Assembly (NCBI GenBank): GCA_964495685.1
Contig: CAZBVQ010000001.1
Location: forward strand, 373,568 to 437,567
Source of the DNA: an uncultured Candidatus Saccharibacteria bacterium
Lineage (GTDB): Bacteria > Patescibacteriota > Minisyncoccia > Phycocordibacterales > PALSA-1337
Direction: 5' to 3'
Length of the DNA: 64,000 nt
The translations under genes and the position numbers were made by a program. The notes under the pieces were generated by a model. It made no database searches. It saw only the letters and a program-made list of their open reading frames with translations, and was not told where the DNA came from. The number at the start of each line of letters is the position of its first letter. Position 1 is the stretch's first letter. Of the stretch, positions 1 to 64,000 are shown piece after piece.

Positions 1-736
1 AGCTGATTGGTATGATGATGTGGTCAATGACAGCGACTCATACCAGAAGAATGTCCTCCTGCCCAACATGCTCCGCATCGTCGATCCCAAGAAAGGGCTG
101 ACCGTGCTCGATGTCGCCTGCGGCCAAGGATATTTCTCCCGTTTTTTCGCTGGTGCTGGCGCCAAGGTCATCGCTACTGATATTTCTATCGAACTCATCG
201 AGAAGGCGCAGGCGGGTCAGATCAAGGAGTCGCCGGTCGAATATTACGTCGCTCCTGCTGACGATCTCTCCATCATCGAACCATCCTCGATCGATGTGGC
301 TACTATTGTCCTCGCACTTCAGAATATCGAAAACCTTCAAGGCACTCTCTCCGAAATTGCACGTGTCCTCAAACCGGGTGGCCGACTGGTGTTCGTGCTC
401 AATCATCCAGCATTCCGCATACCACAACGCTCCGATTGGGGATGGGATGACAAAAATGCCACGCAATATCGTCGTATCGATTCGTATATATCAGATGATC
501 GGGTGAAGATCGACATGACACCAGGCGAGAAAGATGACAAGAAAAAGAAGTTCACGGTTTCATTCCACCGACCGCTGCAAGTATATTTCAAAGCCATGAA
601 CAAAGCAGGTCTCGCGGTGACGCGTCTCGAGGAATGGGTGTCACACAAGAAAAGCCAGGAAGGTCCGCGCGCGGCAGAAGAAGATCGTATGAGGAAAGAG
701 ATTCCGTTGTTTGTGTGTGTGGAGTGTAGGAAATAA
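1..736 (+). CDS. Class I SAM-dependent methyltransferase (5'-partial; frame is open from the window edge)
   Basis: SAM-binding motif VLDVACGQGYFS followed by an acidic loop (ATDIS). The reading frame is open upstream of the first in-frame GTG/ATG, so the gene probably starts before the window. Confidence 0.6.
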   Translation, partial: ADWYDDVVNDSDSYQKNVLLPNMLRIVDPKKGLTVLDVACGQGYFSRFFAGAGAKVIATDISIELIEKAQAGQIKESPVEYYVAPADDLSIIEPSSIDVATIVLALQNIENLQGTLSEIARVLKPGGRLVFVLNHPAFRIPQRSDWGWDDKNATQYRRIDSYISDDRVKIDMTPGEKDDKKKKFTVSFHRPLQVYFKAMNKAGLAVTRLEEWVSHKKSQEGPRAAEEDRMRKEIPLFVCVECRK

Positions 737-800
737 ATCTCATAAACGAAGGCCCGCCGACAGATTGCTCTGTGGCGGGTTGAAAGGGCTACAAACAGAT

Positions 801-2024
801 TCAGAACGTGAGGTGCTCGATTTCCAAACCCTCAATTCCATGGGTGATGTGGTAGCCGTACAATGAATACGGCGTGAGACCGTAAGCAATGCCGATCACC
901 TTTGCTGATCTGACCATCACTGGGCCATTGACCGCCTTGGTAATTGTTCCTGCCAGAGAAAACTGGCGTGAACTACCTGCGGGGACGACGAAGTATTCAA
1001 CAGTGTCCCCGGTGACAACTTCTGGCGCCGTTGACACCGATGTTAGGCCGAACATGGTATCCAGATCGGTGATTGCCTGAATAAGACTCTGTCCACTCGA
1101 ACCGACGATGGGGCCATTTCTACTCAGAAACAGCGTCTCATCTGCAGCCGTCAATGTGAAATCGAGCTGTACGGGGTAGCCTACGATCACCCCATTTGAT
1201 TCGATGGGTGTACCAAGTGTTATCTGTGTATCTGATACCAGCGCGCTGGCCGAAGAGAATGTCGTCGTAGCGCTCGTATTGGTGGACGCCGTCACCGGTA
1301 GGGTGTTGTACTGGCCGTCTTCAACCGTAGGGTTAGTACCAGTGACGTTATTGGTGCCGTAACATTCCAGTGTCACAGATGCTTGGACACCATCTAAGTG
1401 TCCACCAGTATTTACAACGACTCTGCCCAACACCTTGATAGGAACCCACGTGTTAATGGGCATAATGGCTACAAGGCTGAGGAAGGTTACTGTGGCTTGG
1501 TTGGTACTATTCACCACGATCGAGTCGGCTGAGTACGTCAGGCCATTCACCCATATTTTCAGATCGCTGAACACATCAACACATGAGGCGTTGCTTGTGT
1601 TGATTGTGAGTTTGAGCGAACGCAATGCTGCGTCCGTGGTGGCCTTCACATCATACACAGCGAGTACCACGTTCTCTGTATCAACACTCTCCGACACTTG
1701 AACTATCCGGTTCAGTGGCGAAGTGTCACTTATTTTCACCGACACCTGACCCAGCGCTCCCGGAGCCAACTGAATGGTCCGGTAGTAGAGTTGAGGGCCA
1801 GTGGGGAAGTTGGTGTAGCCATACACCCCCGACGCGTTCCCGTACACAATCGCCTTGTCCGTCCAATCGTTTAGATTGGTCGAAGTCTGCAATTTATAGT
1901 TCGTGAACGGCTGGCCGTTGAACGTGACCACGTCCGCGGGAACGCGATTCAAGGTCAGTGTCTGTGCCTGGGCCGTGATGGCCACCGAAACTACCACTAA
2001 CAGGGTAGCGATCGTGCTTTTCAT
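801..2024 (-). CDS. Secreted hypothetical protein with N-terminal signal peptide
   Basis: 407-aa ORF with an MKSTIATLLVVVSVAITAQA signal-peptide-like N-terminus and a Thr/Ser/Asn/Val-rich, probably beta-rich body. No recognisable catalytic motif. Confidence 0.5.
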   Translation of the reverse strand: MKSTIATLLVVVSVAITAQAQTLTLNRVPADVVTFNGQPFTNYKLQTSTNLNDWTDKAIVYGNASGVYGYTNFPTGPQLYYRTIQLAPGALGQVSVKISDTSPLNRIVQVSESVDTENVVLAVYDVKATTDAALRSLKLTINTSNASCVDVFSDLKIWVNGLTYSADSIVVNSTNQATVTFLSLVAIMPINTWVPIKVLGRVVVNTGGHLDGVQASVTLECYGTNNVTGTNPTVEDGQYNTLPVTASTNTSATTTFSSASALVSDTQITLGTPIESNGVIVGYPVQLDFTLTAADETLFLSRNGPIVGSSGQSLIQAITDLDTMFGLTSVSTAPEVVTGDTVEYFVVPAGSSRQFSLAGTITKAVNGPVMVRSAKVIGIAYGLTPYSLYGYHITHGIEGLEIEHLTF

Positions 2025-2163
2025 ACTGATTATTCCTTTTCTTTGTTGTTTTTCCGTTTGTTTATGTGGCTTTATAGAGCCAAAGTTTCAGGTACTATTA
2101 TATCACACTATATAGTAGTGTGTCAAATAGACCCAAGGGCCACAAAACCCCCTTGTTGAGCAC

Positions 2164-3330
2164 TTATTTCGTATCCCTGATCATTATCGCCGGTATGATA
2201 CCGACCAGTGAGATCATGCCTACCAATACGAACAAATATTCGTGAGTCATGAAGAGGAGTCCGAATCCAGTTATGATCGGTGCAATGAAATTTGAAACAG
2301 GACGAGTGATACGGAAGAGACCGAGGACGGCGCTGTCGCGAGGAGATACCGTTTTGAAGAAATAAGTCTCCATCATGATCTCCGCAGCTGCAGCGCCGAC
2401 ACGTGTCATGAAGAGGGCAATCGCCCAGATGGCCACATTGTGTGAAGTCAGGAATGAAAGTGCGATGGTGGCGACTCCGACGATTGCGAATCCGATAGCC
2501 ATGATTTCTTTCTCGCCATAACGCTGGTCAGCAAGTTTGCCCAGAGGGTATTGGACCACCACGAATGGTATGAGCATCACCGTCAGGATAATAGCAATCT
2601 GATCCCAACTGAATCCCATCGTCTTATTCAAGTAAATCGGACTATAGATCACCATCCAGGCATAGAATGTTTGCAGAATGATGTTGCCGAAAAAGAGCCA
2701 CGACCAATTCCTGTTCGATGAGACATGTTTGATGAGTTGCCAAGGAGATAGATGAATATAGTTGGGATCTTTGAATCGAGGGAAATTCTTGTGAATGAGA
2801 TAGAGGAGCGGGAAGAGCATGGCCAGGCCGGCGATGTAGGTGTTGCGATAGTTATTCATGCCATTGATGAGCATGCTGCCGATCATTGGACCGATCAGCC
2901 AGGAAGCATTGAGTGTCGTGGTGTAGAAGCCACGAATGGTCCCCGTGTGTTGTCCATCAGTGTATTTTTCGAGGAATATGTCGAGCGTGAGACCGATCAG
3001 TGAGACGATGGCAGATTGCAAAATGAAAAATACAGCAATCCATGTCGGCGACGTGGCCGTAACAAGACCATAGAACAGAATAATCTGGATACATACGAGA
3101 CCTATCGAGACTGCATAGTTGCCGAAGCGACGAATGATGGGAGATGCGAGCAGGAAGCCCAGGATGGAAACGGCCGCGCCGATCATATAAATAATACCGA
3201 CGGTACGTTCGTCTGCGTAGAGTGACAGGAAGCTGGAGTTCGAGTACATCGGCAGCACCATGTGCAGTGTGTAGATGAAGCCGATGACTGCGATGGTGTA
3301 GATGACGTGAGAACGGGGGATGGAGTTCAT
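2164..3330 (-). CDS. MFS-type transporter (multi-pass membrane protein)
   Basis: 388 aa with about 10-12 predicted hydrophobic helices and an MFS-like architecture. Confidence 0.55.
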   Translation of the reverse strand: MNSIPRSHVIYTIAVIGFIYTLHMVLPMYSNSSFLSLYADERTVGIIYMIGAAVSILGFLLASPIIRRFGNYAVSIGLVCIQIILFYGLVTATSPTWIAVFFILQSAIVSLIGLTLDIFLEKYTDGQHTGTIRGFYTTTLNASWLIGPMIGSMLINGMNNYRNTYIAGLAMLFPLLYLIHKNFPRFKDPNYIHLSPWQLIKHVSSNRNWSWLFFGNIILQTFYAWMVIYSPIYLNKTMGFSWDQIAIILTVMLIPFVVVQYPLGKLADQRYGEKEIMAIGFAIVGVATIALSFLTSHNVAIWAIALFMTRVGAAAAEIMMETYFFKTVSPRDSAVLGLFRITRPVSNFIAPIITGFGLLFMTHEYLFVLVGMISLVGIIPAIMIRDTK

Positions 3331-3413
3331 GGAGTTGGATATTATTATAGCAGGAATGGTTGGAATAGTATCGATACTTGCCTCACACTCGGTTTAATGC
3401 TAAAGTATCGCCT

Positions 3414-3674
3414 ATGAAAAAAGACATCCACCCAGCCAACTATCGTCCTGTAATCTTCGCTGACAACTCAAGCGGAGCCAAATTCCTCGTATCTTCTGCT
3501 ATCGCCACCAAGGAGACCGCCACGTGGACCGACGGTAAGGAATATCCAGTACACTACGTCGAAATTTCAAGTGCTTCTCATCCGTTCTACACCAACCAAG
3601 AGAAGACCATCGACACTGCTGGTCGCGTCGAGAAGTTCAAGAATCGTCAGGCCAAGGCAAAGACAAAGAAATAG
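3414..3674 (+). CDS. rpmE: 50S ribosomal protein L31 (type B, lacks the Zn-binding cysteines)
   Basis: MKKDIHPANYRPVIF...HPFYTNQ...GRVEKF matches L31. No CxxC pairs are present, which indicates the type-B form. The internal Met at 3414 was chosen as the start. Confidence 0.8.
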   Translation: MKKDIHPANYRPVIFADNSSGAKFLVSSAIATKETATWTDGKEYPVHYVEISSASHPFYTNQEKTIDTAGRVEKFKNRQAKAKTKK

Positions 3675-3791
3675 CGCACTACGAATCCACGAATACGCAC
3701 GAATGCCACGAATGACGAATTCAGGCCGTGCGTTTGTTCGTATATTTGCGACATTCGCATAGATTCGTCAATTCGTATTATAATCTCAGAT

Positions 3792-4769
3792 ATGGACCTC
3801 AACCCCTACAAATCCAATCCCAAAACCTCATTCATGGCAGGAATGTATGAGAAGCTCCTCAAGGACGAAGCTGAAGTGCGCGGTCTCATCGAAGCTGATC
3901 CTGGCATGAAAGAGATGGCCGAGCATGAGCTCGCGTCACTCATCGAACAGAAGAAGTCGCTGGAAACAGAGATGGCGGCTATTGTCGCTGCTGATGTAGT
4001 CGAAGAAGAGAAACCCAAAGAAATGATTCTCGAAGTTCGTGCCGGTGCGGGTGGTGACGAGGCAGCACTCTTCGCAGCTGAGCTTATGGATATGTACAAG
4101 CGCTATGGCGAGAGCAAAGGGTGGACGATGAAAATCATCGATGAATCAAAAAATGACCTGGGTGGATACAAAGAGGCGTCACTTGAATTCAAAGGTAAAG
4201 ATGCATTCGAGACTCTGCGCTGGGAGACAGGTGTGCATCGCGTGCAACGCGTCCCTGAGACCGAGAAGATGGGTCGTGTCCATACCTCGACCGTGACCGT
4301 TGCTATCATGCCCATCCGCAAGAAATCCAAATTCGTCATCAATCCTGCCGATTTGGAAATGGAATTTTCGCGTGCTGGTGGTAAGGGTGGCCAGAACGTC
4401 AACAAAGTCGAATCTGCTGTCCGCTTGATCCATAAGCCGACAGGTATCGACGTGCGTTCGACTGCTGAGCGTTCACAAGGTGCCAACAAGGAATTGGCTC
4501 TCCAGATTCTCACCGCCAAACTCGAAGCTCTCGAGGAGGAAAAAGCTGCTCAGAAGTTTGCTGCTGAACGCAAGGGTCAGATCGGTACGGGTAGTCGCTC
4601 AGAGAAGATTCGCACGTACAATTTCCCACAGGACCGTGTGACCGATCATCGTATCAAGGAGTCATGGCACAACCTGCCAGCAATTCTCGCTGGTAAGTTT
4701 GACCCGATTACTGAGGCGCTCAAGGAGTTTGAGAAGACGGGGAAAACGGGGAGTTCGGATGAAGAGTAA
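3792..4769 (+). CDS. prfA: Peptide chain release factor 1
   Basis: GGQ motif ([17 protein letters not shown]). RF1-type tripeptide region [17 protein letters not shown] (PxT-like, not SPF). [11 protein letters not shown] tail. Confidence 0.85.
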
Positions 4770-4834
4770 TATCGAAATACACAAGGAGTCTGGGATTTCT
4801 GTACCTCGTGTCCACTTTATGGGGTACAGATCAT

Positions 4835-4909
4835 TGGTGCCCTCGGTAGGAATCGAACCTACATCTATTCCTTAGGACGGAACTGTTCTATCCATTGAAC
4901 TACGAGGGC
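4835..4909 (-). tRNA. tRNA-Arg (anticodon CCU)
   Basis: Manual cloverleaf on the minus strand: acceptor GCCCTCG/CGAGGGC, D-arm GTTC-AATGGATA-GAAC, anticodon loop GTCCTAA (anticodon CCT), T-arm GTAGG-TTCGATT-CCTAC, CCA encoded. Confidence 0.8.
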
Positions 4910-4986
4910 AGGGGTGACTATAATAGCTGAACGAGAAAACTATAGCATATTTTGCGAACAATGATATTTTCTGTTATAGTGTTTTT

Positions 4987-5274
4987 ATGACTGATGAAGA
5001 GCGCTCCTTACTCGAGAGAACGTACAAGCTCGCCGAGGAGAACAATGGGATACTGCGTGCGATGCGCCGAGCCAATAGGTTTTCGACGGTTATGCGTGTA
5101 CTCTATTGGGCAGCTATCATTGGTCTCAGTTTCGGTGCCTATTATCTCATCCAACCGTATCTCAATGCGACCATGGATGCATATAGCAAACTCTCAGGAA
5201 GTATTCAGGGAGTCGAGAACAATATAAATAGTGCGCAAAATACGCTGGATACGTTGAAAGGGTATCTCAAATAA
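4987..5274 (+). CDS. Small membrane protein (hypothetical)
   Basis: 95-aa ORF with one hydrophobic helix (VLYWAAIIGLSFGAYYLI), lying between two tRNA genes. Confidence 0.35.
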   Translation: MTDEERSLLERTYKLAEENNGILRAMRRANRFSTVMRVLYWAAIIGLSFGAYYLIQPYLNATMDAYSKLSGSIQGVENNINSAQNTLDTLKGYLK

Positions 5275-5280
5275 CCTCAT

Positions 5281-5353
5281 GCCGAGGTAGCTCAGTTGGT
5301 AGAGCATTCCCCTGAAGAGGGAAGGGTCACCAGTTCGATCCTGGTCCTCGGCA
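5281..5353 (+). tRNA. tRNA-Phe (anticodon GAA)
   Basis: Manual cloverleaf: acceptor GCCGAGG/CCTCGGC, D-arm GCTC-AGTTGGTA-GAGC, anticodon stem TTCCC/GGGAA with loop CTGAAGA (anticodon GAA), T-arm ACCAG-TTCGATC-CTGGT, discriminator A. No encoded CCA. A long imperfect hairpin follows at 5355-5400. Confidence 0.85.
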
Positions 5354-5486
5354 CTACTTCGCAACCCCGCCCAAAAGGCGGGGTTGCTTCGTAGTGCGGG
5401 CACGGTAAGGTTCTAGGTCATATTTCATCCACAGGAGGCCTTGTCGAATAAGGCGATTTTGTTATGCTTACCGCTGGGTTCAGTAT

Positions 5487-6017
5487 ATGCAAAAGCCAAT
5501 CCTGGGTGCACTAATCGCACTCTTCGTTGCGGCGAACGCATCGCCGCGGGACATGACTCCAGGGGAGTCAGATAAGGGTCGGCCACCGACGCATGTGCAG
5601 TTGACCGACGAACAGTTGATGTACCTCAACAACTATTGTGGTAAACGTAGCTGGGCCATTTTTCTCTGCCGTGTACTTGGTTATTTTCACGGCAGGCATA
5701 ATGCCGACATCACGCTCGAGGATTTGCGTCCTCGTGCCGCGAAACACTGCGGACTACCTTCAGATGCGGTCTGGGAATCATTTCTTGGGGTCAAGAAATA
5801 CCAGAAGTATCTGACCGAAGTAAATCGCAAGAAAATCTCCAAGGTGCTCTTCGGGCATGAAGATGCCACCTGGGTGCAGCTGCTCAACAGGATTGAGTGG
5901 CTCCGCATCAAACGTGAACAGAACGAGATCTCGATGAGAGTGCAGGGCGACCAGGGAGGTCGCCTTTTTTGTTCTAGGCCCGGCCTAGAAATTCGGTTAT
6001 ACTACCGACATGAATAG
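5487..6017 (+). CDS. Hypothetical secreted protein
   Basis: Signal-peptide-like N-terminus (MQKPILGALIALFVAANA). The 3' end of the ORF runs through a terminator hairpin and the palindrome at 5972-5990, so the true C-terminus is uncertain. Confidence 0.35.
   Translation: MQKPILGALIALFVAANASPRDMTPGESDKGRPPTHVQLTDEQLMYLNNYCGKRSWAIFLCRVLGYFHGRHNADITLEDLRPRAAKHCGLPSDAVWESFLGVKKYQKYLTEVNRKKISKVLFGHEDATWVQLLNRIEWLRIKREQNEISMRVQGDQGGRLFCSRPGLEIRLYYRHE
5946..5970 (+). terminator. Rho-independent terminator (GGCGACC-AGGG-AGGTCGCC followed by T6)
   Basis: Perfect 7-bp GC-rich stem followed by TTTTTT, seen directly in the sequence. Confidence 0.55.
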
Positions 6018-7812
6018 AACCGTCGTCGAACAGATCAAGGAGCGCCTGCCGGTCAATGAGGTTATTGGTCAGTATTTGAAATTGGAAAAGTCAGGTAATG
6101 CCTACAAGGCCAAGTGCCCATTTCACAATGAGAAGTCACCCTCATTCTTCGTCTCACCAGATCGTGGGGGTTACTACTGTTTTGGCTGTAATGCCAAAGG
6201 AGACATTTTTACATTTGTGGAACAATTCGAAGGACTCGATTTCCGCGGCGCGCTCAAAGTCCTCGCCGAACGTGCGGGAGTGCAGCTCACCTTCGACAAG
6301 AAAGCAGATGGGGAACGAGATCGTTTGTTCGATATCATGGAGGCCGCTGCGTCCTATTTTGAAGCAGAATACATTCGAGCCAAAGACGTTCAAGACTATG
6401 TGAAGAAACGCGGTATCACCGACACAACTCGCGAAGAGTTCCGTATCGGCTGGGCGCCAGAGGGGTGGCAGTCGCTCATCGATCATCTTCGAGTCAAGAA
6501 GTTTTCTGATTCACTTATAGAGAAAGCGGGACTCGGCAAGAAGACTGACGAAGGTAAATTCTACGATCGTTTCCGTGGTCGTGTGATGTTTCCCATTTTT
6601 GACTCAAGTGGTCGGGTGATCGCTTTTTCGGGACGTATTCTCAAAGATGATGGCAAGTCTGCGAAATATTTGAATAGTCCAGATACACCACTCTATGACA
6701 AATCAATGGTGCTCTACGGTCTCGACAAGGCCAAGAGTGACATTCGTCGCATGAATTACACTATCATGGTCGAAGGACAGATGGACCTCGTCATGTCTCA
6801 TCAGGCAGGGATAAAAAATACAGTTGCATCTTCAGGTACGGCCCTTACCGATGAATCGTTTAGTGAATCTGGCGCAGTGAGTAATCTCGGGCTTGTCCGT
6901 CGCTTGTCGCCAAATGTTATTATCGCCTTCGATTCTGACAGTGCGGGAAGAAAGGCGGCCATGCGTGCCGCGGGCATTGCACTTTCTATGGGTATGGATG
7001 TGAAGATTGCGGACTTGGTCGGCGGCAAAGATCCGGCCGATCTTGTTCTCCACAATCCTGAAGACTGGAAGAACGCACTCCGCTCTGCCAAGCCCATCAT
7101 CGAATTCGAACTTGGCAATGTGATGCGTGATGTGCCAGATAGCAGGAAAGTGGGACGCGCTCTGCGTGAACGAGTTTTCCCATTCCTGGCACGTATCGAG
7201 AGTAGGATGGATCAGGCACATTTCGTGAAGATGATTTCGGACAAGACGAATATTCCAGAAACGGCGGTGTGGGATGATTTGAAGAACGTGAAGGTCGAAC
7301 AAGCGAAGGGGGGCAGCGCGTCTGAGGGACGTTTCGGAGGCCACGAAGGTGGCCGAGAACCAGCTGCGCCGTCAGCAGACGGCGACAGCGTGTCCCGAAG
7401 ACGCGGTGCCCCCGGAGCGGGCCTCGACCTCATCGAGCGTCGCCTCTTCGGTCTTCTTTCGCTCATTGAGAAAACTGAACCCAAAAAGGGTGCTGAGTAT
7501 CGTGCCGCTATCAAGAAAATCGCAGACGCTTCATACGATATGCGCTGGGCCCGTATCGAACCAATGCTCGGTGATGTCGCCTTCGAAGCAGAGGCATTCT
7601 TCGGCAGCGCTCTTGCGGAATGGGATCGTCACATGAAAGAACTCATCGCCAATTTCGAGCAAAATATGGTCAATGAGGAACTTCTCGCTACTATGAATGA
7701 GCTCCGTCAGGCAGAAAAGATCGGAGATACCGCCAAGGTCGCTGAGCTCGCCAAGAAATGTCAGGTCCTGAGTATCAGGAAAGGGGAGATCGGGAAAAGG
7801 ATGAGGGATTAA
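6010..7812 (+). CDS. dnaG: DNA primase
   Basis: CHC2 zinc finger (CPFHNEKSPSFFVSPDRGGYYCFGC), Toprim region (MVEGQMDLV ... DSDSAGRKAA), C-terminal helper domain. TATACT -10 element 8 nt upstream of the ATG. Confidence 0.9.
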   Translation: MNRTVVEQIKERLPVNEVIGQYLKLEKSGNAYKAKCPFHNEKSPSFFVSPDRGGYYCFGCNAKGDIFTFVEQFEGLDFRGALKVLAERAGVQLTFDKKADGERDRLFDIMEAAASYFEAEYIRAKDVQDYVKKRGITDTTREEFRIGWAPEGWQSLIDHLRVKKFSDSLIEKAGLGKKTDEGKFYDRFRGRVMFPIFDSSGRVIAFSGRILKDDGKSAKYLNSPDTPLYDKSMVLYGLDKAKSDIRRMNYTIMVEGQMDLVMSHQAGIKNTVASSGTALTDESFSESGAVSNLGLVRRLSPNVIIAFDSDSAGRKAAMRAAGIALSMGMDVKIADLVGGKDPADLVLHNPEDWKNALRSAKPIIEFELGNVMRDVPDSRKVGRALRERVFPFLARIESRMDQAHFVKMISDKTNIPETAVWDDLKNVKVEQAKGGSASEGRFGGHEGGREPAAPSADGDSVSRRRGAPGAGLDLIERRLFGLLSLIEKTEPKKGAEYRAAIKKIADASYDMRWARIEPMLGDVAFEAEAFFGSALAEWDRHMKELIANFEQNMVNEELLATMNELRQAEKIGDTAKVAELAKKCQVLSIRKGEIGKRMRD

Positions 7813-7842
7813 AAAACGAAGGGCTTCAGGGAGCCCTTCGTC
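7813..7842 (+). terminator. Terminator hairpin after dnaG (CGAAGGGCT-TCAGGG-AGCCCTTCG)
   Basis: 9-bp perfect stem immediately after the dnaG stop codon. dnaG and rpoD are therefore separated by a terminator and about 480 bp. Confidence 0.5.
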
Positions 7843-8292
7843 AAGGTGCGCTACTGTCTAGATGGAGAATGTTCCACTTGTGAAGATTGGAATGACTGTG
7901 GTTGTTCTCAGATCGTTTCTAAGTACCCTGACTTTCTTCAGAAGGTCGAGGATGATCCCGAATTGATTGCTCCTACGGCCTGGTACCAAGATCTCCAAAT
8001 ACTGACAAGCTTCCCCTTTCATATTCCAAATTCGGTTCACAACTGCTACTGATGTTCGCTGAGTCAACACCTTATCTGTGAGACCGGCCGCGGGAATAAG
8101 TTCTCGCAACTCTTGAACAATAGCATCTTCGGTGCAGCTATTGAATCCATGAAATCTGATAATGATCATAGTCGGTTCTTTCGTTGGTTTACCATTTTGA
8201 TACCACGCCACACATATAACGTCAATACTACTTGCGCTACCTACGAATACCATTTATAATCATGGTCTATTAAATAACCCCCTTCTTCCTTC

Positions 8293-9540
8293 ATGAAGAA
8301 ACAACATAAGCGTCCGCGTGCCGGCGGATCGAAGGCTCGAAAGAGCGTTCAGCGTCCGGTCAAGCGTTCAGCTGGCAGATCAAAGCCGGCTCTACGAAAA
8401 GCTGGTGTACCAAAATCACATGGTAAGGGCAAGCCCATGTCCAAGGCCGACAAAGCCAAGGATTTCGAGACGCGCGCAAACAAACTGATCGCCAAAGGTC
8501 GCGATCGTGGTTTCATTACGTATGATGAGATCATGAAGGAGTTTCCTCAGATCGAGAACGATATTATGTTTCTCGATGAGTTGTATACCAAATTCGGCGC
8601 AGCCAATGTCGACGTGCTCGAAGGTGGTGGATTGCTCGAGATCGAAGATCTCGCTCCCAAGAAGCCGCAACAGCAACACTATTCTCGTACGAGCTCATCT
8701 GATTCTGCCTATGACTCTATCCAGATGTACCTCAAAGAGATCGGGCAATACCCACTCATCACTGCTTCAGATGAGAAAGATCTCGCCAAGCGTATTCAGG
8801 CAGGTGACACTGAAGCAAAGAACCTGCTCGCAAAAGCAAACCTTCGCCTCGTCGTCTCTATTGCCAAGAAATATGTTGGCCGAAGTCCAGACCTCACGTT
8901 GCTCGATCTTATCCAAGAAGGTAACCTTGGTCTCTTCCGTGCCGTCGATAAGTTCGACTGGACCAAGGGATACAAATTCTCGACATATGCTACTTGGTGG
9001 ATTCGCCAAGCTATCACTCGCGCACTCGCTGATCAGTCACGCACTATCCGTGTGCCGGTACACATGGTGGAGACTATCGCCAAGTACAAGCAGGTAGTCC
9101 GTCGCCTCTCTCACGATCTCGGTCGCGAACCACTCCCCGATGAGATTGCCACTGAGATGGGTATGGATGTCGACAAGATCTACCAGATCGAGAAGATCGA
9201 ACAGGATGTCGTGTCACTCGAGCAGCCTGTCGGTGATGATAGCGATGATGGCAAGTCGACGTTGCAAGACTTCATTCCTGACGACAAGATCCTGTCTCCG
9301 GCTGATGAGTCATCTCGTCGTATTCTCCGTGACCAGGTCACGACTATCTTGAATGATCTCTCGGAAAAGGAACGCAAGATTCTTGAGATGCGTCATGGAC
9401 TCAATGATGGCATCACGCACACCCTCGAAGAAGTGGGTAAAGAGTTCGGAGTCACCCGTGAACGTATTCGTCAGATTGAGGCCAAGGCACATGAGAAGAT
9501 CAGACAACATGAGAAGATAAATAGGCTCAAGAATTACTAA
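8293..9540 (+). CDS. rpoD: RNA polymerase sigma factor RpoD (sigma-70)
   Basis: Region 2 ([40 protein letters not shown]), region 3 and a region 4 HTH ([23 protein letters not shown]). Lys/Arg-rich N-terminus. A TATAAT box sits about 30 nt upstream. Terminator CGCCTCTCCAGGCG plus T7 at 9563-9590. Confidence 0.9.
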
Positions 9541-9639
9541 CTAAAGCCCCAATAGAAGAAATCGCCTCTCCAGGCGGTTTTTTCTTGCCAAAATTAGCTT
9601 ATCGTGCTATATTTTTGCGCGTACCTGCGTCAGTGAGAC

Positions 9640-10386
9640 GTGGGATGTAACCAAAACCCGATAGTAGTTGAAAATCAAATGAAGACGAAGATGTTAGTCA
9701 TTGGCGCCTTGGCAGTTGCCTTGGCGGTAATTAACCCCATCACTATCCATGCAGTGCCCGTCACTCCTGATTATGACACGTTCGGTCCGCTTGCCGGCGC
9801 GACGTTTGGCGGAAGTGGTATTCCAAACCACTCAGTTGCGGTTAGCACGTCTGGTGGCGTGACTCTGGGTCTCGAAGCTCATCAGCGTTACGTCGGCCCG
9901 GATCTGGTGGACAATGGGGCGGGCACTTATTGGGCCAACCCTGGACCTGGCACGCCGGCCAACCTGAGCACCTGGAACTTCGCATTCTATGGTCTCGGCT
10001 CTGCTTCGGCACCTGGCGCAACGGCCCGTTTGTTCTATGACTTCGATCCGGCGATCGGCAATGACCAAAGCACACTGGGTTATGTCAATCTTGGTCTCTT
10101 GGGTTTGACCCCGGGGCAAGATTCTTGGAATCTCGGTTTTTCCTTTTTGGATACGGCCATTCCTGGTGTCGTGGTACCTCCTACCTACCCATCGTTCAAT
10201 CCGAATGCGGTTGGAGAATACAGCTTCGTCCTGGAAGCATACAACCGAGATGGGCAGACCATTGGCCGGTCAGCGATTAATGTGAACACCTCAGCTGTCC
10301 CCGACTCCGGTTCGACGTTTGCCTCCTTAGGCCTTGCCTCGCTCGGCCTTCTGGCATTTCGCAAATTCACGCTTGTGACGGCCTGA
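9640..10386 (+). CDS. Secreted protein with a C-terminal VPDSG/PEP-CTERM-like sorting signal
   Basis: N-terminal signal peptide (MKTKMLVIGALAVALAVINPITIHA). C-terminus is VPDSGSTFASLGLASLGLLAFRKF: a VP-D-S-G motif, a hydrophobic helix and a basic tail. Confidence 0.5.
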   Translation: MGCNQNPIVVENQMKTKMLVIGALAVALAVINPITIHAVPVTPDYDTFGPLAGATFGGSGIPNHSVAVSTSGGVTLGLEAHQRYVGPDLVDNGAGTYWANPGPGTPANLSTWNFAFYGLGSASAPGATARLFYDFDPAIGNDQSTLGYVNLGLLGLTPGQDSWNLGFSFLDTAIPGVVVPPTYPSFNPNAVGEYSFVLEAYNRDGQTIGRSAINVNTSAVPDSGSTFASLGLASLGLLAFRKFTLVTA

Positions 10387-10525
10387 TGTCACCGGGGCAG
10401 TGATGCGCCCTGTCTTTCAGTTTCAGCTCAACAATCGGGAAACCTCCTGGTCCGCAAGGATCGGGGGGATTTTTTATACAAAAAAGCGCACGGAGTGTTC
10501 TGTGCGCGGGCTGACTGATCTCGAG

Positions 10526-10951
10526 TTAGGTTTTCGGACGATGGATCGGCCGACACGTATTGGTGATGATGGCCAGGTCAATCTCTTGCTGCATTCGTCT
10601 CACGGTGCACACTTGGAACTGTGTTCCGTTTCGGACAATTCTCGATCCGGCCAAGAATCCGTTTGCGGCAGTAGTTAGTTCTACCAGGACAGATCGTTTG
10701 AGGTGTTCGCCGGGGAATTCCTTTCCTTGATCACAAACAATGAGTACATACGCACTACTGATGAGCATGGATCCTGCTTCGCAATCATGAGCTTCTGGAG
10801 AACTAGACTCAATACGGAAGCAGAGTCTGTTTCGGGCGAGAGTGAAGTGTTCTGTATCGGTCAGAGGATCTCTTCCTGCATCAATTTTTGCGCGAATGCG
10901 TCGAACTTCATTTTCGTATGCGCGACGATTGAATCGTTTCGGTAGCTTCAT
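10526..10951 (-). CDS. Hypothetical protein (second gene of a small minus-strand operon)
   Basis: 141-aa ORF whose start overlaps the stop of the upstream 81-aa ORF by 4 nt. Ends at a bidirectional terminator (GCGCACGGAGTGTTCTGTGCGC). No recognisable domain. Confidence 0.35.
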   Translation of the reverse strand: MKLPKRFNRRAYENEVRRIRAKIDAGRDPLTDTEHFTLARNRLCFRIESSSPEAHDCEAGSMLISSAYVLIVCDQGKEFPGEHLKRSVLVELTTAANGFLAGSRIVRNGTQFQVCTVRRMQQEIDLAIITNTCRPIHRPKT

Positions 10952-11193
10952 TTCGTCCTCCTGTTTCTCACTGCCTCATCCCATGGAGGCCCTACGTAGG
11001 TCTCAATGGACAGGCCAATGAAAAGAATTATTGTTGTGACAACATCGAGACCGATTGAGAAAATCGATATCAGTACCAATGTGGCCATGTTGAGCGTGCT
11101 GTCGAGGTACTCGCCGAATGCGATCCAGAGAAATACACATATCGCAATGGCAGTTCCTGCCATGAGTGCAAGTTTCAAGTTACTCAAGTGCAT
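10948..11193 (-). CDS. Small two-helix membrane protein (hypothetical)
   Basis: Two clear hydrophobic helices (LMAGTAIAICVFLWIAF; LVLISIFSIGLDVVTTIILFIGL). Translationally coupled to the downstream ORF. Confidence 0.4.
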   Translation of the reverse strand: MHLSNLKLALMAGTAIAICVFLWIAFGEYLDSTLNMATLVLISIFSIGLDVVTTIILFIGLSIETYVGPPWDEAVRNRRTK

Positions 11194-11237
11194 GATGTTT
11201 CCTGGGTTGGGGGTTCTGAATCAAATGCTAGCACAAG

Positions 11238-14207
11238 ATGAGGTATAATCAATCCATGTCCAACCAGGTATTCGATATCCAATACAAGCGCCTCAACAAG
11301 GCCCAAAAAGAGGCAGTGGATGCCATCGAGGGACCTGTCATGGTCATCGCCGGTCCTGGAACTGGTAAAACGACTATTCTAACGCTCCGAATAGCGAATA
11401 TCCTCAAACGTACTGATACGCCCGCCAACGGCATTCTTGCCATCACCTATACCGACGCGGGAGTCAAAGCGATGCGCCAAAAACTCCAAGGAATAATAGG
11501 TGACAGAGCTCATGATGTTCGCATTCACACTTTTCATGGATTTGCTTCTTCGGTCATCGCTGAATACCCAGATCATTTCCTGCATTTGTCAGACAAGAAA
11601 CAGATGACTGATATCGAGCAGGAGTCGCTCATTCGCGCAATCATTACTGACACCAAGTTTGCTGACGTACGTCCGGCAGGCAAACCAGACGCGTATATTT
11701 CAGGGATTATTCGCAGTATAGATGATGCCAAAAGGGAGGCACTTACCCCAGAAATGGTCCGCCAACATGCACGACAGGAGATCGGGCGTATCAAGAATGA
11801 CGAGGATTCTATTTCTTCACGTGGCGCCACCAAGGGCAAACTCAAAGCCGATGCACTCGAGCAGATCGCCAAATGTGAGCGTACCATTCTGTTCGGTGAT
11901 ATTTACGAACTCTATGAAGCCAAGAAAGAAGAGGTCAAGAAGATGGATTTCAACGACCTTATCATCGAGCTTCTCCTTGCGCTCAGGAATGATGAATTGC
12001 TGCTCCGCCTTCTTCAAGAACGCTATCTCTATCTTCATGTTGATGAACATCAAGACACCAACGACGCACAAAACTTCATCGTCGGCATGATTGCTGAGTT
12101 CTTCGAGACCCCGAATATTTTCATTGTCGGTGATGAGAAGCAGGCTATTTACCGTTTCCAGGGAGCATCGGTTGAGAATTTCTTGCTTCTCCAGAAGAAA
12201 TGGCCAGCCATGAAGCTCATTTCTCTCGATACCAACTATCGCTCACACCAAGATATTCTTGATGCCAGTTTCGGCATGATTGAGAAGAACTATGAAGAAG
12301 GTGAGCATGCTGATTTGCGCATCAAATTGAAAGGTGGTTCTAAACTAGACACTGAATCTGGGTCCACATCAGGTCTACAAATCGTCACGGGCGAGAATGT
12401 GGCAGCCATCGAAGCTCATATGGTCGGAGAATTGCATGCTCTCTACGAACGTGAGCCGAACGCAACTACTGCCATCATCGTCCGTCGCAATCGTGATCTT
12501 GATCGCGTCATCAGGTTGCTCGAGTCCAATGGTATCGCCGTAGCTTCTGAGCGTAGTATCGATATGTTCAGTCATCCCGTCGGGCGCCTATTCTTTGACC
12601 TTGTTGATTATCTCACTGATCTCTCCAAGACTGACGCATTGGCACGTACGATGGTGGCAGGAATGTGGGAACTGTCGCTGGAGCAGGCCATCGATCTGGT
12701 CAAGAATGTCAAAAGTGGCAAGCCATTCGAACTTCCTGCACTTCTCGGTATCCAACGTCAGATGCTCAATGACGGCGCTATCGGCTTCCTCATTCATGCC
12801 GCAGAACAATCGGGCTTCACCACACTGGTCACTCGTCATCCTTCATATATTCATGTTTGGCGTGGCATCATCACCTTGGCAGAATCACTGACGCGGGAAG
12901 GTGACATTCGTGATCCGGTCGAGCTCATTCGTGCTATGCTCGCCTATCGACTCTCAGCTGAGACCAAGACAGTCAAAGTATCAGTCGGTGCACCTGATCT
13001 ACCTATTCGTGCCATGACAGCTCACGGGAGTAAGGGGCTTGAATTTGATCATGTATTCATACCATATGTCACCGAAGAATCATGGGTGGGTCGTCCCAAG
13101 GGCGCCTCATTCGTGTTGCCCAAGAAACGTACGGCTGATAGCGATATTCGTGATGTGCGCCGTCTCTTCTATGTGGCACTGACTCGTGCACGTAAGCATG
13201 TCACAGTCCTGACTGCACGCGAAGAGTCTGACGGCAAAGCATTGGAGCCACTACGCTTCATCGATGAGCTCGAAGAGAAGTACGCATCGCGATTGTCATT
13301 GTCGCGTGTAGGTATCGAGGCGGTGCATGAAGGAGGATCTGAGAAGCGGCGAGCGCAGAGTAGTGAGCATGATACTATCGGCACCGAACTGGTCAGCATC
13401 GCCAAGCGCGTACTCACCGAAAAGGGTTTGTCAGTGACTGCACTCAATCATTTCTTGAAATGCCCGAATACATTTTTGTATCAGAGTATATTGAAACTTC
13501 CGCAGGCGCCGTCTGTTCCTGCAGAGAAGGGAAGCGCTATGCATTATGCATTCGATGCTGCATGGCAATCTACGGATCGTTCTAGGGCTGGTCTAGAATT
13601 GGTCATGAAAGAAAAGATCACTGAATATTTTGCCGACTCATTCCTGCCAAGTGTGGAGAAGACACCTGCCATGAAAGAATTGCTTGATGATGTGCCGGCT
13701 GTCGCAGCGGCACTGGAGTCTCATTTCGCACAGTCCGAACGTGCCACAGTCTATACCGAGACATGGGTGGAGCGAGAATTCACTGGTACGTACAATGGTC
13801 AGACCATTCACATCCCACTTCACGGCAAGATGGATGCTATCGTCGATACGAGTGACCTAGTCTACGTCTATGACTACAAGACACGCCAAGCCATGTCAGT
13901 GAATGCTATCAAGGGTGAGACCAAGAGTGATTCGAGTGGTGATTATTTCCGACAGCTGATTTTCTACAAACTACTTCTCAGTGCTGATCCGCGTTGGCGT
14001 ACCAAGAAGATTGAACCAGCTCTGGTATTCGTGTCGCCAGATGACAAGGGGAGGTGCCCGACTGTGACGGTGCCTATCGAGGCGACTGACAGTGAGCGGG
14101 TTAACAAAGAGATTCAACAACTGATCGACAGTGTCTGGAGTGGTGCTATCGCCACTGCTACCTGTGATGACAAGGATTGCGAATGGTGTGGTGTGAGGAG
14201 GGTATAA
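11238..14207 (+). CDS. ATP-dependent helicase-nuclease: UvrD/PcrA-type SF1 helicase fused to a C-terminal RecB/Cas4-like PD-(D/E)xK nuclease with a Cys cluster
   Basis: Walker A (GPGTGKTT) and UvrD-like motifs (TFHGFAS; VDEHQDTN; FIVGDEKQAIYRFQGA; RSHQDIL; YVALTRARKH). C-terminal YVYDYKTRQ ... YFRQLIFYKLLL nuclease motifs plus KCPNT and CDDKDCEWCG cysteines, AddB/Cas4-like. TATAAT about 12 nt upstream of the ATG. Confidence 0.8.
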   Translation: MRYNQSMSNQVFDIQYKRLNKAQKEAVDAIEGPVMVIAGPGTGKTTILTLRIANILKRTDTPANGILAITYTDAGVKAMRQKLQGIIGDRAHDVRIHTFHGFASSVIAEYPDHFLHLSDKKQMTDIEQESLIRAIITDTKFADVRPAGKPDAYISGIIRSIDDAKREALTPEMVRQHARQEIGRIKNDEDSISSRGATKGKLKADALEQIAKCERTILFGDIYELYEAKKEEVKKMDFNDLIIELLLALRNDELLLRLLQERYLYLHVDEHQDTNDAQNFIVGMIAEFFETPNIFIVGDEKQAIYRFQGASVENFLLLQKKWPAMKLISLDTNYRSHQDILDASFGMIEKNYEEGEHADLRIKLKGGSKLDTESGSTSGLQIVTGENVAAIEAHMVGELHALYEREPNATTAIIVRRNRDLDRVIRLLESNGIAVASERSIDMFSHPVGRLFFDLVDYLTDLSKTDALARTMVAGMWELSLEQAIDLVKNVKSGKPFELPALLGIQRQMLNDGAIGFLIHAAEQSGFTTLVTRHPSYIHVWRGIITLAESLTREGDIRDPVELIRAMLAYRLSAETKTVKVSVGAPDLPIRAMTAHGSKGLEFDHVFIPYVTEESWVGRPKGASFVLPKKRTADSDIRDVRRLFYVALTRARKHVTVLTAREESDGKALEPLRFIDELEEKYASRLSLSRVGIEAVHEGGSEKRRAQSSEHDTIGTELVSIAKRVLTEKGLSVTALNHFLKCPNTFLYQSILKLPQAPSVPAEKGSAMHYAFDAAWQSTDRSRAGLELVMKEKITEYFADSFLPSVEKTPAMKELLDDVPAVAAALESHFAQSERATVYTETWVEREFTGTYNGQTIHIPLHGKMDAIVDTSDLVYVYDYKTRQAMSVNAIKGETKSDSSGDYFRQLIFYKLLLSADPRWRTKKIEPALVFVSPDDKGRCPTVTVPIEATDSERVNKEIQQLIDSVWSGAIATATCDDKDCEWCGVRRV

Positions 14208-14253
14208 AAAATGTATGCAATTCAAAAAGCCCCTTCAGGAGGGGTTTTTGTGA
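14208..14253. terminator. Bidirectional terminator between convergent genes (AAAAAGCCCCTTCAGGAGGGGTTTTT)
   Basis: Perfect hairpin flanked by A-run and T-run. Confidence 0.55.
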
Positions 14254-15072
14254 TTATTTTGTGGCAAGCACCGCATCAATAATTGCCCTGATCGCCTCTT
14301 CTGGCAAAGCGCCACTCATGATGATGTGCATACGATCACTCGAAACGACAATTGGGGGTAAGCGTAGCTGCAATACCAAATTAGATATTACCGTATCAAC
14401 ATGTGCTGGCGCTGGTTTGGATAAGACGAAAATACTCGTCGGTGTACCAGAGATGCCCGCGTTCACACCATCAAGATACTGCTTCTCTACTTTGTCTTTG
14501 TTCTGACCACTCGAGAGACACTCGTTGAAGGCGACCACATCGAGCCCAGCGTATTTGGCGATCACAGGAAGCTGGGTCTGATCTAGTGACTTGCCCTGAT
14601 CAGAGGGAGTGATGTCGTAGAGTCGGTTGGTGAATTTCCAGAATGCATCATTGCCTCCGAGAGATGCCGCACATTCCATGGCCTGAGATTCATGGCCAGC
14701 GTTGGGGTGCAGTACACGTCCTTGTGCGTCAGGCTTGTCGAGTGGGAATGCACGGTAGACCCAAGCAACGTTGCCCGAAGGACCATAGGTCTCCATGATT
14801 TTCTTCATGGTCGGATGGAATATCTTACAAAATGGACATGAAGGGTCCGAGAATTCGATGATGCGTACGGCCGCGTTGGGATTGCCGAGGATGTGATCAT
14901 GTGAAGTGATTGGACTCACCGCTATCTCTATTTTCTGTACCTGTTGAGCTGCTGTGGTCGGTGTGGCTGCAGGAGTAGCTGGCTTGAATGCGTAAATAAG
15001 GGCGGCACCAATAATTGCGGCGGCAATGATGATGGCTCCGGGAACGGAGATGGGGTTTGATTGTTGGTTCAT
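14254..15072 (-). CDS. DsbA-family thiol:disulfide oxidoreductase (membrane-anchored thioredoxin fold)
   Basis: N-terminal hydrophobic anchor, CxxC active site (DPSCPFCKIF), thioredoxin-like length. Confidence 0.7.
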   Translation of the reverse strand: MNQQSNPISVPGAIIIAAAIIGAALIYAFKPATPAATPTTAAQQVQKIEIAVSPITSHDHILGNPNAAVRIIEFSDPSCPFCKIFHPTMKKIMETYGPSGNVAWVYRAFPLDKPDAQGRVLHPNAGHESQAMECAASLGGNDAFWKFTNRLYDITPSDQGKSLDQTQLPVIAKYAGLDVVAFNECLSSGQNKDKVEKQYLDGVNAGISGTPTSIFVLSKPAPAHVDTVISNLVLQLRLPPIVVSSDRMHIIMSGALPEEAIRAIIDAVLATK

Positions 15073-15088
15073 GGAGCTAAGTATATCA

Positions 15089-15664
15089 CTAAAACGGTAG
15101 TGTGAACGTCATGGCGTGTTCACTGCCAGTTTCCCAGGTGTCAGTTTTGAGTTTGACCTCTTTGACGGCACCCAATTCTTTGTATTTGAGGGATTTATTC
15201 TTGAGGGCATAGTCGTAGAGCTCACGCGTGAGACGTACGTCCTCAATGCAGTACTTGATGATCTTGTCGATTTCACCATTTTGCCACCACTCGATAGCGT
15301 CGAGGCCATGACCAGACTTATTCCTGCCGAGTGTCGCTTCGCCGACAGTGTCGAGTTTGAGACGGCGGCCGAGGACCTGCTGCACCTCTCTCATAAGATC
15401 AATGCTTTTGATCTTGGTGAGGTCACCGGGATAATATTTGTTGAGGAGGGGGATGTCGAAGTGATCACCATTCCAGGTCACGAATGCATCGGCTTGTTCG
15501 ATCATGGGCCATAGTTTGCCGAAGTCTTTCTCGAGGTAACTCGTGAATTCACCGGTAGCTGAATCGTGAATACAGAGGACTGATATGTCGAGTGCGGTAG
15601 GATCATTCGATCCGACATCCTGGAATGTGTTCTTGGTTTCGATATCGAACGTGATGACGTGCAT
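15089..15664 (-). CDS. DEDD-family 3'-5' exonuclease (RNase H-like fold)
   Basis: Exo motifs ITFDIETKN (Exo I), FVTWNGDHFDIPLL (Exo II), YCIEDVRLT (Exo III). Confidence 0.6.
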   Translation of the reverse strand: MHVITFDIETKNTFQDVGSNDPTALDISVLCIHDSATGEFTSYLEKDFGKLWPMIEQADAFVTWNGDHFDIPLLNKYYPGDLTKIKSIDLMREVQQVLGRRLKLDTVGEATLGRNKSGHGLDAIEWWQNGEIDKIIKYCIEDVRLTRELYDYALKNKSLKYKELGAVKEVKLKTDTWETGSEHAMTFTLPF

Positions 15665-16027
15665 AGGTCACTATTGTAGCAAGAAATATTTTTTGGGCAA
15701 AGAAAAAACGGTCGCCGAGGGAGCGACCGTTAAAGAGTGGCTAGTGACGTGATTCACCAAGACCGGAAAGAAGAACTGTTTGTCCGGAATACATGGTGGT
15801 GCCAGAGCCGATTGCTATTGCGCGATACCCGATTTGGTGAATACCGGTCGAGGGACGAATCCCGACGACTAGCGTTCGAATGGGCACAATCGCGTGATTT
15901 GCCTGTGCCCACTTTTGTGTGGAACAGACATCGACTTCTTGGTGGCAACGCACCTCACTAGCCAATGAGGATACTATACCAATCGGTAACCTCCGTCAAC
16001 TGCCTACTAGAGTCTGACTAATTCGAA

Positions 16028-17326
16028 TTAATGGCCCAAAAACGTCCTCGCAATCTCCTCCTCACTACCACTCAATTCTTCGCCGCTCGAGAGTATCTTC
16101 ATGCGCAGTTTGCCATTCTTGACTTCTTCATCACCAATACACATGATACGAGGAATGCCACGCTTATCCGCATTCTTGATCTGGTCACCGACTTTCTTGC
16201 CTGAGAGGTCCACGAAGACATTTATATTCTTGGCCCTGAATGATTGAGCGAGCTCCAGTGCATACGGAGTATTCTGGTCACCGACGACGCAGAGGGCCAC
16301 GTCCGCAGGAGACTCATTCTTGGGAAGTGTGCCGTAGGTCTCCATTAAGTCTCGTGCAATAACATCACCTGCGCCAAAACCGACGGCAGGAACTTTGTCA
16401 TTACCGAAAAGGGAAAGGAGGTCATCGTAGCGTCCACCACCGAAAACAGAACGACGATTGGCTGGATTGAGGTCATAGACTTCGAAAACTACTCCCGTGT
16501 AGTAGTCGAAGCCGCGCATCAGTGTCTGGTCGAAGCGGGCATTGGTGATACCGAGACGCTCCAGGCCAGCGATGACTTCACGTATTTCTTTGAGGCCGAC
16601 ATGCTCCTCGGTAGTTTGTGGTAGGTTCTTGGTGAATTCTTCGAAGTTTTTGGAATTGAGGAGTGTCATGAATTTCCTCGTGTTGTCACCGAGGACTTCC
16701 GTGGCAGCAGCTTCGAACCATTCTGGCTTGACCTTGTCCTTCTTGTCGATGAGTTTGGAAATCTTTTGGGCAGCTTCCTCATTCAAGCAGAAAACATCTC
16801 GTGTCACATAGTTCATGAGCTTGCGGTTGTTGATGCGGATTTCGAAGTCGGTATCCTTGAGGCCATAAGCACGTGTAATATCGTAGGCGATATTGATAGT
16901 CTCGATTTCCGCCGAAATAGACTCGACGCCGAATATGTCGACGTTGAGCTGCCAATGTTCACGGACACGACCGCGTTGAGGTTGTTCGTAACGGAATAGG
17001 TTGGGGATAGAATACCAGCGGACAGGGAAGGTAAGCTCACGCTTGCGGGCAGCGATCATGCGGGCGAGAGTAGGGGTCATCTCAGGACGGAGAGTCACTT
17101 CACGGTCGCCACGGTCAGTGAAGGTGTATGTTTGTTCGTTGATGATCTCTTCACCACTCTTGGCACGATACAAATCGGCGGGTTCCAGAACCGATGCACC
17201 GTATTCTTCATAGCCGTATGACTCGACTGCCTTGCGCCAGATATCGAAGATCTTCTTTTCAGTAGCCATATCGGCAGGGAAGAAATCTCGAACTCCTTTG
17301 TAGGAATCAGTTGAAAGCTTTTTCAT
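16028..17326 (-). CDS. hisS: Histidine--tRNA ligase
   Basis: Class II HisRS motifs (RPEMTP; FRYEQPQRGRVREHWQ; GGGRYD), C-terminal anticodon-binding domain. Confidence 0.9.
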   Translation of the reverse strand: MKKLSTDSYKGVRDFFPADMATEKKIFDIWRKAVESYGYEEYGASVLEPADLYRAKSGEEIINEQTYTFTDRGDREVTLRPEMTPTLARMIAARKRELTFPVRWYSIPNLFRYEQPQRGRVREHWQLNVDIFGVESISAEIETINIAYDITRAYGLKDTDFEIRINNRKLMNYVTRDVFCLNEEAAQKISKLIDKKDKVKPEWFEAAATEVLGDNTRKFMTLLNSKNFEEFTKNLPQTTEEHVGLKEIREVIAGLERLGITNARFDQTLMRGFDYYTGVVFEVYDLNPANRRSVFGGGRYDDLLSLFGNDKVPAVGFGAGDVIARDLMETYGTLPKNESPADVALCVVGDQNTPYALELAQSFRAKNINVFVDLSGKKVGDQIKNADKRGIPRIMCIGDEEVKNGKLRMKILSSGEELSGSEEEIARTFLGH

Positions 17327-17489
17327 GGGGGTATTGTAGCAGATTGTGCCATAAACGTAAGGGCTCTACTCATACCCCTTGACTTTTTCATTATTTCAGT
17401 ATACAATACTGGACGTTATCACTATAAAGAGCCGTACCCTGAATTATGGCCCCATTGAGCCATAAGACTAAGGATACGTTTATCACATT

Positions 17490-18758
17490 ATGAAAAACAT
17501 CATCCGCACAGCTTCATACGTCACCGTGGGCATCATGTCACTCGTGATCGCCTTCGGTATCGTCGTCTCTGCTCCGGCTCAGGCCCATGCAGATTATGGC
17601 TACTATGGTACACCGTCGTACAACTACGACTACTCGTACTATCGTCAGCAGCCTCGTAATGACTATGGTCCGTTGCAAGTATCGTGTTATCCGATGCCTC
17701 TTTCGGCTCGTACCGGTGATTCGGTGACGTGGGTTGCGAATGCGTATGGTGGCAACAACTCATACAACTACACCTGGAGTGGCACGGACGGCCTCAGTGG
17801 TTACGGCTCTTCTATAGTCAAGGCCTACTACTCCAATGGTTCCAAGACCGCCAGTGTGACTGTCACATCAGCTGGTCAGACTATCACCAAGATTTGTGAT
17901 GGCTCAGCAAGCATTTATGGTGACACGAACTATAATTACAACAACTACAATTATAGTTATCCGTATTACACCAGTTACCCGAATTACAACTACAATTCAT
18001 ACTACTCACCGTTGTATGTCACCTGTACGCCAAGTACTACCTATGTCAACAATGGCATGCAAGTAGTCTGGAATGCATATCCGTCAGGCGGCAATGGTTC
18101 ATATACGTATTCATGGACAGGCAGCGACAATCTGTACGGTTCAAGTCAGTCAGTGTATTACACGTATTCGAATCCTGGTGCCAAGACGGCCAATGTGACT
18201 GTCTACTCGACAAACGGTCAAACAGCTACTATCAATTGTGGCACTGTTAACGTCGCTGGTTACTATGGTGCGGTCCCTGTCGTCGTCGGTTCGACCAATG
18301 CTGGTCTCGATGTTGCTTGTTATTCTGATCCTTCGAATGTCCGCGTCAATCAGCCGGTCACTTGGAGGGCAGAAGTTACTGGTGGCGTCGCGCCGTATAC
18401 CTACACATGGACTGGTGCTGATGGCCTTTCAGGTTCTGAGAACACGGTACTCAAGTACTATGCTTCTACGGGAGACAAGAGTGCCATCATCTCGATCAAG
18501 TCCGCTGACGGCAAGACTGCTACTCGCGCATGTAGTACCAGTGTGACGGTTCGCTCTGCGTCTGCGACAGCTCCTGTCCAGCAGACTCAGCAGCCATCTT
18601 CGCAGGTCCAGCCGAATACCAATCAAAATTCAAATGGCCTCTCAGCTGCAGCATTGTTCTCACTCAAGAACGTGCCGTGGGGTTGGGTTGCTATCCTGAT
18701 TATCTTGGTACTCTTTGCGACGGTTGTGTATCTTATCTTCAATCGCCCGAAGATCTAA
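17490..18758 (+). CDS. Cell-surface repeat protein (Tyr/Asn-rich, C-terminal membrane anchor)
   Basis: Signal anchor at the N-terminus. Three repeated modules (YTWSGTDGLSGYGSS / YSWTGSDNLYGSSQS / YTWTGADGLSGSENT), each near Cys pairs. YNYNNYNYSYPYY low-complexity tracts. C-terminal TM plus basic tail (ILIILVLFATVVYLIFNRPKI). Promoter TTGACT-17-TACAAT at 17381-17409. Terminator ACCCCCTGAAATAGGGGGT plus T-run at 18822-18848. Confidence 0.55.
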   Translation: MKNIIRTASYVTVGIMSLVIAFGIVVSAPAQAHADYGYYGTPSYNYDYSYYRQQPRNDYGPLQVSCYPMPLSARTGDSVTWVANAYGGNNSYNYTWSGTDGLSGYGSSIVKAYYSNGSKTASVTVTSAGQTITKICDGSASIYGDTNYNYNNYNYSYPYYTSYPNYNYNSYYSPLYVTCTPSTTYVNNGMQVVWNAYPSGGNGSYTYSWTGSDNLYGSSQSVYYTYSNPGAKTANVTVYSTNGQTATINCGTVNVAGYYGAVPVVVGSTNAGLDVACYSDPSNVRVNQPVTWRAEVTGGVAPYTYTWTGADGLSGSENTVLKYYASTGDKSAIISIKSADGKTATRACSTSVTVRSASATAPVQQTQQPSSQVQPNTNQNSNGLSAAALFSLKNVPWGWVAILIILVLFATVVYLIFNRPKI

Positions 18759-18856
18759 TAGGGTAGAGTGGACTATACGTAGTCCGATGGCGACAATACG
18801 TGAGACTCCAAAATAAATGTTGAAAATACCCCCTGAAATAGGGGGTATTTTTGTGC

Positions 18857-18886
18857 TTGACAAATACATATTAAACATGGTATAAT
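18857..18886 (+). promoter_or_regulatory. Consensus sigma-70 promoter (TTGACA - 18 nt - TATAAT)
   Basis: Exact TTGACA at 18857-18862 and exact TATAAT at 18881-18886 with an 18-nt spacer, about 75 nt upstream of the 18965 ATG. Confidence 0.55.
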
Positions 18887-18964
18887 ATAAAAGTACTACA
18901 AAGAGGTAGTACGTATGTTTTGAAAATTTGGTCAACATGAAAATTTGATTCAGAAAGTCATTTT

Positions 18965-19330
18965 ATGACAAGTTCAGACTTCGTTGGAAATGACTTCGAA
19001 TATGCCTACGCGAAAGCGTTTGGCGGTGAAGTCAGTGGAGGTTTCGATGATGGTGGCAGAGATGTCATCATTCCGAAAATCGGCGGCGTACAGGTGAAAG
19101 CCAGTGCCGACGGAGCCAAGAGTTTCTTGGCTGTCTCCATCAAACGGAACCAATTTATTCCTCTGTGTGTCGGCGAACCCGGCGCACAGCAGGATATGAT
19201 TGAGTCTCTCAAGCGCTTCGGTGCTTGGGTCGGGAACGATATCCCGAATCGCGTGGCATTGCTCACGGGGATTGCCCAAGTGCGTGCCATGATCGAGCAG
19301 GCGAAAGGAGGTACTCGTGTCCGAGCGTAA
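18965..19330 (+). CDS. Small Mrr-cat-like PD-(D/E)xK nuclease domain protein
   Basis: GGFDDGGRDVIIPKIGGVQVKAS matches the restriction-endonuclease Mrr catalytic core pattern (DGG-D ... hydrophobic-Q-x-K). 121 aa. Confidence 0.4.
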   Translation: MTSSDFVGNDFEYAYAKAFGGEVSGGFDDGGRDVIIPKIGGVQVKASADGAKSFLAVSIKRNQFIPLCVGEPGAQQDMIESLKRFGAWVGNDIPNRVALLTGIAQVRAMIEQAKGGTRVRA

Positions 19331-19565
19331 TGGACGACACGAGTCCTTCCTTGATCAACTACTCACTAGTCTTCGTAAGAGGGATGGTGAAGAGGAGATC
19401 GGCAGGCTCAAAAAGGAACTTCAGGGGTTCACTCGGGAAGCGACTTGTCGCGAAGCAATCGTTCAGTTGATTGCCAAGCAGAAGTTGCGGTACCGGCTGG
19501 CGCTCCTCTTGTTGAAACCAACCCTCATCATTCCTTATTTGATACGCATCAAGCGAATCCGGTAG
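19317..19565 (+). CDS. Small helical protein with hydrophobic/basic C-terminal tail (partner of the nuclease gene)
   Basis: ATGA start/stop overlap with the upstream gene. Charged coiled-coil-like N-terminal half, then LALLLLKPTLIIPYLIRIKRIR. Followed by a 10-bp-stem terminator (CACCCCCATCC/GGATGGGGGT) at 19573-19603. Confidence 0.3.
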   Translation: MSERNGRHESFLDQLLTSLRKRDGEEEIGRLKKELQGFTREATCREAIVQLIAKQKLRYRLALLLLKPTLIIPYLIRIKRIR

Positions 19566-19632
19566 GGATCACCCCCATCCAACGAAAGAAGGATGGGGGT
19601 TAAAACATGGTCAATTTTATTTTCTTATTGAG

Positions 19633-21387
19633 CTATCTTCTCTCTCTGATTTCCTCTACCAATTTTTTCACCACCTCATCCACGCTCATCTGCCCGACCT
19701 GTCCCTTGTCTCTACTTTCCAGTGTCACCTTACCAGCCTGAATATCTTTGTCGCCAATGATGATTGTATAAGGCACACGTGCATTCTTGGCGGCGCGTAT
19801 TTTTTTGCCGAAATTGTCATTTGAGTCATAAAAGTCAGAACGAATCATGGCGGCACGGAGCGCCTCGTGGATTTTCTTGGCTTCGTCGGCATGCGCTTCA
19901 GCGACGGGAATAACGGCTACTTGTGTCGGTGCCAGCCAGAGAGGGAAGTTGCCACCGTAGTGTTCTATGAGGAAGCCAATGAAGCGTTCATGAGTACCGA
20001 GTGGTGCACGGTGAATACAAAGAGGTGTCTTGGCGACACCATCTTTGTCAGTATAGGTAAGACCGAATCGAGCTGGTACAGCGAAGTCGACCTGGTTGGT
20101 GGCAAGGGTAAATTCACGACCAATGGCACTCCAGACCTGCACATCAATTTTGGGACCATAGAAAGCGGCTTCGTTGGGAACTTCAATAAAAGGAATTTTT
20201 GAATCCACGAGCACTTTGCGGACCATGTCCTCGGTCTTCTTCCAGAGCGCTGGTTCGTTGACGAACTTCTGGCCCAATTTCCTGGGATCATGAGTCGAGA
20301 AACGCATGACGTACTTGTCGACACCGAAAATCTTGAAATACTGGAGATACATATCATTCACGGCCTTGAATTCATCGGCAAACTGTTCTTCTGTGCAGTA
20401 CATGTGCGCATCATTCATCTGGAGTGTGCGTACGCGCATGAGTCCGAAGAGCTCACCTGATTTCTCGTGACGATAACAGGTGCCGTATTCTGCCAAGCGA
20501 AGTGGTAGGTCGCGATAGCTCTTGGGACGAGCTCCGAAAATCTTGTGGTGATGCGGACAGTTCATGGCTTTCAGATAATATTTGCCGCCCTCGTATTCCA
20601 TCGGAGGATACATGGACTCTTCGTAGTAAGGCAGGTGACCACTCTTCAGGTACATTGATTCCTTGGCGATATGCGGTGTGCGTACACGAACATAGCCCAT
20701 TTTGAATTCAGTCTCTTTTGCCAATTTTTCTAGTTCCTCGACCAAGACTGCACCGTTCGGCAACCAGAGGGGGAGCCCTGGGCCGACATCATCATCAAAT
20801 TCGAAGAGGTCGAGCTCTTTGCCTAGCTTGCGGTGATCGCGCTTCTCAGCTTCTTTCATCATAGTTTCGTACTCGTCTAGGCCGGGCCTGGACTCGAACG
20901 CCAGGCCGTAGATACGCGTCAGTTGCGCGTTCTCCTCACTTCCACGCCAGTAGGCGCCAGCGAGTCGATTGAGCTTGAAACAATCAGATGGGATATCCTT
21001 TGCGGGATTTTCGATATGGCCACCACGGCAGAGGTCAGTAAATTTGCCCATAGTGTAGAAGGTAATTTTTTCACCCTTCTCAGCAATCTCATTGATGAGC
21101 TCTATCTTGTACGGATTGGTCTTGAAATGCTCCAGAGCTTCTTCTTTGCTGACTTCCTTGTGCTCGACTGATTTCCATGAAGGTAGAAGTTTGCGCATTT
21201 TCTTTTCGATATCCTTGAGGTCTTTCTCAACGATAGGAGTCTTGAATTCGAAGTCGTAATAAAAACCGTTATCGATGGCAGGACCGATGGTCGGCTTGGT
21301 GTCGGGATGTAGTTCAAGTACCGCCGCGGCCAAGAGGTGGGCGAGTGTGTGACGGAGATGGGGGAGGTGGTCGTTTGTTGGATTCAT
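19633..21387 (-). CDS. thrS: Threonine--tRNA ligase (short form lacking the N-terminal TGS domain)
   Basis: Class II core plus N2 editing-domain HxxxH region (LRHTLAHLLAAAV), motifs 2/3, C-terminal anticodon-binding domain. Confidence 0.9.
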   Translation of the reverse strand: MNPTNDHLPHLRHTLAHLLAAAVLELHPDTKPTIGPAIDNGFYYDFEFKTPIVEKDLKDIEKKMRKLLPSWKSVEHKEVSKEEALEHFKTNPYKIELINEIAEKGEKITFYTMGKFTDLCRGGHIENPAKDIPSDCFKLNRLAGAYWRGSEENAQLTRIYGLAFESRPGLDEYETMMKEAEKRDHRKLGKELDLFEFDDDVGPGLPLWLPNGAVLVEELEKLAKETEFKMGYVRVRTPHIAKESMYLKSGHLPYYEESMYPPMEYEGGKYYLKAMNCPHHHKIFGARPKSYRDLPLRLAEYGTCYRHEKSGELFGLMRVRTLQMNDAHMYCTEEQFADEFKAVNDMYLQYFKIFGVDKYVMRFSTHDPRKLGQKFVNEPALWKKTEDMVRKVLVDSKIPFIEVPNEAAFYGPKIDVQVWSAIGREFTLATNQVDFAVPARFGLTYTDKDGVAKTPLCIHRAPLGTHERFIGFLIEHYGGNFPLWLAPTQVAVIPVAEAHADEAKKIHEALRAAMIRSDFYDSNDNFGKKIRAAKNARVPYTIIIGDKDIQAGKVTLESRDKGQVGQMSVDEVVKKLVEEIRERR

Positions 21388-21690
21388 GTTGTGTGTTTGC
21401 GCAGGTCTACCCTGCGCATGTTATTGATAAATAAAACGCCCGAGTATATACGCGAAAATTCACGTACATACTCGGGCGGAGAACTAATGTTCTTCGTGGT
21501 TCCACCGAGTTTCCCTTCGACAAGCGTAGGGCACTCTTTGGTACAGATTGGTCTCGACTGTGAGATCGGATGGATCCGACTACGATTGGTGGCCGTAGCG
21601 ACTTCTGTGCAGGTAATTATATAATTTCTTTTATATTCAGTAAATAGGATGTGTAGTTGCGCATACATAAATATTATGGCACACTATTTT
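21388..21690 (-). promoter_or_regulatory. Putative T-box leader of thrS (minus strand)
   Basis: Minus-strand CUCGGUGGAACCACG at plus 21494-21512 resembles the T-box consensus AGGGUGGNACCGCG. Downstream terminator at 21437-21478 (CGCCCGAGUAU ... AUACUCGGGCG plus U-run), whose 3' arm is mimicked by the T-box CUCGG (antiterminator logic). An upstream hairpin loop GCCACCAAU contains the Thr codon ACC followed by A. Confidence 0.4.
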
Positions 21691-21709
21691 AGAACAAAGA
21701 GAGGATTCT

Positions 21710-22024
21710 ATGAGCGAAGAATATGATCCAGATACGTTACAACATGTCCAGAGTGGTGATTACATTGAATTTGTACCGTGGATTGTTGAGGAAAACGTCC
21801 AAGGGCACGAACGACTAGTTGCTTACTTTGGTGGTCATGGACCGTTCAAGGTTACCTCAATCGGCGGTGGAAAACATGGACTCTTCACCCTCTCGATTGA
21901 AGGAAAAGGAGCGCTTACAGGGGTTTATTCTAACAGCCTGTTCCGCAAAGTAGTTCCACGACACCCACCTCGTCCGACTTATACACTTGCTGAAATGGGT
22001 TTTGAATCTCCGCAGGAACGATAG
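21710..22024 (+). CDS. Hypothetical protein
   Basis: 104-aa ORF with no recognisable motif. Confidence 0.35.
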   Translation: MSEEYDPDTLQHVQSGDYIEFVPWIVEENVQGHERLVAYFGGHGPFKVTSIGGGKHGLFTLSIEGKGALTGVYSNSLFRKVVPRHPPRPTYTLAEMGFESPQER

Positions 22025-22066
22025 GCGAGGCAGAAAAGATGGGGCCAGGTATAGCCACCAGCACAG

Positions 22067-23224
22067 ATGGTCCACGCGCCGATGACTTCGGCGCTTTTTA
22101 AATATTCATTTTCCCCGTATACTTACCCCATGACCACCATCCTCATCATCCTTGTAATCGTCGCCATTCTGGCCAACATTTTCATGTTCGTGTTCTTCAT
22201 GCGCAAGAATCGTGTGGCTGAACAGCCAAAGGACGACACAGGACTGAAGCTTATTCTAGAACAAATCAACGAAATGTCGCGTACTGTAGATCGCAAGGTG
22301 GGAGATTTGACCAAAACTGTTGATCACAAAATCAACGAATCATCCCGCAACGTTCAAGATTCAATGCGCGCGCAACTTTCTGAGTCGTCGAAGCTCATTA
22401 AGGAGGTGACGCAGGGTCTTACCAAGCTTGATGAGACAAACAAGCAGGTGGTGTCATTTGCCGACCAGCTCCAGAACCTCCAAGACATTCTCAAAAATCC
22501 GAAACATCGCGGTATTCTCGGTGAATATTATCTCGAGACACTTCTCAAGAACGTCTTGGCTCCTGGGCAATATCAGATGCAATATCCTTTCAAGAATGGG
22601 GAAATCGTCGATGCGGCTGTTTTCGTCAAAGATAAGATTATTCCCGTCGACTCCAAGTTTTCGTTGGAAAACTACAACAAGTTAGTTGAAGAAAAGAATC
22701 CTGCAGAAAAAGAGAAGCTGGAAAAGGCTTTCGTAGGAGACCTGAAAATCCGTATTCAGGAAACCGCCAAGTATGTCAGGCCTGCAGAGAAGACTATGGA
22801 CTTTGCCTTCATGTTTATTCCGCACGAGGCTATTTATTATGATTTATTGGTCAATAAGATCGGCATGGCGGCTGATGAAACCGATAATTTGATCCAGCGT
22901 GCTGCGAGTAAATATAAGGTTATTATCGTCTCTCCGACATCATTTTTGGCCTATTTGCAAACGGTATTACAGGGCTTGAAGGCCATGCAGATCGAGGAAA
23001 CGGCCAAAGATATCATCAAGCATGTGGGGCAGTTGGGGACTCATCTCAAGAAGTATGAGGATTATCACAATAAGCTCGGAACTTCGCTTTCGACCGTGGT
23101 CAATCATTTCAACAATTCGGGCAAGGAGCTCAAGAAGGTAGATAAGGATGTTCTGCGTATTACAGGGGAGACTCCGGGGATTGATGTGGCACTGATAGAA
23201 AAGCCTGAAACTGAGGAGGAATAG
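22067..23224 (+). CDS. rmuC: DNA recombination protein RmuC
   Basis: N-terminal TM helix (TTILIILVIVAILANIFMFVFF), long coiled coil, C-terminal RmuC-like region. The true start is possibly the internal Met at 22130. Confidence 0.7.
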   Translation: MVHAPMTSALFKYSFSPYTYPMTTILIILVIVAILANIFMFVFFMRKNRVAEQPKDDTGLKLILEQINEMSRTVDRKVGDLTKTVDHKINESSRNVQDSMRAQLSESSKLIKEVTQGLTKLDETNKQVVSFADQLQNLQDILKNPKHRGILGEYYLETLLKNVLAPGQYQMQYPFKNGEIVDAAVFVKDKIIPVDSKFSLENYNKLVEEKNPAEKEKLEKAFVGDLKIRIQETAKYVRPAEKTMDFAFMFIPHEAIYYDLLVNKIGMAADETDNLIQRAASKYKVIIVSPTSFLAYLQTVLQGLKAMQIEETAKDIIKHVGQLGTHLKKYEDYHNKLGTSLSTVVNHFNNSGKELKKVDKDVLRITGETPGIDVALIEKPETEEE

Positions 23225-23329
23225 GGGAGAGGTATTTTCTAGGTGTCCGTTCATGTGCATGCAAGGAAGGATGGATCTGGTAGGCTGAAGTACTGGTATT
23301 TTTGGATAATATGGTGTTATAATTCACAC

Positions 23330-23845
23330 ATGACTAAACCATCATCTTTCCTTTTAATCAAGACCAACCTGAATTCTCTTAGGGTTGTAAGGTCTGTCAA
23401 AGAGAGTCCATTTGTGAAATGGGCAAGTGTCGTGTATGGACCGTATCAGATAGTGGCCTACGTCCAGACTGATACTGATACAGAAATGGCAAATTTTATT
23501 GAAGATTTGCGTTCACGAAGATTCATAACTGAGCTTGATGCTAGAATGGTAAAGGTCATTCCAGATGATGAGAAGCTTACTCTCCCCGAAGTAAAGGCAG
23601 AAAAAGTTGCTGTTCTACTTGTTAATGTTAATTATAAAGAAGAAAAAGAGAGAGTGGTCACTTACAATCTAAGGAAAGTCAAAGGTATAAAGCTGGCGAG
23701 AGCCATGTGGGGCCCCGCTGACATAATCGCGATTGTGGAAGCTGAGGACGCTGAAGCTATGAGAAATAAGATATGTGATGAAGTAAAAACAATGAAAGGT
23801 GTCATTTCGAACACCACATTATACTGTTATCCTAATTCTCTATGA
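23330..23845 (+). CDS. Tandem Lrp/AsnC C-terminal (RAM/ACT-like) ligand-binding domain protein without HTH
   Basis: Two repeats with the AsnC-C pattern (FLLIKTNLNSLRVV ... VYGPYQIVAYVQT ... ; VAVLLVNVNYKEE ... ADIIAIVEAED ...). Start choice (23330 vs 23243) is uncertain. Overlaps the downstream gene by 4 nt. Confidence 0.45.
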   Translation: MTKPSSFLLIKTNLNSLRVVRSVKESPFVKWASVVYGPYQIVAYVQTDTDTEMANFIEDLRSRRFITELDARMVKVIPDDEKLTLPEVKAEKVAVLLVNVNYKEEKERVVTYNLRKVKGIKLARAMWGPADIIAIVEAEDAEAMRNKICDEVKTMKGVISNTTLYCYPNSL

Positions 23846-24963
23846 AAAATAAACCTGTAGCTTTTGGTGCACTTATCTTGGTCATAGTCGCAATTGTATT
23901 GGCCGTTGTTTATTTGCCGACGCGACAGAAGGTGGCTATAGACCCTCTGAAGATCGGTGTAGATTTTCCACTGACAGGTAATCTTGCCAGATATGGCGAG
24001 TGGGGCAAAAGGGCCATTGAGATAGCTTCGGAAGAAACAAATGCCTCGGGAGGTGTTAATGGCTTACCAGTGCAAGTCTTTTTTGAGGACAACCAAGGTG
24101 AACCTTCGAAGGCGCTTTCTGCGTATCAAAAGATGAAAAGTCTAGATGGTATCGACGCAGTAATGACACTCGTAAGTTCTATTGCACTTATTGTCCAGAA
24201 GAGTGCTGAACAGGACAAGATCGTCCAAATGGACACATCTGCGTCGACCCCAGCATACAGTACTCCCAATGACTATTCCTTCAGGACAGGTGTAGTTGCT
24301 ACTCAGCTTGCAAAGGATGCGGCGCATATTCTCCAGGATAAGTTTAATGCCAAAAATATTGCAATTTTAAGTATTAATAACGATTTCGGTAAAGGGATGG
24401 TCGGTGTATTTAAGAGTTCATTCAAGGGTACTATCGTCGTGGAGCAGACATTTAATCAGGATGGGATAGATTTTAGAACTCAGCTTCTGAATTTAAAAAA
24501 ACAAAATGTTGATTTTATATTTTTGGTTGGGCACATAAAAGAGTCCGGTCTTCTTGTTAGACAAGCAAGAGAACTTGGCATCAAAACTCCCATCTTTAGT
24601 GACGTGTATTCGGTTGAGGGACCAGAATTTATCCAAAATGCAGGAGAGCTTGCTGATGGGATAGTGTATCTGGGCATACAATTTGATGCGGATAATAAAA
24701 GCCCTGAGGTTTCAAAATTTGTTACTGCATATCGAGCCAAATACGGCGAAGATCCTGGAGTGTATGCCGCACAAGCATACGACGGTATCATGGCCCTAAT
24801 CAAGGCCTACGATAAATGCCCAGACAATGAGTGCGCCAAGAGACAACTGTTTACGACAGATTTTCAAGGAGTTTCTGGTCGAATCAAATTTGATGAGAAT
24901 GGTGACGTGATAAAAGATGTTGTCCTAAAAACAATAAAAGACGGTAAGTTTGTAAACTATTAA
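23842..24963 (+). CDS. ABC-type branched-chain amino-acid-family substrate-binding protein (Peripla_BP_6-like), N-terminally membrane anchored; no cognate permease or ATPase in the window
   Basis: Signal-anchor (VAFGALILVIVAIVLAVVYL). Periplasmic binding protein type I fold motifs (IGVDFPLTGNLARYGEWGKRAIEIASEE; AILSINNDFGKG; FIFLVGH). Confidence 0.7.
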   Translation: MKNKPVAFGALILVIVAIVLAVVYLPTRQKVAIDPLKIGVDFPLTGNLARYGEWGKRAIEIASEETNASGGVNGLPVQVFFEDNQGEPSKALSAYQKMKSLDGIDAVMTLVSSIALIVQKSAEQDKIVQMDTSASTPAYSTPNDYSFRTGVVATQLAKDAAHILQDKFNAKNIAILSINNDFGKGMVGVFKSSFKGTIVVEQTFNQDGIDFRTQLLNLKKQNVDFIFLVGHIKESGLLVRQARELGIKTPIFSDVYSVEGPEFIQNAGELADGIVYLGIQFDADNKSPEVSKFVTAYRAKYGEDPGVYAAQAYDGIMALIKAYDKCPDNECAKRQLFTTDFQGVSGRIKFDENGDVIKDVVLKTIKDGKFVNY

Positions 24964-25056
24964 AAGAGCATTTACCGGGCTCTCTTTCAAAGAGAGGTCT
25001 TCGGGAAACATTGGTGCTATTCTATTGCTGAAACTGAGGAGGAATAGGGGTATTTT

Positions 25057-25094
25057 CCAGGCCCGGCCTAGAAAATATTCTAGGCCGGGCCTGG
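25057..25094. repeat. 38-nt perfect palindrome CCAGGCCCGGCCTAGAAAATATTCTAGGCCGGGCCTGG followed by a T-run
   Basis: Perfect dyad including the centre AATATT. Lies between the SBP gene stop and the rplU extended -10 element (TGTATAATG at about 25118-25126). Confidence 0.7.
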
Positions 25095-25116
25095 AATTTG
25101 CGTTTTTTGGGTCTTC

Positions 25117-25452
25117 ATGTATAATGTTCTGACTATGCAATTCGCAGTTATCGCAACCGGTGGCAAGCAGTACACAGTCTCAAAAGGGGATGTTATCTCC
25201 ATTGAGAAGATTACGGGTACCTACAAAGAGGGTGACAAGATCACTTTCGACAAGGTACTCCTCACTGATGACGGCAAAGATACTACGATCGGCACTCCCT
25301 ATATCCCCAAGGCCTCAGTCGTTGGTACTATTACACAGATTGGTCGCGCCCCGAAGATTATGGTTGTCCACTACAAGCAGAAGAGTCGTTACTACAAGAA
25401 AAACGGCCATCGCCAGCCTTTCTTCAAGGTCAAGATCGATAGTCTCAAATAA
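25117..25452 (+). CDS. rplU: 50S ribosomal protein L21
   Basis: MQFAVIATGGKQYTVSKGDVISIEKI ... is the L21 signature. Followed by terminator AAAAAACCGCTTGATGGCGGTTTTTTT at 25453-25480. No rpmA follows. Confidence 0.85.
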   Translation: MYNVLTMQFAVIATGGKQYTVSKGDVISIEKITGTYKEGDKITFDKVLLTDDGKDTTIGTPYIPKASVVGTITQIGRAPKIMVVHYKQKSRYYKKNGHRQPFFKVKIDSLK

Positions 25453-25492
25453 AAAAACCGCTTGATGGCGGTTTTTTTGTTGGTTTGATTGT

Positions 25493-26116
25493 TCAGTGCC
25501 TATTTTGCAAAGCGTTCTTTATGGTCTCACCATCAACATATTCGAGTTCGGCACCAGTGGAGAGTCCACGACCTAGTATGGTGATCTTCAAATTCGACTG
25601 ATTTTTGGTCACTTTCTGAATAGCTTCACGGACGATGGTGGCTGTATGTTCGCCATCGGGCGTTGCGTTCAGAGAGAGAATAACTTCTCGAAGCGGGGAC
25701 TTTTTTTGTGTGACATGCTCCAGTAATTTCTCTAGACGAATCCGCTTCTCTGGTTCTTTGTCCAAAATAGGGACGGTGCCGCCAAGGATGAAATACAGGC
25801 CTTTGTAGGCTCCACTCTTCTCAACTGTTTCGAAGTCAGAATCTCGAGCGACAATCATGAGGGTTTCTCCGTCACGTGAGGTATCCGAACAGATTGAACA
25901 GTGATGCGAGGCCTTGGTACCGGTATGAGCGGTAAAAAAACGGTAGCATTGTACGCATTGTGATGTAGAATGACGCACTTCTTCGATGAGTTGTGTGAGT
26001 TCTTTGATGGAAGAGGGTGATTTGTTGAGCAGATAATAGACAAATCGCTTGGCCTGACGCGGGCCGATGCCGGGGAATTTGGCGAAATGTTCTTCGAGTT
26101 TGCGTAGAGAATCCAT
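25493..26116 (-). CDS. recR: Recombination protein RecR
   Basis: HhH N-terminus (FPGIGPRQAKRFVYYLL), C4 zinc finger (CVQCYRF ... CSICSD), Toprim domain. Confidence 0.9.
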   Translation of the reverse strand: MDSLRKLEEHFAKFPGIGPRQAKRFVYYLLNKSPSSIKELTQLIEEVRHSTSQCVQCYRFFTAHTGTKASHHCSICSDTSRDGETLMIVARDSDFETVEKSGAYKGLYFILGGTVPILDKEPEKRIRLEKLLEHVTQKKSPLREVILSLNATPDGEHTATIVREAIQKVTKNQSNLKITILGRGLSTGAELEYVDGETIKNALQNRH

Positions 26117-26121
26117 AGTAA

Positions 26122-27501
26122 TTACATCTTCTCAAACCCTCCGAAATCCGCCTTATCCATACTAAGGAAGGTGGTTTTCTTGCTATCGAAGAAGAGCTTG
26201 GCGATACCGGTCGGACCATTGCGGTGCTTCTCGATAAGGATCTCCGCTTCTTCTTTGCGGCCACCTCCTTCCTGATCAGATTCACGGTGGATGAACATGA
26301 CCACGTCAGCATCTTGTTCGATAGAACCTGAGTCACGGAGGTCAGAAAGACGAGGTTTGCCGCCACGTTGCTCCACGGCACGAGAGAGCTGTGAGAGGGC
26401 GAGGACGGGTACCTCGAGTTCGCGAGCTAGATTCTTGAGAGAGCGGGAAATCTCAGTGACCTGCTGGACGAGGTTGTCAGTATTCCTCGTCTGCGTCGGC
26501 ACCATGAGCTGGAGATAGTCGACGATGATGAGACCGAGTCCCTTCTCATTCTTGAGACGACGAGCGGTGGCACGCATCTTGAGGATATTGTTGCCCGCTT
26601 GATCGTCAATGTAGATCGGAGCATCAGAGAGACGACCGATGGCATCACCGATGGCCTTGAAATCTTCTTGGACGGACAGATTGTGACCGGTACGGATCTT
26701 CCAGTTGTCGACTTGAGACTCAGCAGAGAGCATACGGTCGACCAGCTGCTGCGAACTCATTTCGAGAGAGAATATGGCCACAGGAACTTTGTGATTGATG
26801 GCAGATTTGCGGGCGATGTCGAGTGCGAGAGATGTCTTACCCATAGAAGGACGTGCGGCAAGAATAATGAGGTCTGATTTCTGGAAACCAGCTAGCTTGT
26901 TGTCGAGCTCGACGAAACCAGTCGGTACGCCGCGGAGCTCATCCTTGGTCTTGTGGAGATGGTCGAGACGTTCCCAGGCCTCAGAGAGAGTGTCTTTGAG
27001 GGCGATGAATTTGTGCGAACCGGTCTTGTTGGTGACAGCGTAGAGGGCTTTTTCGGCTTTCTCGAGGATGTCGTGGAGCTCGGCTTCTTCGTCGTACCCG
27101 AGTCCGGTGATGTGCTCGGCAGCACGGAGGAGCTCTCGCATGATGTGCTTCTTCTGGACGATTTCAGCGTAATGGGTGGCGTTGGTCGAAGAAGGGACTG
27201 CGTTGACGAGTTCGCTCAAGTAGGTGATTCCGCCATTCTGTTCGAGATGGCCTTTTTCTTTGAGACGTGCAGAGACTGAGAGCATGTCGATGGGAGTACC
27301 CTTGCTGTGAAGCTCGAACAAGGTAGCCCATATAGCTTTGTGCTGGTTTGAATAGAACGATGCTTCGCCGACGACGTCGACGATGTCATGCATGACTTCT
27401 CCTCGGATCATGATAGATCCGAGCAAGGCCTTTTCAGCCTCAATATTCTGAGGAGGTATCTTGAGATCTTTGGTCTTGAAATAGGGAGACGTCGTGCTCA
27501 T
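26122..27501 (-). CDS. dnaB: Replicative DNA helicase DnaB
   Basis: DnaB N-terminal domain, Walker A (ARPSMGKTSLAL), motifs H3/H4 (IIVDYLQLM; ALSQLSRAVE). Confidence 0.9.
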   Translation of the reverse strand: MSTTSPYFKTKDLKIPPQNIEAEKALLGSIMIRGEVMHDIVDVVGEASFYSNQHKAIWATLFELHSKGTPIDMLSVSARLKEKGHLEQNGGITYLSELVNAVPSSTNATHYAEIVQKKHIMRELLRAAEHITGLGYDEEAELHDILEKAEKALYAVTNKTGSHKFIALKDTLSEAWERLDHLHKTKDELRGVPTGFVELDNKLAGFQKSDLIILAARPSMGKTSLALDIARKSAINHKVPVAIFSLEMSSQQLVDRMLSAESQVDNWKIRTGHNLSVQEDFKAIGDAIGRLSDAPIYIDDQAGNNILKMRATARRLKNEKGLGLIIVDYLQLMVPTQTRNTDNLVQQVTEISRSLKNLARELEVPVLALSQLSRAVEQRGGKPRLSDLRDSGSIEQDADVVMFIHRESDQEGGGRKEEAEILIEKHRNGPTGIAKLFFDSKKTTFLSMDKADFGGFEKM

Positions 27502-27572
27502 GTGCTGATTGTATCACAGGGGCAGGAATGTGTCGGCGCGCACGTTATGAAATGGGTGGAAAAGGTGTGGAG

Positions 27573-27679
27573 ATCCCCGACAATGTATGCGCACAGGCCC
27601 CAGAAAGGAGAACTTCGTGGTATGCGGAGTGAGTGCCAAGATCTGTTTCTGGGGCCTGTGCGCATACATTGTTGGGGAT
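27573..27679 (+). ncRNA. Structured hairpin element, copy 1: 34-bp near-perfect stem enclosing a conserved ~33-nt core
   Basis: Left arm 27573-27606 pairs with right arm 27646-27679 (one G-T position, which is G-U on the plus transcript). Loop 27607-27645 contains CTTCGTGGTATGCGGAGTGAGTGCCAAGATC, nearly identical to the loop of copy 2. Confidence 0.45.
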
Positions 27680-27816
27680 TTTCATGGCGAATGTTGTTGT
27701 TTACTAGACCATATAAATAAATCTTCAGCGAATCTTCAGCGAATCTTCATTTTTTCTTCATGCACCATTGGTACTGTACATACATTATTAGCAACCCATA
27801 ATACACTTCCAATTTC

Positions 27817-28395
27817 ATGCACATCAACAAATATGGTTTCAAGAAACCAACGTATCCATTGCGTATTCGATCGGTCGATAAGTCTCATTACAAACGTATT
27901 CCACGTCATCTGCTCAAGGCCTACAAGCCGCGCACCTATGCTCGTGGCGGATTCACACTCATCGAAGTTTTGGTTGTTATCGGCATCATCGCTATACTTG
28001 CGGCAGTTGTCTTGGTGGCAGTCAATCCATCACGTCAGTTCAAGTTGGCTCGGGATTCGCAACGCACCAGCAATGTCAATGCAATCTTGAACGCTATTCA
28101 CCAGAATATGTCTGAGCATAAGGGTTCATTCGTATGTAACGGTGTAGCCAAGACAGTCCCAGTCACATTCACGCGTATCAAGAGTTCATCGTCACCGGCT
28201 GATCCAGGCGATATTGCCAGCTGTCTTGTCCCTGACTATTTGTCGGCGCTACCGTTCGATCCTAGTATTACGGACGGACATTTCGCTAGCACGACTGATT
28301 ATGATACTGGGTATGAATATGCTCGGGATACCAATGGGCGCATCACTGCCAGTTCGACAGGTGAGCTCACGACCACTATCTCGGTGACGCGATAG
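27817..28395 (+). CDS. Type IV pilin-like protein (prepilin-type N-terminal cleavage/methylation domain)
   Basis: G|FTLIEVLVVIGIIAILAAVVLVAV class III signal. The leader before the Gly is unusually long (44 aa from the first ATG), so the start is uncertain. Confidence 0.55.
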   Translation: MHINKYGFKKPTYPLRIRSVDKSHYKRIPRHLLKAYKPRTYARGGFTLIEVLVVIGIIAILAAVVLVAVNPSRQFKLARDSQRTSNVNAILNAIHQNMSEHKGSFVCNGVAKTVPVTFTRIKSSSSPADPGDIASCLVPDYLSALPFDPSITDGHFASTTDYDTGYEYARDTNGRITASSTGELTTTISVTR

Positions 28396-28419
28396 TGTGT
28401 CCATGGTACGATAGGTGGG

Positions 28420-29349
28420 ATGCATAGCAATCGTCGTCTCATACTGATCATGTGTCTGTGTCTTGTGGTTGTCGGCATATCAGCGGCGGCTCAGTTTGAT
28501 TATTACCAGAATCGTCCTCAGGATGCGACAGTTGCTACGGATATACCAACAAGCACCAGCATAGATAATTCATTCTATGACACGAGTGCAAATGCAAGTA
28601 CAAGTACTACGACTCGGCCACCTATTCCTGGACTGACGGCGCGGGCATTCCTGATCGGTAATATCCAGACAGGTAAGATATACAAAGAATACAATAGTAC
28701 ACGGCCACTCCCGGTGGCGTCTATGTCCAAGCTTGTGACCGCATTCGTAGCTACAGACATCATGAAGGGTGATGAAGTCGTTACGGTCACCGAAGAGGCG
28801 ACCAAGGCGCCACCAGATGGGAGTAATTTGCTTGCGGGTGAGAAGTTCCACTTGAGCGAAATACTAGTTCCGCTACTCTTGAATTCATCGAATGTTGCCG
28901 CCGAATCTATTGCTTCGACCAAAGACCGCACGCGATTCCTGGAATTGATGAGTAGTTATTCGTGGGAAATAGGCATGCCCAAGACATATTTCGCGGATCC
29001 ATCGGGAGTCAATCCTCACAATGCCGCATCGGGCAGAGACCTATTTGAACTCGCCAAATACCTAGTCAATTATCGCCCCGACATTCTAGCGGTGACTCGT
29101 ATTCCAGAAGCTGATACCGCGACGACCAGTGAGCATGGAGGGCATCATTTCTCGAGCACACATCCGTTCGTGCGAGATCCACGATTCATCGGCGGCAAGA
29201 CGGGGCGTACACCTGATGCAGGTGAGACGATGATGACGATATTGAATATTAATGATCAGCCAATCGTGTTCATCGTACTTCATTCGGAGTATGGGTACCG
29301 TGAAGCTGATACGCGCATATTACTTCGTGAATATGAGACTATTCAGTAG
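28420..29349 (+). CDS. D-alanyl-D-alanine carboxypeptidase (serine-type, PBP5/6-like)
   Basis: SxxK (ASMSKLVT), SxN (NSSNVAAE), KTG (GGKTGRT) motifs. N-terminal membrane anchor. Confidence 0.75.
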   Translation: MHSNRRLILIMCLCLVVVGISAAAQFDYYQNRPQDATVATDIPTSTSIDNSFYDTSANASTSTTTRPPIPGLTARAFLIGNIQTGKIYKEYNSTRPLPVASMSKLVTAFVATDIMKGDEVVTVTEEATKAPPDGSNLLAGEKFHLSEILVPLLLNSSNVAAESIASTKDRTRFLELMSSYSWEIGMPKTYFADPSGVNPHNAASGRDLFELAKYLVNYRPDILAVTRIPEADTATTSEHGGHHFSSTHPFVRDPRFIGGKTGRTPDAGETMMTILNINDQPIVFIVLHSEYGYREADTRILLREYETIQ

Positions 29350-29367
29350 CTTCTCTGTGTGAGGGAA

Positions 29368-30123
29368 TTACTCAGTATCCAACCAGCCGCTGATGAGCTT
29401 TTTGGTGTCCTCGGGATTTTTGACTGAAATGCAGTCGACACCTGTTGCTTTGGCTGGATAGTCATTCCCGCCAGGAAATAACGTATCACCAACAAACACG
29501 ATGTCATCGGGGCTGAGGTGCAGAAACTCCTCGATTTTGCGGATACCATAGGCCTTGTTGACCCCCTTCTTGGTGATATCAATAGAAGTACTGCCTCCAA
29601 TACGTACATCAAATTCAGGGATCTTTGGCTGTAGGAATGACACAATGGCTGTACGCTTTTCACGTGTTGGGTCCCACGTAGCTTTTTCTTCGACGGGCGC
29701 CTGTTGTCCGAGCGCAGAAAAAGTTATTTGTGATCCTCGATCCTCAATAATGTGTCCATAGACACGAGCTGGTTCTATGTGTCCGGCCTGCTTGAGTGCC
29801 GCATTGAGCGCCATCATTACCTTTTCTTTTTCGCGAGGTGATAGGTGCTCGGCGTATTGTTCATTCCAGGTGCCTCGCCATGAATAAAGGCGCGTGCCAG
29901 ACGTTGGTAACAAAAATAAATTAGTAAAATTTTCGTCGCTCGGAAATGCACGTAAGACTTGAGTTTGAAACTGCGGATAGCCACCACCGGAAATGATCGC
30001 AACTTTTTTTCTTGTTATAAGCTTCTGCAAAAGTTGTTCCATCTCAGGATCGAGAGGGCACTTACTCTTGCCGAGCGTGCCGTCAAGATCGAACATAATG
30101 AGTTTTTTTGAATAGGCCACCAT
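29368..30123 (-). CDS. HAD-superfamily (subfamily IIB, Cof-like) sugar-phosphate phosphatase
   Basis: DxD motif (LIMFDLDGTL), central cap, C-terminal GDTLFPGGNDYPAKA (motif IV GD-x-x-ND). Confidence 0.7.
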   Translation of the reverse strand: MVAYSKKLIMFDLDGTLGKSKCPLDPEMEQLLQKLITRKKVAIISGGGYPQFQTQVLRAFPSDENFTNLFLLPTSGTRLYSWRGTWNEQYAEHLSPREKEKVMMALNAALKQAGHIEPARVYGHIIEDRGSQITFSALGQQAPVEEKATWDPTREKRTAIVSFLQPKIPEFDVRIGGSTSIDITKKGVNKAYGIRKIEEFLHLSPDDIVFVGDTLFPGGNDYPAKATGVDCISVKNPEDTKKLISGWLDTE

Positions 30124-30124
30124 G

Positions 30125-32041
30125 TTATATCTTGAGCATATCGAGGAGCATGGCTACTTTGAGGGTTGCCACTCCTACGACCAAGTCAGCACCTCCATAA
30201 TATATATAGACAGTTCCATTTCTGATCACCATACCACAAGGGAATACGACATTGGAGACAATACCGCTCAATTCGTATGGTGCCTCTGGTTCAAAGAAGG
30301 GTATTGCAGTACGGGCAAGCACAATAGTCGGATCGGTAAGATCGAGAAGTACAGCGCCTACGCGATATACAGAGCTCCATGAGACGCCATGGTAGAGCAT
30401 GAGCCAGCCGTGGGCAGTCCGTACGGGCGGAGTAGAAATGCCTACCTTCATGCCGTCCCACATACCTCGACGTGGTGACATTATCTCGATACAACGGGTG
30501 ACTTTTTCTTTTGAAAAATCCAAAGAATTGACGAAATCGGCGCAGATGCTTTCGTGGACACGATGGAGGACCATGTATTTGCCATCGATAGCTTCGGGGA
30601 CGATGGCGGCATCTTTGTTGTCTATGTTCATCGGCGTAATAATCTCAGGCTTGGTCCACGCACTCCATGTGCGCTTCAAGAAATCGTCGGTGCCGATAGA
30701 GGTGACCGCCACTCGCGGTAATCCACCGTCGTATGCTGTATAGGTCATGTATACACGAGTACCAATTAGCATGATACGAGGATCCTCGCAGCCACGTGAC
30801 TCGAAGCTGATGCGGGGGCTGTATATAGGTTTGTCTGAACGTTCGTCTATGGTAAATCCGTCACTCGTAGTGGCATACCCAATAGTTGATATGTTGTCGG
30901 CAGAAACGGCGCGATAGAGGATGTGTGTCTTGTTGCCCAGATCTATGGCGGCAGGATTGAGTGTACCTCGAGCTTCCCAGAGAACCCCTGGACGTGGAGC
31001 AATGATAGGATTGCCGGCAAATCGCTTCAAGGCAGTTTTGCCTGATGATGGTGCGAGCGACTCGAGGAGTGGCTCCATTGGAATAGTTGCTACTGAACAA
31101 TGGGAATCGGCTGCGCCATAATAAATCTCCAAATGCTCGCCTCGAATCAGTGCACCTGAAGGGAAGATGGTATGGGGAACTTGCCCCACGTGTTCGTAGA
31201 AGAAATCGGGGACCATGAAAGGACCTTTGGTGCTACCGATGACGTTGAGTGGATTTTTCTCATCGAGTAGGAGCAGCTCTATGCCGAATACATGATCAGG
31301 TTTGTCGTAACGTTGGATGTGAGAATACACGATCAGCCACCCTTTGTCTGTTTTGACCGGGACAGCACCAAGCTCAACATGGTCATCGCCGCGTCGGCGA
31401 ATGTTCAGTTTGTGCGCGTCGAGATTCTTGTACCATTCGTTCCAATAATCTGCGGACCAGATATCCTCGGGTGTATTGAATTCGATGTAACAAATATCGG
31501 AAGGTTTGCGGTCAGTGTTCACGGTGACCAGCGCAGCCAACTTGCCGTTTATTTTCTCAGGGAAAAGAGCCATAGCTTTGGCGTTGAACGGTGTCACCAA
31601 GTGCTTCTCGGTGATAGTTTTGAGATCAGTACTCAGGGCTACACAGACCTTGATATTATTGGCAGAAAAGGGGAAGCCGCCGAGGCCGGTATAGAAAATA
31701 TAGTAGGTTTTGCCGATCTTGGTGACACGCGGATCTTCACAGCCATAGCGATCGAAGTCTGCATCAGGTGAAATGAGTACGGAACGGTTCTCATAATCTA
31801 TGCCATCCTTGGAATCGGCTCGGGCAATCACGGACATACGGATATGGGGCTCCTTGAGAAGGTCTGGCTCGGACATGGCACGATATACCAGAGTCGTCCT
31901 GCGCCCCTGAATAATGGGGGATCCATTGAATGCAGCAGCCGCTTCCCATGGATGTTCGCGGAACGGGGAGAGGATAGGGTTATGTGGAGAACGGGTGACA
32001 GTGAACATGGTGTTGATTATATCATGCAGGAATCTGCTCAC
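30125..32041 (-). CDS. Tandem two-domain GH130-family glycoside phosphorylase (beta-mannoside phosphorylase-like)
   Basis: Two repeats of the GH130 signature (YGCEDPRVTKIGKTYYIFYTG; RGCEDPRIMLIGTRVYMTYTAYDG) within 638 aa. Confidence 0.7.
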   Translation of the reverse strand: MSRFLHDIINTMFTVTRSPHNPILSPFREHPWEAAAAFNGSPIIQGRRTTLVYRAMSEPDLLKEPHIRMSVIARADSKDGIDYENRSVLISPDADFDRYGCEDPRVTKIGKTYYIFYTGLGGFPFSANNIKVCVALSTDLKTITEKHLVTPFNAKAMALFPEKINGKLAALVTVNTDRKPSDICYIEFNTPEDIWSADYWNEWYKNLDAHKLNIRRRGDDHVELGAVPVKTDKGWLIVYSHIQRYDKPDHVFGIELLLLDEKNPLNVIGSTKGPFMVPDFFYEHVGQVPHTIFPSGALIRGEHLEIYYGAADSHCSVATIPMEPLLESLAPSSGKTALKRFAGNPIIAPRPGVLWEARGTLNPAAIDLGNKTHILYRAVSADNISTIGYATTSDGFTIDERSDKPIYSPRISFESRGCEDPRIMLIGTRVYMTYTAYDGGLPRVAVTSIGTDDFLKRTWSAWTKPEIITPMNIDNKDAAIVPEAIDGKYMVLHRVHESICADFVNSLDFSKEKVTRCIEIMSPRRGMWDGMKVGISTPPVRTAHGWLMLYHGVSWSSVYRVGAVLLDLTDPTIVLARTAIPFFEPEAPYELSGIVSNVVFPCGMVIRNGTVYIYYGGADLVVGVATLKVAMLLDMLKI

Positions 32042-33170
32042 GTATGTTGCCGTAGGTGGTCATCCACGTGAGAAGGTCGTTGAGTGGCGTTTCGGCAATG
32101 CAGGTATGTCTGTCGCCTCCGCCATAGTAGATGACGAGTCGTCCGTCGCGTATCAGGGCGCCTGAGGCATAGACTATGCCTGGTTTGCCATCATTCTCGT
32201 AACACATATCAGGAGAGAGGATCGGTTCTGGTGAACGATACAGAATCACGCTCGGGTCATTCGTGTCGAGAATCATAGCGCCGAGTTTGTATTTGCTCCA
32301 GTCCTTCTTGTCTATGGCGTGATAGAGCAGAAGCCAACCGATAGGTGTCTTGATCGGTGGAGGTCCAGCTCCACGTAGGGTGTTGTCCCAGAATTGATCA
32401 CGCCCGGGCTGAGGCCCTTGTGGACGTTCGCTTTGTATGTGACCGTCAAAGTGCTCAATATCATCAACATAATCGATCAAGATACGCGGAGCGATGCCGT
32501 GTAAGATAGCATATTTACCTTTTATTTTTTCTGGGAAAAGAACCCAGTTTTTGTGGACCTGACCAGGTGGTGAAATGAGGCGAGGTTTTTTCCAATTCCA
32601 GCGCTCCTTCTTCAAATCCTTGAGTGCAATCGAGGTAAGGGCGATGCGCACGGAACTCCAACCCTGGAAAGCGGTATAGGTCATATAAACACGGTCACCA
32701 ATTTTCACGGCACGTGGATCCTCATGCCCACCCCATCCACCGCCAGATGTGTAGATGGCAGGATTGTATGTCTTGAGTCGGTCTGATGCGGATAGGACTT
32801 TCTCTTCCGTGTGCGGTCGATATACAGGGAATGATGAACGTCGGTCAAAATTCTTGCCATCTTTGCTTGATGCGTGACCAATAGTAGAAAGTCCATCACT
32901 GCCGATGGCGCGATAGAGGAGATGGACGCGACCTTCGTCGTCTTGCACTGCTGCTGGATTGAAGGTACCGTTGGCTTCCCATTCCTGATGAGGACGAGGG
33001 GACATGACTGGATTTGCTCCATGTCTCTCTACACGGTGGCTCCTAGATTTCTTTTTGCCACTACGTTGTGTATGTTCCGAAATGAGATGCCATACAATAC
33101 CGATTGCAATGGCGAGTGCCAGAGCAAAAAGTCCTATGACGAGTGTTGAATAATCTGCTGTAACGTTCAT
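32022..33170 (-). CDS. Membrane-anchored GH130-family glycoside phosphorylase
   Basis: N-terminal TM helix, then the GH130 signature GHEDPRAVKIGDRVYMTYTAFQG. Overlaps the downstream GH130 gene, consistent with an operon. Confidence 0.7.
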   Translation of the reverse strand: MNVTADYSTLVIGLFALALAIAIGIVWHLISEHTQRSGKKKSRSHRVERHGANPVMSPRPHQEWEANGTFNPAAVQDDEGRVHLLYRAIGSDGLSTIGHASSKDGKNFDRRSSFPVYRPHTEEKVLSASDRLKTYNPAIYTSGGGWGGHEDPRAVKIGDRVYMTYTAFQGWSSVRIALTSIALKDLKKERWNWKKPRLISPPGQVHKNWVLFPEKIKGKYAILHGIAPRILIDYVDDIEHFDGHIQSERPQGPQPGRDQFWDNTLRGAGPPPIKTPIGWLLLYHAIDKKDWSKYKLGAMILDTNDPSVILYRSPEPILSPDMCYENDGKPGIVYASGALIRDGRLVIYYGGGDRHTCIAETPLNDLLTWMTTYGNIREQIPA

Positions 33171-33200
33171 CGAAATGCCTCACACATGTGGGGCTATATA

Positions 33201-33554
33201 TTATGCGATTCTGCCGTACTTATCTTCAAGTCGTGTTATATCTTTTTCATCAAACTCTCCGAATGATATTTCAAGCACGACCACGCTTGAAACGCCGGCT
33301 TGTATCCGGTGTACGGTATTATGTGGAATAAAATGATTTTGGCCTGCTTGTATAGGGAATGAGTCTGTTCCGATCGTAATAGTTCCTTCGCCAGATATCA
33401 CACGCCAAAATTCGTCACGTTTGTTGTGGGTTTGAAGACTAAATGCCTCACCAGACTTCACGGTTATAATCTTGACGGTCGAGAGAGTGTTCTTGGTAAA
33501 CTCAACAAACTCCCCCCAAGGTCGCTCTTCACGATATGGTTTAGGGGCTTGCAT
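33201..33554 (-). CDS. Cupin-2 domain protein (mannose-6-phosphate isomerase type II C-terminal-like)
   Basis: Cupin motifs G-x5-H-x-H-x3-E (SLQTHNKRDEFW) and G-x5-P-x-G-x2-H (HFIPHNTVHR). First gene of the GH130/HAD minus-strand cluster. Confidence 0.55.
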   Translation of the reverse strand: MQAPKPYREERPWGEFVEFTKNTLSTVKIITVKSGEAFSLQTHNKRDEFWRVISGEGTITIGTDSFPIQAGQNHFIPHNTVHRIQAGVSSVVVLEISFGEFDEKDITRLEDKYGRIA

Positions 33555-33664
33555 ATATTGTATATGGACATTGTACTATATTTGAACCTGTCATATTTGA
33601 GTCACATCTGTGCATAACTTTGAATGTACGCTCCGTAACCATTCCAGTGTACAATAAGGGCACT

Positions 33665-33787
33665 ATGGATACAGTAATTATAGTAATCATTGTTCTTGCA
33701 CTTCTTTTCTACTCGACTCGTCCCAAGCCCAAGAAGAAGGATGATAAGAAGGAAGGTGGGGAAGATAGGGGTGGGGCCAGGAAATAA
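33665..33787 (+). CDS. Possible 40-aa membrane peptide with a lysine-rich tail (not in the ORF track)
   Basis: ATG at 33665. MDTVIIVIIVLALLFYSTRPKPKKKDDKKEGGEDRGGARK: one TM helix plus a charged tail. Located in the cupin/DUF1761 divergent spacer. Confidence 0.2.
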   Translation: MDTVIIVIIVLALLFYSTRPKPKKKDDKKEGGEDRGGARK

Positions 33788-33872
33788 CTTAGTAATAGGA
33801 GGATTCGCTTCTTATAAGCGACATCGACATGTTATACTCGGTGTACTTAGCCATAACTAATCATTTTAGATC

Positions 33873-34289
33873 ATGTTTTCAATAAGCATTCTCGGTGTCA
33901 TTGTCGCGGCAATCGCTTGTTTCGTTCTCGGTTTCCTTATTCATGGCCCCCTGTTCGGCAGATTGTGGATGAGACTTGCCGATATCCATCCGACAGGCAA
34001 CGAAAAATTCTCAGATATGTACGGTCAGATGTTCTGGAATTTCGTCAGTAACCTGATAAGTGCCTTGGTCCTCGCCGTCCTCGTCAATATTATCGCTGCA
34101 TCTACCGTGTTCTCGAGCAGTCTGACATGTGCAAGTCTCACGGGTGCGGTCATCTTGTGGTTGGTCATCACTTCAGGCTCATCTATGGAAGTCATTTGGA
34201 TGAAGAGGAAGATATCGCACTGGCTTTTCGAGGTGATTTCTTCGTTGGCCTGTTTCGTGGTCATGGGAATTATCATAGCGGCTATCTAA
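33873..34289 (+). CDS. DUF1761-like small membrane protein
   Basis: Four hydrophobic segments in 138 aa. LGFLIHGPLFGRLW motif typical of DUF1761-type proteins. Confidence 0.4.
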   Translation: MFSISILGVIVAAIACFVLGFLIHGPLFGRLWMRLADIHPTGNEKFSDMYGQMFWNFVSNLISALVLAVLVNIIAASTVFSSSLTCASLTGAVILWLVITSGSSMEVIWMKRKISHWLFEVISSLACFVVMGIIIAAI

Positions 34290-34304
34290 TCACTATCCAC
34301 TGAT

Positions 34305-34760
34305 ATGATTACGCAAAAAATAACTCCATTCTTGTGGTATCAAAAAGATGCGCTTGCTATCGGTCGCTACTATCAATCAGTATTTGGTTCCCAGAATGTA
34401 GAAATCGTTGGTGAAGATCAATTCAGTGATACGCCTTCTGGTACGGTGGAGGTCATGACACTCAAGATATTCGGTACGGAGTTTCGTATCATGACGGCGG
34501 GGGAGTACGAACCATTCAACGGCGCCATTTCATTCGAGGTGACCTGTGCTGATCAGAATGAAATCGATACGTATTGGAATGTGCTGACCAAAGAAGGTCG
34601 TGAGATGCAGTGCGGCTGGTGTGCAGACAAATATGGTGTGCGCTGGCAGATTGTGCCTGAGAATATGGGGCAGTATATTTCTACCAAGGCTGGCATGGAG
34701 GCCATGCTCACGATGAAGAAGCTGGTGATCAAGGACTTGAAAAAGGCGGCGGGGGTGTAG
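34305..34760 (+). CDS. VOC-family protein (PhnB / 3-demethylubiquinone-9 3-methyltransferase-like glyoxalase fold)
   Basis: ITPFLWY N-terminus, FGTEF ... and CGWCADKYGVRWQIVP C-terminal signature of PhnB-like proteins. Confidence 0.6.
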   Translation: MITQKITPFLWYQKDALAIGRYYQSVFGSQNVEIVGEDQFSDTPSGTVEVMTLKIFGTEFRIMTAGEYEPFNGAISFEVTCADQNEIDTYWNVLTKEGREMQCGWCADKYGVRWQIVPENMGQYISTKAGMEAMLTMKKLVIKDLKKAAGV

Positions 34761-34765
34761 AGAAC

Positions 34766-35392
34766 TTATTTCAGCCAGTCTAGTTTGATAACTGAAGCAT
34801 TGGGGTAGGGAGGTAAATCATAAAAAAGCTCGGGATCCGTACCTTTTTTGATTGTTTCAATAATCCTTCCTACGCCAGCGTGTGCAACCATCAAAATGTT
34901 ACCTTCATAGGCATTCCATTGTTTCAAAAATGAATTAACTCTTTCATTGAAATATTTCGGGTCCTCTGCATTTTGGGCTCGGACTAACATCTTTGAAGAT
35001 ATTTCAAATGTTGGAGTGCCTGTGAGTGTTCCCATATCATACTCCGTAATTCGAGGGTCAATCGCTATTTCTTTGTCATACCCGATTATCTCAGCCACAA
35101 TTTTTGCGGTATCCAAAGCCCTGATGAGTGGAGAGCTAATAACCATAGTTATGACGAGACCCATCTCTTTAATTTTAAGTCCTTCAGCCTTGGCTTGCTC
35201 AATCCCTCTTTGAGTTAATGGGGAATTATCTTTTTGGCCAGCAAAAACGTGCTTTAGATTGGATTCACTTTCTCCGTGTCGTATAAAATAAATCATGGGA
35301 TGAGTATAGCAAAAGTTCGATATGCGCGGTATGTGAGGTCGCTTCGCTCCTTGTCGTAGCAGCGACTTCGGTTCGAGACTTATCTCCCGCAC
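34766..35392 (-). CDS. Histidine phosphatase family protein (phosphoglycerate mutase-like)
   Basis: RHGESESN catalytic motif (IYFIRHGESESNLKH), C-terminal H of the histidine phosphatase fold (MVAHAGVGR). Confidence 0.7.
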   Translation of the reverse strand: MREISLEPKSLLRQGAKRPHIPRISNFCYTHPMIYFIRHGESESNLKHVFAGQKDNSPLTQRGIEQAKAEGLKIKEMGLVITMVISSPLIRALDTAKIVAEIIGYDKEIAIDPRITEYDMGTLTGTPTFEISSKMLVRAQNAEDPKYFNERVNSFLKQWNAYEGNILMVAHAGVGRIIETIKKGTDPELFYDLPPYPNASVIKLDWLK

Positions 35393-35422
35393 GAGAAATA
35401 AAAAGCGCCCAGAATTTGGGCG

Positions 35423-35455
35423 TTTTTTGTCTCGGCTCCGCGGCCAGGGATCGAA
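35423..35455 (-). repeat. Partial duplicate of the tRNA-Asn 3' end (acceptor 3' strand plus half T-arm plus flanking T-run)
   Basis: TTTTTGTCTCGGCTCCGCGGCCAGGGATCGAA at 35423-35455 against TTTTTGTCTTGGCTCCGCGGCCAGGGATCGAA at 35610-35642 (32/33 identical). Each copy is preceded by a different terminator hairpin. Confidence 0.6.
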
Positions 35456-35619
35456 GCTTACAGCTTCAGTACAGGCTTCGTGTCTCGCTTCGTCCTACAC
35501 TTCGTTTCGGACTCGCTGCGACATACTCAGCCTTTTCGATCCCTGGCTCGCAAAGCGTGCAGACGCTTTGCTCGCGTCGCCTCAACAAAAAATACTTCCC
35601 GAAAGAAGTATTTTTGTCT

Positions 35620-35984
35620 TGGCTCCGCGGCCAGGGATCGAACCTGGGACATCCTCGTTACGTTTGGTCTCCTATTACTAGGGGTACGGACTATATCATC
35701 TCCAATGAAACTCGTGTCAAAGCTTCATTACGGAGTAAGGCGCTTCCCAGAGCATATTGCTCCAGTACTCCCACAAGGGGATAGTCTCTGAACCTTTCCC
35801 TCACATGGATTCTTGCTATGTCATCGGTGTACATAACAAAGATTCATGTGAGGGACTTGGCTGCTGATTGCCCACATTTGCATGTTGGGGTTTCCGGCAA
35901 TTCACCTTATTTTTCAGCCTAAGTTTCCTTAGGAAGCTGCTATTCTCTAACAGCGAGGCGCTCTACCGGCTGAGCTACCGCGGA
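35620..35984 (-). tRNA. tRNA-Asn (anticodon GUU) interrupted by a 289-nt group I intron
   Basis: 5' exon at plus 35950-35984 gives TCCGCGG-TA-GCTC-AGCCGGTA-GAGC-G-CCTCG-CTGT. 3' exon at plus 35620-35660 gives TAA-CGAGG-ATGTC-CCAGG-TTCGATC-CCTGG-CCGCGGA-G-CCA. Spliced cloverleaf is canonical with anticodon loop CUGUUAA. Intron (plus 35661-35949) follows U35 and ends in G. P1 is GCTGT/GCAGC with U-G, P2 is CCTAAG-GAAA-CTTAGG. Core elements P AATTGCCGGAAA, Q AATCAGCAGC, R GTTCAGAGACTA and S GATATAGTCC are all present. Confidence 0.8.
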
Positions 35985-36089
35985 ATATGTTGTGTAAGAA
36001 CGTACGTAATTCCATGAAGAATTACGTCACAAAATGTATCATATCTCGCGCCGTAAATCAAAACCGAAGTGACAAATCTGTAGTATAGT

Positions 36090-36317
36090 ATGCTCATGCT
36101 TATAGGAATCCACATAACTCCAGACGCCAAAGAAGAAAGTATCGAGAAGGCGAGTGACACCAGGTATCTCATCTCTGTTCGCGAACCAGCCGAAGACAAT
36201 CGTGCCAACAAGCGTATGCTAGAAATTCTTGCAGAAATTTTCCCTGATAGCTACCCGCGCATCGTCAGTGGCCACCACGCGCCGAGCAAGATTATTTCCC
36301 TGGAAAAGAAAAGCTGA
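36090..36317 (+). CDS. DUF167 (YggU-like) family protein
   Basis: IHITPDAKEESIE ... LISVREPAEDNRANKRMLEILAEIF ... matches the YggU/DUF167 pattern (V-x-P-x-AK ... P-x-x-G-x-AN-x-x-L-x-x-LA). Confidence 0.55.
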   Translation: MLMLIGIHITPDAKEESIEKASDTRYLISVREPAEDNRANKRMLEILAEIFPDSYPRIVSGHHAPSKIISLEKKS

Positions 36318-36329
36318 TATACTATCTGC

Positions 36330-36710
36330 ATGAATATCAATATCAAAGCCACCAATTTCTCGCTCACTGACGCTATCAATGACTACGTCGGCAAACGTCT
36401 CGACAAGATCGCCAAGATGGTCCAGGATGACCCGTCCGCCAAGTGTGATATCGAGCTCGGTCGCACCACCGCCCACCACAACAAGGGTGACATCTTTCGC
36501 GCGGAGATACACATTGTCGGTGCCTCAGGGCTCAATACCTATGCCGCCATCGAACGTGAGGACCTCTATGCTGCTGTCGACGAAGTCCGTGACGCGATCG
36601 TCCGTGATCTGACCTCCACTCGCAAGAAGCAGACTTCGCGTATTCGTCGAGGTGGTGCACGTATCAAACAGATCATCAAAGGTCTTTGGCCGGGCAAGAA
36701 CAATTATTAA
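36330..36710 (+). CDS. hpf: Ribosome hibernation promoting factor (short HPF/RaiA, S30AE family)
   Basis: MNINIKATNFSLTDAINDYVGKRLDKI ... is the S30AE/sigma-54 modulation protein signature. 126 aa. Confidence 0.8.
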   Translation: MNINIKATNFSLTDAINDYVGKRLDKIAKMVQDDPSAKCDIELGRTTAHHNKGDIFRAEIHIVGASGLNTYAAIEREDLYAAVDEVRDAIVRDLTSTRKKQTSRIRRGGARIKQIIKGLWPGKNNY

Positions 36711-36729
36711 CGCATCAGTATATATTCGT

Positions 36730-36918
36730 ATGGCAAAAAAGAAACCATCATTTTTTAGTATTGCGGAGCTCAAACAGCCCGTCAATCAATGGATTTGTAT
36801 CGCTTTCGTAGGAGTTCTCTGTTTTTGGGTTGTTCTCTATTATTTCACCGAGAAAACAAAAATCATCGCTGAAGGATACAGTTTATCCTCTGCGGCTAGT
36901 ATAGTCTCTGAATACTAG
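36730..36918 (+). CDS. Small membrane protein (hypothetical)
   Basis: MAKKKPSFFSIAELKQPVNQWICIAFVGVLCFWVVLYYF: one TM helix. Internal Met of the listed 36652 ORF. Confidence 0.3.
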   Translation: MAKKKPSFFSIAELKQPVNQWICIAFVGVLCFWVVLYYFTEKTKIIAEGYSLSSAASIVSEY

Positions 36919-37766
36919 GATCTGGCGAGATAGCCACTCTGGAAATCAGCGTATGACATTTCTTTGCCACCTTCGGGGATGACCTTCTCGAGGGTGAGTT
37001 TGTCGTTCTTGAATGAGGCGGCAGTGACTTTGATTCGTAGAGGTGCGCCGTTCTTGCTGATCATGAAATACGCTTGTGGTCGTGTGTGGAAGGCCTGAAT
37101 CTTCCTGAAATTCGCATAGGCATCTCCAGTGAGGTCGATGAGGGCATCTTCTTTCTTGAATTTGGTGGTATAGGTTGCAACCGCATGATTCTGTTCCTCT
37201 GCAGTAATTGTGCCAGCCAACCATCCAGGGAGCACTGAAGCGGTCAATCGTGCACCTTCACGTGCCATGAATTCCTCGAAGTCGTCATAGGTGGGCCATT
37301 CATTCATGGTGATCTCTTTCTGGCCGACGATGGGACCATGATCCATCTCTTTGTCGATGCGCATGATGGAGACGCCGGTCTTTTTGTCATCATTGAGCAT
37401 GGCTGATTGGAGTGGGGAAGCGCCACGATATGTCGGGAGGAGTGAGGGGTGGATATTGAGTGTTTTGCCACGAGGAATTTCGATGAGCGACTCAGGCATG
37501 ATTTTGCCATACGAAGCGACGATGAATACGTCGGCGGGAACCTTCCTGATCTCTTCGATAGCAGCAGCATCGAGTTTGGCAGGACTGATGACAGGAATCT
37601 GGTGCGCGAGTGCCCAAGTCTTCACTACGTTGGGGGTGAGTACCAATTTCCTTCCTTGCGGCTTGTCGGGTGTCGTTACGATGAGGGCTGGAATGAGGCC
37701 GAGCTTCTCGAATTCATCGAGGACGACGGTAGACATGCGTGAGGAGCCGAAGAATGTGAAATTCAT
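36915..37766 (-). CDS. fmt: Methionyl-tRNA formyltransferase
   Basis: Formyl_trans_N motifs (NIHPSLLPTYRGASPLQSAML; GVSIMRIDKEMDHGPIV) and C-terminal domain. The start lies 1 nt after the def stop. Confidence 0.85.
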   Translation of the reverse strand: MNFTFFGSSRMSTVVLDEFEKLGLIPALIVTTPDKPQGRKLVLTPNVVKTWALAHQIPVISPAKLDAAAIEEIRKVPADVFIVASYGKIMPESLIEIPRGKTLNIHPSLLPTYRGASPLQSAMLNDDKKTGVSIMRIDKEMDHGPIVGQKEITMNEWPTYDDFEEFMAREGARLTASVLPGWLAGTITAEEQNHAVATYTTKFKKEDALIDLTGDAYANFRKIQAFHTRPQAYFMISKNGAPLRIKVTAASFKNDKLTLEKVIPEGGKEMSYADFQSGYLARS

Positions 37767-37767
37767 A

Positions 37768-38298
37768 CTACTTTTTTTGCAGCTCCTTAATCTCCTCCTC
37801 ACTCATCTCCCAGACGTGCTCTGCCTTGTCGATGAAGAGTGTGCCATCCAGATGATCGGTCTCGTGCTGGAATATTTGTGCCAAGAGGCCGCTCGCTCCG
37901 CGTTCTACTTTTTCACCTTTTTCGTTGTAGGCGCGAATGGTGGCGCGGGTCGAACGTCTGACCTTGCCATAGAGCCAGCGTACTGAGAGACACCCTTCCT
38001 CCATTTCTTTCTTGTCGCGTGAGAGTTTGAGGATTTCCGGGTTGATGAATACCAGATTGCCACCTTCACCAGTGTATGTCTTGTCAGCTTGCTTGAGGAG
38101 GTCACCAGATACGACGAATATGCGGAGTGATACACCGATCTGGGGTGCAGCAATAGCGATGCCGTCTTTCTGGTCGGCCATGGCGGTGGACATGTCAGAA
38201 ATAACTTTGCGGATGGTTGCAGATCCGATATCGGCTACAGGCACGGTCTTGGCCTTGTCACGCAGTATGGGGTTGTCTCGTTGGACGATGTCTTTCAT
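37768..38298 (-). CDS. def: Peptide deformylase
   Basis: Motifs GIAIAAPQIG, EGCLS, QHETDHLDG (HExxH). Confidence 0.9.
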   Translation of the reverse strand: MKDIVQRDNPILRDKAKTVPVADIGSATIRKVISDMSTAMADQKDGIAIAAPQIGVSLRIFVVSGDLLKQADKTYTGEGGNLVFINPEILKLSRDKKEMEEGCLSVRWLYGKVRRSTRATIRAYNEKGEKVERGASGLLAQIFQHETDHLDGTLFIDKAEHVWEMSEEEIKELQKK

Positions 38299-38459
38299 AG
38301 GGAAACTGTAACAGGGAAAGGGGAATTAGTAAAATGGTGTGTCACCGACTTCTTTACTTATATGTGTTTGTAGGATAAGGTTTTCTTCAGAAGTTGACTT
38401 GTTCAACTGGGCTACCACGTTGCCTCAAAACGTAATTATGGACTCTGACATACAATGCT

Positions 38460-39128
38460 ATGACACGAGATACAGATGGTTGGATAGGCCAATACAAACA
38501 AAAAGGTGCGCTTTGGATCCATGACGGAAACATGCGACGTCCTCACGCGCTTCTCACTTCAGGAAAACACTCAAGCGGCTTTTTTAATAGTCGCCTCGTG
38601 ATCCCCGACGAAGTCCTGCTGCGCGACGCCGCTGCTGACCTTCTCGCACTCTTTGCCCAACAAGGCGGTGATGTTTCGAAAGTTCAAGGTGTCGTCGGCC
38701 CGCAGACGGGAGCGACCAAACTCGCCGAACTGATCAGCGATCAGGTCATGGCTTTCAACAGAAGTGAATGCTTCTGGGCATCTCCTACCAAGAACGAACA
38801 GGAAGGTGCGAAGTCGATGGTTTTCAATGGTGAAGACCATTACCTTTTGAGGGGGAGTTATGTTCTTCTCTGCGAAGATGTCCTCACTACTGGCGGAAGT
38901 GTGGAACTCACAGCTGATGCTGTTGATTCTTGTGGTGGCGCTGCCATGCCGTTCATCCTCGTCCTCGTGAACCGCTCTGGTCTCACCGAAGCGGGCGGGA
39001 AGAAGATCGTCGCACTTATTGATCGTCCCATGCCAATGTGGACAGCCGAGGAATGCCCGCTCTGCAAAGAAGGCTCCGAAGCGATTCGTCCGAAAGATAA
39101 CTGGGCCGCACTGAACGCTGGTCAGTAG
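38460..39128 (+). CDS. pyrE: Orotate phosphoribosyltransferase-like type I PRTase
   Basis: LTSGKHSSGFFNSRLV resembles the OPRT N-terminal motif (LKSGRKSPYFFN). PRPP-binding motif VLLCEDVLTTGGS. Confidence 0.55.
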   Translation: MTRDTDGWIGQYKQKGALWIHDGNMRRPHALLTSGKHSSGFFNSRLVIPDEVLLRDAAADLLALFAQQGGDVSKVQGVVGPQTGATKLAELISDQVMAFNRSECFWASPTKNEQEGAKSMVFNGEDHYLLRGSYVLLCEDVLTTGGSVELTADAVDSCGGAAMPFILVLVNRSGLTEAGGKKIVALIDRPMPMWTAEECPLCKEGSEAIRPKDNWAALNAGQ

Positions 39129-39201
39129 TCCTCCACTTACTACTTGGTTTATTTTGAAAACAACGGCCCCGTACCAATTAAGTACGCGGGCTTTTTCTTT
39201 C

Positions 39202-41172
39202 CTACAACAAACTCTCTGGATCAACTTTCACCTTCACATTGGGTGGCAATGTGCGTAGTTTCTCTAACAGATCCGAGTTGGGCCAGCCACCTTCGGATAG
39301 CTTGATCAGTCCATGAATGATGGAATTGCCTCGGACGGCCGCGGTGAATGCGGGGAACACATCAATCTCACGGGGTGCCAGTAGCGCCTGGACTTCTGCC
39401 ATGGCTGCGGCGATCGACTCTTTCTTGCCCTCGATAGTGATCTTGATCAATGTCGAATAGGGCGGATACTGGAATTGTTTGCGCTCCGCCAGCGTGGCAC
39501 GATAGAAGTCACTGATATTACCTTTCATGCCAAATTCGAAGACATGTTCATCGGCCTTGCGCGTCTGGACCAGGAATGAGCGCGTAGCCGTACTACGGAG
39601 TCGAGTCAGCAGGTACATTATTTTTTCTTGAATACGGAAATCAGGAAGTGCCAGAAGTGAATCGAGCGAAGCGATGGCGACATGATCTATTTTTTCGCCG
39701 AGGTGGACCAGTGCCATTTCGGTGCCGAGTAGGATACTTCCTGGCTTGGCACGGAATGAGTCGAGTGTGGCATGAATCTGTGCATCAGTCTTGGTGGTGT
39801 CGGCGTCGATTTTGAACACCTCAATATCAGGAAACTCGGCGCGGAGTTCTTCGTAGACACGATCGATACCGATGCCGAGTGGTGTCAGACGCCAACTGTC
39901 ACAGGTGCGGCATTTCTCGTTGGCATCACGTCGTTCACCGCAATGATGACACATGAAGAAAGTGCGACCAGTCGTTTTGGACGAATGAAGAACTACAGGT
40001 GATGAGCAGGTCGAACAAGAAACAATGGTTTCGCAGTCGCCACATATGGTAATAGGCGACAATCCACGTCGCATGGTCAGGATGAATAGGTGGGTACTAC
40101 TTTCTTGATTGTAGGCGATGAGTTCTTTGAGTTCTTGAGAGAGGACTCGGAAAGGTATAGTGCCTACCTCGGTTTTTTGGTCGGATGATTCTGTTGGTGT
40201 AGCGGTGCGCAATAGGCCAGATTTCATATCTATCAACACATCCTGTGCATTCGATATTGATCGCCACTTGAAGGGAGAACCCTGGGCAATTTCGTGACTG
40301 TCTACTCGGTGTAGAGTTTCGGTACGTAGGACACTGTCAGCTCGATACACGGTCTGCTTCTGTCGACGAGCGATAGTTTCGAGTGCGTGACGAATATCGA
40401 GGTAGGGATGCTTGATACTCATCCAGCCACGACTATTTTCACGTTCAATGACAATACTATCTATATCAGCACGTGGAATGACTGTGAACGATCCGGTGGC
40501 CACCACGACGACTGGGTGTGCGGTCTCGGCGATATTCTTCCAGGTGTCGATTATTTCTTTCTTGGTGAGTTTGCCGTGGAGGGTGAAGATATACCCCTCG
40601 ATACCTTTGGTCAATGCCTCAGTCAGCCACCGAGCATCTTCAATAGTGGGGACATAGAGGGCGATAGAACGTTTGCGAGCGAATTCTTGCCTGATGAGTG
40701 AGCGCCACGAACCGATACGATCTTCATCGTCGCCTTGGATGGCGTAGGTCTCATCGATGCTACCGGCCTTGAGATCGTTGAAGAAAGGATTCTGTCGTAC
40801 GGGCATGGCGATCTTGTTCGCATTTTCGAGGAGGATGTCAGAGACGAGTGAGTCGATGATAGAGCCGACGCTGGCAGCATAGTAGTCTGCGAGCACAGTG
40901 CACGCTTCCATGAATGTGGCGGGGAAAAAGGCAGTTGATTTGATGCGCCCGAGTTTCTTCATCTGGAATGAGGCGCTGCGAATTTCGGCCTTCATGTCGA
41001 CGGCGGGACGAATACTGGTGACGATGGCGTATATGTTCTTGGAGCGAAGTGGTACAGACACGATGGCACCCAAGGTCACCTCCGCGCTGGTGAAATAGGA
41101 GAGTTCACCGGCGATTTTCGATCGAGTGAGTGGGATGACGGTGATGACATTGAGGATAGGGGAAGAGGTCAT
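39202..41172 (-). CDS. priA: Primosomal protein N' (PriA helicase)
   Basis: N-terminal 3'-DNA-binding domain, helicase lobes, Cys4-Cys4 zinc-binding insert (CGDCETIVSCSTCSSPVVLH ... CHHCGERRDANEKCRTCDS), C-terminal domain. Confidence 0.9.
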   Translation of the reverse strand: MTSSPILNVITVIPLTRSKIAGELSYFTSAEVTLGAIVSVPLRSKNIYAIVTSIRPAVDMKAEIRSASFQMKKLGRIKSTAFFPATFMEACTVLADYYAASVGSIIDSLVSDILLENANKIAMPVRQNPFFNDLKAGSIDETYAIQGDDEDRIGSWRSLIRQEFARKRSIALYVPTIEDARWLTEALTKGIEGYIFTLHGKLTKKEIIDTWKNIAETAHPVVVVATGSFTVIPRADIDSIVIERENSRGWMSIKHPYLDIRHALETIARRQKQTVYRADSVLRTETLHRVDSHEIAQGSPFKWRSISNAQDVLIDMKSGLLRTATPTESSDQKTEVGTIPFRVLSQELKELIAYNQESSTHLFILTMRRGLSPITICGDCETIVSCSTCSSPVVLHSSKTTGRTFFMCHHCGERRDANEKCRTCDSWRLTPLGIGIDRVYEELRAEFPDIEVFKIDADTTKTDAQIHATLDSFRAKPGSILLGTEMALVHLGEKIDHVAIASLDSLLALPDFRIQEKIMYLLTRLRSTATRSFLVQTRKADEHVFEFGMKGNISDFYRATLAERKQFQYPPYSTLIKITIEGKKESIAAAMAEVQALLAPREIDVFPAFTAAVRGNSIIHGLIKLSEGGWPNSDLLEKLRTLPPNVKVKVDPESLL

Positions 41173-41240
41173 TGGTGTATTTATACATAATTTGTTTCAT
41201 TTGTGAAATCGCCCAAAAAACGCTAGAATACCGCCTACGT

Positions 41241-41795
41241 ATGATAAAAGAATTTGACCGCTGGAATGGGACGAAGAAAAAAATGGACCTCAAGGTGCAG
41301 GCTGTTGACTTTCATGAACGTGAAATCTGGTGGTGTTCTATTGGGGTCAATATCGGATCAGAACAACATTCTCAATCTGTTGATTTCAGTAGGCCAGTTA
41401 TCATTGTCAAGAAATTCACAAACAGGATTTTTTTGGGGATACCACTTACAACAAAAAATAGAAAAGGTTTGTTCCGAATAAGTTTTCTGTTAGGGAGTGT
41501 TTTGAATGATATGTTAGTTTTACAGATGCGATCATTCGATAGGAAACGTCTGATTAACAAAATAGGCATGTTGCCACAAGCCGAATTTGACTCACTTAAT
41601 ACATTTATTGCGCAACTGTTTACCAAAAGTATGAAAACCCCGATTGACGGGGTTTCCGAGGCCGAAGCCAGTGTGTTTACGGAGTTTCATGTTGAAACCT
41701 CGTATACCAGAAGTATAGAAGAACATCGGCTTTTGTCAAGATTCTATGGTGAGTTGTATGCATATAGAATGTATCGTTCGGGGATATGTCTATAA
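41241..41795 (+). CDS. PemK/MazF-family endoribonuclease-like protein (solo; no adjacent antitoxin recognisable)
   Basis: REIWWCSIGVNIGSEQHSQSVDFSRPVIIV ... GIPLTTKNRKGLFRISF matches the MazF/PemK/EndoA core (EIWW ... G ... GSEQ ... RP-V-I-V ... P-L-T). It has an extra about 70-aa C-terminal extension. Confidence 0.5.
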   Translation: MIKEFDRWNGTKKKMDLKVQAVDFHEREIWWCSIGVNIGSEQHSQSVDFSRPVIIVKKFTNRIFLGIPLTTKNRKGLFRISFLLGSVLNDMLVLQMRSFDRKRLINKIGMLPQAEFDSLNTFIAQLFTKSMKTPIDGVSEAEASVFTEFHVETSYTRSIEEHRLLSRFYGELYAYRMYRSGICL

Positions 41796-43118
41796 TTGAA
41801 ATTCATGAATACCAAAGAAACATTCGTCATACAGGGATTGGCGGGAAAGCGGACACTCGAGGGCTCTGTGCGTATTGGTGGCGCCAAGAATAGTGCCCTC
41901 AAGGCCATGGCAGCTACTATCCTTTTCGATGGTCCAGTCACACTCGAGAATGTTCCCGACAACAGTGACATACGAACCCTCTCGACTATCCTGCAGAAAT
42001 TGGGGGCCAAGATTGAGCGTTCTCATGATATGCTCACTATCGATACCACAACCATCAACTCGACCGATATAGATCAGGATCTCGCCAAAGGCATGCGTGC
42101 GTCAGTGGTGCTCACTGGCCCGATGCTCGGTCGTTTCAAGAAAGTATTATTTCCTTCACCTGGTGGCTGTGTGATCGGCGCTCGACCTATCGACCTTTTC
42201 ATTTCCGGATATCAGAAGATGGGTGCAACTACTGCTGAGTCTGATTGCCTCTATTCTATGCAGGCGCCAGCTGATGGTCTCAAGGCGACAGATATATTTT
42301 TCAACAAAGTGACCGTTGGTGGTACTGAGACTCTCATGATGGCCGCAGTCCTGGCGCACGGCACAACTATTCTCAGGAATTGTGCTATGGAGCCAGAGAT
42401 CGGCAATGTCGCCGAGTGGCTCAATGCTTGCGGCGCAGATATTTCTGGTATTGGCAGTCCGACACTGACCATTCGTGGTAGGGGAGGCAAACTTCTTTCG
42501 CCCAAACAATCATTCGTGACTATTCCTGATCGCGTCACTGCCGGCAGCTTCCTCATTCTCGGTGCACTGACTGCCAAAGAATTGACTATCGAGAATTGTC
42601 GTCCTGATCACATGGAAGCGGTCACACAGCTTCTCATCGATCTTGGTGTGCGTATGGAGATTGGCGCGGATAAGATCACGGTGTATGGTGCCGAGGTGAC
42701 CAAGCCGTATGCTGCTATCTCGAGTTTGCGCACTCATGAATATCCTGGATTCCCGACCGATCTACAATCACCGATTGTGACATTGCTGACACAAAGTGCG
42801 GGCGAGAGTATCATTTTCGAAACTATTTTCGAGGGACGATTCAAGTACGTCGAAGATCTGACTGCTATGGGTGCAACTATTACTACTATGAATCCACGCG
42901 AGATCCTGATCAAAGGCCCGACTGTGCTCAGGCAGTTGGCTGACGATGAACAGGTCACTGCACACGATATTCGCGCAGGATTCGCCGTCGTCTTGGCGGC
43001 TCTGATTGGTACAGGTACATTCACGGTCTCGAATATTCATCTTATAGATCGTGGTTATGAGCGACTCGAGGAAGTGCTCACTGGATTGGGGGCGGATGTG
43101 AAGAGGGTTTCTTACTAG
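41796..43118 (+). CDS. murA: UDP-N-acetylglucosamine 1-carboxyvinyltransferase
   Basis: EPT-family double-domain. VRIGGAKNSALKAMAATIL N-terminal signature. Cys region (GGCVIGARPIDL). Confidence 0.9.
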   Translation: MKFMNTKETFVIQGLAGKRTLEGSVRIGGAKNSALKAMAATILFDGPVTLENVPDNSDIRTLSTILQKLGAKIERSHDMLTIDTTTINSTDIDQDLAKGMRASVVLTGPMLGRFKKVLFPSPGGCVIGARPIDLFISGYQKMGATTAESDCLYSMQAPADGLKATDIFFNKVTVGGTETLMMAAVLAHGTTILRNCAMEPEIGNVAEWLNACGADISGIGSPTLTIRGRGGKLLSPKQSFVTIPDRVTAGSFLILGALTAKELTIENCRPDHMEAVTQLLIDLGVRMEIGADKITVYGAEVTKPYAAISSLRTHEYPGFPTDLQSPIVTLLTQSAGESIIFETIFEGRFKYVEDLTAMGATITTMNPREILIKGPTVLRQLADDEQVTAHDIRAGFAVVLAALIGTGTFTVSNIHLIDRGYERLEEVLTGLGADVKRVSY

Positions 43119-43178
43119 GAGAGATCTGGGACGTTTAGCATTGAACACCTTCCTATATATGCTATAGTCAACCCACCT

Positions 43179-44192
43179 ATGGGTATCTTTTCCTCGAAAC
43201 TTGGCATCGATCTTGGTACAGCCAATACGCTGGTGTATATTCCCGGCAAGGGCATCGTGCTCAATGAACCCTCAGTCGTAGCTGTTTCTGAAGTAGACAA
43301 GAAAGTGTTGGCGGTCGGTAATGAAGCCAAAGAAATGGTCGGCCGTACGCCAGACAATATTGTGGCGTATCGTCCTATGCGTGATGGTGTCATCGCCGAC
43401 TATCGCGTGACCGAAGCGATGTTGCGTTACTTCATCGACAAAGCTCTCGGTCGTTTTTCATTTTTCAAGCCTGATGTCATGGTCTCTGTGCCGGCAGGAA
43501 TTACGTCGACCGAACGTCGCGCCGTCGTCGAAGCCGCCCTCCGTGCTGGTGCCAAGAATGCGTATGTGGTCAAAGAACCAATTCTTGCTGCTATCGGTGC
43601 TGGTATCCCGATCCAGGAGCCGCGCGGACATATGATTGTCGATATTGGTGGTGGTACTACGGACGTGGCAGTCATTTCGCTTGGTGGTATCGTCTCGTCG
43701 ACGTCGGTCAAGGTTGCAGGCAACAAAGTAGATGCCGCCATCGCTGATTATGTGAAGAAAACGTTTAACCTAGCTATCGGCGAGCACATGGCTGAAATCA
43801 TCAAGATTACTATTGGCTCCGCAATTCCGCTCGATCAAGAACTTGCCATGCAAGTCAAAGGTCGTGATTTTATTTCAGGCTTGCCTCGCTCTACCGAAAT
43901 CAAAACTAATGAGATTGTCAAAGCTATCGCTGCTCCTCTTCGCGATATGATCAAGGCGATCAAGGATGTGCTCCAAGAAACTCCTCCAGAATTGGCTGCT
44001 GATATTATCGATCAGGGTATTACGATGACTGGTGGTTCGTCCATGCTCCGCAATTTGCCCGAATTGGTATTCCGCCGCACTGGCGTGAAGGCACAGTTGG
44101 CTGATGAGCCACTTCTCTGTGTGGTGAAGGGGACAGGTATAGCGCTGGAGCATTTGAATGTGTATAAGAAGACGATGATGAGTAAACGCTAA
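43179..44192 (+). CDS. mreB: Rod-shape determining protein MreB (paralog 1)
   Basis: Actin-fold motifs (GIDLGTANTLVY; MIVDIGGGTTDVAVIS; MTGGSSML). Promoter TTGAAC-16-TATAGT at 43141-43168. Confidence 0.9.
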   Translation: MGIFSSKLGIDLGTANTLVYIPGKGIVLNEPSVVAVSEVDKKVLAVGNEAKEMVGRTPDNIVAYRPMRDGVIADYRVTEAMLRYFIDKALGRFSFFKPDVMVSVPAGITSTERRAVVEAALRAGAKNAYVVKEPILAAIGAGIPIQEPRGHMIVDIGGGTTDVAVISLGGIVSSTSVKVAGNKVDAAIADYVKKTFNLAIGEHMAEIIKITIGSAIPLDQELAMQVKGRDFISGLPRSTEIKTNEIVKAIAAPLRDMIKAIKDVLQETPPELAADIIDQGITMTGGSSMLRNLPELVFRRTGVKAQLADEPLLCVVKGTGIALEHLNVYKKTMMSKR

Positions 44193-44251
44193 TGGGCAAA
44201 TACTTGTGATTTGTAATTTATTTGGAAATTGTAATTTGTTATTTGGTGCTT

Positions 44252-44956
44252 ATGTCTAATTTTACCCACCACGCTTATTTCCTCACGGGTCCTACATCTC
44301 TGCGACCCACGCTTATTTCAATACTTGAGAAGGAGTACAAACTGACTGCGCGCGGCAATCCGGACTTCTTCGATCAATCATTCGACACCTTCACGATCGA
44401 CGATGCACGTGAACTCAAGCGACTGCACTCCATGCGTCCGATCGGACAAGGTGGCAAGAAAATATTCTTGGTGAGTATGAACGGCATCACTGTCGAGGCA
44501 CAGAACGCACTTCTCAAACTCTTCGAGGAGCCAGCTGAATACGCTCATTTTTTCATTGTTATTCCGAGTGCTCATATATTATTGCCGACGGTCAAGTCGA
44601 GGATGCAGGAATTCCAAGTAAGTAAGGAAGTGACGAAGCCAGGAAACAAAAAGGACGCGGGGAATCTTGCGGGTATTAATTCGGAGGTTTTGAAAACTGC
44701 CCAAAAATTGGTCACTTTGTCGAAAGCAAAAAGACTTGAGGAGGTGAAGAAGTTGGCTGATGAGATTTCCAAGGACAAGAAAACTAAACAAGATGCAATC
44801 GAGCTACTGAACGCTCTCCAGGCAATTATTTATGATGAACGAGGCGTCAAAGAAGGGAAGTCGGCACTTGAAGCCATAGAGTTTGCACGTAGCTATATGC
44901 ACGATCGTGCACCAAGTGTGAAGATGTTGCTGGAGTATGTGATGTTGAGTATGTAA
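44252..44956 (+). CDS. holB: DNA polymerase III delta-prime subunit
   Basis: AAA+ clamp-loader fold without an intact P-loop (HAYFLTGPT). Sensor/arginine-finger region (KLFEEPAEYAHFFIV ... LPTVKSRMQEF). Confidence 0.65.
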   Translation: MSNFTHHAYFLTGPTSLRPTLISILEKEYKLTARGNPDFFDQSFDTFTIDDARELKRLHSMRPIGQGGKKIFLVSMNGITVEAQNALLKLFEEPAEYAHFFIVIPSAHILLPTVKSRMQEFQVSKEVTKPGNKKDAGNLAGINSEVLKTAQKLVTLSKAKRLEEVKKLADEISKDKKTKQDAIELLNALQAIIYDERGVKEGKSALEAIEFARSYMHDRAPSVKMLLEYVMLSM

Positions 44957-44965
44957 CAGACGGAG

Positions 44966-45076
44966 CACCAGGCGAACATGTGAGTGAGGAAGCCTTGCGA
45001 GTGCGACTGGCACGAGCACGAGGAATTTTTCAGCAGAAAAATATCCGTGCTTCCGAAGTCACATGTTCGCCTGGTG
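44966..45076. repeat. Long inverted repeat (18-bp perfect arms CACCAGGCGAACATGTGA / TCACATGTTCGCCTGGTG plus extra GGAAG/CTTCC) enclosing about 75 nt, just upstream of the frr promoter
   Basis: Arms at 44966-44983 and 45059-45076. Followed by the extended -10 element TGCTATAAT at 45083-45091. Confidence 0.6.
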
Positions 45077-45122
45077 CGGTAGCTGTGCTATAATCGCTTC
45101 ATATAACCTAACCACTACCTTT

Positions 45123-45674
45123 ATGGCCTACGACCTCAATCCCTTCAAGAAACAGCTCGCCTCCACCGAAGAATGGCTCAAGAAAGAGCTCCAGCAGATC
45201 CGCACCGGCCAAGCATCACCGGCCGTGTTGGACGCAGTCAAAGTAGAGGTCTATGGAGCCCCTATGGCTCTCAAAGAAGTCGCCAGCGTCACTATCGAAG
45301 GTGCTCGCACTCTCCGCATTGCCCCGTGGGACAAGAGCCAGACCAAGGAGATCGAGAAGGCCATCACTGTTGCCAATCTAGGTCTTTCGGTCGTCGTCGA
45401 TGATCAAGGTCTTCGCGTCAATTTCCCTGAATTGACTGGTGAACGCCGTCAGCAGATCGCCAAAACAGCCAAGGAGAAGCTCGAAGAAGCCAAGAAACAG
45501 GTTCGTGGTCACCGAGATGTTATCGTCAAAGATCTGGCTACCAAGGAGAAAGACGGTGCAATGGGTAAGGATGATGCATTCCGTGCCAAGAATGACGCAC
45601 AGAAGCTTGTTGATGATATGAACAAAAAATTGGATGATGCCTATGGCAAGAAAGAGAGGGAGCTCATGGGCTAA
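45123..45674 (+). CDS. frr: Ribosome recycling factor
   Basis: RRF signature (EEWLKKELQQIRTGQASPAVLDAVKVEVYG ... RTLRIAPWDKS). Internal Met at 45123 chosen as the start. Confidence 0.9.
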   Translation: MAYDLNPFKKQLASTEEWLKKELQQIRTGQASPAVLDAVKVEVYGAPMALKEVASVTIEGARTLRIAPWDKSQTKEIEKAITVANLGLSVVVDDQGLRVNFPELTGERRQQIAKTAKEKLEEAKKQVRGHRDVIVKDLATKEKDGAMGKDDAFRAKNDAQKLVDDMNKKLDDAYGKKERELMG

Positions 45675-45680
45675 ATTTGC

Positions 45681-46835
45681 ATGATTACTGTCATTATCTT
45701 CCTGATCGTTCTAGCTGTCCTCATTTTCGTTCACGAATTGGGGCACTTTCTGGCTGCGCGATCGGCAGGAATCCGTGTCGATGCATTCAAGATAGGATTC
45801 GGTCCGCGCATCCTCTACTGGAAGCGTGGTGAGACTGAGTATGGCATCAATCTGATTCCGTTCGGTGGCTTCGTCAAAATTCATGGTGAGAATCCGAGTG
45901 AAGAGGCGGCCACAGGTCCTGATGCGGCACGTAGTTTCATCAATAAGTCACGATACAAACAGGTGATGGTCCTGGTGGCGGGCGTCTTTTTCAATTTCCT
46001 CTTCGCTTGGTTGCTCTATTCGATTGCATTCATGTCAGGTGTGACTGCTACTCATGAAGGTTTCGAGAAATACGCTGACAGATTCAGTGCTGATCGGGTG
46101 ATGATTACGTATGTAGAAAAAGATACCCCAGCTGATCGTGCAGGATTACAAGTTGGTGACGTCATTCTTCATCTGATACAGCCAGCGTCGGTCTCGAGTT
46201 CGGACGCATTCATATCGGCGACAACCACTTCGATCGGGTACGCTACGCCGATTATGGTTGCAGATATTCAGCGATTCATCGCCTCATCGAGTGGTCATGT
46301 ATTGAAATTCGATATCGAGCGTTCTGGTGCTACCAGTACAGTTGCCGTCAGTGCAGTCACAGGTCTGCATGACAGCCCTACCTACGCTATCGGCATCGCC
46401 ATGCAGGAGGTCGCCGATTTGCAGTTACCATTTTTCACTGCTATCGGGGAAGGTCTCCACTACATGTTGGTCATGATTCGTGAGACAGTCATCGGTCTCG
46501 CTAGCTTCATCGGTAATATATTCCAGGGTACTGCCAATTTCGCTGACGTCGCCGGTCCCGTGGGTATTGCTGGTATCGTTGGCGATGCGGCACAGCTCGG
46601 TTTCACGTATCTCATTATGATCACTGCGCTTATCTCTATCAATTTGGGCGTGATAAATCTTATTCCATTCCCAGCCCTTGATGGAGGACGCACACTCTTT
46701 GTTATTATCGAAGGCATCATTCGTCGACGTATCTCGATGAAGTTCACGAATGTCGTGAACATGATCGGATTTATCCTGCTCATGGCGCTCATGGTGGTGG
46801 TGACATTCAAGGATATTGTGAAGTTGTTCAGATAG
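45681..46835 (+). CDS. rseP: RIP metalloprotease RseP (site-2 protease, M50 family)
   Basis: HExxH in TM1 (FVHELGHFLAAR), PDZ domain (DRAGLQVGDVIL), LDGG motif (FPALDGGR). Confidence 0.85.
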   Translation: MITVIIFLIVLAVLIFVHELGHFLAARSAGIRVDAFKIGFGPRILYWKRGETEYGINLIPFGGFVKIHGENPSEEAATGPDAARSFINKSRYKQVMVLVAGVFFNFLFAWLLYSIAFMSGVTATHEGFEKYADRFSADRVMITYVEKDTPADRAGLQVGDVILHLIQPASVSSSDAFISATTTSIGYATPIMVADIQRFIASSSGHVLKFDIERSGATSTVAVSAVTGLHDSPTYAIGIAMQEVADLQLPFFTAIGEGLHYMLVMIRETVIGLASFIGNIFQGTANFADVAGPVGIAGIVGDAAQLGFTYLIMITALISINLGVINLIPFPALDGGRTLFVIIEGIIRRRISMKFTNVVNMIGFILLMALMVVVTFKDIVKLFR

Positions 46836-46878
46836 GGAAGCGTGGAATAATTCAGTACTTTCCCGTATAATTCAAGCC

Positions 46879-48114
46879 ATGAAACAATCCCACCTCTTCA
46901 CCAAGACACGTCGCGAAGCTCCCAAGGACGAAGTCGCCAAGAATGCACAGCTCCTTATTCGTGCTGGCTATATAAACAAAGAGATGGCGGGTGTCTACTC
47001 ATTTCTACCACTCGGACTCAGGGTTATGAATAAGATTGTCGGTGTCATTCGTGAAGAAATGAATGCTATCGGGGGTCAGGAGGTACACTTGAGCGCACTC
47101 CAAGATAAGAAGACCTGGGAAGCGACCAATCGCTGGGATGATGCAGTTGTCGACAACTGGTTCAAAACTACACTCAAGAATGGCAACGAAGTCGGTCTAG
47201 GCTTCACACACGAAGAGCCACTAACCAAGCTTATGAAGGATCACATACGCTCGTTCCGTGATCTGCCGATGGCTGTCTACCAATTCCAGACCAAATTCCG
47301 CAATGAAGAGCGTGCCAAGTCAGGTATCATGCGTGCGCGTGAATTCCTGATGAAGGATCTCTATTCGTTCAACGTCGATGATGTGGCGCATCAGGATTTC
47401 TACGAACAAGCCAAGAAGGCGTATGTACGCGTCTTCGATCGACTTGGTCTCGGTGGCGAGACATATGTGACATTTGCAGCAGGTGGTTCATTCTCGAAAT
47501 ATTCGCACGAATTCCAGACACTGACTGAAGCTGGTGAAGATGTCATCTATGTCCACGAAGGCAAGCGACTAGCTATCAACAAAGAAGTATTGAATGACGA
47601 AGTGCTCAAGGATTTGGGTATAGACAAGAAAGATCTAGTAGAAAAGAAAGCAGTCGAAGTCGGAAATATCTTCAGCCTCGGTACCAAATTCTCTGATGCA
47701 CTTGGCCTGAATTACAAAGACGCAGAAGGAAAGAATAAGCCAGTCATCATGGGCTCATATGGTATCGGTCCCGGCCGCGTGATGGGTACGATCGCCGAGC
47801 TGTGGTCTGATGACAAAGGATTGGTCTGGCCAGAATCAGTAGCCCCGTTCGCTGTGCATCTTATTGCCTTGAATGACGTGGAGGGTTCGGTCAAGAAAGT
47901 GGCCGATGATCTCTATGCTACGTTGACCAATAAGGGCATCGAAGTCCTCTATGATGATCGCGACGCATCAGCTGGTGAAAAGTTCGGTGACTCTGATCTT
48001 ATCGGTATTCCGAAACGCATTGTGCTTAGCGCGAAGACGCTCAAAGAAGATTCTGCTGAAGTGAAAGATAGAAGGACAGGGAAGGTAGAGATGGTGAAGA
48101 TAACAAATATCTAA
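46879..48114 (+). CDS. proS: Proline--tRNA ligase (short form without the INS editing domain)
   Basis: Class II motifs (FRNEERAKSGIMRAREFLMKDLYSF; GSYGIGPGRV), C-terminal anticodon-binding domain. Terminator GCGCGCTCCGAGTGGGCGCGC at 48122-48146. Confidence 0.9.
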   Translation: MKQSHLFTKTRREAPKDEVAKNAQLLIRAGYINKEMAGVYSFLPLGLRVMNKIVGVIREEMNAIGGQEVHLSALQDKKTWEATNRWDDAVVDNWFKTTLKNGNEVGLGFTHEEPLTKLMKDHIRSFRDLPMAVYQFQTKFRNEERAKSGIMRAREFLMKDLYSFNVDDVAHQDFYEQAKKAYVRVFDRLGLGGETYVTFAAGGSFSKYSHEFQTLTEAGEDVIYVHEGKRLAINKEVLNDEVLKDLGIDKKDLVEKKAVEVGNIFSLGTKFSDALGLNYKDAEGKNKPVIMGSYGIGPGRVMGTIAELWSDDKGLVWPESVAPFAVHLIALNDVEGSVKKVADDLYATLTNKGIEVLYDDRDASAGEKFGDSDLIGIPKRIVLSAKTLKEDSAEVKDRRTGKVEMVKITNI

Positions 48115-48179
48115 ATAAAAAAGCGCGCTCCGAGTGGGCGCGCTTTGGAGTCGGGCCTTTTGAGGCCGTCCGAGCTGAG

Positions 48180-48563
48180 TTACGAGGTAATTTCCGTCTT
48201 GCGTGGCCAAGCTGTACGTATGAGTCGGAGGCAATTACGGTAAAATACCACAACAAACAATGGCAAGCTACATAGATAGAGCAGAAACAGGGGCCAGTCC
48301 GTACCTTTCCCTGCAGCCATGGTGATTTTCAGAAAATCTGTACACAGATAGATTGTCAGAGAGAAGGCGATGAGGGCTCCAATCAGTCTGGCCCAGAAAT
48401 CAAGAGTCTTGCAACCCTTATCGCATTCGAACCCAAAAGAGTGTTGCTCAGTTGAGCTAGGCCACGGGCCAGCAAAAGTATGCCGAAGTTGATAATGAAT
48501 AAGGAGAGGTATTTGTTCTGGGCGTACCAATCCGCCGATGGGATTATCAGAGTCATAGTTCAA
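48180..48563 (-). CDS. Small membrane protein (hypothetical)
   Basis: Two hydrophobic helices (LIGALIAFSLTIYLCTDFL; WPLFLLYLCSLPLFVVVFY). No other support. Confidence 0.3.
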   Translation of the reverse strand: MNYDSDNPIGGLVRPEQIPLLIHYQLRHTFAGPWPSSTEQHSFGFECDKGCKTLDFWARLIGALIAFSLTIYLCTDFLKITMAAGKGTDWPLFLLYLCSLPLFVVVFYRNCLRLIRTAWPRKTEITS

Positions 48564-48654
48564 AGGGGTTGTCGTTGACCGTCTGGCACCATAATTTCAT
48601 GTTTATCGGCATCTGTCAATTACTGGATTTTCTGGTTTGTGATACGCTTCAGCT

Positions 48655-49722
48655 ATGACACTCAAGGAGCGCACAGAAAAAATACTCGGCCGTTTTTCGA
48701 ATGATATTGGTATCGATCTTGGCACAGCCAATACACTGGTCTATGTGCGCGGCAAAGGCATCGTCGTCAACGAACCATCAGTCGTCGCCGTCAACCAGAA
48801 GACGGGTCAGGTCGTCGCCGTAGGTCAGACTGCCAAGGATATGCTCGGACGCACACCTCAGCACATCACCGCAGTCCGTCCGTTGGTCGATGGAGTCATC
48901 TCTGATTTCGAGGTGACCGAAGAAATGCTCGCTTATCTGATGCGACGTGCCGGCGACTATATGCCCAAGAAATTCCTCGGCCCACGTGTGGTCGTCGGCG
49001 TACCTTCTGGGGTGACCAACGTCGAGGTACGTGCTGTCCGTGATGCTACAAAAAATGCTGGTGCCCGCGAAGTCTACATCGTCGAGCAGCCGATGGCGGG
49101 AGCCATCGGTATCCGCCTCCCAGTCCATGATCCGGTGGGCAGTATGATCATAGATATTGGTGGTGGTACGACTGATATCGCTGTTATTTCATTGGGCGGT
49201 ATTGTCCGTTCCAAGAATTTGAAAATAGCTGGTGACAAACTCAACAACGATATTATTTCCTACATTCGTAACGAATTCAAAATCCTGATTGGTGAGACTA
49301 CTGCAGAACAGGTCAAGAAAGACGTCGGCGCTGTCATTCCAGGCGAACCACTCGAGACGACTATCCGTGGTCGCGATCTCATCACGGGTTTGCCGCGCGA
49401 AGTGATCATTACCGACTCAGATATTCGAGAAGCTATCGGCCAATCCGTCGATACCTTGGTCGAAGCTACCAAAGAGGTACTCGAGACGACTCCGCCAGAA
49501 ATTCTTGCCGATGTGATGAAGCGAGGTATCCACTTGGTCGGTGGTGGTGCACTCATCAAAGGTCTCGATCAGCTTCTCATTGATACGCTCAATATTCCCG
49601 TCACCATTGCTGAAGATCCACTCACTGCTATTGCGCGTGGCGCGGGTGTGATCCTCGAAGATTTGGACAAGTTCCGTTCAGTACTTATTGAGAGTGAAGA
49701 TGACTTACCTTCAAACAAGTAG
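48655..49722 (+). CDS. mreB: Rod-shape determining protein MreB (paralog 2, in the mreBCD-mrdA operon)
   Basis: Same actin-fold motifs as paralog 1, about 65-70% identical over the core. Confidence 0.9.
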   Translation: MTLKERTEKILGRFSNDIGIDLGTANTLVYVRGKGIVVNEPSVVAVNQKTGQVVAVGQTAKDMLGRTPQHITAVRPLVDGVISDFEVTEEMLAYLMRRAGDYMPKKFLGPRVVVGVPSGVTNVEVRAVRDATKNAGAREVYIVEQPMAGAIGIRLPVHDPVGSMIIDIGGGTTDIAVISLGGIVRSKNLKIAGDKLNNDIISYIRNEFKILIGETTAEQVKKDVGAVIPGEPLETTIRGRDLITGLPREVIITDSDIREAIGQSVDTLVEATKEVLETTPPEILADVMKRGIHLVGGGALIKGLDQLLIDTLNIPVTIAEDPLTAIARGAGVILEDLDKFRSVLIESEDDLPSNK

Positions 49723-50524
49723 AAGGCCTTACCAACGACTCCGCCGCAGTGTCGGCTTGGTCGCCGTGGTCGTGCTCATTATAGTGGGTGGTATCCAACT
49801 CATTTCTCCGCATTTCTTCGCGGGGTTATTTACGGCTTTTGCTCGACCATTCTGGCGTGCGGAGGTGGGGGTCAAGAGTGGGGAACTCCTATCAGTCGAA
49901 ACATTGGTAGATGAGAAAGAGCAACTTGTTCGTCAGATTGCTGATATGCAGATGCGCATGCAGACAGTGACTGCGCTCGAGTCACAGAATGAGGAACTCA
50001 AAGCATTACTCGGACGTAGTACCGATCCTACAGCAACTACTACCAGCACAGCGCGCCGAATGAATGAACCAGGAACATTGGCTGCAGTATTACGTAGACC
50101 ACCATTTTCTGGGTATGACTATTTCATCATTGATATTGGAGCAGATTATGGCGTCTCCACGAGTAGTCTCGTCTATATCGCTGGAAATGTATTGGTCGGC
50201 CGCGTGGTCGACGTCCTCGAGACCACCTCCAAGGTCAAACTATTTTCATCATCAGGAGAAAGCTTCCCCGTACTCATCGGGTCGACACATATCGCCGCCA
50301 CAGCTAGTGGTCGAGGTGGGGGACAGTATGAGGCTCAAGTATCTCGTGATACCACTGTGGCCGAAGGGGATTTCGTGCTCGGATCTTCGTTTGCAGATCG
50401 CCCAATGGGACTTGTCTCTGCCATTCTGATTGATCCGACTCAACCATTCAAGACGGTGCTTTTTGCCCCACCAGTCAACCTATATCAGACGAGATGGGTC
50501 ACCGTGCAACATCATGGTCAATAA
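49688..50524 (+). CDS. mreC: Rod-shape determining protein MreC
   Basis: N-terminal TM, coiled coil (QLVRQIADMQMRMQTVTALESQNEELKALL), C-terminal beta domain. Position after mreB. Confidence 0.7.
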   Translation: MRVKMTYLQTSRRPYQRLRRSVGLVAVVVLIIVGGIQLISPHFFAGLFTAFARPFWRAEVGVKSGELLSVETLVDEKEQLVRQIADMQMRMQTVTALESQNEELKALLGRSTDPTATTTSTARRMNEPGTLAAVLRRPPFSGYDYFIIDIGADYGVSTSSLVYIAGNVLVGRVVDVLETTSKVKLFSSSGESFPVLIGSTHIAATASGRGGGQYEAQVSRDTTVAEGDFVLGSSFADRPMGLVSAILIDPTQPFKTVLFAPPVNLYQTRWVTVQHHGQ

Positions 50525-50780
50525 TCTTTCGGTGCGTATATGTACAGACATCGTGCTCACTATCTGCCTTATTCAGGGCTGGTGGCTGGTGTTATTTCTT
50601 GCAGCGATCATTCATGTCAGTTTATTCTCGTACCCGTTCGAGATCATTATCGCTGGCATTGTTTACGATTCCTTATTCGGCCTATTGCCAGGTACAGGGG
50701 TGCGTGGGTATGCAGGAACTATCGCCATGGTAGTGGTGTTCCTGATTGTCTACGGTATCAAGAAATTGGTGAGGAGGTAG
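50514..50780 (+). CDS. mreD: Rod-shape determining protein MreD (short)
   Basis: Three hydrophobic helices in about 88 aa. Start overlaps the mreC stop. Position between mreC and mrdA. Confidence 0.45.
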   Translation: MVNNLSVRICTDIVLTICLIQGWWLVLFLAAIIHVSLFSYPFEIIIAGIVYDSLFGLLPGTGVRGYAGTIAMVVVFLIVYGIKKLVRR

Positions 50781-50812
50781 GTTGCGTTCTTGAGTGGTCG
50801 ATATGGTAGTAT

Positions 50813-52540
50813 GTGCCCATGCCATTCTCCCTCCAACGACTGATGTTCTGGCGTCGACGTCGCCGACGAGTGACGGAGATCGCTCCGGATGAAGTCATGT
50901 TGGATTCCAGCAACTTGCCGGAATTCGATACATCTCAATTCGAAGGACGTCTGGAGAAACCAATATCCAAGGTCTCACTATTCATGGTGGTGATCATATT
51001 CGGCATCATCGCAGTCGTCTATATTATACAGACGGGTAACCTGCAGATCGCTCATGGTGATGAGTATCGTGGACGAAGTGAACGTAATCTTCTCCGCCCA
51101 GTACCCATCTTCGCTGGCCGCGGAGTTATCGAAGATCGCATCGGACACCTCTTGGCATGGAACGCACCATCTCAGACTGTATCAGCCACCGCCACCGACG
51201 AAGTCGTCGCTACACGGCAATATGCCACTACTACTGGCCTCTCGCACGTTCTGGGATATGTGAAATATCCTTCGAAAGACAAAAACGGATTCTACTATCA
51301 AGATGATTTCGAGGGTGTGGCAGGTGCCGAAAAATATTTCGACCCCAACCTTCAAGGCAGGAATGGTTCTCGGCTCATCGAAGTCGATGCACATGGCGAT
51401 ATTATTTCAGGGAATGTTGTTCGGCCTCCGGTACAAGGTGCTTCCGTCACGTTGTCGATCGATAGTCGAGTCCAGTCCTCATTGTATGATCACATCAAAG
51501 GCATTGCAGAAAGTGTCGGATTTGCCGGTGGTGCAGGTGTCATTATCGATGTGCGCACTGGCGAACTTATCGCACTCACCAGTTACCCAGAATATAGCTC
51601 TCAAGTCATGTCTGACAGGAATGACACGGCGCGTATCAAGTCGTTGTTGGCCAACAAAGATTTACCATTCCTCAATCGTGCTGTCGATGGTCTCTACACA
51701 CCGGGTTCGGTGGTCAAACCGTACGTGGCTTTGGCCGCATTGACTGAACATACGATTGATCCCAGCACAGTTATTGTTACTACGGGTTCAGTTTCTATTC
51801 CCAACCCGTATGATCCGACCAAGAGTACCGTTTTCAAAGATTGGAAGAATAATGGGTCACTTGATATGCGCCATGCTATTGCCGCATCATCTGACGCCTA
51901 TTTCTATATCATTGGCGGTGGCTACAAAGATCAGAAAGGTCTCGGTATAGCCAACATCGACAAATATCTACGCATGTTCGGCCTGGGTTCACAGATTCCA
52001 GACTCATTCGCCCAGGGCAAGATCGGTACTATCCCGACACCAGAATGGAAAAAGACGACATTCAACGAAGATTGGTATCTCGGAAATACGTATCATACCG
52101 CCATTGGGCAGTATGGTTTCCAGGTCACTCCTATCCAGATGGCACGTGCCGTAGCGGCGATGGCCAATAGTGGTATTCTACTCACGCCAACTATCATCAA
52201 AGATGATGGTCCTCACGTCGATCGTTTCATCGACGCCATTCCTGCCAAGAATTTCCAGATCGTCCGGGAAGGTATGCGTCTCAGTGTCACCGAAGGTACT
52301 AGCAAAGCGCTCAATGTGCCTTTCACGAATGTGGCAGGAAAGTCTGGTACTGCTGAGCTTGGTGTCAGCAAGGATAAGGTCAACTCCTGGATTACCGGTT
52401 TCTGGCCGTATGAGAATCCCAAATATGCATTCACAGTGATGCTCGAAAAAGGTTCAGTGCACAACCTCATTGGTGCTGCAGCAGCCATGCGTCAGCAGCT
52501 CGATTGGATGGGGGAGCATACACCTGAGTACTTCAAGTAA
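50813..52540 (+). CDS. mrdA: Penicillin-binding protein 2 (elongasome transpeptidase)
   Basis: N-terminal TM, dimerisation domain, transpeptidase motifs SxxK (GSVVKP), SxN (SSDAYF), KSG (GKSGTA). Confidence 0.85.
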   Translation: MPMPFSLQRLMFWRRRRRRVTEIAPDEVMLDSSNLPEFDTSQFEGRLEKPISKVSLFMVVIIFGIIAVVYIIQTGNLQIAHGDEYRGRSERNLLRPVPIFAGRGVIEDRIGHLLAWNAPSQTVSATATDEVVATRQYATTTGLSHVLGYVKYPSKDKNGFYYQDDFEGVAGAEKYFDPNLQGRNGSRLIEVDAHGDIISGNVVRPPVQGASVTLSIDSRVQSSLYDHIKGIAESVGFAGGAGVIIDVRTGELIALTSYPEYSSQVMSDRNDTARIKSLLANKDLPFLNRAVDGLYTPGSVVKPYVALAALTEHTIDPSTVIVTTGSVSIPNPYDPTKSTVFKDWKNNGSLDMRHAIAASSDAYFYIIGGGYKDQKGLGIANIDKYLRMFGLGSQIPDSFAQGKIGTIPTPEWKKTTFNEDWYLGNTYHTAIGQYGFQVTPIQMARAVAAMANSGILLTPTIIKDDGPHVDRFIDAIPAKNFQIVREGMRLSVTEGTSKALNVPFTNVAGKSGTAELGVSKDKVNSWITGFWPYENPKYAFTVMLEKGSVHNLIGAAAAMRQQLDWMGEHTPEYFK

Positions 52541-52551
52541 TCGCTCAATCA

Positions 52552-52659
52552 GGCCGGCAGGAATATGTGCACGTGATGCGAATGAAGGTTAATTCGTGGT
52601 ATGCGGAGTATGTTCCAAGATCGGTTCATTCGCATCACGTGCGCATATTCCTGCCGGCC
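52552..52659 (+). ncRNA. Structured hairpin element, copy 2: 35-bp near-perfect stem enclosing the conserved ~33-nt core
   Basis: Left arm 52552-52586 pairs with right arm 52625-52659 (one T-G position, which is U-G on the plus transcript). Loop 52587-52624 contains ATTCGTGGTATGCGGAGTATGTTCCAAGATC. Confidence 0.45.
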
Positions 52660-52750
52660 CCCTTTATACACTTTTCGTATTGTGGCATAAGGGTTTTGGT
52701 GCTAGAATAACGGTCTATTAACCTAGGAACTAAGGTCTCTTTTTATTGCC

Positions 52751-53218
52751 ATGTCTACCGAAGTACAGTATCTCACTAATGAAAAATTTGCGGAGCTTAC
52801 CAAAGAGCTCAAACATCTCAAGACCAATCGGCGCAAAGAAGTAGCGGATCAGCTCGAATATGCCAAGAAACTCGGCGATCTTTCTGAAAATGCTGAGTAT
52901 CATCAGGCTCGCGAAGAGCAGGCGGAAGTAGAGGATCGTATCGGTCGTCTCGAAAATCTCCTCAAGAATGCCACCATTATGAAATCGGGCGGCGGTGATG
53001 TGGTGTCAGTCGGTTCTACCGTACACCTCAAAAAAGCTGGTGAGAATCGCTCATATATTTATATTATCGTTGGTTCAGAAGAAGCTGATATGACACAGGG
53101 CAAGGTTTCCAACATGTCACCTCTCGGTGCAGCACTCCTCGGACACAAGGTTGCTGATACGATCAAGGTGAATACTCCCAAGGGCGTGGTCGCATATACC
53201 ATCGATCAGATCAAATAA
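52751..53218 (+). CDS. greA: Transcription elongation factor GreA
   Basis: N-terminal coiled-coil with acidic tip (GDLSENAEYHQAREEQ) and C-terminal FKBP-like domain. Confidence 0.9.
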   Translation: MSTEVQYLTNEKFAELTKELKHLKTNRRKEVADQLEYAKKLGDLSENAEYHQAREEQAEVEDRIGRLENLLKNATIMKSGGGDVVSVGSTVHLKKAGENRSYIYIIVGSEEADMTQGKVSNMSPLGAALLGHKVADTIKVNTPKGVVAYTIDQIK

Positions 53219-53222
53219 TCCC

Positions 53223-54683
53223 ATGGCATCCATCGACGAACTTCGTACAACTCGGCTGCAGAAATTGGAGCTTCTCAAGAAGGCTGGCATGGAAGCGTAT
53301 CCTGCCAAAGTCCCTCGGGATTTCTGTCTCGAAGACGCACGTGCTAATTTCGGTGAATATGAGAAATCACAGAAGCCAGTCTCGGTGGCTGGTCGCATTA
53401 TGGCGATTCGCGGCCAAGGCGCCATCCTCTTCGCGGTGCTCGATGATGGTAAAGCGACATTCCAGGCCGTGATCAAGAAAGATGTCCTTGACGTCAGACT
53501 GCTCGACCTTTTTACAGCTGCTGTAGATATTGGTGATATTATTTCCGTAACAGGAACGTGCTTCACTACTCAGCGAGGTGAGCAGAGTTTGTTGGTGACT
53601 TCGTGGACTATGGCTTCCAAGTCGTTACTTCCGTTACCAGAAAAATGGCACGGTATCACCGATCCTGATGAAAAGTTCAGGAAGAGGTATTTGGATTTTA
53701 TTATGACGCCAGAGCTCCGTGAAATGTTCCTCAAAAAAGCAAAGTTTTGGAATGTAACGAGGCAATTTTTGAGCAACAATGGATTTTTGGAAGTAGAGAC
53801 ACCAACATTAGAGACCACGACTGGTGGTGCAGAAGCAACTCCATTCAAGACACACCACAATGACTACGATCTTGATGTCTATTTGCGTATTTCCGTTGGA
53901 GAGTTGTGGCAGAAGAGGTTGATGGCCGGAGGTTTTCCAAAAACTTTCGAGATTGGTCGTGTGTATCGCAACGAAGGCACGAGTCCAGAACATGCGCAGG
54001 AATTCACCAACATGGAATTCTATTGGTCATATGCCGATTACAATGATGGCATGAAGTTGGTCCAAGAAATGTATCGGACGATTGCACAAGAAGTATTTGG
54101 AACAACCAAGTTCACCACTCGTGGTCACAGTTTCGATCTATCTGATGAGTGGGTGAAGATTGACTATGCAGAAGAAATTAAGAAACAGACCGGCATCGAC
54201 ATTATCTCTGCATCAGAAAAGGACATGATGGGTAAACTCGGTGAGCTCAAGGTTAAATATGATGGGACCAATCGTGAGCGACTTACCGATACATTGTGGA
54301 AATATTGCCGCAAAAATATTACCGGCCCCGCATTCCTGATCAATCATCCAGTCTTGGTCGCCCCACTTGCCAAAAGTGTACCTGGCAAGTCTGTAGTCCA
54401 AATGTTTCAACCAATTATTGCAGGAAGTGAACTCGGTCGTGGCTATTCTGAGCTCAATGATCCTATCGATCAAGCTAACCGATTTGCTGAACAACAGAAA
54501 CTCATTGAGAAGGGAGATACTGAGGCCATGATGGCTGATCATGAATTCGTCGAGATGCTGGAGCACGGCATGCCACCAACGTGTGGATTTGGTTTCGGTG
54601 AACGACTATTTGCATTCTTGATAGACAAGCCGCTCCGTGAGACGCAGTTGTTTCCACTTATGAAGCCGAAAGGAGACAAATAA
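53223..54683 (+). CDS. lysS: Lysine--tRNA ligase (class II)
   Basis: N-terminal OB anticodon-binding domain, class II motifs (FEIGRVYRNEG; GGAEATPF; GFGFGERL). Confidence 0.9.
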   Translation: MASIDELRTTRLQKLELLKKAGMEAYPAKVPRDFCLEDARANFGEYEKSQKPVSVAGRIMAIRGQGAILFAVLDDGKATFQAVIKKDVLDVRLLDLFTAAVDIGDIISVTGTCFTTQRGEQSLLVTSWTMASKSLLPLPEKWHGITDPDEKFRKRYLDFIMTPELREMFLKKAKFWNVTRQFLSNNGFLEVETPTLETTTGGAEATPFKTHHNDYDLDVYLRISVGELWQKRLMAGGFPKTFEIGRVYRNEGTSPEHAQEFTNMEFYWSYADYNDGMKLVQEMYRTIAQEVFGTTKFTTRGHSFDLSDEWVKIDYAEEIKKQTGIDIISASEKDMMGKLGELKVKYDGTNRERLTDTLWKYCRKNITGPAFLINHPVLVAPLAKSVPGKSVVQMFQPIIAGSELGRGYSELNDPIDQANRFAEQQKLIEKGDTEAMMADHEFVEMLEHGMPPTCGFGFGERLFAFLIDKPLRETQLFPLMKPKGDK

Positions 54684-54698
54684 AATCTATCATTTCAC

Positions 54699-54923
54699 AT
54701 GCTCAATTTTTTCACCAAAGCACTCATAAAAAGACAGATGAAGGGGGTTCCTGAAGCAGAAATTAATAAAATTTTTGAAATGATCGAGAAGAATCCAGAC
54801 TATTTCAAGCAGATGGCCGAACAGATTCAAGCGAAGATGAAACAGGGGATGAGTCAGGAGGAGGCTGCCAAGGCAGTTATGGTGACGGATAAGAATAAAA
54901 TACAGGAGATGTTTGGGAAATAA
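54699..54923 (+). CDS. Small helical hypothetical protein
   Basis: 74-aa charged helical ORF. Confidence 0.3.
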   Translation: MLNFFTKALIKRQMKGVPEAEINKIFEMIEKNPDYFKQMAEQIQAKMKQGMSQEEAAKAVMVTDKNKIQEMFGK

Positions 54924-55605
54924 AATAGGCCCCGACAACTTCGTTAGTCTGCGCTTACGCGCTGCGACTGTAGGCTGTCGGGACCGTGTATGGAAGAGTC
55001 CTCGTGCTTTCTTGAATAGCGATTGATGCGGCTTTTGGAGGGCCACATCGTTCAAGTAGTGATTGTCCGAGGGTGCTTGCTTTTTAGGGCAATTGCATCT
55101 GGGGTGATTGACTATCACTTTGATGCTGCACGTTTAGTGTTGACTGACCCCCGGGTCAGTCTTCCTGAATTCTCGCTTCCACGCCTGGAAGCAATAGCTC
55201 AGAATCATAGGTGCTGACGCAAAGGCCTTTAGCGACTCGTCTTTCGACTCATCGTCTTGGTCGTTGCTTTTCAGCTATCCGGGTTTGTCTGGCCAGATAG
55301 TGCCTAGGGGAGACTTCTCTCCACAATGGCGCGGGAACACTCAGGCGCCAAGGTTTTTCGATGGTTCTCATGACAACATTCCAATCTTGCGACTAGTTCG
55401 TTGCCCTCATTCCGTTGAGTACCATCATGGTTTCTGCCAGAGTGTCTGGCTCTCACCGAAATTCAATGTGCTGCGTATTACGAGCGTGAAGTGAAAGATA
55501 CACCCTTAAACACGATTCGTCAATAATGTTAAAATACAAAACTGAAAATATAGCCTTGTCAAATATTAGTTGCAATTTCGCGATTTCAAACGTACACTAG
55601 CTTCT

Positions 55606-56703
55606 ATGTCACTCTCCATCGGCATCGTGGGACTTCCCAACGTCGGTAAATCGACGCTTTTTAATGCACTTACTAGGAAGAGCGTCCTTGTGGCCAACTA
55701 TCCATTCGCGACCATTGACCCATCAGTGGGCGTGGTTGCGGTACCTGATGAACGACTCCATAAGCTAGCTGAATTTTCAAAGACGCAGAAAACAGTTCCG
55801 GCAGTCGTCGAATTTGTAGATATTGCAGGGCTCGTCAAAGGTGCCTCAGCTGGCGAAGGTCTCGGCAACCAATTCCTGACCAATATTCGTGAGACTGATG
55901 CTATCGCCGAGGTGGTCCGCATATTTGAGGATGACAATATCATTCATGTCGATGGCAAAATCAATCCACTCAAAGATATCGAGGTCATCAACCTCGAACT
56001 CATTCTGGCTGATATCCAGACCGTGACCAAGCGTCATGGCAATTTGGGCAAAGAAGCACGATCGGGCAAGAAGGAGGCCTTGATTGAGCTTGGTCTCGTG
56101 GAGAAGATTAAGAAGGCTCTGGAGGCGGGCAAACTGGCATCCTCGGTTATTCCTGATGAATTCGAGGCACCTTATATGAAGTCTCTACACCTCCTCACAT
56201 CGAAGCCATTCATGTACGTGCTCAACAAGAAGTCAGGTGGCAAGAATTTGGATGAGACCAATGATGAACGTTATCAAGCCTTGATGAAATTCTTTGCTGA
56301 CAATAAGGCTTCATGGGTTATCGTCGATGCCGGAGTGGAACATGAGCTCAAAGATCTAGAAGGGGATGAGAAGAAAGAATTTCGTGAAAGCTTGGGCGCG
56401 CACGACGATGGCATTAACGACCTAATCAAGAAAGGCTATGAGCTTCTGAATTTGATCACCTACTTCACTACTGGTGAAAAAGAAACTCGCGCATGGACTA
56501 TTCATCGTGGTTGGACAGCACCTGAAGCAGGAACTGCAATCCATGGTGATTTCAAAGACAAATTTATTCGTGCAGAAGTGATCGAGTGGGATAAATTGCT
56601 CGAAGCAGGTTCGTTCGGTGTTGCTCGCGAGAAGGGGTGGCTTCGAACAGAAGGGAAGGAATATGTGGTTAAGGATGGGGATGTGATGGAGTTTAAGGTG
56701 TAG
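55606..56703 (+). CDS. ychF: Ribosome-binding ATPase YchF (Obg-family GTPase)
   Basis: G1 (GIVGLPNVGKST), G3, coiled-coil insert and C-terminal TGS domain (EYVVKDGDVMEFKV). Internal Met at 55606 chosen as the start. Confidence 0.9.
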   Translation: MSLSIGIVGLPNVGKSTLFNALTRKSVLVANYPFATIDPSVGVVAVPDERLHKLAEFSKTQKTVPAVVEFVDIAGLVKGASAGEGLGNQFLTNIRETDAIAEVVRIFEDDNIIHVDGKINPLKDIEVINLELILADIQTVTKRHGNLGKEARSGKKEALIELGLVEKIKKALEAGKLASSVIPDEFEAPYMKSLHLLTSKPFMYVLNKKSGGKNLDETNDERYQALMKFFADNKASWVIVDAGVEHELKDLEGDEKKEFRESLGAHDDGINDLIKKGYELLNLITYFTTGEKETRAWTIHRGWTAPEAGTAIHGDFKDKFIRAEVIEWDKLLEAGSFGVAREKGWLRTEGKEYVVKDGDVMEFKV

Positions 56704-56774
56704 GCAAAAAATCACCCGCTTCGACCTGAGCCGTGGCGGGATGAAATTTAAAATTTATTAGATAATTAACACAC

Positions 56775-57419
56775 ATGAAAAACTCACAAAAAGGTTCGGT
56801 GGCAGTAATTTTATTAGTAATTATTATTGTAGTTTTGGTAGGGGTAATTGGTTGGATTTATTTCAAACAGTCAGCTCAGGTGAGTCAAGTTTCTGATTCA
56901 ACATTGACCGTAGACACCCAATCAGTAACCTCAAATCCCAATAATACGATTCAACCTAAAAAGGGTATTGTTCCAAGTAATCAGAACTCGTCACTTAAAA
57001 CTTACAGGAATACGCAGTACAGTTTTTCATTCCAATATCCTCAAGGATATTCTATAACTGATGGGAAACCAAACAGTCAAACGGTTGGCGTATGGTTTGT
57101 TTGGCTATCAGACGCTAGCCAAGATACAGTGACAGGAATTAACGTATATCAATCAGATTTAACACTCGATCAATTTGTTGCAAACGAAAAACAAATCTTA
57201 TCTAGTTCTCCAGGCACAATTTCTTTCACTGAGGCTGGTCGGGTATCACTTGGGGGAAATACTGCAACCAAAGTGAACTATTCATTCTCGGGTAGGAATA
57301 GTGGCACGTCTGAAATTTACTATTTCAAGAAAAATGATTTCGTCTATAGAATTCAGCTTAATCAAACGATTGATTCTCAGGTTAAACAAGATATTCTTTC
57401 AACATTCAACGTAAAGTAA
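56775..57419 (+). CDS. Membrane-anchored hypothetical protein encoded in an AT-rich cassette
   Basis: N-terminal TM (VAVILLVIIIVVLVGVIGWIYF). Compositionally distinct (clearly lower GC than its surroundings). Flanked by direct repeats of the ychF 3' end. Confidence 0.45.
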   Translation: MKNSQKGSVAVILLVIIIVVLVGVIGWIYFKQSAQVSQVSDSTLTVDTQSVTSNPNNTIQPKKGIVPSNQNSSLKTYRNTQYSFSFQYPQGYSITDGKPNSQTVGVWFVWLSDASQDTVTGINVYQSDLTLDQFVANEKQILSSSPGTISFTEAGRVSLGGNTATKVNYSFSGRNSGTSEIYYFKKNDFVYRIQLNQTIDSQVKQDILSTFNVK

Positions 57420-57460
57420 AGACGTAAATAGTTTTATCAGGCTCAAGTCGCACCCCTAAA

Positions 57461-57506
57461 GGAGTATGTGGTCAAGGATGGGGATGTCATAGAGTTTAAG
57501 GTCTAA
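57461..57506 (+). repeat. Diverged direct repeat of the last 46 nt of ychF (40/46 identical to 56658-56703)
   Basis: GGAGTATGTGGTCAAGGATGGGGATGTCATAGAGTTTAAGGTCTAA against GGAATATGTGGTTAAGGATGGGGATGTGATGGAGTTTAAGGTGTAG. Encodes EYVVKDGDVIEFKV*. Confidence 0.7.
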
Positions 57507-57647
57507 CCCCCCTTGCTTTATTTTCAGTTATGTGTTTATATGCACCACTGAATTGCATGCAATGGTCCATGTACTCGCTGACCTAGACGGTTGGGAGTTT
57601 GAAACATGATCGGGAAGCATGCAGAATAATGAAAGGTTAGGGATAAC

Positions 57648-58124
57648 ATGAAACTGGTAAATCGTCTGGTGTCCACGATGGTCGTGGCGCTCGTGGCAAT
57701 CATCGGCACATCGTCGGCAGTGGCGACTGTAGGAGGGAGTGAAGACGTCAAGGTGGAAATACTCTCGGTCCACACAAGCGTCGGGCTGGTCTGCACCAAT
57801 AGCGTCGAGCACGGGATGTCTCACCACACACTGGGTGTGTGGGACCCCGGTTGATGGGAGATCTCGTCGTTCTGCAACGGTGACCAAGTGACGGTCACGA
57901 ACACTGACTGCGCGACCTCGACGGTCACGGTGAACGGAACCTTGCTCGGCGCGTCGGACACGGCGTCCGCGTCTTCATCTGCCAAAGTTACTGTCTATAC
58001 CCTGAGCCATAGCCAGTACATTACGTGGGACCCGCTGGCGGAAACATATGTCGGTCATGTTGACGTCGGTGTCTCGAAGACCTACGAGGAGTTTTGTCTG
58101 CAGCCGATTGAGCCGGAGGATTGA
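57648..58124 (+). pseudogene. GC-rich secreted-protein ORF interrupted by an in-frame TGA (57852-57854); possibly a pseudogene or two short ORFs
   Basis: ORFs 57648-57854 and 57888-58124 are in the same frame and contiguous through a single TGA. Signal peptide at the N-terminus. Local GC is clearly higher than the window average. Confidence 0.3.
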
Positions 58125-58911
58125 TCCCCTCGAGCTCTTGTTCAAGTCTTACACCCGCTGGGAACACCGGCGGGCTTTTTGTACATGACGTCTTCCATTA
58201 AGTCCCTAAATATGGTATAAACTCTCCCGGAATGTACGTTGTCGTAGGGCGTGTATTCCATAGGTTCTTCAACTAAACTGTCGGTTAACCCTTGGAGGAT
58301 TCGCATGAATAATGTCGGTGCTCTGTCACTGTTCGGGCTCAAAGCTGGGTTAGGCTGCTTTTTCTTGTTCGCCTGCCTAACTGGCGCAATCATGTTCGCA
58401 TTTTTGCTACCCTTGTTGCCGAATGATTCGGCGGACTCATCACGAAGGAGCGTTTGATATGGAAAAAATTATTTTACATCCCGTCCTGGATGCACCACCA
58501 CCTTCTCCGTTGATTCCGATTGGTACACTGTCGAAACACATGCTGGTTGCGGCTCTGAGTTGTATTTTGGTTGCTGCTGGACTCTGTGTTGTGTGGTACA
58601 TCTACTACCACTGAAAGGAGATTATGTCAGTGCGCAGATCTATGTTATCGTCATCTCGAGGGCGTGAGCGACCTTGGGGATTCAGTCGGGAACCGATACA
58701 CGTACCCCCTTGCTTCATGAGTGAACCGTCACGTGAAAATCGTATCACGTTCACTCCTTTGTTCGATTGGCTTGACAGTTGTGTACGTTGGATTCGTGCC
58801 AAGTTCAGCAACCGCCCTCGCTGAACTGATTGTGTTCAGTTTTTCTTCACGCCGCTCATCGTTGGGCGGCGTTTTTTGTAAAATAGGTCTATTTGAGCTA
58901 TGATATGAGCC

Positions 58912-61818
58912 ATGAAGAAGTCCATCTCCAAGCCCACGGGGTTGTCCGTATATGACCACAAGGCTATCGAATCCAAGTGGCAGAAAGTGTGGGAGAAGAA
59001 AAAGTCGTATCAAGTAAAGGAGGATTTAAATAAAAAGAAGTTTTACGGTCTCATCGAATTTCCATATCCATCCGGAGATGGTCTCCATGTCGGTCACATC
59101 CGCAGCAACACGGCAATGGACGTCATTGCCCGCAAGCGCCGCGCTGAAGGGTTCAATGTGCTGTATCCGATTGGTTGGGACGCTTTTGGCCTACCGACAG
59201 AGAACTATGCCATCAAGACAGGTATCCAGCCAGCTATTGTTACAAAAAAGAATACGGACACATTCCGCCGTCAACTCAAGGCACTTGGCTTCTCATTTGA
59301 TTGGTCACGTGAAATAGACACTACTGATCCTGCGTATTACAAATGGACGCAGTGGATATTCCTGCAATTCTTCAAGAAGGGATTGGCGTACAAAAAGAAG
59401 ATGACCATCAATTGGTGTCCGAAGGATTTGATCGGTCTAGCCAATGAAGAAGTCGTGGATGGAAAATGTGAGCGTTGTGGTACAGCTGTAGAAAAGCGCG
59501 AGAAAGAACAGTGGATGTTGGCGATTACGAAGTATGCGGAGAGGTTGGATAAGGATCTAGATAAGACGCAATTTCTAGAGAAGATCAAAATTCAGCAGAG
59601 GAATTGGATAGGGAAGAGTGAGGGGGCGGAGATTGATTTTGAAATACGAAATGAAAAAATAACAGTCTTTACGACACGACCGGATACTCTTTTCGGGGTG
59701 ACATACATCGTCTTGGCACCTGAGCACGTATTGATACAGCAACTACTTTCTGTAGTCGAAAACAAAAAGGATATCGAGGAATATATTTCAAAGGCAAAGA
59801 AGGAGTCAGAGATGGAGCGCACTGATGCTTCCAAAGAAAAAACAGGTGTTGAGCTGAAGGGTATCAAAGCCATCAATCCTGCCAATAATGAAGAGGTGCC
59901 GGTGTGGATCGCGGACTATGTCCTGGCCGACTATGGTACGGGTGCGGTCATGGCGGTGCCTGCGCATGATGAGCGAGATTACGCATTTGCCAAGAAATAT
60001 GGATTGCCAATAAGGGACGTCGTCATGCCTATAAGAGTCGATGCTTCAAATCCACATGTTCATGGTAAGAAGGTTGTGGAGCGTAAGGCCGTACAAGCAA
60101 TTATTGTGGATCCGAAAACAAAGAAGATTCTTTGCCTCAAATGGAAAAAGCAACCGTGGACAACGTTTGTTGTTGGGGGTGTTGAGGGTAACGAAGATAG
60201 TGTCGAGGCGGCGCGTAGAGAAATTGCTGAAGAGACTGGATACACAGATCTCAAACTCGTACGTGTCCTCGGGGGGCCAGTACGAAGTGAATTTTTTGCC
60301 GCACACAAAGATGTCAATCGTATCGCGTATTTCAATGCAATTCATTTTGAGCTTGCGAGCGACAAACGGACACCGTTGACTGATGAGGAGCAAGAGAAGC
60401 ATGAAGTAATCTGGATGGATGCTGATGCTATCGGACCTGGTGTTATGCAATGTGGAGAGCTTGATATTTGGATGAACCGATTCAAGACGGGCAACGATGT
60501 TGTTCTTGAAGATGGCGAGCTCATCAATTCAGGATCCTTCAACGGTAAGGAGTCATTATTAGTTAAAAAAGAAATTACTGAATCTGTCGGTGGGAAGTGG
60601 ATCACCACCTTCAAACTCCGCGACTGGATCTTCTCCCGCCAGCGCTACTGGGGTGAGCCGATTCCCGTCATCAACTGTGAAAAATGTGGCCTTGTCCCTG
60701 TCCCAGAAAAAGATTTGCCCGTGAAGTTGCCAGCGGTAAAGAATTACAAGCCCACTGAAACAGGCGAGTCACCATTGGCTGCAATTACGAAGTGGGTCAA
60801 CACCAAGTGTCCGCAATGCAAAGGTAAAGCCACCCGCGAAACTGACACCATGCCAAATTGGGCGGGTTCAAGTTGGTACTATTTGCGCTATGCTGATGCA
60901 CATAATAAGAAAGAATTCGCCTCAAAAAAGAGTCTGGACTATTGGACACCAGTCGATTGGTACAATGGTGGTATGGAACACACCACGCTCCACTTACTCT
61001 ATTCTCGTTTCTGGCACAAATTCCTCTTTGATCTTGGATTGGTACCGACTGATGAACCATATACCAAACGTACCTCCCATGGCCTCATTTTGGCCGAAGG
61101 TGGGGTCAAAATGTCGAAGTCAAAGGGCAACGTCATCAACCCTGATAGTATTGTCGAAACAGTCGGCGCTGACAGTTTGCGCCTCTATGAGATGTTCATG
61201 GGACCATTCGACCAGCCGATTTCGTGGGATACCAATAATATTGCTGGGGTCAGACGTTTCTTGGAACGAGTCTGGAAGTTGAGAGAGAAAGTAGTAAACT
61301 CTAAACTCGAAACTCTGAATTCTAAACAAATTCAAAATTCGAAATTTGAAATTCAAAACGCAGCAGACAAAATCATCCACAAAACTATCAAGAAAGTCAG
61401 TGACGATATCGAAGCGATGCGCTTCAATACGGCCGTGAGTGCACTCATGATCGCCCTCAACGAACTGGAGAAGATAGAAACTATCGGTACACAGCAGTAC
61501 GCATCATTCCTGCAGCTTCTGGCACCCTTCGCGCCTCATATTGTCGAAGAATTGTGGGCATCACTCGGAAATAAGACGTCTGTCCATCTCGCTCCGTGGC
61601 CGACGTATGATGCGTCGTTGGCTGTGGATAATGAGGTGACTATCATGGTGCAAATCAATGGCAAAGTGCGGGGCTCATTCATGGTGCCTGTGGATTCTAG
61701 TAGGGAAGAGCTCGAATCCCGTGCCAAAGCTCTTCCCGAAGCGGCCAAGTGGATCGCTGGTGGTCAGATCAAGAAAGTTATCGTGGTACTCAACAAATTG
61801 GTCAATATTGTTGTCTAG
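58912..61818 (+). CDS. leuS: Leucine--tRNA ligase with a NUDIX hydrolase domain inserted between the CP1/editing region and the leucyl-specific domain
   Basis: HIGH (HVGH), editing-domain T-rich region (TTRPDTLFGV), KMSKS, anticodon-binding C-terminus. Perfect Nudix box GGVEGNEDSVEAARREIAEETGY in an insert of about 140 aa at roughly nt 60040-60490. Two tandem terminators at 58820-58880 upstream. Confidence 0.9.
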   Translation: MKKSISKPTGLSVYDHKAIESKWQKVWEKKKSYQVKEDLNKKKFYGLIEFPYPSGDGLHVGHIRSNTAMDVIARKRRAEGFNVLYPIGWDAFGLPTENYAIKTGIQPAIVTKKNTDTFRRQLKALGFSFDWSREIDTTDPAYYKWTQWIFLQFFKKGLAYKKKMTINWCPKDLIGLANEEVVDGKCERCGTAVEKREKEQWMLAITKYAERLDKDLDKTQFLEKIKIQQRNWIGKSEGAEIDFEIRNEKITVFTTRPDTLFGVTYIVLAPEHVLIQQLLSVVENKKDIEEYISKAKKESEMERTDASKEKTGVELKGIKAINPANNEEVPVWIADYVLADYGTGAVMAVPAHDERDYAFAKKYGLPIRDVVMPIRVDASNPHVHGKKVVERKAVQAIIVDPKTKKILCLKWKKQPWTTFVVGGVEGNEDSVEAARREIAEETGYTDLKLVRVLGGPVRSEFFAAHKDVNRIAYFNAIHFELASDKRTPLTDEEQEKHEVIWMDADAIGPGVMQCGELDIWMNRFKTGNDVVLEDGELINSGSFNGKESLLVKKEITESVGGKWITTFKLRDWIFSRQRYWGEPIPVINCEKCGLVPVPEKDLPVKLPAVKNYKPTETGESPLAAITKWVNTKCPQCKGKATRETDTMPNWAGSSWYYLRYADAHNKKEFASKKSLDYWTPVDWYNGGMEHTTLHLLYSRFWHKFLFDLGLVPTDEPYTKRTSHGLILAEGGVKMSKSKGNVINPDSIVETVGADSLRLYEMFMGPFDQPISWDTNNIAGVRRFLERVWKLREKVVNSKLETLNSKQIQNSKFEIQNAADKIIHKTIKKVSDDIEAMRFNTAVSALMIALNELEKIETIGTQQYASFLQLLAPFAPHIVEELWASLGNKTSVHLAPWPTYDASLAVDNEVTIMVQINGKVRGSFMVPVDSSREELESRAKALPEAAKWIAGGQIKKVIVVLNKLVNIVV

Positions 61819-61972
61819 GCCGGGTCTAGACATGTTCCAATTTGACAATAAGGTGTGGATAAGGTAGTGTATACACATCAAGCCTGGGTGTGTCCGGACG
61901 ATATGTCCCCACAAGATTGACTTTATTACAAGCGAGTGATACAAATGTATCAATTATTTATTATTATTTTCC

Positions 61973-63013
61973 ATGGCCACCACACCCATCTCGTTCAAAC
62001 CAAAGCAGATCGTCAAGCGTCTCCTCTCTTCGCTTCCAGACCGTGCTCGTGATGTCGTCATCTATCGTTACGGTCTCGGATCAGACACTCGTCGCATGAC
62101 TCTTGATGCCATCGGCAAGAAATATGGTATCACTCGTGAGCGTGTTCGTCAGATTGAGAATTATGCCCTCGGCATGGTTCGTAAGTCAGATGAATACAAG
62201 ATCGAGAAGGCCGTCTTCGCCGAACTCGAGACCCTGCTCCACGCACTCGGCGGCATCGTTGTCGAGGAAGATTTCCTCGGTCAAGTCTCCAAGGACAAGG
62301 GTCTCCAGAACCACATCCACTTCCTCCTCGTCATCGGTGAGCCGTTCAAGAAGCGCAAGGAAGATGATGATTTCAATCATCGCTGGCACGTCAACGAAGA
62401 GCTTGCTTCCCAAGTAGAGATTGCTCTCCGCAAATTGTATACCAACCTCAATACACAGGATCTTCTTCCAGAATCAGAAATGATCAACAAGTTCTTGCAG
62501 CACCTCGAAGGAGTCTCGGAGCGTTATAAGAATCAAGAGATCATGAAGCGTTGGCTCAAGCTTTCCAAGGCGATCGGCGTCAATGCGCTCGGTGATTGGG
62601 GTGCTTCACACTCATCCAATATCAAGACCAAGGGTATGCGTGATTACGCATTCCTCGTCATTAGAAAGCATGGATCCCCGATCCACTTCCGTGATGTTGC
62701 CAAGCAGATTATGGTTATGTTCAAGAAGAAGGCTCATGTCGCTACGACACATAATGAGCTCATCAAAGACCCTCGTTTCGTCCTCGTCGGTCGTGGTCTC
62801 TACGCTCTTGCAGAATGGGGATATGCACCAGGTATTGTTCGTGACGTTATCCGCCAAGTTATCGAGAAGAATGGCGCCATGACCAAAGAAGAGATTGTCG
62901 CCAAGGTTATGAAGGAGCGTTACGTCAAGGAGAACACGATCGCTGTCAATCTTCAGAATCCCAAATATTTCAAGAAAGATAAGGATGGCAAATACTCAGT
63001 AGTTGCCGCATAG
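61973..63013 (+). CDS. Sigma-70 region-4-like HTH protein with a C-terminal HARE-HTH-like domain
   Basis: N-terminal LPDRARDVVIYRYGL ... TLDAIGKKYGITRERVRQIENYALGMVRK (sigma r4 HTH). C-terminal FLVIRKHGSPIHFRDVAKQI ... DPRFVLVGRGLYALAEWGY resembles the HARE-HTH domain of the RNAP delta subunit. Confidence 0.5.
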   Translation: MATTPISFKPKQIVKRLLSSLPDRARDVVIYRYGLGSDTRRMTLDAIGKKYGITRERVRQIENYALGMVRKSDEYKIEKAVFAELETLLHALGGIVVEEDFLGQVSKDKGLQNHIHFLLVIGEPFKKRKEDDDFNHRWHVNEELASQVEIALRKLYTNLNTQDLLPESEMINKFLQHLEGVSERYKNQEIMKRWLKLSKAIGVNALGDWGASHSSNIKTKGMRDYAFLVIRKHGSPIHFRDVAKQIMVMFKKKAHVATTHNELIKDPRFVLVGRGLYALAEWGYAPGIVRDVIRQVIEKNGAMTKEEIVAKVMKERYVKENTIAVNLQNPKYFKKDKDGKYSVVAA

Positions 63014-63073
63014 GTGACTCATCCACCACAAGGCCGCATTCACTGCGGCCTTTTGGTTTGCTATACTTATACC

Positions 63074-64000
63074 ATGCCCATTGAACAGATATTTCCGTCA
63101 TTGGTAGTTGATTTCAAATCGACCATATTTCCTCAGGCGATACAGTATGCCATCTTCATCTCGCCTGTAGTACTGACGGTACTTCTCGCCATGATATTCT
63201 GGCCGTTGTGGTTGCGTTATGTGCGCGCCAAGTTTTTCCTCTCTCTCAAATATACTGTTCTCGAACTCAAGTTGCCCAAAGAGACAACCAAATCACCTTT
63301 GGCGATGGAAGTGTTCTTGCAATCACTTCACAACACAGCAGACGGAAGTGCCTTCGCTCAGTACTGGAAGGGCGAAGTCCGCCCGTGGTATGCTCTCGAG
63401 CTTGTTTCCATCGAAGGCAAGGTTAAATTTTTCATTTGGACAGAGGACCGACGCAAGGGTGGTGTTATTTCTGCACTGTACTCACAATTTCCTGGTATAG
63501 AAGTCCATGAGAATGGTGATTATGCTCAATCGGTTCATTTTGATCCCAAGACGATGAAGCTTCATGGTGTGGAATTTAAGTTTACCCAGAAGGACCCATA
63601 TCCTATCAAGACATACGTCGACTATGGTCTCGACAAAGATCCCAAAGAAGAATTCAAAGTCGATCCACTCACGCCAATGCTTGAATTCCTCGGCAGTCTT
63701 GGTCCTAATCAACAAGTGTGGCTTCAATTTTTGGTTCGTGCCCACAAAGATGACCAAGCAAAACCAGGTCATTGGTTCAAAACCGCCGATCTCTGGAAAG
63801 ATGGTGCCAAGAAATTGGTCAATGAACTTATGATTCGAGATGCCAAGACGAAGGGTGTCAAAGAAGAGAACAAAAAGGAGGGACAGATGTATTTGGATCT
63901 CCCGAGACTTTCAAAAGGCGAACAGGATATTATCGAAGCCATTGAACGCTCAGTTACCAAGCCACCTTTCGATGTTGGTGTTCGGGCCTTATATATTGCC
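63074..64000 (+). CDS. Hypothetical membrane-anchored protein (3'-partial; open to the window end; not in the ORF track)
   Basis: Manual translation from ATG 63074 gives an uninterrupted frame of more than 300 codons with an N-terminal TM helix (IQYAIFISPVVLTVLLAMIFWPLWL). The short fragments in the ORF track are other frames. Confidence 0.4.
   Translation, partial: MPIEQIFPSLVVDFKSTIFPQAIQYAIFISPVVLTVLLAMIFWPLWLRYVRAKFFLSLKYTVLELKLPKETTKSPLAMEVFLQSLHNTADGSAFAQYWKGEVRPWYALELVSIEGKVKFFIWTEDRRKGGVISALYSQFPGIEVHENGDYAQSVHFDPKTMKLHGVEFKFTQKDPYPIKTYVDYGLDKDPKEEFKVDPLTPMLEFLGSLGPNQQVWLQFLVRAHKDDQAKPGHWFKTADLWKDGAKKLVNELMIRDAKTKGVKEENKKEGQMYLDLPRLSKGEQDIIEAIERSVTKPPFDVGVRALYIA

Follow-up and report, generated by a model that had tools for sequence, protein, structure and literature searches.

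A complete Nudix hydrolase domain nested in the CP1 editing domain of a leucyl-tRNA synthetase from a Patescibacteria genome

What is a second enzyme domain doing inside an essential aminoacyl-tRNA synthetase (aaRS) of a minimal genome? The question is raised by the leuS gene of an uncultured Candidatus Saccharibacteria bacterium, located in a 64,000-nucleotide stretch of contig CAZBVQ010000001.1 (the window), where a reading of the sequence alone had pointed to a NUDIX hydrolase within leucyl-tRNA synthetase (LeuRS). Synthetases are the textbook case of domain gain in complex eukaryotes. Here it is the opposite organisms, minimal-genome episymbionts, that have repeatedly nested whole catalytic domains in an essential synthetase.

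The host LeuRS

The leuS open reading frame (58912..61818; this and all features below lie on the + strand) encodes 968 amino acids followed by a stop codon, and in an NCBIfam profile search the protein scores 1010.5 bits against the TIGR00396 leuS_bact equivalog, for which the cut-off is 548.4. The class I catalytic site carries the HIGH signature as HVGH (aa 59–62, 59086..59097). Of the CP1 editing domain, the N-terminal three quarters (aa 230–371, 59599..60024) are delimited by PF13603, which matches aa 230–379 over profile positions 1–148 of 185 (E=3.2e-64), and by the alignment with Thermus thermophilus LeuRS, which extends to residue 362 of that enzyme. Two editing motifs can be read off the translation in this region, the T-rich motif TTRPDT (aa 254–259, 59671–59688) and AHDERD (aa 351–356, 59962–59979), which contains the conserved editing Asp. 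The C-terminal remainder of CP1 (aa 532–567, beginning LEDGELINSGSFNG, 60505..60612) starts where the T. thermophilus alignment resumes. It is followed by the second half of the catalytic domain and the anticodon-binding and C-terminal domains (60613..61815; PF00133 and PF08264, aligned with the T. thermophilus enzyme through residue 876), in which RDWIFSRQRYWG (aa 570–581, catalytic domain) and KMSKS (aa 733–737, 61108–61122) are again read off the translation.

All domains and motifs are shared with the canonical LeuRS of T. thermophilus (1h3n/2bte) and E. coli (4aq7) at 35–37% identity. The full-length AF2 model superimposes on solved bacterial LeuRS structures with target-normalised TM scores of 0.80–0.84 in Foldseek, those for the E. 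coli and T. thermophilus enzymes being 0.80–0.82, and the earlier description of an in-frame insert in an otherwise standard LeuRS is thereby upheld. The synthetic and editing motifs of LeuRS (HIGH, KMSKS, TTRPDT and AHDERD) are all kept, and aside from the insert the host is an otherwise intact bacterial-type LeuRS of an ultra-small Patescibacteria (CPR) genome. A T-box or other leader RNA 5' of leuS was considered and rejected, Rfam returning a sub-threshold anti-hemB match alone (26 bits against 49.5); predicted structure in the upstream region was not significant (z = −0.99).

Structure and insertion site of the Nudix module

The nested Nudix module (aa 372–531, 60025..60504) is a complete domain, comparable with a free-standing Nudix protein of ~160 aa. 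In Pfam, aa 391–507 match profile positions 3–118 of the 134-position PF00293 (NUDIX) model at E=1.1e-13, and the score of 51.8 bits exceeds the gathering threshold of 21.1. The Nudix box, the metal-binding catalytic motif, is GGVEGNEDSVEAARREIAEETGY (aa 422–444, 60175..60243) and fits GX5EX7REUXEEXGU exactly. This strict motif occurs once in the six-frame ORFs of the window and in 0 of 200 residue shuffles (52,335 residues). Downstream lies the subfamily signature FFAAHKDVNR (aa 461–470, 60292..60321), in which an aromatic pair at positions +17/+18 past the box marks a candidate X-loop and K466, N469 and R470 are conserved. The module is confidently predicted to adopt the α/β/α Nudix fold, and in the full-length model no 10-residue block between aa 361 and 560 has a pLDDT below 89, which argues for a docked domain with ordered junctions and against floppy linkers. 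The segment is thus a genuine domain with a Nudix fold and an intact catalytic box. The sequence-only reading, which had placed a complete NUDIX domain with a perfect box at 60040–60490 (aa 377–526, the core of the module) and had proposed the PF00293 search, was correct in these respects.

In the alignment with T. thermophilus LeuRS (1h3n), residues 13–371 of the window protein correspond to residues 3–362 and residues 533–742 to residues 379–593. Where the canonical enzyme has a CP1 loop of ~16 aa (residues 363–378), the window protein therefore has 161 aa, a net gain of ~145 aa. PF13603 breaks off at profile position 148, directly before the insert, and in the relative P0095 profile positions 124–185 pick up again past its Nudix domain; the insertion accordingly lies inside the CP1 editing domain, in a surface loop, and not after CP1 and before the leucyl-specific domain as first suggested. 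The conserved LeuRS blocks on either side, earlier estimated to be ~190 aa apart, are separated by 200 aa (aa 368–567). No solved or published LeuRS with an enzymatic domain at this CP1 loop was found.

The junction residues are V371/M372 and V531/L532. No direct DNA repeat or target-site duplication flanks the insert, the 'DVV' present at both junctions being encoded as GACGTCGTC and GATGTTGTT, and insert and flanks have the same GC content. The Pfam scan of the window protein revealed no Hint/intein or homing-endonuclease domain, and protein-splicing motifs are likewise missing, so an intein or mobile-element origin was rejected. An assembly chimera, which had been named as the outcome that would overturn the observation, is ruled out by the identical 968-aa protein on 8 contigs of independent samples, with further occurrences in NCBI/ENA/Logan, and by hundreds of diverged homologues that share the architecture and the insert junctions. 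No read-level sign of a chimeric junction is present. Together with the above-threshold Pfam match and the confident predicted fold, these observations leave a negligible chance that the module is an artefact, whether a coincidental motif, a mis-assembly or an insertion absent from the mature protein.

Comparison with known Nudix enzymes

In a sequence-profile search of the PDB the module matches 3i7u best, an Ap4A hydrolase of Aquifex (E=1.8e-11, over the full length), and the Ap4A hydrolases 1kt9, 3u53, 5cfi and CT771 (4ilq) also align over their full length. The asymmetric Ap4A/ApnA hydrolases counted among the closest systems, namely 3i7u of A. aeolicus, 1kt9 of C. elegans, human NUDT2 (3u53), CT771 of C. 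trachomatis, Ndx1 of T. thermophilus and Rv2985 of M. tuberculosis, are 15–22% identical to the module. This similarity is modest and partly due to the Nudix box, which counts against an Ap4A assignment, and Nudix proteins that are uncharacterised or of other kinds have scores close to those of the Ap4A hydrolases. The closest structure is 2azw, a free-standing MutT/Nudix protein of the Firmicute Enterococcus faecalis with 15–16% identity; it is of no help in assigning function because it is a structural-genomics entry without an assigned one.

The marker of ApnA hydrolases is a conserved Tyr, stacking against adenine, in the X-loop that follows the Nudix box; ADP-ribose enzymes are marked by a Pro in the X-loop, and NADH enzymes by SQPWPFPQS (PMC5389931). 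In an HMM alignment FFAAHKDVNR is matched to Y-W...K..R of 3i7u, but the window protein has Phe461–Phe462, not Tyr, at the marker positions. Among members of the module subfamily each of the two aromatic positions is F or Y in at least 92%, with Tyr at +18 in about half, and K466 is conserved in 97%. The subfamily also differs from the ApnA hydrolases in having its own signature (R391, W411, W416, HKxxNR and W501) and an N-terminal extension of ~20 aa, and the window module is nested in a synthetase whereas those hydrolases are free-standing. No SQPWPFPQS-like motif is present in the module and the X-loop consensus is F-[FY]-A-A-H-K, placing it outside the ADP-ribose and NADH pyrophosphatases; PDB matches to ADPRases are confined to the Nudix box (profile positions 71–98).

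None of the NCBIfam equivalogs of Nudix substrate classes, including Ap4A, MutT and ADPRase, was reached. The best of them was RppH (PRK00714), with 20 bits where 139 are required. RppH is an RNA 5'-pyrophosphohydrolase that also hydrolyzes Ap5A, and its RNA-binding residues are not evident in the module, the context being different as well. An RppH-like role, in which the module would act on synthetase-bound RNA, for example converting 5'-triphosphate or Np4N/NAD-capped tRNA or other RNA to the 5'-monophosphate, nevertheless draws on several observations besides this weak match. The mRNA-decapping Nudix enzymes AvrM14 and Dcp2 ranked high in the PDB profile search, the relatives P0147 and P0070 also match Pfam Nudt16-like, both host synthetases described below bind tRNA, and decapping is also an activity of known Ap4A hydrolases (PMC13627108). 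Against this role, the RppH equivalog is distant, mature tRNA 5' ends are normally monophosphorylated after RNase P, the module occupies differing places in LeuRS and so is not consistently close to the tRNA 5' end, and free-standing copies have no RNA-binding partner. We consider it improbable.

Distribution and evolution of the module

The architecture had been expected to be unusual, which is true of the literature and untrue of sequence space. Full-text searches found no description or test of a LeuRS-Nudix or aaRS-Nudix architecture, and a 2017 survey of the Nudix clan nowhere mentions tRNA or synthetases (PMC5389931). Among the best 80 GTDB species-representative loci retrieved with the module, 77 have the LeuRS-Nudix architecture and 74 keep the strict box. 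A set of 270 proteins with the subfamily module contains 211 LeuRS, the other 59 being mostly free-standing proteins of 147–207 aa. ProRS is the only other host family in this set, which includes no ribosomal, polymerase or other essential protein as host. The subfamily is almost restricted to CPR bacteria and DPANN archaea, and it has been captured repeatedly by aaRS genes, at five or more sites in LeuRS (~aa 218, 247, 372, 590 and 636, also outside CP1, with up to three copies per protein) and in ProRS. The ProRS copies are embedded in five diverged proteins, 61–74% identical, from a small archaeal clade.

The catalytic box is under purifying selection. Its key residues are 0.90–0.99 conserved across 190 modules embedded in LeuRS at the site used in the window protein (site A), where they are at least as conserved as in 53 free-standing copies. 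A non-catalytic domain that senses nucleotides, regulates LeuRS or mediates interactions, comparable with the NrtR/AraR-type Nudix-like regulators, would fit the degenerate box of three of the five ProRS-embedded copies and the lower conservation (0.72) of box residues E7 and R15 at site B. Such a role is very improbable given the perfect box of the window copy, the 0.99 conservation of the catalytic Glu residues in the site-A modules and the retention of the box by free-standing homologues; the other two ProRS copies have a perfect box too.

For site A, core and module identities are weakly correlated (Spearman 0.22), leaving simple vertical inheritance unsupported; cores that are 0.72–0.74 identical carry modules only 0.29–0.37 identical, and the converse is also seen. 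This mismatch suggests module replacement or sorting of paralogues, and some clades mix insertion sites. In an unbiased sample of related LeuRS, 13 of 75 (~17%) have the Nudix module and 62 (83%) do not, yet Nudix is by far the commonest insert, HAD, α/β-hydrolase and DUF559 domains each occurring once or twice. Across the wider set, α/β Ser_hydrolase inserts are found in 29 proteins, HAD in L018, P0013 and P0067, Ham1/ITPase in L077 and P0052, and an endonuclease-like DUF559 domain in P0122 and L093, with ASCH inserts in some CPR LeuRS as well. The non-Nudix inserts use several hotspots, and some LeuRS contain Ham1/ITPase, HAD or α/β-hydrolase domains alongside Nudix. Free-standing homologues (P0168, P0003 and P0004) lie in heterogeneous neighbourhoods in which an aaRS is never adjacent. 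The sole hint from such neighbourhoods is an α/β-hydrolase gene lying directly upstream in L084.

Much of this pattern would be expected if the module were a generic nucleotide housecleaning enzyme, acting on oxidised or non-canonical NTPs or NDP-X metabolites and parked in a permissive LeuRS scaffold with no mechanistic tie to aminoacylation. Surface loops of CPR LeuRS would simply tolerate inserts, and residence in the synthetase would provide constitutive, stoichiometric expression in a minimal genome. The variety of hydrolase inserts and hotspots, the multiplicity of Nudix sites, the majority of related LeuRS that do without the module, the weak core–module correlation and the unrelated neighbourhoods of free-standing homologues are all consistent with it, as is the generic JGI name of relatives, 'MutT (NUDIX family)'. 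It accounts less readily for hosts limited to two unrelated aaRSs, for the predominance of Nudix over other inserts, for the lack of similarity to the MutT and ADPRase equivalogs and for sequence neighbours drawn from ApnA hydrolases and decapping enzymes, not MutT. We regard it as a serious rival, possible although somewhat doubtful.

The same patchiness, mixed insertion sites, module replacement or paralogue sorting and multiple copies could instead reflect an immunity or detoxification cassette, in which the nested hydrolases (Nudix, α/β-hydrolase and HAD) would break down toxins of nucleotide type, or aaRS inhibitors that mimic the adenylate, at the very enzyme they attack; rapid module turnover would follow from such a role. 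Adenylate mimics, TM84 of agrocin 84 among them, are known to target LeuRS (title of PDB 3zgz), and the DUF559 inserts would not be out of place in such a cassette. A possibly analogous architecture is the curated family NF040702, isoleucine--tRNA ligase with an N-acetyltransferase, which likewise joins a class Ia synthetase to a domain that modifies small molecules. NF040702 differs in its host and in carrying a GNAT rather than a Nudix domain, and the window protein, at 77 bits against a cut-off of 1999, is not a member. This reading is wholly inferential: PADLOC and PHROGs yielded only matches at the level of the generic Nudix box, no candidate toxin for CPR is known, and adenylate mimics usually lack a diphosphate that Nudix enzymes could cleave. 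We rate it as quite unlikely.

Proposed function

We tentatively favor, with rather less than even confidence, a model in which the module is an active pyrophosphohydrolase tethered to LeuRS, most plausibly one that clears dinucleoside polyphosphates made by the synthetase. The Nudix module would be an autonomous hydrolase held on the synthetase, with adenine dinucleoside polyphosphates (Ap4A, Ap4N, Ap3A–Ap6A) as its most likely substrates. The synthetase would form them when the aminoacyl-adenylate meets ATP or another NTP rather than tRNA, and the module would cleave the product asymmetrically, for example Ap4A to ATP and AMP. In this way the enzyme may clear its own by-product, or an alarmone, at the site of production, in tiny genomes with scavenged nucleotide pools, while aminoacylation and editing would run as in an ordinary LeuRS.

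LeuRS is a class I and ProRS a class II enzyme, and common to both are only the adenylate/ATP chemistry and tRNA binding. The profile matches to Ap4A hydrolases and the occurrence of the same subfamily in class II ProRS point to chemistry common to all aaRSs, and on this evidence the Ap4A idea is plausible. Also in its favor are the conserved aromatic pair of the subfamily, located at the marker Tyr of ApnA hydrolases, the conservation of the catalytic box, the confinement of observed hosts to LeuRS and ProRS, and the predominance of Nudix among inserts in related LeuRS. LysRS makes Ap4A, and in animals the Nudix enzyme NUDT2 degrades it. In bacteria the degraders are ApaH or YqeK. These hydrolases act in trans, as proteins separate from the synthetase; in the window case both activities would be nested in one polypeptide, with LeuRS or ProRS, not LysRS, as host. 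The aaRSs are the main source of Ap4A (aminoacyl-AMP + ATP) and Nudix enzymes cleave it asymmetrically (PMC13627108). The model shares with the in-trans pairs the proposed logic of a synthetase as maker of Ap4A and a dedicated hydrolase as its remover (PMC13627108).

Several points run contrary to a role in Ap4A removal. The use of several LeuRS sites implies that the module needs no one fixed arrangement toward the active sites, most related LeuRS have no module, and the free-standing copies have no aaRS neighbours. The Phe-Phe pair, the shortfall from every NCBIfam Nudix equivalog and the other housecleaning-type domains that some of these LeuRS contain also count against it. LeuRS is not known to rank with the strongest producers of Ap4A.

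Location in the editing domain and hosts that are specifically aaRSs could also be taken to indicate pre-transfer editing, the module hydrolysing mis-activated aminoacyl-adenylates released by LeuRS, as the sequence-only reading had proposed. The chemistry is unfavorable. An aminoacyl-AMP has just one phosphate, in an acyl-phosphate linkage. The bonds cleaved by Nudix enzymes are the diphosphate linkages of NDP-X (PMC5389931), which aminoacyl-adenylates do not contain. The hydrolytic motifs of CP1 are moreover already intact, and the module also occurs outside CP1 and in ProRS, making this function extremely unlikely.

A broader proposal, which we consider distinctly doubtful, is that the aaRSs of CPR and DPANN organisms, chiefly LeuRS, serve as scaffolds for exchangeable small-hydrolase cassettes, with the Nudix module functionally coupled to aminoacylation chemistry rather than a passenger. 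Cassettes (Nudix in one to three copies, α/β-hydrolase, HAD, Ham1/ITPase and ASCH) would be acquired and duplicated, would shift among five or more loop sites and would be replaced, and coupling would mean that Ap4N alarmones or by-products, or else inhibitors of nucleotide type, are destroyed on the enzyme itself. If true, this 'modular synthetase' system would be new to the literature.

If the Nudix domain acts on Ap4A/Ap4N, the fusion would be 'Rosetta-stone' evidence that synthetase by-products merit destruction at source, and would offer a tractable single-polypeptide system for Ap4A homeostasis. If it is instead a parked housecleaning enzyme, the nesting of domains within tolerant loops of essential proteins would represent a little-known form of genome economy. 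On either reading, the CP1 site-A loop can accommodate a folded domain of 160 aa, a property of use in LeuRS engineering.

The subfamily also poses an annotation problem, since free-standing members are already mislabelled 'leucyl-tRNA synthetase', as in the case of P0166.

Structure of the LeuRS and its nested Nudix domain

The LeuRS of the window is encoded by a single open reading frame of 968 residues (58912–61818, + strand) and is of the bacterial type by NCBIfam model TIGR00396 (1010.5 bits, cut-off 548.4). A Pfam scan identified tRNA-synt_1, the editing domain CP1 (PF13603) and the anticodon-binding domain, and no intein-type domain; the HIGH (aa 59–62) and KMSKS (aa 733–737) signatures and the CP1 editing motifs TTRPDT (aa 254–259) and AHDERD (aa 351–356) are present. 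A Nudix module lies in the same frame at aa 372–531 (60025–60504, + strand) and is matched by PF00293 at aa 391–507 (E=1.1e-13, 51.8 bits, gathering score 21.1). The Nudix box that a sequence-only reading had reported inside LeuRS was confirmed at aa 422–444 as an exact fit to GX5EX7REUXEEXGU, a motif that occurs once in the six-frame ORFs of the window and in none of 200 shuffles. The synthetase and the Nudix domain are both members of well-known families, and each displays every defining feature that can be tested.

Alignment with Thermus thermophilus LeuRS (1h3n) pairs residues 3–362 with query residues 13–371 and residues 379–593 with query residues 533–742, a loop of ~16 residues in the former corresponding to 161 residues (372–532) in the window protein. 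The PF13603 match ends at profile position 148 of 185, directly before the insert, and in the relative P0095 profile positions 124–185 pick up again after the Nudix domain. The module is thus nested within the C-terminal part of CP1 and not, as had been proposed, after CP1 and before the leucyl-specific domain. Among solved LeuRS structures, no counterpart of a catalytic Nudix domain nested in CP1 was found.

The isolated module (aa 372–532) was modeled by AF2 with a mean pLDDT of 94.4 and a pTM of 0.87, which, together with the PF00293 match, removes the concern that the motif might lack a Nudix fold. The full-length model (pLDDT 87.3, pTM 0.77) superposes on the solved Escherichia coli, T. 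thermophilus and Neisseria gonorrhoeae enzymes with target-normalised TM scores of 0.80–0.84, and all of its 10-residue blocks between aa 361 and 560 have a pLDDT of at least 89, so that the insert junctions are predicted to be ordered rather than floppy linkers. Independent samples (SRR6747782 and DRR274959 among them) yielded the identical 968-residue LeuRS on 8 contigs, which counters the possibility of an assembly chimera, also raised earlier; the same sequence is also found in NCBI, ENA and Logan, and the chance that the architecture is an artefact is practically negligible. The insert shows no GC shift relative to its flanks, and no flanking repeat was found.

Distribution of the module

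The profile used to search GTDB contigs (one genome per species) and 1.84 billion cluster representatives held some LeuRS flank positions, and its rankings therefore favour LeuRS-embedded copies, though free-standing and ProRS copies at 128–200 bits were still listed. GTDB yielded 178 relatives, and in 77 of the best 80 under this ranking the N-terminal LeuRS part, the Nudix domain and the C-terminal LeuRS part are contiguous in one frame, the other three being free-standing ORFs of 168–189 aa. By the records' own taxonomic labels, 60 of these best 80 are explicitly Patescibacteria/CPR, including Saccharibacteria, Paceibacterota/Parcubacteria and Berkel-, Taylor-, Buchanan-, Adler- and Moranii-bacteria; labels of Bacilli, Bdellovibrionales or DPANN archaea on a few others may stem from binning or gene transfer. 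The exhaustive search of the cluster representatives returned 158 matches at E<=1e-30 and 417 at E<=1e-10, mostly LeuRS-sized. The nearest LeuRS cores to that of the window, P0013 (81% identical) and those of Ca. Taylorbacteria MAGs (74%), place it within the Patescibacteria.

In the pooled set the module is found in 270 proteins, 211 of which are LeuRS, while most of the other 59 are free-standing proteins of 147–207 aa. The latter match the insert over its entire length, with ~20 residues ahead of the Pfam domain included, indicating that the nested unit was the equivalent of a complete gene. Of the 75 junction-spanning LeuRS ORFs in an unbiased metagenome sample, queried with the Nudix-free C-terminal part of LeuRS, 13 have the module and 62 (most of them 805–850 aa) lack it; the insert is accessory.

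The same Nudix subfamily is also nested in a class II synthetase: in five diverged ProRS taken from JGI, Logan and NCBI (P0144 and P0270–P0273; 61–74% identical), it follows the anticodon-binding domain and precedes the C-terminal (zinc) domain. These five form a small DPANN-type clade and are 641–674 aa long, compared with ~485 aa in their nearest relatives, which lack the insert and are named Nano- or Woesearchaeota ProRS; the Nudix box is perfect in P0272 and P0273 and degenerate in the other three.

Bacterial-type LeuRS with a nested Nudix domain, 37–50% identical to the window LeuRS, also occur on three contigs assigned to archaea (L040, L074 and L078; Woesearchaeota, Pacearchaeota and Methanosarcinales), through either CPR-to-DPANN gene transfer or mis-binning. 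An NCBI MAG record gives the name 'leucyl-tRNA synthetase' to a free-standing 160-aa Nudix protein of the subfamily (P0166), an annotation presumably carried over from module-containing LeuRS.

The LeuRS–Nudix architecture is abundant in public MAG data, where it has precomputed Pfam labels; searches of full texts in PMC and bioRxiv did not find a LeuRS with a nested Nudix domain, and a comprehensive survey of the Nudix clan (PMC5389931) has no mention of tRNA or synthetases. The architecture thus appears to be undescribed rather than unseen. Class I synthetases that bear an added enzyme are already recognised, as in the curated NCBI model 'IleRS with GNAT domain'; the present combination would be surprising to a synthetase specialist.

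Conservation and turnover

Outside the Nudix box, the residues conserved in the subfamily are R391, W411, W416, the aromatic pair 461–462, K466, N469, R470, L481 and W501. Conservation of the catalytic box residues is 0.90–0.99 in 190 modules embedded at the window's own site (site A, aa ~372) and 0.81–0.98 in 53 free-standing copies, and embedded copies that are at least as conserved as free-standing ones argue for retained catalysis. The module is probably a catalytically active pyrophosphohydrolase, and a non-catalytic sensor, which this conservation speaks against, is very unlikely. The LeuRS has kept all of its catalytic and editing motifs, and the Nudix domain nested in it is intact and under purifying selection; we hold this structural part of the explanation, taken alone, to be nearly certain.

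In window numbering, modules are positioned at ~218 and ~247 (both before TTRPDT), 372, in tandem just after 372, ~590 and ~636. Two or three copies, 26–46% identical to one another within a protein, are found in P0007, P0008 and L018, and some copies at a second site (site B) are 70–76% identical to site-A copies from other LeuRS. Across 104 full-length proteins, module identity correlates weakly with host-core identity (Spearman 0.22), and the best module neighbor is the best core neighbor in only 12; the window and L018 share 0.74 identity in the core and 0.37 in the module, and L015 and L048 share 0.66 and 0.79, respectively. This weak correlation, and the mixed sites within module clusters at >=50% identity, indicate that the module has been repeatedly duplicated, moved or replaced. 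An immunity cassette against an inhibitor or toxin would account for such turnover but is quite unlikely.

Putative function of the module

The best PDB profile match of the module is the Aquifex Ap4A hydrolase 3i7u (E=1.8e-11, full length), and the Ap4A hydrolases 1kt9, 3u53, 5cfi and CT771 also align over the full length. The conserved aromatic pair is positioned at the marker Tyr of ApnA hydrolases (PMC5389931), although in the window copy it is Phe-Phe. Synthetases are the principal producers of Ap4A and Ap4N in the cell, forming them from aminoacyl-adenylate and NTP, and Nudix enzymes convert Ap4A to ATP and AMP (PMC13627108). Capture by two unrelated synthetase classes, as in LeuRS and ProRS, fits a chemistry common to all aaRSs. 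LeuRS itself is not known to be a strong Ap4A producer. These matches, the origin of Ap4A and Ap4N and the two-class capture lead us tentatively to favor a module that would act as an ApnA/Ap4N hydrolase tethered to LeuRS, a reading we put at somewhat under even chances. The evidence on substrate is suggestive only; no NCBIfam equivalog was reached. An RppH-like activity on RNA 5' ends is unlikely. Hydrolysis of aminoacyl-adenylates, which are chemically unlike Nudix substrates, is highly improbable.

The main rival reading, a doubtful but serious contender, has the module as a generic housecleaning enzyme lodged in a LeuRS scaffold that tolerates inserts. It is favored by the variable position and patchy distribution of the module, by unlinked free-standing copies, and by Ham1, HAD and α/β-hydrolase co-inserts. 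At the same hotspots, some CPR LeuRS contain further small hydrolases: an α/β Ser_hydrolase (PF06821; 29 proteins), sited ahead of CP1 or around window aa 590; HAD (PF13419), around aa 636 or ahead of CP1; Ham1/ITPase (PF01725), around aa 803; and ASCH (PF04266). Some CPR LeuRS also contain a DUF559 endonuclease-like domain or a 131-aa module that recurs but matches no Pfam family, and with further nested domains these proteins reach 1735 aa (loci L018:5239-10443, L077:4672-8751, L017:4381-7407, L003:4906-8358, L021:1524-5021, L048:4321-7971 and L064:4045-7758; proteins P0011, P0013, P0067 and P0122). Nudix is the commonest insert in the unbiased sample, at 13 versus 1–2 for each other domain.

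In L084:131-1446, an α/β-hydrolase gene is followed 66 nt downstream, on the same strand, by the gene for a free-standing Nudix protein (P0003). The same two domain types are nested together in some LeuRS (P0011, L017, L048 and L064), a hint that they may move or function as a pair.

Other features of the window

No T-box leader was found upstream of leuS with Rfam; a sub-threshold match to the anti-hemB sRNA model just upstream of the start codon (58805–58879, + strand; 26 bits, gathering score 49.5, E=0.0018) is probably due to chance. The gene ychF immediately precedes leuS in related CPR loci (~300 nt apart in L024), whereas in the window the two are separated by ~2.2 kb (56703–58911). The last 47 nt of ychF (...EGKEYVVKDGDVIEFK*; 56656–56702) recur as an 89% identical copy ~800 nt downstream (57459–57505, both + strand). 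The interval contains a 214-aa ORF (56775–57419) with no Pfam match and a 1.4-kb GC-rich (0.50–0.59), ORF-poor segment that matches no Rfam family and shows no significant fold (z −0.99). The interval as a whole resembles an insertion flanked by a duplicated target.

Elsewhere, a group I intron (Rfam RF00028, 81.3 bits, 35668–35959) splits the anticodon loop of a tRNA gene (35628–35985, − strand) that was unreported by ARAGORN; the joined exons form a clean tRNA-Asn(GUU) with a CCA end.
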